Source: a virus (lineage: Duplodnaviria > Heunggongvirae > Uroviricota > Caudoviricetes). Taken from it: DNA of 29,610 bases. Within the stretch, counting starts at the first letter, position 1. Each line of letters starts with the position of its first letter. The position numbers and the translations under genes were made by a program. Positions 1 through 29,610 of this stretch are shown piece after piece. Under the pieces are notes generated by a model. That model was not told where the DNA came from. It saw nothing but the letters and a program-made list of their open reading frames with translations, and made no database searches. The stretch is from positions 1-29,610 of IMG/VR virus record IMGVR_UViG_2541047745_000005; one strand, written 5' to 3'.

Positions 1-7571: not shown

Positions 7572-7716
7572 TATATCTGAATTTCACAGCGCATCTCACG
7601 CGCATATTAACGAGAGCCTTTCAGTAAGCGAGCCTGAGAAATGCCGTTATAGGTGGCGACCTCTCTCGGGCGGCTTTTCTGTGAGACAGGCTCACTTTCT
7701 AAAAGGTAAAGACGCA

Positions 7717-8259
7717 ATGAACTACCCAACCGTTGTTAACGATATAGATTTCAGAGACCTAATTTTTGTAGCAAACAACGATCCGGTTACAGATTCTTTT
7801 ATGGTGGCAAAAGCATTTGGAAAGCTGCCGAAGAACGTAGTTCGTGACATTGAGCGAACCATAGAAGCTTGCCCTCCTGAGTTTGATACAAAGCTCAACT
7901 TTGAGCTTTGCTATAAAAACAATGAGTTACAGAATGGTAAGCCGCAAAAATTCTACCGTCTCCGCAAGGATGGGTTGATGCTTTTGGTTATGTCCTACAC
8001 CAAAAAAGAAGCAATGCGTATCAAAATTGCTTACATCAACGCATTTAACTGGATGTACGCCATGCTTCAGGTTGGTCATCGTCAATTTGAAGAAGAGAGA
8101 AATGCCGTAATGCTGGAGTACATGAAAGAGAAGGATGTTGCCAGCATGTCAGGTCGCCTGCTTAATCGCTGGGGAAAAATTAAGAAGCCTCAGCTACTGG
8201 CGAGAATTGAACGCCTTGAACAGCACGGGCAAACCGTAATTCCCGGACTCACCAATTAA
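7717..8259 (+). CDS. Rha-family phage regulatory protein (putative)
   Basis: N-terminal region (VVNDIDFRDLIF...VAKAFGKLPKNVVRDIERTIE) resembles the Rha domain; AT-richer than neighbours; lone gene between lysis and packaging modules. Start taken at ATG 7717 (AAGG RBS) rather than GTG 7681. Confidence 0.55.
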   Translation: MNYPTVVNDIDFRDLIFVANNDPVTDSFMVAKAFGKLPKNVVRDIERTIEACPPEFDTKLNFELCYKNNELQNGKPQKFYRLRKDGLMLLVMSYTKKEAMRIKIAYINAFNWMYAMLQVGHRQFEEERNAVMLEYMKEKDVASMSGRLLNRWGKIKKPQLLARIERLEQHGQTVIPGLTN

Positions 8260-8545
8260 CGGCAGTACCGCGAAACAACCCAAGCCAGTAAGTGGGGAAA
8301 TAACACTGGCAGCCACTGAAAGATGAACCCCCTGCCTGATGGCAAAAAAGATTCTTTGTGGTGGCGGACTGATGGAAAGACATCGGTTATTGCAGAGGCC
8401 ATTCAATGAGTGGTCTCGACAATGGCTTATACCATGCACGGGATAACTTAACTGATATCCCTTTTAACGGATAAACGGAGCCAATAATGGCAGAAAATGT
8501 CGGTATTATGGCAGTGAAATTTGGATAAATCGGAGATTAGTACAT

Positions 8546-8896
8546 ATGCCGCCACGAATCCCAAAAGCCTGCCGTGTTCGCGGCTGCCGCCATACCACTA
8601 CTGACCCGTCAGGCTACTGCGAAAGCCACAAAAGCGAAGGCTGGACGCAATATAAGCCAGGTCAGTCCCGTCATCAGCGCGGTTATGGTTCGAAGTGGGA
8701 TGTTATCCGTGAACGTGTGCTGAAGCGTGACAAAGGGCTGTGTCAGTTGTGCCTGCGTGTCGGTGTGGTGCGTGAGGCGAAAACCGTTGACCACATCATC
8801 CCTAAAGCGCATGGCGGCACTGATGCAGACTGCAATCTGCAGAGCCTGTGCTGGCCGTGTCATAAGGCGAAGACGGCCCGTGAACGACTGAAGTGA
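8546..8896 (+). CDS. HNH endonuclease (terminase-associated)
   Basis: Cys pairs and His motif (CRVRGCRH..., VDHIIPKAHGG...CNLQSLCWPCH); position immediately upstream of terminase genes, as in HK97-like phages; GGAG RBS. Confidence 0.8.
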   Translation: MPPRIPKACRVRGCRHTTTDPSGYCESHKSEGWTQYKPGQSRHQRGYGSKWDVIRERVLKRDKGLCQLCLRVGVVREAKTVDHIIPKAHGGTDADCNLQSLCWPCHKAKTARERLK

Positions 8897-9021
8897 TAAT
8901 AATTCTCAACTGTCTGAGGGGAGGGGCGGGTCAAATCCCTGTGACCTGACGTCTTCCGGACTGCCCGCCCCATCGTTTTTTTATACCCGCGAAAAATGAA
9001 ATTTAACCAGGAGTGCCGCAT

Positions 9022-9507
9022 ATGGCTGGAACGGCGGGGCGTTCCGGGCGTCGCCCCAAGCCAACGGCGCGCAAGGCGCTGGCCGGAAACCCCGGCAAGC
9101 GAGCCCTGAATAAAGATGAACCTGTTTTTACGCCCATCAAAGGTGTTGAGCCACCGGAGTGGTTCGCAGAAGAAAATCTCCCTCTCGCCACGATCATGTG
9201 GCAACTGACAACCAAAGAACTCTGCGGTCAGGGCCTGTTGTGCGTGACTGACCTCGCGGTGCTTGAGCGGTGGTGCGTGGCCTACGAGTTCTGGCGACGT
9301 GCCGTGAAAAATATTGCCAGACAGGGCAACACCATCACCGGTGCAATGGGCGGCAGGGTCAAAAATCCGGAGCTGACCGCCAAAAAAGAACAGGAGTCCG
9401 AGATGAGCAGTACGGGGGCAATGCTCGGACTCGACCCCAGCAGCCGCCAGCGTCTGATTGGCCTGGCGGGGAAGAAGAAAGCCACTAACCCGTTTCTGAC
9501 AATCTGA
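9022..9507 (+). CDS. terminase small subunit
   Basis: AGGAG RBS at 9009-9013, 8 nt before ATG 9022; basic N-terminus; directly precedes the large terminase subunit. Confidence 0.7.
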
Positions 9508-9520
9508 AAATCATCGAATC

Positions 9521-11254
9521 ATGAGCCGGAAATCTTACCCCAACGTAAATGCTGCCAATCAGTATGCCCGGAATGTCGTGCGCGGAAAGATTGTGGCCTG
9601 CCAGTTTGTGATTCAGGCCTGCCAGCGCCATCTTGATGACCTGATGGCGGAAAAAAGTAAGTCGTTTCGTTACCGCTTCGACAAGGACCTGGCTGAACGG
9701 GCCGCGAAATTTATTCAGCTGTTGCCGCACACCAAGGGGGAGTGGGCATTCAAACGGATGCCCATCACGCTGGAGCCGTGGCAGCTATTTGTGATCTGCT
9801 GTGCGTTTGGCTGGGTCAATAAAGGCACCCGGTTGCGCCGCTTCCGGGAGGTGTACACCGAAATCCCCCGTAAGAACGGCAAATCAGCAATCTCTGCCGG
9901 TGTTGCCCTGTATTGTTTTGCCTGTGATAACGAGTTTGGCGCGGAAGTGTATTCCGGTGCCACGACAGAGAAACAGGCGTGGGAAGTCTTTCGCCCGGCG
10001 CGACTGATGTGTAAACGCACACCCATGCTGACGGAAGCGTTCGGGATTGAGGTTAACGCCTCAAACATGAACCGTCCGGAGGATGGCGCGCGGTTTGAAC
10101 CGCTGATCGGCAACCCCGGTGATGGCTCATCACCCCACTGTGCGGTGGTGGATGAATATCACGAGCATGCCACCGATGCGCTTTATACCACAATGCTTAC
10201 CGGGATGGGGGCGCGACGTCAGCCACTGATGTGGGCCATCACCACCGCCGGGTACAACATTGAGGGGCCGTGCTACGACAAGCGGCGGGAAGTCATCGAG
10301 ATGCTCAACGGCTCGGTGCCTAACGATGAACTGTTCGGGATCATCTATACCGTTGATGAAGGTGACGACTGGACCGACCCGCAGGTGCTGGAAAAAGCCA
10401 ATCCAAATATTGGCGTGTCGGTTTATCGCGAATTTTTGTTAAGTCAGCAGCAGCGTGCGAAAAATAACGCCCGTCTGGCAAACGTCTTTAAAACAAAACA
10501 CCTCAATATCTGGGTGTCGGCGCGTTCGGCGTATTTCAACCTGGTGAGCTGGCAGAGCTGCGAGGATAAATCACTGACCCTTGAGCAGTTCGAGGGGCAG
10601 CCGTGCATTCTGGCCTTTGACCTGGCGCGTAAGCTGGATATGAACAGCATGGCGCGACTTTATACCCGCGAGATTGACGGTAAAACGCATTACTACAGTG
10701 TGGCCCCGCGCTTCTGGGTACCGTATGACACGGTGTACAGCGTCGAGAAAAATGAAGATAGACGGACAGCCGAACGCTTTCAGAAATGGGTGGAAATGGG
10801 CGTCCTGACCGTTACCGATGGTGCAGAGGTGGATTATCGCTACATCCTCGAGGAGGCCAAAGCGGCGAACAAAATCAGCCCGGTCAGTGAGTCACCCATC
10901 GACCCCTTCGGGGCGACCGGGCTCTCACATGACCTTGCTGATGAAGATCTGAATCCCGTCACTATCGTCCAGAACTTCGCCAATATGTCCGATCCGATGA
11001 AAGAGCTGGAAGCAGCGATTGAATCGGGACGCTTTCATCATGACGGCAATCCCATCATGACCTGGTGTATCGGCAATGTGGTCGGCAAAAACATGCCAGG
11101 TAACGATGATGTGGTGAAGCCCGTCAAAGAGCAGGCGGAAAACAAAATCGATGGTGCAGTTGCGCTGATTATGGCGGTTGGCAGAGCCATGCTGTACGAG
11201 AAAGAAGACACGCTGTCTGACCACATTGAGTCCTATGGGATCCGCTCGCTTTAA
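9521..11254 (+). CDS. terminase large subunit (HK97-like)
   Basis: 577 aa; ATPase region then nuclease region (VVDEYHEH, acidic motifs); canonical position before the portal gene. Confidence 0.85.
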
Positions 11255-11265
11255 CTGAGGTAATT

Positions 11266-11448
11266 ATGATCATGCTGATTCTCGCGCCTCTGGTGGGCGT
11301 GCTGGGGGCGCTTTTGCTGGCGTATGGTGCCTGGCTGATTTATCCCCCGGCGGGGTTTGTTGTTGCCGGGGCGTTGTGCCTGTTCTGGTCGTGGCTGGTG
11401 GCGCGATATCTCGACCGTACACAGTCGTCTGTCGGCGGAGGTAAATAG
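11266..11448 (+). CDS. small hydrophobic protein (two predicted TM helices), unknown function
   Basis: 60 aa, [26 protein letters not shown]...; GAGGT RBS; fits exactly between terminase and portal with overlapping stop/start. Confidence 0.4.
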
Positions 11449-12689
11449 TGTTCTTTTCGGGATTATTTCAACGAAAAAGTGACGCACCGGTGACCACGCC
11501 AGCAGAGCTGGCGGATGCTATCGGGTTGTCCTACGACACCTATACCGGAAAGCAGATCAGCAGCCAGCGGGCCATGCGACTGACGGCGGTTTTTTCCTGT
11601 GTCAGGGTGCTGGCGGAGTCGGTCGGGATGTTGCCCTGCAATCTGTATCACCTGAACGGCAGCCTTAAACAGAGAGCCACCGGCGAACGTCTGCATAAGC
11701 TGATCTCCACGCATCCCAATGGCTATATGACGCCGCAGGAGTTCTGGGAGCTGGTGGTCACCTGTCTGTGCCTGAGGGGAAACTTTTACGCCTACAAAGT
11801 GAAAGCATTTGGCGAAGTGGCTGAACTGCTGCCCGTCGATCCCGGCTGTGTGGTACCGAAGCTTAACAGTAGCTGGGAACCGGTCTATCAGGTCACATTC
11901 CCGGATGGCTCCGCGGATGTACTGAGCCAGGAGGATATCTGGCATGTGCGCACGCTGACGCTGGACGGACTGGTGGGGCTGAATCCCATCGCCTATGCCC
12001 GCGAGGCAATATCGCTGGCGGCAGCGACCGAAGAGCACGGGGCCAGACTGTTCAGCAATGGCGCGGTGACGTCGGGTGTGTTGCGTACAGAGCAGACGCT
12101 GTCGGATCAGGCTTATGAGCGCCTGAAGAAAGATTTTGAGGAGCGTCACACCGGGCTTGGCAATGCTCACCGCCCGATGATCCTTGAGATGGGGCTGGAC
12201 TGGAAGTCGATGGCGCTGAACGCCGAGGACAGCCAGTTCCTGGAAACCCGCAAGTTTCAGCTTGAAGAAATCTGTCGTCTGTTCCGTGTGCCATTGCACA
12301 TGGTGCAGAACACCGATCGCGCCACCTTCAACAATATCGAAGAGCTGGGGCTGGGATTTATCAACTATTCACTGGTGCCGTATCTGACCCGCATTGAGCA
12401 GCGGATCAACACCGGACTGGTACGAAAAAGTAAGCAGGGCGTTTATTACGCCAAATTTAACGCCGGGGCGTTACTGCGCGGGGATATGAAGTCCCGTTTT
12501 GAAGCCTACGCCACCGGGATCAACTGGGGAATTTACTCTCCCAATGACTGCCGCGACCTGGAAGATATGAATCCGCGTCCCGGTGGTGATGTCTATCTCA
12601 CACCGATGAACATGACCACGAAGCCCTCCGATGGCAGTAAAGCCGGTAAGCAGAAGGATAACGCCAATGCAGACGAAACAACGTCTTGA
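11448..12689 (+). CDS. portal protein (HK97 family)
   Basis: 413 aa; GTG start with GGAGGT RBS; position after terminase and before prohead protease. Confidence 0.8.
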   Translation: MFFSGLFQRKSDAPVTTPAELADAIGLSYDTYTGKQISSQRAMRLTAVFSCVRVLAESVGMLPCNLYHLNGSLKQRATGERLHKLISTHPNGYMTPQEFWELVVTCLCLRGNFYAYKVKAFGEVAELLPVDPGCVVPKLNSSWEPVYQVTFPDGSADVLSQEDIWHVRTLTLDGLVGLNPIAYAREAISLAAATEEHGARLFSNGAVTSGVLRTEQTLSDQAYERLKKDFEERHTGLGNAHRPMILEMGLDWKSMALNAEDSQFLETRKFQLEEICRLFRVPLHMVQNTDRATFNNIEELGLGFINYSLVPYLTRIEQRINTGLVRKSKQGVYYAKFNAGALLRGDMKSRFEAYATGINWGIYSPNDCRDLEDMNPRPGGDVYLTPMNMTTKPSDGSKAGKQKDNANADETTS

Positions 12690-13317
12690 TGTACCGCTGA
12701 GTCTGAAATCTGTCAGTGACTCCGGTGAGTTTGAAGGGTATGGCTCCGTCTTTGGTGTAAAGGACAGCCACGATGATGTGGTGATGTCCGGGGCATTTGC
12801 TGCTTCCCTGCGGGCGTGGAGTGACAGAAAAGCGTTACCTGCGCTGCTCTGGCAGCACCGCATGGATGAACCCATCGGTGTTTACACCGAAATGAAGGAA
12901 GACGATGTCGGGCTTTACGTCAGGGGACGGTTGCTTATTGATGATGATCCCCTCGCAAAACGCGCACATGCACACATGAAGGCCGGTTCGTTAACCGGCC
13001 TTTCTATTGGGTACGTCCTGAAAGACTGGGAATACGACCGGAGCAAAGAAGCCTTTCTGCTGAAAGAAATCGACCTCTGGGAAGTCAGCCTGGTGACGTT
13101 CCCGTCTAACGACGAGGCGCGGATCAGCGACGTCAAGAACGCACTGGCCCGCGGGGAAATCCCCGAACAGAAAAAAATCGAAAGAGTCCTGCGTGATGTC
13201 GGACTCTCCCGTACCCAGGCCAAAGCATTCATGGCCGGGGGCTATGGCGCACTGTCCCTGCGCGACGCTGAGGATGTGGGCTCTGCACTGAATGCACTGA
13301 AAAATCTGAACTTCTAA
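12667..13317 (+). CDS. prohead maturation protease (HK97 family, U35-like)
   Basis: About 216 aa between portal and capsid genes; N-terminal fold-like sequence (FEGYGSVFGVKDSHDDVVMSGAF); start taken at ATG 12667. Confidence 0.75.
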   Translation: MQTKQRLDVPLSLKSVSDSGEFEGYGSVFGVKDSHDDVVMSGAFAASLRAWSDRKALPALLWQHRMDEPIGVYTEMKEDDVGLYVRGRLLIDDDPLAKRAHAHMKAGSLTGLSIGYVLKDWEYDRSKEAFLLKEIDLWEVSLVTFPSNDEARISDVKNALARGEIPEQKKIERVLRDVGLSRTQAKAFMAGGYGALSLRDAEDVGSALNALKNLNF

Positions 13318-13331
13318 TCAGGAGAAATACG

Positions 13332-14537
13332 ATGGCGGTTGATATTAAAGATGTCGAACAGGTCGCGCAGGAGCTGCAGCAGAAGTTTGACGACTTCAAA
13401 GCAAAGAACGACAAGCGCGTGGATGCGATTGAGCAGGAAAAAGGCAAGCTTGCCGGGCAGGTGGAAACCCTGAACGGAAAACTCAGCGAGCTGGAAAACC
13501 TCAAAAGCGATCTTGAAAAAGAGCTGCTTGAGCTGAAACGTCCGGCAGGTGGTGCGCAAAATAAACTGACCACCGAGCATAAAGAAGCGTTTGTGGGCTT
13601 CCTGCGTAAAGGCCGTGAAGATGGTCTGCGCGATCTGGAGCGCAAGGCATTACAGGTGGGCACCGATGAAGACGGCGGCTATGCCGTGCCGGAAGCGCTG
13701 GATCGCAACATTCTGACCTTGCTGAAAGATGAAGTGGTGATGCGTCAGGAAGCCACGGTGATCACCATTGGTGGTTCCGACTACAAAAAACTGGTGAATC
13801 TGGGCGGCACGGCTTCCGGATGGGTTGGCGAGACTGACGCGCGCTCCCAGACTGCCACCTCAAAACTGGGCCTGATTGAACCTTTCATGGGGGAAATCTA
13901 CGGTAACCCGCAGGCCACCCAGAAAATGCTGGATGATGCCTTTTTCAACGTGGAAGCATGGATCAACAGCGAGCTGGCAACCGAATTTGCCGAACAGGAA
14001 GAAATTGCCTTTACCTCAGGCGATGGCACCAAGAAGCCGAAAGGGTTCCTGGCGTATGAATCCACTGATGAAACCGATAAGGTCCGGGCGTTCGGCAAAC
14101 TTCAGCATATTGTATCCGGCGAAGCGACGGCGGTGACCGCAGACGCCATTATCAAACTGATTTACACGCTGCGTAAGGCACACCGCACTGGCGCGAAGTT
14201 CATGATGAACAACAACAGCCTGTTTGCCATCCGTCTGCTGAAAGACAGCGAGGGTAACTATCTGTGGCGTCCGGGGCTGGAGCTGGGGCAGCCGTCCTCT
14301 CTGGCGGGTTACGGTATCGCTGAAAACGAACAGATGCCGGATATCGCCGCTGATGCGAAAGCCATTGCATTTGGTAACTTCAAACGGGGTTACACCATCG
14401 TTGACCGTATCGGCACCCGCATTCTGCGTGACCCGTACACCAATAAACCGTTTGTCGGTTTTTATACCACCAAGCGCACCGGCGGGATGCTGGTCGATTC
14501 GCAGGCCATCAAACTGCTGAAGATTGCAGCGGCGTAA
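13332..14537 (+). CDS. major capsid protein (HK97 fold) with N-terminal coiled-coil delta/scaffold domain
   Basis: 401 aa; first ~100 aa strongly coiled-coil (EQVAQELQQKFDDFKAKNDKRVDAIEQEKGKLAGQVETLNGKLSELENLKSDLEKELLELK); AGGAGA RBS. Confidence 0.85.
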   Translation: MAVDIKDVEQVAQELQQKFDDFKAKNDKRVDAIEQEKGKLAGQVETLNGKLSELENLKSDLEKELLELKRPAGGAQNKLTTEHKEAFVGFLRKGREDGLRDLERKALQVGTDEDGGYAVPEALDRNILTLLKDEVVMRQEATVITIGGSDYKKLVNLGGTASGWVGETDARSQTATSKLGLIEPFMGEIYGNPQATQKMLDDAFFNVEAWINSELATEFAEQEEIAFTSGDGTKKPKGFLAYESTDETDKVRAFGKLQHIVSGEATAVTADAIIKLIYTLRKAHRTGAKFMMNNNSLFAIRLLKDSEGNYLWRPGLELGQPSSLAGYGIAENEQMPDIAADAKAIAFGNFKRGYTIVDRIGTRILRDPYTNKPFVGFYTTKRTGGMLVDSQAIKLLKIAAA

Positions 14538-14544
14538 TCACTCA

Positions 14545-14572
14545 GGGGCGCGGAACCGCGCCCCCTGTTCTG
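14545..14572 (+). terminator. candidate terminator or attenuator after the capsid gene
   Basis: Perfect GC hairpin GGGGCGCGG-(loop)-CCGCGCCCC followed by a weak U-rich tract (CTGTTCTG). Confidence 0.4.
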
Positions 14573-14586
14573 ACGGGTGAAGAATC

Positions 14587-14787
14587 ATGATCCTGAAACA
14601 AGATCTGAAATGGTCACCGGACGGTATGCGTGTTGAGGTCATTCGGGCCGGTGAGTATGACGACGGGGCACTTCCTGCCCGGGTGCAGGAGATTGCACTT
14701 CAGGCCGGGTTAGCAGAGCGCGGAATCAGTGCAAAAAGCAGTAAAGCGGCAAAAGAGAAAAAAGCCACGACCAGTAAAGAGGGCTGA
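14587..14787 (+). CDS. hypothetical small head-module protein
   Basis: 66 aa ORF filling the gap between capsid and connector genes; Lys-rich C-terminus; no motif recognised. Confidence 0.35.
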   Translation: MILKQDLKWSPDGMRVEVIRAGEYDDGALPARVQEIALQAGLAERGISAKSSKAAKEKKATTSKEG

Positions 14788-14789
14788 GT

Positions 14790-15113
14790 ATGCTTCTGAC
14801 AATGGAAGAGATTAAAGCCCAACTCCGGCTGGATGAGGATTTCGATGCTGATGACCGCCATCTGCAACTGCTGGCCTGTGCGGCACAAAAGCGGACGGAA
14901 ACGTATCTGAACCGGAAGCTCTATGCACCGGATGAAACCATTCCGGACAGCGACCCGGACGGGCTACACCTGCCGGATGATATTCGTCTGGGGATGCTGA
15001 TGCTTATCAGCCATTTTTACGAAAACCGCTCGTCGGTTACAGACGTTGAGAAAATGGAGTTGCCAATGAGTTTTAACTGGTTGGTTGTTCCTTATCGCCT
15101 TATACCACTATGA
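14790..15113 (+). CDS. head-tail connector (gp6-like)
   Basis: 107 aa; N-terminal MEEIKAQLRLDEDFDADD is typical of this family; conserved position after the capsid gene. Confidence 0.7.
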   Translation: MLLTMEEIKAQLRLDEDFDADDRHLQLLACAAQKRTETYLNRKLYAPDETIPDSDPDGLHLPDDIRLGMLMLISHFYENRSSVTDVEKMELPMSFNWLVVPYRLIPL

Positions 15114-15520
15114 AAATTCGTCAGGCGCAGACCAGCGCAACCTACATTCTGCCGGACCCCGGCGAACTGAATAAACGCGTCCTGATCCGCCAGCGGGTGG
15201 ATATGCCCGCGGATAACTTTGGCGTGGAGCCTCAATACCCGGTTGCGTTCCGGGCATGGGCGAAGGTTATCCAGACCAGTGCCACCACCTGGCAGGAAAC
15301 CGCGCAGACCGGAGACGCCATCACCCATTACATCACCATTCGCTACCGCCGGGGGATCACTGCTGATTATGAGGTGGTCTGTGATGACAGTGTGTACCGG
15401 GTGAAACGTCAGCGCGATCTGAACGGGGCGCGGCGCTTTCTGCTGCTGGAGTGTACGGAACTGGGCGAATTTACGCAGAGTCACGGAGGCAGCAATGGCG
15501 ACTCCCTTTTTTCACGTTGA
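15110..15520 (+). CDS. head closure / head-tail adaptor protein
   Basis: 136 aa; ATGA overlap with the connector gene; order and size fit HK97-type head completion genes. Confidence 0.65.
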   Translation: MKIRQAQTSATYILPDPGELNKRVLIRQRVDMPADNFGVEPQYPVAFRAWAKVIQTSATTWQETAQTGDAITHYITIRYRRGITADYEVVCDDSVYRVKRQRDLNGARRFLLLECTELGEFTQSHGGSNGDSLFSR

Positions 15521-16001
15521 TGTTCAGCAGCCTGCGGAGATGCGCTTTAACCGCGCCCGTGTCCGGCGGGCGTTTGTCACGATTGGGCAGCGTCATATGC
15601 GTGATGCCCGTCGGCTGGTGATGCGCCGTGCGCGGTCGGCACCGGGTGAAAACCCCGGTTATCAGACCGGACGCCTGGCTCGTTCGATTGGTTACATGGT
15701 GCCGAGAGCCAGTAAAAAGCGAGCCGGTTTTATGACACGCATTGCCCCTAACCAGCGCAACGGGAAGGGGAACCGGATGATCTCTGGTGACTTCTATCCG
15801 GCGTTTCTGTTTTTTGGTGTCCGGGGAGGAGCAAAACGTCGTCGTAGTCATCATCGTGGTGCATCCGGTGGCAGCGGCTGGCGGCTGGCTCCACGTAATA
15901 ACTTTATGGTGGAAACGCTTGAAAAGAACCGCAGCTGGACACGCTATTTTCTGGCGCGGGAATTGCGTAAATCACTGAAGCCGGAGCGACGACACAGATG
16001 A
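15495..16001 (+). CDS. HK97 gp10-like neck/tail-completion protein
   Basis: 168 aa basic protein; GGAGG RBS; syntenic position. Confidence 0.55.
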   Translation: MATPFFHVDVQQPAEMRFNRARVRRAFVTIGQRHMRDARRLVMRRARSAPGENPGYQTGRLARSIGYMVPRASKKRAGFMTRIAPNQRNGKGNRMISGDFYPAFLFFGVRGGAKRRRSHHRGASGGSGWRLAPRNNFMVETLEKNRSWTRYFLARELRKSLKPERRHR

Positions 16002-16558
16002 AACTGACGCCTGTTATTGCTGCGCTGCGTGCCCGCTGCCCGTATTTTGAAAACCGGGTAGCAGGCGCGGCACAGTTCAAAAATCTGCCGGAGGTCGGAA
16101 AGCTGAGACTCCCGGCGGCGTATGTGGTACCGGGTGATGACTCTCCGGGAGAAAACAAAAGCCAGACCGACTACTGGCAGGAGCTGAAAGAGGGCTTCTC
16201 CGTGGTTGTCATACTGAGTAACGGGCGTGATGAGCGCGGTCAGTTTGCCTCGTATGATGTGGTGGACGATGTCCGGCAGATGCTCTTTAAGGCTCTGCTG
16301 GGCTGGAACCCGGAAGCGTGCGGTAACCCGATTACCTATGACGGCGGCACGCTGCTGGATCTGAATCGTCATGAGCTGATTTATCAGTTCGATTTTTCGG
16401 TCATCAGCGAGCTGACCGAAGACGATACCCGCCAGCAGGATGACCTGAACAGTCTGGATGAACTGCGAACGCTGGCGATTGATGTTGATTATCTCGATCC
16501 CGGTAACGGGCCTGACGGCGATATCGAACATCACACCGAAATAACCCTTCCTTCCTGA
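15998..16558 (+). CDS. tail-completion / tail-terminator-like protein
   Basis: 186 aa; overlapping start (ATGA) with the upstream gene; immediately precedes the sheath gene cluster. Confidence 0.45.
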   Translation: MKLTPVIAALRARCPYFENRVAGAAQFKNLPEVGKLRLPAAYVVPGDDSPGENKSQTDYWQELKEGFSVVVILSNGRDERGQFASYDVVDDVRQMLFKALLGWNPEACGNPITYDGGTLLDLNRHELIYQFDFSVISELTEDDTRQQDDLNSLDELRTLAIDVDYLDPGNGPDGDIEHHTEITLPS

Positions 16559-16566
16559 GAATCTTC

Positions 16567-16737
16567 ATGTTTGTGAAACCTGTTAAAGGGCGGTCAGTTC
16601 CTGACCCTGCCCGCGGCGACCTTTTGCCCGCCGAGGGGCGAAATGTTGATGAGAACAACTACTGGCTGCGCCGTGAAGCAGCGGGTGATATCCGGCGCGT
16701 GAATGAAAAGGTGAATACCGATGACGATAAGCTTTAA
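16567..16737 (+). CDS. small DUF2635-like protein preceding the tail sheath (not in the supplied ORF track, under 60 aa)
   Basis: My own translation: MFVKPVKGRSVPDPARGDLLPAEGRNVDENNYWLRREAAGDIRRVNEKVNTDDDKL (56 aa), ending at TAA 16735-16737 and overlapping the sheath start at 16721. A small gene in this position is common in Mu-like tail modules. Confidence 0.5.
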   Translation: MFVKPVKGRSVPDPARGDLLPAEGRNVDENNYWLRREAAGDIRRVNEKVNTDDDKL

Positions 16738-18217
16738 CACCATTCCGTCGAATACGCTGGTTCCGATTTTTTATGCGGAAATGGATAACTCGGCGGCGAA
16801 TACTGCACAGGACAGCGGAGCATCGCTGCTGATTGGTCATGCCAATAACGGTGCAGAGATTGTTGCCAACAGTCTGGTGCTGATGCCATCGGCAGACTAT
16901 GCACGCCAGATTTGTGGTGCGGGAAGTCAGCTGGCGCGTATGGTCGAGGCTTATCGCCAGACCGACCCGTTTGGTGAACTGTATGTGATTGCCGTTCCTG
17001 AATCCACGGGCGCGGCGGCAACAGTTACGCTGACGGTGACCGGCGCGGCAACCGAAACCGGCACGGTGAATGTTTATGTGGGACGTACCCGCGTGCAGGC
17101 ACCGGTGACCAACGGCGATAACGTCGCGACGATTGCCAGCAGTATCAAAGATGCCATCAATGCCGTTCCGACCCTGCCGTTTACTGCCTCATCTTCGGCA
17201 GGCGTGGTCACACTGACCGCGCGTCATAAGGGGCTTTGCGGGAATGAAATTCCTGTCAGCCTCAATTACTACGGCTTTGGTGGGGGCGAAGTGCTGCCAG
17301 CGGGCGTACAGATTGCCGTGGCGACGGGTACCGCCGGAACGGGCGCTCCTGTTCTCACCGGCGCGGTGGCTGCAATGGCGGATGAGCCGTTTGATTATAT
17401 CGGCCTGCCGTTCAACGACACGGCCTCCGTTAACACGCTGGTGACCGAGATGAACGATACCAGCGGTCGCTGGAGCTATGCGCGTCAGCTGTATGGTCAT
17501 GTGTATACGGCAAAGATCGGCACGCTGTCAGAACTGGTGACCGCAGGTGACCAGTTTAACCAGCAGCACATTACCCTGGCGGGATACGAAAAAGAGACCC
17601 AGACGCCTGCCGACGAGCTGGCGGCAAGCCGTACCGCCCGCGCAGCGGTGTTTATTCGCAACGATCCGGCACGTCCCACGCAGACCGGTGAGCTGGTGGG
17701 TATGCTGCCTGCGCCGAAGGGGAAACGGTTCACGATGACCGAACAACAGACCCTGCTGTCTCATGGCGTGGCAACGGCGTATGTCGAAAGCGGGGTGCTG
17801 CGCATTCAGCGTGATGTCACCACGTACAGGAAAAACGCTTACGGTGTTGCGGATAACAGCTACCTCGACAGCGAGACGCTGCATACCAGCGCGTATGTGC
17901 TGCGCAAACTGAAATCCGTCATTACCAGTAAGTACGGGCGTCACAAGCTTGCCAGCGACGGTACCCGCTTTGGTCCCGGTCAGGCGATTGTCACACCGGC
18001 GGTGATCAAAGGGGAACTGCTGGCAACCTACCGTCAGCTTGAGCGTGCGGGGATCGTGGAAAACTACGAACTGTTTAAGCAGTACCTGGTTGTGGAGCGT
18101 GATGCCAGCGATCCGAACCGCCTGAACACGCTGTTCCCGCCTGACTATGTTAACCAGTTGCGTGTCTTTGCCGTGGTTAACCAGTTCCGTCTTCAGTATT
18201 CAGAGGAGTCTGCATAA
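16721..18217 (+). CDS. contractile tail sheath protein (Mu L-like)
   Basis: 498 aa; size and position (before the tube gene) typical of myovirus sheath. Confidence 0.8.
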   Translation: MTISFNTIPSNTLVPIFYAEMDNSAANTAQDSGASLLIGHANNGAEIVANSLVLMPSADYARQICGAGSQLARMVEAYRQTDPFGELYVIAVPESTGAAATVTLTVTGAATETGTVNVYVGRTRVQAPVTNGDNVATIASSIKDAINAVPTLPFTASSSAGVVTLTARHKGLCGNEIPVSLNYYGFGGGEVLPAGVQIAVATGTAGTGAPVLTGAVAAMADEPFDYIGLPFNDTASVNTLVTEMNDTSGRWSYARQLYGHVYTAKIGTLSELVTAGDQFNQQHITLAGYEKETQTPADELAASRTARAAVFIRNDPARPTQTGELVGMLPAPKGKRFTMTEQQTLLSHGVATAYVESGVLRIQRDVTTYRKNAYGVADNSYLDSETLHTSAYVLRKLKSVITSKYGRHKLASDGTRFGPGQAIVTPAVIKGELLATYRQLERAGIVENYELFKQYLVVERDASDPNRLNTLFPPDYVNQLRVFAVVNQFRLQYSEESA

Positions 18218-18573
18218 TGGCCCGTATCGGGGGAACCTGTTATTTCAAAATTGACGGTCAACAGCTATCGCTGACCGGCGGCATTGAGGTGCCCATGAAC
18301 AGGACGGTCAATGATGACATCATCGGCCTGGACGGTTCAGTGGACCGCAAGGAAACTCACCGTGCGCCTTATGTCAAAGGGACTTTCAAGGTGCCGAAGA
18401 ATTTTCCGGTGAACAAAATCACCTCGTCTGATGAGATGACTATCACTGCCGAGCTGGCGAACGGTCAGGTCTATGTACTGTCGTCTGCCTGGCTGCACGG
18501 CGAAGCGAACCATAATGCCGAAGAAGGCACGGTTGATCTTGAGTTCCACGGTGAAGAAGGGGATTACCAGTAA
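18217..18573 (+). CDS. tail tube protein (Mu M-like)
   Basis: 118 aa; ATAATG overlap with the sheath stop; conserved order sheath-tube-chaperone-tape measure. Confidence 0.75.
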   Translation: MARIGGTCYFKIDGQQLSLTGGIEVPMNRTVNDDIIGLDGSVDRKETHRAPYVKGTFKVPKNFPVNKITSSDEMTITAELANGQVYVLSSAWLHGEANHNAEEGTVDLEFHGEEGDYQ

Positions 18574-18842
18574 TGAAAGAGCTTGAGTTAAAGAAACCGA
18601 TTACTGCTCATGGCGAGACACTCTCCGTACTGGAGTTTGATGAGCCCACCGGGAAGGATGTCCGCGAGCTGGGGTATCCCTACCAGATGAATCAGGATGA
18701 GTCAGTCAAACTTCTGGCGCATGTGGTGTCGAAATACATTGTGCGGCTGGCGAAAGTGCCGCAAAGCTCTGTCGACCAGATGTCTCCGGCAGACCTGAAT
18801 GCAGCGGCGTGGCTTGTGGCTGGTTTTTTCCTCCAGGCCTGA
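18573..18842 (+). CDS. tail assembly chaperone (short, in-frame product)
   Basis: 89 aa ORF between tube and tape-measure genes; ends just after a TTTTTTC slippery site. Confidence 0.7.
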   Translation: MKELELKKPITAHGETLSVLEFDEPTGKDVRELGYPYQMNQDESVKLLAHVVSKYIVRLAKVPQSSVDQMSPADLNAAAWLVAGFFLQA

Positions 18843-18991
18843 CGGCTGAATACCTCACTGATCGCTTCTTTGACTGCGCCAGCTACTGGCGCATTAATCC
18901 TTTCGAATTGCTGAATATGCCGATCAGTGAAATTCCCTTACTGGTCAGTCAGGCAAACAGGATAGAGCAGGAGAAACGCACACATGGCTGA
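18573..18991 (+). CDS. tail assembly chaperone, predicted -1 frameshift fusion product
   Basis: Slippery heptamer T_TTT_TTC at 18824-18830 in the zero frame; the -1 frame stays open to 18991, overlapping the tape-measure start. Analogous to lambda G/GT and P2 E/E+E'. Confidence 0.5.
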
Positions 18992-20816
18992 ATTTGAGCT
19001 TAAGGCGTTGATCACCGGTGTCGACAGGCTTTCTCCCGCGCTGTCGAAAATGCAAAAGAAAATCCGGGGATTTAAACGCCAGGCGGAAGAAGCGTCACAG
19101 GGTGGGCTGGCGCTTGGGGGCGGACTGGCAGCGGGGCTGACGCTTTCCCTGAAATCTTATGCCGATCAGGAAAACGCCGCTACCGGGCTGAAAGTCGCCA
19201 TGATGGATGCGAACGGTGAGGTTGGAAAGAGCTTTCAGGACATCAATAAACTGGCTATTGGCCTGGGTAACCAGCTACCCGGTACAACGGCTGATTTCCA
19301 GAACATGATGCAGATGCTGGTGCGTCAGGGGATCCCGGCAGAAAACATTCTGGGTGGTGTGGGTAAAGCGACAGCTTATCTTGCGGTACAACTGAAAAAA
19401 ACACCGGAAGCGGCTGCTGAGTTTGCTGCAAAGATGCAGGATGCTACCGGAACGGCGTCAGAAGACATGATGGGGCTGTTCGACACTATCCAGAAGGCGT
19501 TTTATCTGGGCGTTGACGATACCAACATGTTGTCCTTCTTCACTAAAACCAGTTCTGTTCTGAAGATGGTGAACAAGGATGGTCTTCAGGCTGCACAGAG
19601 CCTTGCCCCCATCAGCGTCATGATGGATCAGATGGGGATGAACGGGGAGTCGGCAGGTAATGCTCTGCGAAAAGTTATCCAGTCCGGATTAAGTGTTAAG
19701 AAAATCAGGGACGTCAATAAAGTCATGGCCCGCCAGAAACTCGGGGTACAGCTCGATTTTACTGACGGCAAAGGAAGTTTTGGCGGTCTTGATAACATGT
19801 TTAAGCAACTGGCAAAGTTGCGAAAACTGACTGACGTTAAGCGAACTAATGTACTTAAGGCAATATTTGGTGATGATGCCGAAACCATTCAGGTGGTCAA
19901 TGCGCTGATCGATAAAGGAAAGGATGGTTACGATCAGATCCAGCAGAAGATGAATAAACAGGCCAGCCTGAATAAACGTGTTCAGGCACAGCTTGGTACG
20001 TTGTCCAACCTGTGGGAGGCAATGACGGGGACCGCAACTAACGGCCTTGCAGCTATTGGCGGCGCATTTTCTGGTGACGCTAAAAATATCACGCAATGGC
20101 TGGGGGAGTTGGGGGAGAAATTCACGAAGTTTGCGGATCAAAATCCCCGGGTTATTCGCGGCGTCGTCGGGCTTGCTGCCGGTCTTGCGATTCTGAAACT
20201 GGGATTGATGGGCGTGGGCAGTGCCATCAGTATCGTCAGCAGGATCATGTCGATGACGCCGATTGGCATGATTGCGACGGCGATTGCCTTGGCTGCGGGA
20301 TTAATTATCACTAACTGGGATGTTGTTGGACCTTATTTCAAGAAGCTCTGGGAAACCATTGGTCCTTATTTTGAGGTTGGCTGGGAACTCCTTAAGAAAG
20401 TTTTTGCCTGGTCGCCGCTGGGGATGGTGATCAATAACTGGGGACCGGTTGTTAAGTGGTTTCAGGATATGTGGGACAAGCTGAAGCCAATTATTGAGTG
20501 GTTTACTGACAGTTCCGGTGACACGGTCGATGCCATTAACTCTGCGCAGTGGGGCGCAGGTGCCTATGATGCTTATGGGACGGGAATACCGGCGCGGGGA
20601 TACACACCTTATCAGGCGGTTGATCCGGCTCAGTCAAACAACGCCTCCGGTGCCACAGGCCCGAATCCCTTCATGATTAACAAAGCTTCTGCGCCAAAAG
20701 TTGATGGTGAGATCAAGGTATCTTTTGTGAATATGCCACCAGGTATGCGGGTTATGGAAACGCGATCCAGCGGTATTGATGTCAGCCATGATGTTGGCTA
20801 TACGCGGTTCAGGTAG
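18984..20816 (+). CDS. tail tape measure protein
   Basis: 610 aa; predicted helical with hydrophobic, Gly-rich central segment (VVGLAAGLAILKLGLMGVGSAISIV...); position after the chaperone. Confidence 0.85.
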   Translation: MAEFELKALITGVDRLSPALSKMQKKIRGFKRQAEEASQGGLALGGGLAAGLTLSLKSYADQENAATGLKVAMMDANGEVGKSFQDINKLAIGLGNQLPGTTADFQNMMQMLVRQGIPAENILGGVGKATAYLAVQLKKTPEAAAEFAAKMQDATGTASEDMMGLFDTIQKAFYLGVDDTNMLSFFTKTSSVLKMVNKDGLQAAQSLAPISVMMDQMGMNGESAGNALRKVIQSGLSVKKIRDVNKVMARQKLGVQLDFTDGKGSFGGLDNMFKQLAKLRKLTDVKRTNVLKAIFGDDAETIQVVNALIDKGKDGYDQIQQKMNKQASLNKRVQAQLGTLSNLWEAMTGTATNGLAAIGGAFSGDAKNITQWLGELGEKFTKFADQNPRVIRGVVGLAAGLAILKLGLMGVGSAISIVSRIMSMTPIGMIATAIALAAGLIITNWDVVGPYFKKLWETIGPYFEVGWELLKKVFAWSPLGMVINNWGPVVKWFQDMWDKLKPIIEWFTDSSGDTVDAINSAQWGAGAYDAYGTGIPARGYTPYQAVDPAQSNNASGATGPNPFMINKASAPKVDGEIKVSFVNMPPGMRVMETRSSGIDVSHDVGYTRFR

Positions 20817-20857
20817 TGTACAAAATGATTAATGTGTTTTTGTCTGGCATAATTTGG

Positions 20858-20885
20858 GTTTTCAGCTTTAAGTAGTTAATATAAT
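20858..20885 (+). promoter_or_regulatory. candidate promoter for the cargo gene (-10 TATAAT at 20880-20885, weak -35)
   Basis: Perfect TATAAT about 30 nt upstream of ATG 20916 in an AT-rich intergenic stretch; -35 element not convincing. Confidence 0.3.
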
Positions 20886-20915
20886 CATTCCTTACAAATG
20901 ATTGAAGGGATGATT

Positions 20916-21410
20916 ATGCGTATCTTTGTGTTTTTTATATCTGCACTTTTATCTTTTAACTTGGCAGCGGAAGAGTGTAAGTTCAGCTTTAATGAGTCAG
21001 AATTAATCTCTTCTATAGGTATTGCACCAGTTAAGCAAGAGATAGTAAAGGATGAAGGAATAACTAAGCGTCAATATGAATTCAGGAGAGAATTGTCTTT
21101 TGAAGAGATGCTTAGTGATGATGCTGATGAAAAATATGAGCCGCAGTTTTATATATCTGTTTATAATCCATCATGTCCACAAAAGGTTATTATTTGGTTT
21201 TTCAAGGACAATAAAAACACACAAACTTTAAGTAATGAGGTCCTTGCTGGTAGAGCATTCAAGTATTTAACTGGTGTTAATGAAAGTATTTTTGAAAATA
21301 AAATGAAAAAGTTTTCAAAGGTACAGTCATTTGAGTCCTTTGATGAAAGGACGGACTCTAAATTTATAAAGAGTAGTAATGTTTATTCCATTGATGTTCA
21401 ACTCAGATAG
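20916..21410 (+). CDS. secreted/periplasmic protein of unknown function (moron cargo) with N-terminal signal peptide
   Basis: MRIFVFFISALLSFNLAAEE...: basic n-region, hydrophobic core, AXA-like site (LAA) before acidic residues; GAAGGGA RBS 7 nt upstream. About one-third G+C by manual count of sample lines versus roughly 55-60% in flanking tail genes. An in-frame ATG at 20898 is an alternative start. Confidence 0.6.
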   Translation: MRIFVFFISALLSFNLAAEECKFSFNESELISSIGIAPVKQEIVKDEGITKRQYEFRRELSFEEMLSDDADEKYEPQFYISVYNPSCPQKVIIWFFKDNKNTQTLSNEVLAGRAFKYLTGVNESIFENKMKKFSKVQSFESFDERTDSKFIKSSNVYSIDVQLR

Positions 21411-21428
21411 TAATTGAAAATATTAGAA

Positions 21429-21486
21429 CCCCGCCACATCTTCTGCGATGTAAATAACTGACAAAGCAGATTTGGCGGGTTTTTTG
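21429..21486 (+). terminator. intrinsic terminator after the cargo gene
   Basis: CCCGCCA (21430-21436) pairs with TGGCGGG (21473-21479), followed by TTTTTTG; the intervening sequence has internal small hairpins. Confidence 0.5.
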
Positions 21487-21500
21487 TATCCGGAGTTTAT

Positions 21501-22829
21501 ATGACGTGGAAAGGCAGGCTTCAGGATGCGTCATTTCGCGGCGTACCGTTTAAGGTTGAAGAAGAAAGTGCGGGAACCGGTCGCCGTGTGGAAACACATG
21601 AATACCCGAACCGCGACAAGCCCTATACCGAAGATCTGGGAAAAGTCACTTTCCGCCCGTCCATCACAGCTTATGTGGTGGGAGATGACTGCTTTGACCA
21701 GCGCGATCGCCTGATTGACGCGCTGAATAAACCCGGTCCCGGCACGCTTGTCCACCCGACATATGGTGAGCTGAAAGTCTGTGTTGACGGGGAAGTTCGG
21801 GTCAGCACATCGAAAAGTGAAGGGCGTATTGTCCGCTTTGACCTGAAGTTTGTCGAAGCAGGAGAACTCTCTTACCCCACATCAGGTGCGGCGACGGCGC
21901 AGACGCTGATGTCATCCTGTTCTGCACTGGATGACTGCATCAGTGACAGCTTCAGCGGTTTCAGTATCGATGGTGTGGCGGATTTCGTGCAGAACGACGT
22001 TATCGGTAATGCCAGCATAATGCTGGGGTATGTTTCTGATGCGATGAAAGTGGTGGATTCTGCCGTATCGGATGCCGCCAGGCTGTTGCAGGGGGATATC
22101 TCGGTACTTCTGCCGCCGCCATCGTCAGGCAAAAATTTCGTTGAGCAGGTGCAGAAAATGTGGCGTACCGGGAAACGCCTTTATGGTAACGCCAGCGACC
22201 TGGTCACCATGATCAAAACGCTTTCCGGTGTCAGCCTCGGCAGCGATCTGCAACCGCGCGGCGTCTGGAAAACGGACAGTAAAACCACCGCCACGGCGAC
22301 GCAGCAGCGTAACGTGGTTGCCAGCACCCTTCGTACGACCGCAATCAGCGAAGCGGCGTATGCCGTCACACGATTGCCTGCGCCCACAACTTCCGCGGTG
22401 ATGCAGAATGCCACAGTAGGGCAGTCAACAACACCCGCGCAGAGCACCGGCTGGCCTTCTGTCACGCATCCGGCACTGAACAATGCACCGGCGGTGAAAA
22501 ACACGGTTGACCTGCCAACGTGGGAAGAACTGACCGACATTCGCGACACACTGAATACGGCAATTGATAAGGAGTTGTCCCGTACAACCAGTGATGCGCT
22601 GTTTCTGGCGCTGCGCCGGGTGAAAGCAGATCTGAATGCGGATATCAACACGCGCCTTGAACAGTCTGCACGGATCATTCAGCGCACGCCGGATGAGGTT
22701 TTACCCGCGCTGGTGCTGGCGGCGACCTGGTTTGATAACGCGGCGCGTGACGCGGACATTATCCGGCGTAATGCCATTACACATCCCGGCTTTGTGCCGG
22801 TGATCCCTCTGAAGGTGCCAGTGCAATGA
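21501..22829 (+). CDS. DNA circularization protein N-like (Mu gpN family) tail/baseplate protein
   Basis: N-terminal W.GRLQDASFRGVPFKVEEE motif characteristic of the Mu N family; 442 aa; GGAG RBS. Confidence 0.75.
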   Translation: MTWKGRLQDASFRGVPFKVEEESAGTGRRVETHEYPNRDKPYTEDLGKVTFRPSITAYVVGDDCFDQRDRLIDALNKPGPGTLVHPTYGELKVCVDGEVRVSTSKSEGRIVRFDLKFVEAGELSYPTSGAATAQTLMSSCSALDDCISDSFSGFSIDGVADFVQNDVIGNASIMLGYVSDAMKVVDSAVSDAARLLQGDISVLLPPPSSGKNFVEQVQKMWRTGKRLYGNASDLVTMIKTLSGVSLGSDLQPRGVWKTDSKTTATATQQRNVVASTLRTTAISEAAYAVTRLPAPTTSAVMQNATVGQSTTPAQSTGWPSVTHPALNNAPAVKNTVDLPTWEELTDIRDTLNTAIDKELSRTTSDALFLALRRVKADLNADINTRLEQSARIIQRTPDEVLPALVLAATWFDNAARDADIIRRNAITHPGFVPVIPLKVPVQ

Positions 22830-23905
22830 ACGACAATGTCACGCTACGGGTAAATGGCCGGGAGTGGAATGGCTGGACATCGGTGCGCATCGGTGCCGGT
22901 ATTGAACGGCTGGCGCGGGATTTCAGTGTGGAGATCACTCGCCAGTGGCCGGGAGATGAGGGTATCACCACGCTTCAGCCGCGCATTAAAAACGGTTCAA
23001 AAGTGGAAGTGCTGATTGGTGATGAGCTGGTGATCACCGGCTGGGTGGAGGCGACTCCCGTTCGTTACGATGCCCGTTCGGTCAGCACCGGTATTGCCGG
23101 ACGTAGTCTGACGGCTGACCTGATTGACTGTGCAGCCGAACCGACACAGTTTAACGGACGCTCGCTGGTGCAGATTGCGCAGGCGCTTGCTGCGCCTTTC
23201 GGCATTGAGGTGGTGAACAGCGGTGCGCCGTCGGGTGTTATTCCTGATGTTCAGCCTGATCACGGTGAAACGGTGATTGAGGTAATCAACAAAATACTCG
23301 GTCAGCAGCAGGCGCTGGCTTACGACGACCCGCACGGCAGGCTGGTGATTGGCGGTATTGGCTCAACGCGGGCACATACCGCGCTGGTACTTGGGGAAAA
23401 CATCCTTTCCTGTGATACGGAGAAGAGTATCCGGGAGCGGTTTTCTGTTTACCAGGTGGCGGGGCAGCGTGCCGGAAACGACGATGATTTCGGTGAGGCC
23501 ACCACCACCGCGCTGCGGGCCCGCACAGAGGACGCATTTATTGCCCGTTACCGTCCGATGTATATCAGGCAGACAGGGCAGGCTACGGGGGCAGGCTGTA
23601 TTGCCCGTGCGGACTTTGAAGCCCGACAACGGGCGGCGCGGACGGATGAAACCACCTATGTGGTGCAGGGCTGGCGACAGGGTAACGGTACGCTGTGGCA
23701 GCCAAACCAGCGGGTGATTGTCTTTGATCCGGTCTGTGGTTTCGACAATACCGAACTGCTTGTTTCGGAAGTCACGTTTACTCAGGACCAGAACGGCACC
23801 CTGACGGAAATCCGTGTCGGCCCACCTGATGCTTATCTGCCTGAGCCCGAAGCCCCCGGCGCGCGGAAAAAGAAAAAAGCCAGAGTACAGGAGGACCCGT
23901 TCTGA
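22826..23905 (+). CDS. baseplate hub protein (Mu gpP-like)
   Basis: 359 aa; ATGA overlap with the upstream gene; synteny N-P-45-46-47-48 as in Mu-like tails. Confidence 0.7.
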   Translation: MNDNVTLRVNGREWNGWTSVRIGAGIERLARDFSVEITRQWPGDEGITTLQPRIKNGSKVEVLIGDELVITGWVEATPVRYDARSVSTGIAGRSLTADLIDCAAEPTQFNGRSLVQIAQALAAPFGIEVVNSGAPSGVIPDVQPDHGETVIEVINKILGQQQALAYDDPHGRLVIGGIGSTRAHTALVLGENILSCDTEKSIRERFSVYQVAGQRAGNDDDFGEATTTALRARTEDAFIARYRPMYIRQTGQATGAGCIARADFEARQRAARTDETTYVVQGWRQGNGTLWQPNQRVIVFDPVCGFDNTELLVSEVTFTQDQNGTLTEIRVGPPDAYLPEPEAPGARKKKKARVQEDPF

Positions 23906-24453
23906 TGAGGACGATTGAAGCCATGCAGCGACAACTTCTCGGCCTGATTGGGCGGGCCGTTGTGAAAAGCATCAGTGCCGCCACGAAATGTCAGACCGTG
24001 GATGTGTCCCTGATTGCCGGTGAACCCAAAGCAGGGGTTGAACATCTTGAACCCTACGGTTTTACCGCAAGGGCAAACAGCGGTGCGGAAGCGGTGGTGT
24101 TGTTTCCGGATGGCGACCGTTCTCATGCGGTGGTTGTTACGGTGTCGGACCGGCGCTACCGCCTGAAAGGGCTGCAGACGGGTGAGGTGGCTGTCTATGA
24201 CGATCAGGGGCAGTCCGTGACGCTGACCCGGGAGGGGATCGTGGTGGACGGTGCAGGTAAAACGATCACGTTTCGCAATTCACCTAAAGCACGTTTTGAA
24301 ATGGACCTGGAAGTGACAGGACAGGTGAAAGACCTGTGCGACTCCGGCGGCACCACCATGTCAGCGATGCGGCTTGCCTATAACGGGCATCGTCACAGAG
24401 AGAACGGTCAGGGCAGTAATACCGACAAACCTGATAAAGCGATGGAGGCATGA
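23905..24453 (+). CDS. baseplate spike/assembly protein (Mu gp45 / P2 V-like)
   Basis: 182 aa; overlapping start; synteny. Confidence 0.7.
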   Translation: MRTIEAMQRQLLGLIGRAVVKSISAATKCQTVDVSLIAGEPKAGVEHLEPYGFTARANSGAEAVVLFPDGDRSHAVVVTVSDRRYRLKGLQTGEVAVYDDQGQSVTLTREGIVVDGAGKTITFRNSPKARFEMDLEVTGQVKDLCDSGGTTMSAMRLAYNGHRHRENGQGSNTDKPDKAMEA

Positions 24454-24878
24454 TGGAACTGTGGCTGACGGTGAACGGTAAACGCACCTGCGCCAGCGCA
24501 CCGCTGGATCCGCTGACCCGCGCCGTGGTGATTTCCCTGTTTACCTGGCGGCGGGCGGAGCCTGATGACAACGCCGACGTCCCGATGGGATGGTGGGGGG
24601 ATACCTGGCCTGCGGTACAGAATGACCGTTACGGCTCCCGACTGTGGCTGCTTCAGCGCAGCAAACTGACCAATCAGCTGGTGCAGACGGTAAGGGGGTA
24701 TATCCGCGAATGCCTGCAATGGATGATTGATGATGGCGTGGTGTCCCGTATTGATCTGGATATCCGCCGCACCGGGATTAATGAACTGGGTAACAGTATC
24801 ACTCTCTGGCGTCGTGACGGACCGGTAATGATTTCTTTTGATGATCTGTGGAGTGCGATAACGCATGGCGGACAGTGA
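24450..24878 (+). CDS. baseplate protein (Mu gp46 / P2 W-like)
   Basis: 142 aa; overlapping start; synteny. Confidence 0.65.
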   Translation: MMELWLTVNGKRTCASAPLDPLTRAVVISLFTWRRAEPDDNADVPMGWWGDTWPAVQNDRYGSRLWLLQRSKLTNQLVQTVRGYIRECLQWMIDDGVVSRIDLDIRRTGINELGNSITLWRRDGPVMISFDDLWSAITHGGQ

Positions 24879-25923
24879 ATTTCAGCGCCCGACGCTGGCA
24901 GAAAATATCAGTATGCTCCGTAACGATTTATTCGCCAGGCTGGACGTCAGCGACACGCTCCGGCGCATGGATGAAGACGTGCGGGCAAAGGTGTATGCGG
25001 CGGCGCTGCATACGGTTTACGGGTACATCGATTATCTGGCAATGAACATGCTGCCTGACCTGTGCGATGAGTCCTGGCTGGCGCGACATGCTGCGATGAA
25101 ACGGTGTCCGCGCAAGGGGGCCACGGCTGCCAGCGGGTATATGCGCTGGGAAGGTGTCAGCGATGGCCTGAAGGTGACCGCCGGGAGTGTTATTCAGCGC
25201 GATGACCTGGTTCAGTACACGGCAACTGCCGATGCAACCAGCTCCGGTGGTGTCCTGCGCGTGCCGATCGCCTGCTCAAGTGCAGGCGCGGTCGGTAACG
25301 CTGACGACGGTACGTCATTAATCCTGGTCACGCCGGTGAATGGTCTGCCGTCTTCCGGCGTGGCAGATACACTGACAGGTGGATTTGATACTGAAGAGCT
25401 GGAAACGTGGCGCGCCCGCGTCATTGAGCGGTATTACTGGACGCCTCAGGGCGGGGCTGACGGGGACTATGTCGTCTGGGCTAAAGAAGTTCCCGGCATT
25501 ACCCGCGCATGGACATACCGACACTGGATGGGAACGGGGACTGTCGGTGTGATGATTGCCAGCAGCGACCTGATTAATCCCATTCCGGAAGAATCAACGG
25601 AAACGGCGGCAAGACAACATATCGGGCCACTGGCCCCGGTGGCAGGCTCTGATTTGTATGTGTTCAGGCCGGTGGCGCATACGGTGGATTTTCATATCCG
25701 TGTGACGCCGGATACACCGGAAATACGGGCTGCCATCACCGCGGAGTTGCGTTCGTTCCTGCTGCGTGATGGTTATCCGCAGGGAGAACTGAAGGTGTCG
25801 CGTATCAGTGAAGCGATTTCCGGTGCGAACGGGGAATACAGCCATCAGTTGCTTGCACCGGCAGACAATATCTCCATTGCAAAAAATGAACTGGCGGTAC
25901 TGGGGACGATTTCATGGACGTGA
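24865..25923 (+). CDS. baseplate J-like protein (Mu gp47)
   Basis: 352 aa; size and position typical of the baseplate wedge J family. Confidence 0.75.
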
Positions 25924-26498
25924 CAAACGATGATTACATCCGTCTGTTGTCGGCACTGTTGCCCCCCGGTCCGGCGTGGTCAGCCAGCGATCCGGCGATT
26001 GCCGGTGCGGCACCGTCATTAACCCGCGTTCATCAGCGTGCGGATGCCCTGATGCGGGAGCTGGATCCGCGCACCACCACCGAACTGATAAATCGCTGGG
26101 AGCGTCTGTGCGGCCTGCCGGATGAATGTATTCCCGCAGGGACACAGACCCTTCGCCAGCGTCAGCAACGGCTGGATGCGAAGGTTAATCTGGCGGGCGG
26201 CATCAATGAGGATTTTTACCTTGCACAGCTTGCTGCCCTGGGCAGACCAGACGCCACTATCACGCGATACGATAAAAGCACGTTCACCTGCTCATCGGCC
26301 TGTACTGACGCAGTGAATGCGCCGGAATGGCGGTATTACTGGCAGGTCAACATGCCAGCCGCCACCAACACCACCTGGATGACATGTGGCGATCCCTGTG
26401 ATTCCGCACTGCGTATCTGGGGCGACACCGTTGTCGAGTGCGTGCTTAACAAACTCTGCCCTTCGCATACCTACGTAATTTTTAAATATCCGGAGTAA
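25914..26498 (+). CDS. tail protein (Mu gp48 / P2 I-like, YmfQ-like)
   Basis: 194 aa directly before the tail-fibre gene, as in Mu and the e14 element. Confidence 0.65.
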
Positions 26499-26501
26499 TC
26501 C

Positions 26502-29610: not shown

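Follow-up and report, generated by a model that had tools for sequence, protein, structure and literature searches.

The closest known relatives of the locus reported here are the Shigella serotype-converting phages SfI, SfII, SfIV and SfV. The virion DNA termini of SfI have been sequenced directly by run-off, which yielded reads that lack 10 nt, 5'-TGCCCGCCCC-3', relative to the prophage, and the authors conclude that packaging is of the cos type, like that of SfV (PMC3636060). According to the paper on SfIV, the phages SfI, SfII, SfIV and SfV all have the same cos site (PMC3851460). Phage HK97 has 10-nt 3' overhangs (PMC9410871, Figure 1 legend); the Discussion of the same paper gives 10-nt 5' ends for lambda and 12-nt 3' ends for HK97, lengths that are apparently swapped relative to its own legend. 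In one of two models for HK97, the HNH protein gp74 cuts one strand of cos and the large terminase cuts the other, and the minimal site for the small terminase (TerS) spans +15 to +29 (CTAACCCGATTTTTT), with base contacts at T16 and at the G:C pair at position 21, plus an A-tract (PMC11331095). HK97 gp74 has been described as a non-specific nuclease. Xu and Gupta reported that the cos-linked HNH nickases of phages and prophages (phage gamma, Geobacillus virus E2, phi105, BsuW23I, Bth193 and Lrm1) cut CG^GT, equivalent to AC^CG, and accept the variants ACTG, ACCC and ATCG (PMC3592412).

We analyzed a 29,610-nt stretch of viral DNA (IMG/VR record IMGVR_UViG_2541047745_000005), referred to as the window, to which all coordinates apply. 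A first-pass annotation had proposed an HK97-like arrangement in which the HNH gene is the last gene before cos, so that the gap between the HNH gene and the TerS gene is where the packaging site is expected. The order HNH-cos-TerS-TerL was confirmed by the open reading frames, by Pfam domains and by homology to HK97 gp74 and gp2. The HNH protein is 45% identical to gp74 over 42 aa, and its best solved relative is the HNH protein of Geobacillus virus E2 (5h0m, E 6e-11). The large terminase (TerL) is 26% identical to gp2 (E 6e-31). TerS is 97-98% identical to the SfV/SfI-type protein, and its gene is preceded by a ribosome-binding site, AGGAG, at 9009-9013. The features of the region are as follows.

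8546-8896, + strand: HNH endonuclease gene, 116 aa, last gene before cos (Pfam HNH, E 4.5e-15).
8918-8937, + strand: G-box GGGGAGGGGCGGGTCAAATC, a conserved subsite of cos towards the right end, from relatives and scans; it holds the left arm of the dyad (8923-8930).
8938-8961, + strand: 24-nt spacer, constant in length but not in sequence, with GGAC at its end, from the G-box-anchored comparison.
8958-8965, no strand assigned: nick motif GGAC^TGCC (bottom strand GGCA^GTCC), probable HNH nicking site, from conservation and nickase specificity.
8962-8971, + strand: cohesive end TGCCCGCCCC, 10 nt, probable 3' overhang, from the SfI run-off gap, the phiP27 cos-site and record ends.
8976-8982, + strand: T7 tract, +5 to +11 of the virion left end, with an A/T tract at the same place in relatives.
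8984-9004, + strand: putative small-terminase recognition site TACCCGCGAAAAATGAAATTT, +13 to +33, from its resemblance to the HK97 TerS site.
9022-9507, + strand: small terminase gene, 161 aa, P27 family (Pfam Terminase_4, E 6e-21).
9521-11254, + strand: large terminase gene, 577 aa, HK97 family (Pfam TerL_ATPase and TerL_nuclease).

Upstream of these features lies a lysis cassette (6433-7373), within which an Rz1-like ORF is nested at 7126-7332. Between the lysis cassette and the HNH gene is an ORF at 7681-8259 (+) whose domains, Phage_pRha and ORF11CD3, are those of a Rha-type regulator or an antirepressor-like protein.

The ends of related phages locate the cohesive end within the gap. By megablast against phage records, the region is 93-98% identical to SfV, SfI, SfII, SfIV and several E. 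coli and Salmonella phages, and several phage records break inside the HNH-TerS gap. The last bases of the SfI record are TGCCCGCCCC, and the record restarts at the next base. In the GenBank record of the Stx2e phage phiP27, a more distant relative, a misc_feature labeled 'cos-site' consists of CGCCCGCCCC and occupies the position homologous to 8962-8971. Alignment by flanking motifs places the ends or starts of the linear records of HK97, Edwardsiella phage EPP-1, Burkholderia phage phiE125, Proteus phage Pm34 (whose record is in reverse orientation) and Pseudomonas phage D3 in this same register; for D3, whose overhang is 9 nt, and for phiE125, which has a published overhang, the comparison is one of record ends. 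The record of Burkholderia phage vB_PR2b ends 2 nt beyond the expected end.

Published work on near-identical phages thus shows both the position and the sequence of the cohesive end. We estimate a probability of about 90% that the site is the already-published cos of an SfV/SfI/P27-type prophage with an HK97-like, HNH-assisted terminase. The locus has the HNH-TerS-TerL context, the mapped cohesive end and the combination of G-box, 24-nt spacing and AC^YG motif that place it among HK97-like, HNH-assisted cos sites, and it is in this respect an ordinary site that has already been characterized. The expectation that the packaging site lies in this gap was borne out by the SfI termini, the phiP27 cos-site and the statement of identity in PMC3851460, and the comparison with HK97 and SfV that the first-pass annotation had asked for found the same register in HK97 and, going by the SfIV paper, the same cos in SfV. 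The cohesive-end position is known here from the termini of relatives, and the prophage of the window could itself be defective. In one related sequence (IMGVR_UViG_2660238222_000001), a 4-nt deletion upstream of TerS falls within the cohesive end, giving TGCCCCCTCG instead of TGCCCGCCCCATCG; this may represent a packaging-dead prophage or a sequencing error.

The overhangs are probably 3', because the absence of the 10-mer from both SfI run-off reads implies recessed 5' ends, and this polarity agrees with the 10-nt 3' overhangs of HK97 (PMC9410871). A G-rich start, GGGGCGGGTC, had been called loosely reminiscent of the lambda cohesive-end sequence in the first-pass annotation. This resemblance did not hold: the cohesive end is instead the C-rich right-arm sequence TGCCCGCCCC at 8962-8971, its likely polarity is 3' rather than 5', and the lambda cosN 12-mer had no match at up to 3 mismatches in 8897-9021, its matches across the window being at chance level.

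The dyad that had drawn attention to the gap was reproduced in full, including its separation of about 33 nt, the T7 run and the 125-bp distance from the HNH stop (ORF 8546-8896) to the TerS ATG (9022). The repeat finder returned a left arm, GGGGCGGG (8923-8930), and a right arm, CCCGCCCC (8964-8971), which are complementary at 8/8 positions and 33 nt apart; the right arm is followed by ATCG and then by the T7 run at 8976-8982. The cohesive end consists of the right arm plus TG. When the gap was shuffled 5000 times with dinucleotides preserved, 7.3% of the shuffles contained a perfect 8-bp inverted repeat with arms 3-60 nt apart; the whole window contains 43 such repeats, only 2 of which have all-G/C arms. 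The fold of the gap (-34.1 kcal/mol, z = -0.64 against shuffles) is no more stable than that of shuffled sequence. By itself, the dyad symmetry is statistically unremarkable and constitutes weak evidence; the special status of the site comes from the comparative and published evidence, not from symmetry.

Taken together with the T7 run, the dyad could be read as a Rho-independent terminator that ends the lysis/HNH transcript before the head genes, an alternative also raised in the first-pass annotation. Such terminators share with the dyad a G+C-rich inverted repeat near a T run, the minimum-free-energy fold contains all 8 G:C pairs, and the hairpin at 8923-8971 (-24.3 kcal/mol) is followed by the T7 run 4 nt past the stem. 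That 4-nt gap and the 33-nt loop, however, are atypical of a terminator, the z-score of the gap fold (-0.64) also argues against one, and relatives without the stem still have the T tract. The promoter/terminator scan detected no promoter-like site in 7500-10000 and nothing in the gap, leaving the dyad uncalled, yet it called a canonical terminator-like hairpin after the lysis genes at 7548-7567 (+; AGCCTCGC-ATTC-GCGGGGTT, then TTTTT), about 175 nt past the end of Rz at 7373. Searches with Rfam (E up to 1) and ARAGORN gave no RNA family or tRNA in or near the gap. The pairing of the arms is also not conserved, as described below, and its changes are uncompensated. Neither the scan nor the conservation of pairing supported the terminator alternative, which we consider extremely unlikely; the hairpin at 7548-7567 is the better terminator candidate.

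Comparison of 80 distinct combinations of G-box and overhang indicates how little of the pairing is maintained. All 8 Watson-Crick pairs are kept in only 7/80 combinations, 7-8 of 8 pairs are kept in 18/80, and the mode is 3/8; no compensatory changes between the arms were found among the 80 combinations. An identical G-box is found with the overhangs CGCCGCCTGA, CGCCGCCTAA and CGCCCCCTTA, with which 3-4 of 8 pairs are kept, and across the overhangs found with the same G-box this number can drop to 2-4 of 8. Conversely, the overhang TGCCCGCCCC also occurs beside G-boxes with which 5-6 of 8 pairs are kept, including natural window-type variants that have GGGGGAGG in the left arm (6 pairs kept). 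The dyad is perfect (8/8) in the window lineage and in phiP27; it is missing from the HK97, phiE125, EPP-1 and Pm34-type sites, despite their mapped or record-anchored ends.

These data also bear on whether the inverted repeat functions in DNA, either as two half-sites for a symmetric terminase/HNH assembly or as a cruciform that presents the nick sites. The perfect repeats of the window lineage and phiP27, and the 18 of 80 combinations that retain at least 7 pairs, would fit such a role, and the partial symmetry of lambda cosN offers a parallel. The modal pairing of 3/8, the HK97, phiE125, EPP-1 and Pm34-type sites that have no repeat, and the identical overhang beside the natural GGGGGAGG left-arm variants all speak against it, as does the asymmetric placement of the arms relative to both nicks. 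We consider a function of the repeat in DNA very unlikely. Because 8/8 pairing is rarely kept and no change is compensated, the dyad is, on this comparative evidence, an incidental by-product, a lineage-specific coincidence of a G-rich box and a C-rich overhang placed 24 bp apart, and pairing between the left arm in the G-box and the right arm in the cohesive end appears to be dispensable.

The feature that is conserved is the G-box and its distance from the overhang. The G-box is separated from the start of the overhang by 24 nt in every case compared, these being HK97 (GCAGGGGGGGGGATCAAATC), phiP27, EPP-1, Pm34, phiE125 and D3. In the conservation profile, it is the block with the highest information content in the region, a profile that is partly circular since its scorer rewarded G content, AC and YGCC, and for which a scan with the G-box only served as the non-circular check. 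The window site scored 22 and is the sole site scoring at least 19 within the 29.6 kb. Among 57 loci found by way of the HNH protein in a one-genome-per-species collection, with the architecture sought downstream of HNH, the full G-box, 24 nt and AC^YG were present in 49/57, compared to 0/57 reversed decoys; the failures include 2 truncated contigs and 3 Burkholderia/Paraburkholderia loci in which a G-run and GGAC^CG are present in the raw sequence. The scan of IMG/VR with the G-box pattern GGGGAGGGGNNNNNNAAATC gave at least 121 matches, in at least 120 loci. Among the matches listed, 100/121 were on the same strand and between the HNH gene and the TerS/TerL pair. For the 67 distinct sites in packaging context among these listed matches, spacer positions 23-24 read AC in 53 (approximately 4 would be expected by chance) and AC^YG was present in 48, most of the remainder having AC shifted by 1 nt. 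The G-box lies anywhere from 14 to about 490 nt past the HNH stop and at a constant distance from the nick, which indicates that the G-box belongs to cos and not to the HNH gene. As judged from these alignments, the comparison reveals a fixed cos architecture of which the dyad is not a conserved part, and the conservation of the G-box suggests that it may have a role in cos.

Several loci show variations around this arrangement. In the HNH-ascertained loci L231, L232, L234, L242 and L244-L247, HNH and the G-box are separated by extra ORFs, some of them small and Cys-rich (zinc-ribbon-like) or HNH-like, and the distance from the G-box to the nick is still 24 nt. The Paraburkholderia/Burkholderia loci L257-L260 and the right end of phiE125 (L273) keep GGGAC^CGCC and an upstream G run. 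In some betaproteobacterial relatives the overhang is followed by a second G-rich block (AGAGGGGGGGGT.AAAG), and in these the G-box may have been duplicated or rearranged. One IMG/VR sequence (IMGVR_UViG_2711768073_000020) contains two complete cos regions, at 3487-3506 and 6358-6377, 2871 nt apart, each consisting of a G-box, an overhang and TerS-side sequence, with a TerS gene after the first and an HNH gene before the second; possible explanations are remnants of prophages in tandem, a duplication and an assembly error. Neither Serratia phage Bigdog nor Klebsiella phage KLB5 has a G-box at its right end, either because these records are not cos-anchored or because the phages use a different system.

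It is possible, although we think it somewhat unlikely, that the G-box is a third, hitherto undescribed subsite in the cos of HNH-dependent HK97-like packaging systems, a cosQ-like positioning or termination element at a cos whose two strands are cut by two enzymes. This proposal rests on the conservation of the G-box from Escherichia/Shigella phages to D3 and phiE125, on its independence of TerS type and on its placement 24 bp from the AC^YG nick, the sequence of which agrees with the specificity of HNH nickases. As a site for IHF, the G-box is a poor fit to the IHF consensus, and with regard to a G-quadruplex it contains three G runs only. Full-text queries with the overhang or G-box sequences retrieved unrelated papers only. 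No open-access paper text that we found contains the G-box together with the word 'terminase', and older subscription literature may differ; the HK97/HNH packaging papers examined do not mention a fixed-spacing G-box or the agreement between the nick sequence and HNH specificity. The G-box is the only element here that is possibly under-described, and we do not claim priority for it.

The motif at the downstream end of the spacer is consistent with cleavage by the HNH protein. None of 39 representatives departs from A8960 and C8961, a result obtained with the partly circular scorer and confirmed by the non-circular G-box scan, and AC^YG at the bottom-strand nick corresponds to CR^GT when the nicked strand is read. 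Among relatives, there is no conserved sequence at the top-strand cut. A non-conserved top-strand cut combined with a conserved AC^YG fits the two-enzyme model for HK97 (PMC11331095), and by analogy the bottom strand would be cut by HNH and the top strand by TerL. The assignment of a strand to HNH is uncertain because HK97 gp74 is described as non-specific.

On the left-end side of the overhang, the sequence varies with the small terminase. The T7 tract has counterparts in P27 (AAATTTTT), EPP-1 (AATTTTT) and HK97 (TGAATTT), and is present whatever the upstream stem; from this comparison we take it to be an A/T tract that belongs to the cos region rather than the tail of a terminator. Past it, the putative TerS site has the core ACCCGCG-AAAAA at +14 to +25, the window reading TACCCGCG-AAAAA at +13 to +25. 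Its CCCG block is offset by 3-4 nt from that of HK97, and the window TerS is without sequence similarity to HK97 gp1; its fold is similar to that of HK97 TerS, with weak Foldseek E-values. The block downstream of the overhang co-varies with TerS type across relatives, being ACCCGCGAAA in the window/P27 type, ATCGCCGCAGGTTAGAAAAC in the Pm34 type and CTAACCCGATTTTTTT in the HK97 type, and one G-box serves all of these. By analogy with HK97, the TerS site is predicted to lie just inside the left end. When the window was compared with loci having 98-100% identical TerS (L026, L040, L045, L052 and L057), sequence rightwards from TTCCGGAC (approximately 8955-8961) was essentially invariant, whereas several diverged alleles were seen for the spacer, for the flank of the G-box and for the 3' half of HNH; this difference between an invariant TerS side and a diverged HNH side indicates a mosaic (recombination) boundary at the cos nick region.

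These results suggest the following mechanism for the cos. The two strands of concatemeric DNA would be cut 10 bp apart, the bottom one at 8961/8962 within AC^YG, most likely by the HNH protein, and the top one at 8971/8972, most likely by the nuclease of the large terminase. These cuts would leave the 3' overhang TGCCCGCCCC and make 8972 the first position of the virion left end. Just inside that end and past the T7 tract, ACCCGCG-AAAAA (+14 to +25) is the predicted binding site of the small terminase ring, which would, as in HK97, mark where packaging initiates and stall the motor so that it terminates. A further conserved element of cos would be the G-box (8918-8937), which lies 24 bp before the nick, is independent of TerS type and may be read by TerL, HNH or the portal.

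The cos module was found in 1195/5426 (approximately 22%) complete E. coli genomes, and for annotation the cos assignment fixes the ends of the virion genome in a prophage family of that abundance. The analysis also serves as a warning against annotating this hairpin as a terminator. A G-box placed 24 bp from an HNH-type nick motif, together with a swappable TerS site, could guide the biochemistry of HK97 packaging, in particular work on the roles of gp74 and of sequences upstream of the cut.

Among known systems, lambda is like the window in outline only. In its cos, a staggered nick site lies between a TerS site towards the left end and an upstream element towards the right end, and lambda has a 12-nt 5' overhang, no HNH protein and a TerS of Nu1 type. 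The window differs in having a Terminase_4 TerS and an HNH gene, and cosN-like sequence is absent from its gap.

The correspondence with HK97 is closer. The two share gene order, a G-box (GCAGGGGGGGGGATCAAATC in HK97), the 24-nt spacing, GAC^CGCC and a 10-nt overhang, along with homologous TerL and HNH proteins and a similar TerS fold. In HK97, the TerS site is CCCG and an A/T tract located a few turns inside the left end, and its counterpart in the window is putative. HK97 differs from the window in its overhang (CGCCGCCAAA), in having no dyad, in a dissimilar TerS sequence, in the 3-4 nt shift of the CCCG block and in the distance from the end of HNH to the nick, which is approximately 309 nt compared to 65 nt in the window. 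Phage phiP27 shares with the window the G-box, the 24-nt spacing, GGAC and the downstream ACCCGCGAAA, and its 10-mer CGCCCGCCCC differs in the first base only; its gap is approximately 79% identical, AAATTTTT replaces T7 and the TerS-side sequence differs.

SfI, SfV, SfII and SfIV are the nearest of all, the HNH-cos-TerS DNA being 97-98% identical to that of the window. Position +1 is A in the window and SfV and G in SfI, position 8939 is C or T, and the HNH 3' flank occurs in two allelic forms. The SfV and SfIV records are linearized at window position 8955, 7 nt upstream of the mapped overhang. The G-box, the spacer and the 10-nt cohesive end TGCCCGCCCC are the same in these phages as in the window, and the ends of SfI have been mapped experimentally.

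What the first reader, a model, noticed from the sequence alone, without database searches (positions are those of the whole stretch)
18573..18991. Programmed -1 ribosomal frameshift site (T_TTT_TTC) in the tail assembly chaperone gene
The zero-frame chaperone ORF ends at 18842, but a textbook slippery heptamer T-TTT-TTC sits at 18824-18830, four codons before the stop. The -1 frame is open from there to 18991, overlapping the tape-measure start. This reproduces the conserved G/GT-type frameshift of tailed phages and means the track's separate 60-aa ORF at 18809-18991 is really the C-terminal extension of a fusion protein.
Basis: partly seen in the sequence, partly recalled or inferred. Interest (0 to 1): 0.5.

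Follow-up and report, generated by a model that had tools for sequence, protein, structure and literature searches.

The report
Tail chaperone -1 frameshift site
This is the ordinary, well-known programmed -1 frameshift that lets a prophage make a short and a long version of its tail assembly chaperone from one gene; it is real and strongly conserved, but not new, although public genome records leave it unannotated.

Summary
The window is an SfV-like E. coli prophage with a Mu-like contractile tail. Between the tail tube gene and the tape measure gene lies an 89-aa chaperone gene (18573-18842, Pfam PF10109). It carries T_TTT_TTC in phase at 18824-18830. The -1 frame then runs to 18991 and overlaps the tape measure ATG (18984) by 8 nt.

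The predicted fusion is 139 aa. This geometry closely matches phage P2 E (91 aa), E+E' (142 aa) and T, where the shift occurs at T_TTT_TTG at the homologous "GF" position.

In the 23 related loci analysed (99% down to 40% protein identity):
- GGTTTTTTY is kept in phase in every one.
- The zero-frame stop moves between 3 and 21 codons downstream.
- The -1 peptide is conserved.
- Most loci lack any start codon for the -1 ORF ahead of the conserved part.
- Codon-position substitution periodicity switches frame at the heptamer.

No canonical stem-loop lies 5-9 nt downstream. A long-range helix starting 6 nt downstream is only weakly supported.

Verdict: a textbook -1 recoding site of the P2 E/E+E' type. 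The inspected SfV, EPP-1, AH07 and RefSeq E. coli records do not annotate it. Low novelty, useful mainly as an annotation fix.

The parts
18217..18573 (+). Tail tube gene (118 aa), immediately upstream. Its stop overlaps the chaperone ATG (TAATG).
   Evidence: PF10618 Tail_tube, E=3.3e-33. Annotated as tail tube protein in SfV.
18573..18842 (+). Zero-frame tail assembly chaperone (gpE-like), 89 aa.
   Evidence: PF10109 Phage_TAC_7, E=1e-16, residues 4-86, so the domain ends at the slip site. phrog_166 tail protein, E=5e-24.
18824..18830 (+). Slippery heptamer T_TTT_TTC (GGT TTT TTC = Gly-Phe-Phe).
   Evidence: Phase verified. GGTTTTTTY is invariant and in phase in all 23 related loci analysed. 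Its three wobble positions are invariant in the 11-sequence set, while 73 of 80 upstream wobble columns vary.
18830..18991 (+). -1 frame extension (E'-like): 53 codons plus TGA, read after C18830 is re-read. Predicted fusion is join(18573..18830,18830..18991), 139 aa.
   Evidence: phrog_32181, E=4e-40. Peptide conserved in relatives, with the motif FDCAxYWRINPLELL...QANRI. Third-position substitution excess in the -1 frame.
18809..18811 (+). GTG that the ORF track used as the start of the 60-aa ORF. Not a conserved initiation codon.
   Evidence: The same codon is CTG, TTG, ATG or GTG in relatives, and 14 of the 23 analysed loci have no start codon upstream of the heptamer. No GGAG, GAGG or AGGA upstream. 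Region 18701-18823 has zero-frame periodicity, not -1.
18875..18893 (+). 8-bp hairpin (UGCGCCAG-CUA-CUGGCGCA) inside the extension, 44 nt downstream of the heptamer. Too far away to be a canonical stimulator.
   Evidence: The helix containing it has 93% of cells paired in 12 relatives. It coincides with the conserved peptide CASYWR, so protein constraint may explain the conservation.
18837..18954 (+). Candidate long-range helix: 5' arm 18837-18847 (starts 6 nt after the heptamer) pairs with 3' arm 18943-18954 and encloses most of the extension ORF.
   Evidence: Minimum-free-energy fold of 18824-18970 is -50.2 kcal/mol, z=-4.68. In 12 relatives 82% of cells are paired against 78% in shuffles. 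This helix shows almost no compensatory change, and the structure was derived from the window sequence itself. Not recovered by alifold over 16 wider relatives. Inconclusive.
18984..20816 (+). Tape measure gene (610 aa). Its ATG overlaps the end of the extension by 8 nt, and its AGGAG (18969-18973) lies inside the extension.
   Evidence: PF10145, E=7e-27. Sequence read. P2 has the same 8-nt overlap between E+E' and T.

Best explanation
This is a programmed -1 ribosomal frameshift in the tail assembly chaperone gene of an SfV-like prophage, homologous to P2 E/E+E'.

Proposed mechanism:
- Most ribosomes translate 18573-18842 and release the 89-aa chaperone.
- A minority pause with tRNA-Phe in the P site (UUU, 18825-18827) and tRNA-Phe in the A site (UUC, 18828-18830).
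- Both tRNAs slip one base 5' onto UUU/UUU. Decoding then resumes at CCU (18830-18832).
- These ribosomes continue to the TGA at 18989-18991 and make a 139-aa fusion: ...AGFF-PPGLTAEYLTDRFFDCASYWRINPFELLNMPISEIPLLVSQANRIEQEKRTHG.

By analogy with lambda G/GT and P2 E/E+E', the shared N-terminal domain binds the tape measure protein. The frameshift-only C-terminal domain recruits the tube protein. The fixed low ratio of long to short product is what tail assembly needs.

Shown here: the sequence anatomy, family membership of the N-terminal domain, conservation of the heptamer and its phase, purifying selection on the -1 peptide, and the absence of an independent start. Inferred: that the shift is ribosomal, its efficiency, and the roles of the two products.
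For: 1. Anatomy: T_TTT_TTC is in phase, the -1 frame is open to 18991, and it overlaps the tape measure ATG by 8 nt.
2. Position: the gene sits between the tube gene (PF10618) and the tape measure gene (PF10145). The chaperone is PF10109, 'chaperone proteins E, or 41 or 14', E=1e-16, and the domain ends at the slip site.
3. P2, where the record annotates the -1 frameshift: E 91 aa, E+E' 142 aa, T_TTT_TTG in phase at the homologous ...VVGF position, and an 8-nt overlap with T. A profile comparison aligns the fusion family to P2 E+E' across the shift site (E=7.9e-5, probability 61%).
4. In the 23 related loci analysed (99% to 40% identity, including Derxia, a betaproteobacterium), GGTTTTTTY is in phase in every one. 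The zero-frame stop lies 3 to 21 codons downstream. The -1 frame opens as little as 15 nt upstream in some.
5. 14 of the 23 loci have no ATG, GTG or TTG in the -1 frame upstream of the heptamer, and 3 have none anywhere in the -1 ORF.
6. Mean pairwise difference by codon position is 0.18/0.10/0.54 in the zero frame upstream of the heptamer. It is 0.24/0.15/0.44 in the -1 frame downstream. The three wobble positions inside the heptamer never vary.
7. U_UUU_UUC is a proven -1 shifter in E. coli: 0.12% unstimulated and 7.6% with the IS3 pseudoknot (PMC4066793, supplementary table).
8. The +1/-2 frame closes 7 nt past the stop, so -1 is the only productive shift.
Against: - No protein evidence is available, and the efficiency is unknown.
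- No canonical local stimulatory structure lies 5-9 nt downstream. The 50-nt fold is -6.5 kcal/mol, z=+0.71, and there is no conserved structure across 16 relatives.
- No SD-like element lies upstream. The measured unstimulated efficiency of this motif is only about 0.1%, lower than the few percent typical of tail chaperone shifts. P2 is also reported to lack a structure (PMC3091744).
- The extension does not match Pfam PF06528, the P2 E' family.
- Insertion of one U by RNA polymerase at the T6 run would give the identical protein and cannot be excluded by sequence analysis.
Confidence: 0.88

Rival explanations
1. Transcriptional slippage. RNA polymerase occasionally adds one extra U while copying the T6 run, so a subset of mRNAs encodes the 139-aa fusion in a single frame. 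The protein outcome would be the same, by a different mechanism.
For: The site is a homopolymeric T6 run, or T7 in L022, L027 and L028. An added U gives exactly the same junction. No ribosomal stimulator was found. Runs of seven U or A are under-represented in all frames in E. coli genes, and slippage or indels are one explanation offered (PMC4066793).
Against: From established knowledge rather than a test here, six T is shorter than the runs that give appreciable slippage by E. coli RNA polymerase. In the homologous P2 case the record annotates a translational -1 frameshift at T_TTT_TTG. U_UUU_UUC is an experimentally verified ribosomal shifter.
Confidence: 0.07
2. Independent small gene. The 60-aa ORF 18809-18991 is translated on its own from GTG 18809, or by reinitiation after the chaperone stop, as some annotation pipelines call it.
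For: A GTG exists at 18809. Some records annotate a 60-aa 'hypothetical protein' there. Small ORFs of 53-70 aa of this family appear in protein databases.
Against: The GTG is not conserved (CTG, TTG or ATG in relatives). 14 of the 23 analysed loci have no start upstream of the heptamer and 3 have none at all in the -1 ORF. There is no SD-like sequence before 18809. The stretch 18701-18823 evolves with zero-frame periodicity only. In the window the next in-frame starts (18908, 18917) lie downstream of the conserved FDCASYWRINP core. Only 7 genuine ORFs of this kind are called among 1.84 billion representative proteins.
Confidence: 0.03
3. Decayed gene. A single chaperone gene was split by a one-base indel in the T run, either a prophage pseudogene or a sequencing error.
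For: Homopolymer runs are indel hot-spots. Database entries with an apparently in-frame fusion exist (P0001-P0003).
Against: The same two-frame arrangement is present in all 23 diverse loci analysed. GG-T6-C was found in 76 of 80 viral contigs, and the region matches about 900 E. coli genomes and isolated plaque-forming phages such as SfV, SfI, SfII, EPP-1 and AH07. The in-frame database entries are singletons with garbled stretches typical of assembly indels. The PF10109 domain is complete in the 89-aa product.
Confidence: 0.02

Closest known systems
Phage P2 gpE / gpE+E' (FETUD operon; -1 frameshift at T_TTT_TTG)
   Same: Same Pfam family for the N-terminal domain (PF10109), with the domain ending at the slip site in both. 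A T6 heptamer is in phase at the homologous G-F position. Sizes are 89/139 aa against 91/142 aa. The gene lies directly before the tape measure gene with an 8-nt overlap. No local downstream hairpin is found. Remote profile similarity runs across the whole fusion.
   Different: The seventh base is C (Phe), not G (Leu). The zero-frame stop is 3 codons after the heptamer against 6 in P2. The extension does not match PF06528 and belongs to phrog_32181. The surrounding tail genes (sheath, tube, DNA circulation, baseplate P, gp45) are Mu-like, not P2-like.
Phage Mu gp41 tail assembly chaperone (reported -2 frameshift)
   Same: Syntenic position after Mu-like sheath (L) and tube (M) genes and before the tape measure gene. 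There is a weak PF10109 match. A conserved-looking extension lies between the chaperone stop and the tape measure gene.
   Different: Mu gp41 is 144 aa and matches PF23746. The window protein showed no PF23746 hit at E<=0.01 or E<=1. The Mu extension lies in the +1/-2 frame, consistent with the -2 shift cited in PMC5009743. In the window that frame closes 7 nt past the stop, and the extension is in the -1 frame.
Phage lambda gpG / gpGT (-1 frameshift at G_GGA_AAG)
   Same: Same logic: two products with a shared N-terminus are made from the gene just upstream of the tape measure gene. The long form is made by a low-frequency -1 shift near the end of the short ORF. The ratio is critical for tail assembly (PMC5009743).
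   Different: No detectable sequence relationship was found here. The slippery sequence differs, and lambda has a non-contractile tail. It is the functional paradigm only.

Membership tests
Frameshifted tail assembly chaperone pair of long-tailed phages (lambda G/GT paradigm) | The gene lies between the major tail/tube gene and the tape measure gene. | tested here: met
   Tube PF10618 at 18217-18573 and tape measure PF10145 at 18984-20816. Same order in SfV.
Frameshifted tail assembly chaperone pair of long-tailed phages (lambda G/GT paradigm) | A second ORF overlaps the 3' end of the first in another frame and has no initiation signals of its own. | tested here: met
   -1 frame is open 18701-18991. 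The start codon is not conserved and is absent upstream of the heptamer in 14 of the 23 analysed loci. No SD-like sequence. No -1 coding periodicity upstream of the heptamer.
Frameshifted tail assembly chaperone pair of long-tailed phages (lambda G/GT paradigm) | A slippery sequence lies within the overlap and is conserved at synonymous sites among relatives. | tested here: met
   T_TTT_TTY is in phase in all 23 loci. Heptamer wobble positions are invariant against 73/80 variable upstream wobble columns.
Frameshifted tail assembly chaperone pair of long-tailed phages (lambda G/GT paradigm) | Both the short and the fusion protein are made at a fixed ratio, are required for tail assembly, and are absent from virions. 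| not testable with these tools
   Needs proteomics, western blot and genetics.
P2 gpE / gpE+E' | N-terminal PF10109 (Phage_TAC_7) domain. | tested here: met
   E=1e-16, 61 bits against a 25-bit cut-off, residues 4-86. All 13 aligned relatives match.
P2 gpE / gpE+E' | T_TTT_TTN heptamer at the C-terminal edge of the PF10109 domain (G-F motif), shifting to the -1 frame. | tested here: met
   P2: GTC GGT TTT TTG in phase, with PF10109 ending at residue 85. Window: GCT GGT TTT TTC, with PF10109 ending at residue 86.
P2 gpE / gpE+E' | The frameshift extension belongs to PF06528 (Phage_P2_GpE). | tested here: not met
   P2 E+E' matches PF06528 at E=1.2e-21 (residues 104-139). The window extension and all 13 relatives give no match at E<=1. 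There is only remote profile similarity.
Mu gp41 type (-2 frameshift) | PF23746 Gp41_Mu domain, with the extension in the +1/-2 frame. | tested here: not met
   No PF23746 hit. The +1/-2 frame closes at 18849. In Mu the extension is in the +1/-2 frame.
Canonical -1 programmed ribosomal frameshifting (PRF) signal: heptamer, spacer, stimulator | A stable stem-loop or pseudoknot begins 5-9 nt downstream of the heptamer, or an SD-like element lies 6-17 nt upstream. | tested here: inconclusive
   Locally there is only a 4-bp hairpin (z=+0.71). No SD-like element. No conserved structure in 16 relatives. A long-range helix starting at +7 gives z=-4.68 for the 147-nt fold, but covariation support is weak and biased.

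The most novel reading that the evidence does not exclude
The shift may be stimulated by an unusual long-range RNA structure instead of a local hairpin or pseudoknot. A helix whose 5' arm begins 6 nt after the heptamer (18837-18847) pairs about 100 nt downstream (18943-18954). It encloses most of the extension ORF and ends just 5' of the tape measure ribosome binding site, which could couple frameshift frequency to tape measure translation. The evidence does not exclude this: z=-4.68 for the 147-nt fold, and 82% of cells paired in 12 close relatives. The outer helix shows almost no compensatory change, and the structure is not conserved in more distant relatives.
Probability: 0.12. Interest if true: 0.35.

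Novelty: already known. Interest (0 to 1): 0.15.

Why it matters
The main value is annotation. The fusion product is missing from every record I inspected: SfV RefSeq, EPP-1, AH07 and two RefSeq E. coli genomes. The 140-nt stretch is either left blank or called a 60-aa hypothetical protein. The same locus occurs in about 900 of 5426 complete E. coli genomes.

Annotating it correctly as join(18573..18830,18830..18991) with ribosomal_slippage restores an essential tail assembly protein and removes a spurious small ORF.

It also shows that a tail module which is otherwise Mu-like uses the P2-type -1 shift, not Mu's -2 shift. That is a small point about how recoding type varies within one chaperone family. 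It opens no long-standing question.

Tried and rejected
- The zero-frame chaperone was modelled (pLDDT 79.8), but Foldseek against the PDB gave nothing significant. The HK97 tail assembly chaperone 2ob9 appears only at E=4.2, TM 0.44.
- A profile search of PDB sequences found no solved relative.
- NCBIfam has no model for either part.
- Pfam has none for the extension.
- Xu et al. 2004 (PubMed 15469818) and the SfV genome paper (PMC134923) are not held. I could not check whether SfV was already listed among frameshifting phages. My recollection that the 2004 survey covers Mu-like and P2-like myophages is memory only.
- Full-text searches for SfV plus frameshift mostly returned Semliki Forest virus papers.
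- The in-frame fusion proteins in the database (P0001-P0003) are assembly-error artefacts, not natural fusions.
- Hits P0123-P0125 of the exhaustive search are repeat proteins and spurious.
- Independent initiation, termination-reinitiation and pseudogene readings were each considered and rejected on comparative grounds.

Full report
**What the window is.** The 1084 bases around the finding are 98.8% identical to Shigella phage SfV. They are 97.9-98.4% identical to SfI, SfII and two E. coli phages. The 419-base finding matches 918 of 5426 complete E. coli genomes, one of them at 100%. The gene order is:
- sheath, 16721-18217 (PF04984, PF17482);
- tube, 18217-18573 (PF10618);
- an 89-aa ORF, 18573-18842;
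- tape measure, 18984-20816 (PF10145);
- DNA circulation protein and Mu-type baseplate proteins.

This is an SfV-like prophage with a Mu-like contractile tail.

**The observation.**
- TTTTTTC occupies 18824-18830. Position 18824 is the third base of a GGT codon, so the zero frame reads GGT TTT TTC and the heptamer is phased T_TTT_TTC.
- Three sense codons follow before TGA at 18840-18842.
- The -1 frame is open from 18701 to TGA at 18989-18991. It overlaps the tape measure ATG (18984) by 8 nt.
- Re-reading C18830 gives a 139-aa fusion.
- The +1/-2 frame closes at 18849.

The heptamer string alone is not unusual: 12 copies in the window against 6.6 expected. The context is what stands out. Of 22 in-phase X_XXY_YYZ heptamers in 36 + strand ORFs treated as genes, this is the only one whose -1 frame passes the zero-frame stop. 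It has the longest -1 continuation. It is also the only in-phase slippery motif in the overlap.

**Family.** The 89-aa protein is PF10109, 'Phage tail assembly chaperone proteins, E, or 41 or 14' (E=1e-16). The match ends at residue 86, the second Phe of the slip site. The -1 peptide has no Pfam or NCBIfam family. It matches phrog_32181, a family of unknown function, at E=4e-40.

**Comparison with P2 and Mu.** The P2 record annotates the frameshift: E is 91 aa, E+E' is 142 aa joined at a -1 site, and T starts 8 nt before the end of E+E'.
- P2 reads GTC GGT TTT TTG, a T6 heptamer in the same phase. It encodes the same G-F, and PF10109 ends there too (residue 85).
- A profile of 13 predicted fusions aligns to P2 E+E' over 119 columns spanning both parts (E=7.9e-5, probability 61%). 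This includes FDCAxYWRINPLELL against DVAVIFHWPPSELY.
- The P2 extension is PF06528. The window extension is not, at E<=1, so it is a divergent E' family.
- In Mu the extension lies in the +1/-2 frame. That is consistent with the -2 frameshift cited for Mu in PMC5009743.

So this Mu-like tail module uses the P2-type recoding.

**Comparative test.** I took 23 loci from one-genome-per-species contigs (99% to 40% chaperone identity) and analysed 21 of them together with phages EPP-1 and AH07. The hosts include Edwardsiella, Buttiauxella, Citrobacter, Erwinia, Pantoea, Kosakonia and the betaproteobacterium Derxia.
- Every locus has GGTTTTTTC or GGTTTTTTT in phase.
- The zero-frame stop lies from 3 to 21 codons downstream.
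- The -1 frame opens as little as 15 nt upstream of the heptamer in some loci. Across the family, the permitted shift window therefore collapses onto the heptamer.
- 14 of the 23 analysed loci have no ATG, GTG or TTG in the -1 frame upstream of the heptamer. L017, L026 and L029 have none anywhere in the -1 ORF.
- The window's GTG 18809 aligns with CTG, TTG or ATG elsewhere and has no SD-like sequence.
- The -1 peptide is conserved. A103, W106, P110, R130 and I131 of the fusion are invariant.

In a gapless set of 11 sequences, mean pairwise differences by codon position show the frame switch:

| Region | Frame used for phasing | Pos 1 | Pos 2 | Pos 3 |
|---|---|---|---|---|
| Upstream of the heptamer | zero | 0.18 | 0.10 | 0.54 |
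| 18843-18988 | -1 | 0.24 | 0.15 | 0.44 |

The part of the -1 ORF upstream of the heptamer (18701-18823) follows zero-frame periodicity only. The three wobble positions inside the heptamer are invariant, whereas 73 of 80 upstream wobble columns vary. GG-T6-C was found in 76 of 80 near-identical viral contigs; the pattern was not found in the other 4, which I did not follow up.

**Stimulatory elements.**
- Local folding of the 50 nt after the heptamer gives only a 4-bp hairpin (-6.5 kcal/mol, z=+0.71).
- A consensus fold of 16 relatives finds nothing downstream except part of a hairpin at 18875-18893.
- No GGAG, GAGG or AGGA lies within 33 nt upstream.
- Larger folds are more stable than shuffles (147 nt: -50.2 kcal/mol, z=-4.68). 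They contain a helix whose 5' arm starts 6 nt after the heptamer and pairs about 100 nt downstream.
- On 12 close relatives 82% of cells pair, against 78% in shuffles. There is some two-sided change in an inner helix. The outer helix varies only by losing pairs, and the structure was derived from the window sequence. I rate this inconclusive.
- Distant GC-rich relatives have strong hairpins 1-2 nt after the heptamer, so there is no single conserved stimulator.

P2 and its relatives are also reported to lack one (PMC3091744). In E. coli, U_UUU_UUC gives 0.12% -1 shifting without a stimulator and 7.6% with the IS3 pseudoknot. P2's U_UUU_UUG gives 0.12% and 0.77% (PMC4066793 supplement).

**Rival explanations.**
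- Independent initiation, or reinitiation, of the 60-aa ORF is contradicted by the missing or non-conserved starts and by the periodicity data.
- A decayed or mis-sequenced gene is contradicted by conservation of the two-frame layout in plaque-forming phages and hundreds of genomes. The apparent in-frame fusions in the protein database are singletons with garbled stretches.
- Transcriptional slippage on T6 would give the same protein and cannot be excluded computationally. I consider it unlikely because of the short run and the P2 precedent.

**Public annotation.** SfV RefSeq, EPP-1, AH07 and a RefSeq E. coli genome leave 18843-18983 blank. Other records call a 60-aa hypothetical protein there. 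None of the inspected rows for this phage group is a joined feature. An exhaustive search with the 53-aa extension finds only 7 genuine small ORFs among 1.84 billion representatives. Most of them begin just before the FF encoded by the T run.

**Verdict.** This is a real, strongly supported programmed -1 frameshift site of the P2 E/E+E' type, the textbook tail chaperone recoding. It is not novel in kind. Its practical value is as an annotation correction, with a minor open point about what, if anything, stimulates the shift.

Noticed in passing
window 20817-21500 (ORF 20898-21410, + strand): An AT-rich insertion (GC 0.31-0.33, against about 0.52 around it) lies between the tape measure and DNA circulation genes. 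It carries a 170-aa ORF with a hydrophobic N-terminus, phrog_8976 (unknown function), and no Pfam match. SfV has only a 45-nt gap at this position, so this looks like a moron.
   Followed up: partly
window 18875-18893: An 8-bp hairpin (UGCGCCAG-CUA-CUGGCGCA) sits inside the frameshift extension. The helix containing it has 93% of cells paired in 12 relatives. It coincides with the conserved peptide CASYWR, so RNA and protein constraint cannot be separated.
   Followed up: partly
L022 2750-2770 and L029 2752-2790 (distant relatives): GC-rich relatives (an uncultured proteobacterium and Derxia gummosa) have strong hairpins starting only 1-2 nt after the heptamer (-15.4 and -22 kcal/mol). The enterobacterial loci do not have these.
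   Followed up: no
L111 (phage Mu) 3950-4117: In Mu the conserved-looking extension after gp41 lies in the +1/-2 frame, not the -1 frame. This Mu-like tail module and Mu itself therefore use different shift types within one chaperone family (PMC5009743).
   Followed up: partly
proteins P0001-P0007 (database hits): Apparent in-frame chaperone-extension fusions and odd C-termini in metagenome or long-read assemblies are singletons with scrambled stretches. They are best explained by indel errors around the T run and elsewhere.
   Followed up: partly
protein P0119 (Candidatus Williamhamiltonella defendens): This relative's zero-frame product ends ...AGFFFPG, which suggests a longer T run or a different frame layout at the slip site in that symbiont's prophage.
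   Followed up: no
window 362-368 and 25881-25887: Two other in-phase homopolymeric heptamers occur: A_AAA_AAA in ORF 162-980 and A_AAA_AAT near the end of ORF 24865-25923. Their -1 frames close after 5 and 0 codons, so there is no sign of recoding.
   Followed up: yes

Follow-up and report, generated by a model that had tools for sequence, protein, structure and literature searches.

What is a short AT-rich gene doing between the tape-measure and baseplate genes of a contractile phage tail: is it part of the tail, a recently acquired passenger, or an established accessory gene, and what might its product do? The window (the whole stretch of DNA analyzed here, 29,610 nucleotides of IMG/VR record IMGVR_UViG_2541047745_000005) is a lambdoid prophage with an SfV-type tail, which is Mu-like and contractile. 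Its gene content includes a Q antiterminator, a holin, an Rz gene, terminase, HK97-type head genes, and tail genes that resemble Mu gp39–gp48. DNA near the gene in question is 94–97% identical to that of phages SKA5, SfV, SfI, and SfII. The tape-measure protein on the left shares 98% identity with its SfII and SKA5 counterparts, and the DNA-circulation protein on the right shares 99% identity with those of SfII, SfIV, and SKA5. The two genes are separated by a gap of 684 nt, which we call the slot; the gene within it and its surrounding signals are referred to as the cassette (Table 1). A preliminary description of this DNA had noted a GC-poor island at this position. The island is real: GC content inside 20850–21449 is 31–33% in 300-nt windows, compared with 50–55% just upstream and 52–61% downstream, and the bin spanning 21001–21500 (32.6%) is the minimum of the whole 29.6-kb window (the second lowest bin is 40.2%). 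The same description put the neighboring genes at 55–60% GC, which gave the right direction and a slightly high figure (about 50–58%). Searches of Rfam found no family in or around the island, and no flanking direct repeats or target-site duplication that would suggest a transposon or integron mechanism were found.

Table 1 Features of the slot, its borders, and the antiterminator gene in the window.
Feature	Position	Strand	Basis
Q antiterminator gene	4631–5425		PF03589
Tail tape-measure gene, 610 aa, left border of slot	18984–20816	+	PF10145 (PhageMin_Tail), E 7e-27
Tape-measure stop codon, TAG	20814–20816		
Gap between tape-measure and DNA-circulation genes	20817–21500		
AT-rich leader with candidate promoter elements	20817–20915	+	sequence, relaxed promoter scan
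Extended -10 candidate, TGgCATAAT	20845–20853		
-10 candidate, TATAAT	20880–20885		
Leader hairpin, 17 bp, arms UAUAAUCAUUCCUU / AAGGGAUGAUUAUG	20880–20918	+	inverted repeat
Cargo RBS, GAAGGGA	20904–20910		
Cargo coding sequence, 164 aa + stop, phrog_8976	20916–21410	+	translation, homologue alignments
Predicted Sec signal peptide, codons 1–18	20916–20969		
Intrinsic-terminator-like hairpin with T-run	21430–21485	+	RNA fold
Terminator outer stem	21430–21436 / 21473–21479		
Terminator inner stem	21442–21446 / 21466–21470		
Terminator T-run	21480–21485		
DNA-circulation gene RBS, GGAG	21492–21495		
Mu gp43/N-like DNA-circulation (baseplate) gene, start ATG 21501, right border of slot	21501–22829	+	PF07157 (DNA_circ_N), E 3e-34

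Comparison of related phages and prophages at the exact junction, a check that the preliminary description had suggested, revealed both filled and empty versions. The cassette is present in phage SKA5 and precisely absent from SfV, SfI, SfII, and SfIV, in which only 24–63 nt join the tape-measure and DNA-circulation genes. Among 5,426 complete E. coli genomes, 1,096 match the junction region partly or wholly, and 84 of these 1,096 or so carry the cassette. The 77 closest loci in IMG/VR comprise 47 empty junctions, 16 with a gene of the window's family (phrog_8976), 13 with an unrelated 176-aa membrane-anchored protein, and 1 with a bacterial PH-domain protein. Where the gene is present it is under purifying selection (pairwise dN/dS of 0.04–0.24 at several divergence depths). 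The cassette is an optional, selected accessory gene in a conserved cargo slot of the tail operon.

At all fetched loci that contain both flanking genes, the cargo homologue occupies this gap between tape measure and DNA-circulation gene and invariably points in the direction of the late operon. Its divergence follows theirs. Cargo proteins are 93–99% identical to that of the window at loci where the tape-measure and DNA-circulation proteins are 98/99% identical, 53–62% identical where the flanks have fallen to ~77/70%, and 35–46% identical where they have fallen to ~58/55%. In pairwise comparisons of 23 loci, cargo identity correlates with that of the tape measure (rho 0.76) and the DNA-circulation protein (rho 0.67), and the two flanks correlate with each other at rho 0.63; P values for these correlations are not meaningful because the pairs of loci are not independent. 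The cargo gene is AT-rich in all clades (32–42% GC versus 47–58% in the 12 homologue loci measured). The fixed slot and a divergence that tracks both flanks point to an old resident of this tail-module lineage, repeatedly lost or replaced, rather than a recent insertion. The preliminary description had called the cassette a moron. The cassette does share with morons, as Juhala et al. (2000) and Cumby et al. (2012) define them, its absence from close relatives and a base composition unlike that of its neighbors, so that the optional cargo and foreign composition stand; the recent horizontal acquisition implied by the term does not, given the fixed slot and co-divergence with both flanks over 35–99% identity.

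A fixed position in the tail operon and co-divergence with the tape measure would also suit an ordinary gene for tail structure or assembly within the Mu-like module. We consider this very improbable. The infectious phages SfV, SfI, SfII, and SfIV lack the cassette, as do most relatives, including the majority of E. coli prophages that share these flanks, and the cargo is interchangeable with unrelated cargos. In addition, the predicted cleavable export signal, which is conserved among homologues, would be incompatible with tail assembly in the cytoplasm. Phage Mu itself lacks a gene at this junction in the established Mu gene order, and the annotation of SKA5 places Mup42 and Mup43 on either side of the cassette. 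Conservation across all Mu-like tail modules, which according to the preliminary description would mark an ordinary tail gene, was looked for and is absent; its view of the gene as cargo outside the tail core is borne out.

The cargo gene is the sole open reading frame of at least 60 amino acids in the island when both strands are considered. The listing of open reading frames gives 20898–21410, and the start conserved among homologues, which is also the choice of PGAP, is the ATG at 20916 (MRIFVFF...). The frame reported earlier is thus present, and its length of 165 amino acids becomes 164 because the stop codon had been counted. Over its entire length (residues 1–164 on profile positions 1–164), the protein matches the phrog_8976 profile with an E value of 6.7e-104, a match that places it in a family already catalogued in PHROGs v4 with function unknown. 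The only other PHROGs match, to phrog_30947 (function unknown), is partial and non-significant (E 0.29). The catalogue gives neither localization nor genomic context for phrog_8976, nor any function (a predicted localization, a proposed function, and the context are added here), and public copies of the protein are all named 'hypothetical protein'. Pfam yielded no family at E values up to 10, NCBIfam no match, and PADLOC 0 matches at E values up to 10. A sequence search of the PDB returned one match (E 0.023) that was rejected as chance. Periplasmic lysozyme inhibitors (Ivy, MliC/PliC) were considered and rejected, with no Pfam match at E values up to 10 and no such fold among the PDB matches.

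The N-terminus of the cargo protein resembles a classical Sec signal peptide, as had been proposed. Arg2 is followed by an uncharged run of 16 residues (mean KD 1.7–3.0) with small residues at -3 and -1, and a heuristic check for Sec/SPase I substrates finds the positive n-region, the h-region, and the small -3/-1 residues. The layout [V/I/A/S/T]-x-A followed by [E/D][E/Q]C recurs in 16 of the 16 homologues inspected with the same kind of heuristic check. A lipobox ([LVI][ASTVI][GAS]C) was not found; the two residues ahead of the cysteine are E-E or E-Q in the window's protein and most of its homologues. The structure predicted by AlphaFold2 is a confident alpha+beta model (pLDDT 87.9, pTM 0.79) in which residues 1–20 are disordered and of low confidence. 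Foldseek comparison of the model with the PDB gave no match below E 0.1. DcrB was rejected as a structural relative (Foldseek probability 0.08–0.10), and the lone match in BFVD (TM 0.59, 15% identity) is a metagenomic protein with an implausible name. Judged from the model, the fold is apparently new. The earlier statement that no family function could be assigned agrees with these results: Pfam, NCBIfam, PADLOC, PDB, and structure searches gave nothing usable.

Homologue alignments revealed that Cys87 is invariant and Cys21 nearly so. No catalytic-looking set of residues was seen in these alignments, and the remaining conserved residues are aromatic or structural. These features suggest a model in which the protein is exported through Sec and cleaved after Ala18, whereupon the mature chain of ~146 amino acids would fold in the periplasm into a small, soluble, non-enzymatic alpha+beta domain that binds a partner, probably with a disulfide between Cys21 and Cys87. 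Best supported by the sequence is a reading in which the cassette is an optional gene for an exported, presumably periplasmic protein, long resident in a terminator-bounded slot.

The phrog_8976 family is small, with 11 clusters among 5.8 billion proteins. When 1.84 billion representatives were searched exhaustively with an HMM, 13 matches were returned, one of which, to the 1766-aa eukaryotic repeat protein P0024, was rejected as spurious and repeat-inflated. SKA5 and Pantoea phage AH07 are the only isolated phages with the gene, and 2 of 185,579 species-representative genomes carry it (Kluyvera and Atlantibacter). Its hosts include E. coli, Shigella, and Salmonella from animal and human sources. 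This host range, together with the predicted export, non-enzymatic appearance, AT-rich composition, optional occurrence, and moron-like layout of the gene, could indicate a lysogenic-conversion or host-fitness factor, a periplasmic protein that alters the envelope so as to confer stress or serum resistance, adhesion, or defense against host factors. Examples of such factors are lambda Bor, lambda Lom, and the SodCI protein of Gifsy-2. Morons with such roles are known from tail regions (PMC3594210). We regard a conversion role as rather unlikely: the family was found solely in the tape-measure/DNA-circulation slot and nowhere else in chromosomes or plasmids, it co-diverges with the tail genes, and the protein has no similarity to known virulence or envelope families.

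Of the 224 fetched loci in which the slot was surveyed, with 120 different junction sequences among them, 59 were retrieved by means of the cargo itself, which biases the sample. Junctions are empty at 70 loci; the others hold approximately 15 cargo families that are unrelated to one another. In 12 or more of these ~15 families, that of the window included, the protein has an N-terminal signal peptide, lipobox, or membrane anchor (binomial P ~1e-4 against a generous background of 30%). Almost none of the cargos has a Pfam domain. One exception is an OB-fold protein (PF12869), which also matches phrog_8545, a family labeled 'superinfection exclusion Sie-like' (the label comes from database annotation only); the others are a bPH_1 protein, a ClpP-like gene, and a pair that contains HIRAN. 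Comparison of the window's family with three other slot cargos by hhalign revealed no relation. The C-terminus of the tape measure and the DNA-circulation gene recombine independently at the junction, which therefore marks a module boundary. In the E. coli clade, identical tape-measure proteins are accompanied by different cargos, so a cargo need not be matched to a particular tape measure, and the idea of such specificity is weakened.

The slot resembles the P2/P4 defense hot spots of temperate phages (Rousset et al. 2022, as cited in PMC10884400) in its fixed intergenic position and in the replacement of unrelated cargos by one another among close relatives. Unlike those hot spots, it lies within a tail operon and has a conserved terminator at its boundary, and most of its cargos are small exported proteins in which no known domain is recognized, whereas P2/P4 cargos are cytoplasmic defense systems. 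Literature searches found no description of the phrog_8976 family or of the slot. Morons that encode envelope proteins are already a known kind; what we did not find described in these searches are the fixed slot, the co-divergence with tail genes, the terminator that appears to belong to the slot, the breadth of exported cargos, the RBS-hiding leader, and the apparently new fold.

The preliminary description had credited the cassette with its own intrinsic terminator. A terminator-like hairpin is indeed present downstream of the cargo gene and folds at -24.2 kcal/mol (z -2.5; 4 of 200 shuffled sequences fold equally well), but it appears not to be the property of the cassette. Homologous hairpins occur in 38 distinct junction sequences, empty sites included. 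At empty and filled junctions alike, the 3′ end consists of a GC hairpin, a T-run, and the motif AT.T.CGGAG...ATG that leads into the DNA-circulation gene. The hairpin of the window is this conserved junction stem (CCCGC-TTCG-GCGGG elsewhere) with a loop expansion of ~36 nt. Exceptions are locus L013, which carries the OB-fold cargo on the minus strand, and locus L060, in which the hairpin is weak. The stem shows compensatory change, for example from CCCGC/GCGGG to CCCAC/GTGGG. Among 16 diverse sequences, 98.9% of cells are paired and one pair has changed on both sides (G-C to A-U) in 6; the observed covariation score was reached by no shuffle. The presence of homologous hairpins at junctions that are empty or hold a different cargo suggests that the terminator is a feature of the slot rather than of the cassette.

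In lambda, Q-modified polymerase reads through terminators. Since late transcription is Q-antiterminated, the junction terminator should be read through during lytic growth, and it would stop other transcripts ahead of the baseplate genes. A terminator that is passed by late transcription and stops other transcripts would explain why this spot tolerates inserted genes.

Expression signals upstream of the cargo gene are less clear. The TATAAT hexamer and the RBS lie where they had been located earlier. A strict consensus scan identified no sigma-70 site in the leader; a relaxed scan returned TTTTCA-15 nt-TATAAT and the extended -10 element, with no good -35. A lone TATAAT in approximately 100 nt of 33%-GC DNA is not significant. 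A promoter belonging to the cassette is plausible, with these elements as candidates. Further analysis of the leader revealed the inverted repeat, the 5′ arm of which begins with the TATAAT hexamer, whereas the 3′ arm comprises the RBS and AUG. RNA that starts at 20860, or that reads through from the tape-measure gene, forms this hairpin (-19.8 kcal/mol, z -3.2; 0 of 200 shuffles equal it). RNA that starts at ~20892, the start expected for TATAAT, is unstructured (-5.4 kcal/mol) and lacks the hairpin. With the RBS and start codon of read-through RNA presumably sequestered in this way, the protein would be made mainly from the cassette's own transcript. RBS-burying hairpins of other sequence were found in two further clades (L047/L052 and L058/L059) and, less clearly, in L004; none was seen in L008/L056 and two other cargos. 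Covariation of the leader hairpin within one clade consists of one-sided or G-U changes alone, without double compensatory changes.

A different arrangement is seen in distant clades. In Pantoea phage AH07, as in the L060/L062/L064 clades, the cargo gene starts 10–17 nt after the tape-measure stop codon with only an RBS between, a distance too short to hold a promoter, so the cargo gene there is read with the late operon. This packing fits a role in the lytic cycle as well as one in the lysogen. The cargo protein could thus be a late-cycle factor that benefits the phage, made together with the tail proteins as part of the late transcript and exported before lysis in order to mask receptors or debris or to tune the envelope or lysis. 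T5 Llp, for example, masks receptors or debris such that progeny are not wasted. The constant co-orientation of the cargo gene with the late operon agrees with this possibility. We nevertheless judge it unlikely, as the leader hairpin of the E. coli clade would block translation of read-through RNA and most close relatives do without the gene.

It is tempting to speculate that the cassette protein is instead a periplasmic, envelope-level superinfection-exclusion factor, a tentative proposal to which we give appreciable weight while stopping short of an even chance. According to this model, the exported domain would be produced in the lysogen under a weak -10-type promoter, with the lysogen transcript ending at the junction terminator before the baseplate genes; Q-modified polymerase would pass this terminator in lytic growth. 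In the last and weakest step, the periplasmic protein would bind a part of the entry pathway of an incoming phage (its tail tip or tape measure, or else an envelope factor of the host), and superinfecting phages would be excluded after adsorption, in the manner of HK97 gp15, T4 Sp/Imm, and TP-J34 Ltp. These T4 and TP-J34 proteins, like phi80/N15 Cor and T5 Llp, are small exported or lipid-anchored phage proteins whose site of action lies outside the cytoplasm, at the tail tip or tape measure of the incoming phage or at the receptor. The cassette protein has no detectable homology to them in sequence (PHROGs, PADLOC, Pfam) or fold; it differs from them in lacking a lipobox, and none of them is encoded at the tape-measure/DNA-circulation junction.

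The closest analogy is with the gp15 moron of HK97, which adjoins the tape-measure gene and encodes an envelope protein that excludes superinfecting phages at the stage of DNA entry in a tail-dependent manner (Juhala et al. 2000; Cumby et al. 2012; both as reviewed in PMC3594210). Both are optional, compositionally distinct single-gene inserts beside the tape measure of a lambdoid tail operon, both have a terminator 3′ of the gene, and both encode an envelope product (by predicted export in the case of the cassette). They differ in position, as the gp15 gene lies upstream of the tape measure, between the chaperone and tape-measure genes, whereas the cassette lies downstream. HK97 gp15 is a small inner-membrane protein related to YebO, whereas the cassette is predicted to encode a soluble periplasmic domain of 146 amino acids; the two proteins have no sequence relation. 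We favor the exclusion reading because of the gp15 analogy, the prevalence of envelope-directed cargos in the slot, the alternative cargo annotated as Sie-like, and the non-enzymatic appearance of the protein. Searches of PHROGs, PADLOC, and structure databases revealed no sequence or fold similarity between the cargo protein and known exclusion or defense proteins, which counts against exclusion, and the weak promoter evidence (no good -35, a negative strict scan) and the restriction of the hairpin to some clades count against the accompanying model of expression. The late-operon packing in distant clades and the occurrence of one tape measure beside different cargos also weigh against the model. 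Should the cassette protein exclude phages, it would add a new fold and family to the few envelope exclusion proteins that are understood.

A broader and bolder version of this model concerns the slot as a whole. The junction may be a terminator-insulated exchange site and a previously undescribed hot spot for envelope exclusion within the tail operon, with phrog_8976 as its most widespread occupant, an entry-blocking protein of new fold whose translation is gated by the origin of the transcript. The gating is suggested by the fact that the arm opposing the RBS holds the promoter's own -10 hexamer. Taken together, these propositions are rather unlikely. If the protein does exclude phages, the slot would offer a dozen further candidates at a single address, in prophages of about one-fifth of complete E. 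coli genomes, and the junction terminator combined with the RBS-hiding leader would provide a model of how a gene can be expressed in the lysogen from within a late operon while its lethal neighbors are kept off. If none of this holds, the cassette would be an ordinary moron of unknown function. A minor observation concerns the upstream edge of the cassette: MAFFT left the beginning of the leader unaligned, with the SfII empty-junction spacer scattered in the alignment, and by eye approximately the first 20 nt of the leader (around 20822–20836) resemble the start of that spacer.

In related prophages, the junction between the tape-measure and DNA-circulation genes is occupied by about 15 unrelated cargo families. 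The majority of these cargos are small exported proteins or lipoproteins that contain no Pfam domain; one, an OB-fold cargo, matches a "Sie-like" PHROG. In a single distant relative (L060), a ClpP-like gene shares the slot with a homologue of the phrog_8976 cargo gene, on the opposite strand. Comparison of related loci L159, L160, L163, and others with L158 revealed that DNA-circulation genes of 94–99% identity are joined to tape-measure genes whose C-termini are ~30% identical. This arrangement indicates that the junction additionally marks where recombination separates one half of the tail module from the other.

In L058, another related locus, a degenerate second copy of the junction terminator, which precedes the DNA-circulation gene, lies upstream of the cargo, so that a terminator-like element stands on each side of it. 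This layout hints at cassette exchange through recombination in or close to the hairpin. Whereas the usual form of the terminator is a tetraloop hairpin (CCCGC-TTCG-GCGGG), the one in the window carries an insertion of ~36 nt in the loop that folds into its own inner stem of 5 bp and is common to all close E. coli copies of the cassette. The AT-rich leader of the cargo gene contains a hairpin that is formed only by RNA starting upstream of position 20880. This hairpin could gate translation according to the origin of the transcript or, alternatively, act as an RNA thermometer.

Features of the window and of related loci (locus-internal coordinates)
Feature	Location	Strand	Remarks
Leader hairpin	window 20880-20918		TATAAT-containing arm paired with RBS and start codon of cargo gene
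Insertion in terminator loop	window 21437-21472		~36 nt
Degenerate second terminator copy	L058 4868-4915		atatccgctacggaagggtttttatgtaccg; upstream of cargo
Slot cargo	L011 1009-1539
Slot cargo	L012 1008-1685
Slot cargo	L013 949-1395	-
Slot cargo	L137 2558-2935
Further slot cargos	L160, L167, L173, L175, L190, L192, L235
ClpP-like gene	L060 about 5500-6200	-	183 aa; PF00574, E 3e-11
ORF	window 5714-5956		80 aa
Rha/ORF11CD3-domain regulator gene	window 7681-8259
Inverted repeat	window 26786-26805 and 28576-28595		AAACCTTGGTTTGGGAGAAG; 20 nt, 90% complementary
Serine invertase gene	window 28662-29225		PF00239 and HTH_7

The Rha/ORF11CD3 regulator gene, which lies in a stretch of lower GC content (about 44–46%) with lysis genes on one side and HNH/terminase genes on the other, is likely another accessory gene. 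The gap between the Q antiterminator and holin genes is a classical late-promoter-proximal position for cargo in lambdoid phages. In the window, a stretch in this gap (5500-6000) has a GC content of 40% and contains an 80-aa ORF with no match in Pfam. Finally, the inverted repeat bounds about 1.8 kb in which the tail-fibre gene has its 3' part and tail-fibre-assembly ORFs lie in opposed orientation. Together with the adjoining serine invertase gene, this stretch looks like an invertible host-range segment of the Gin/Cin type.
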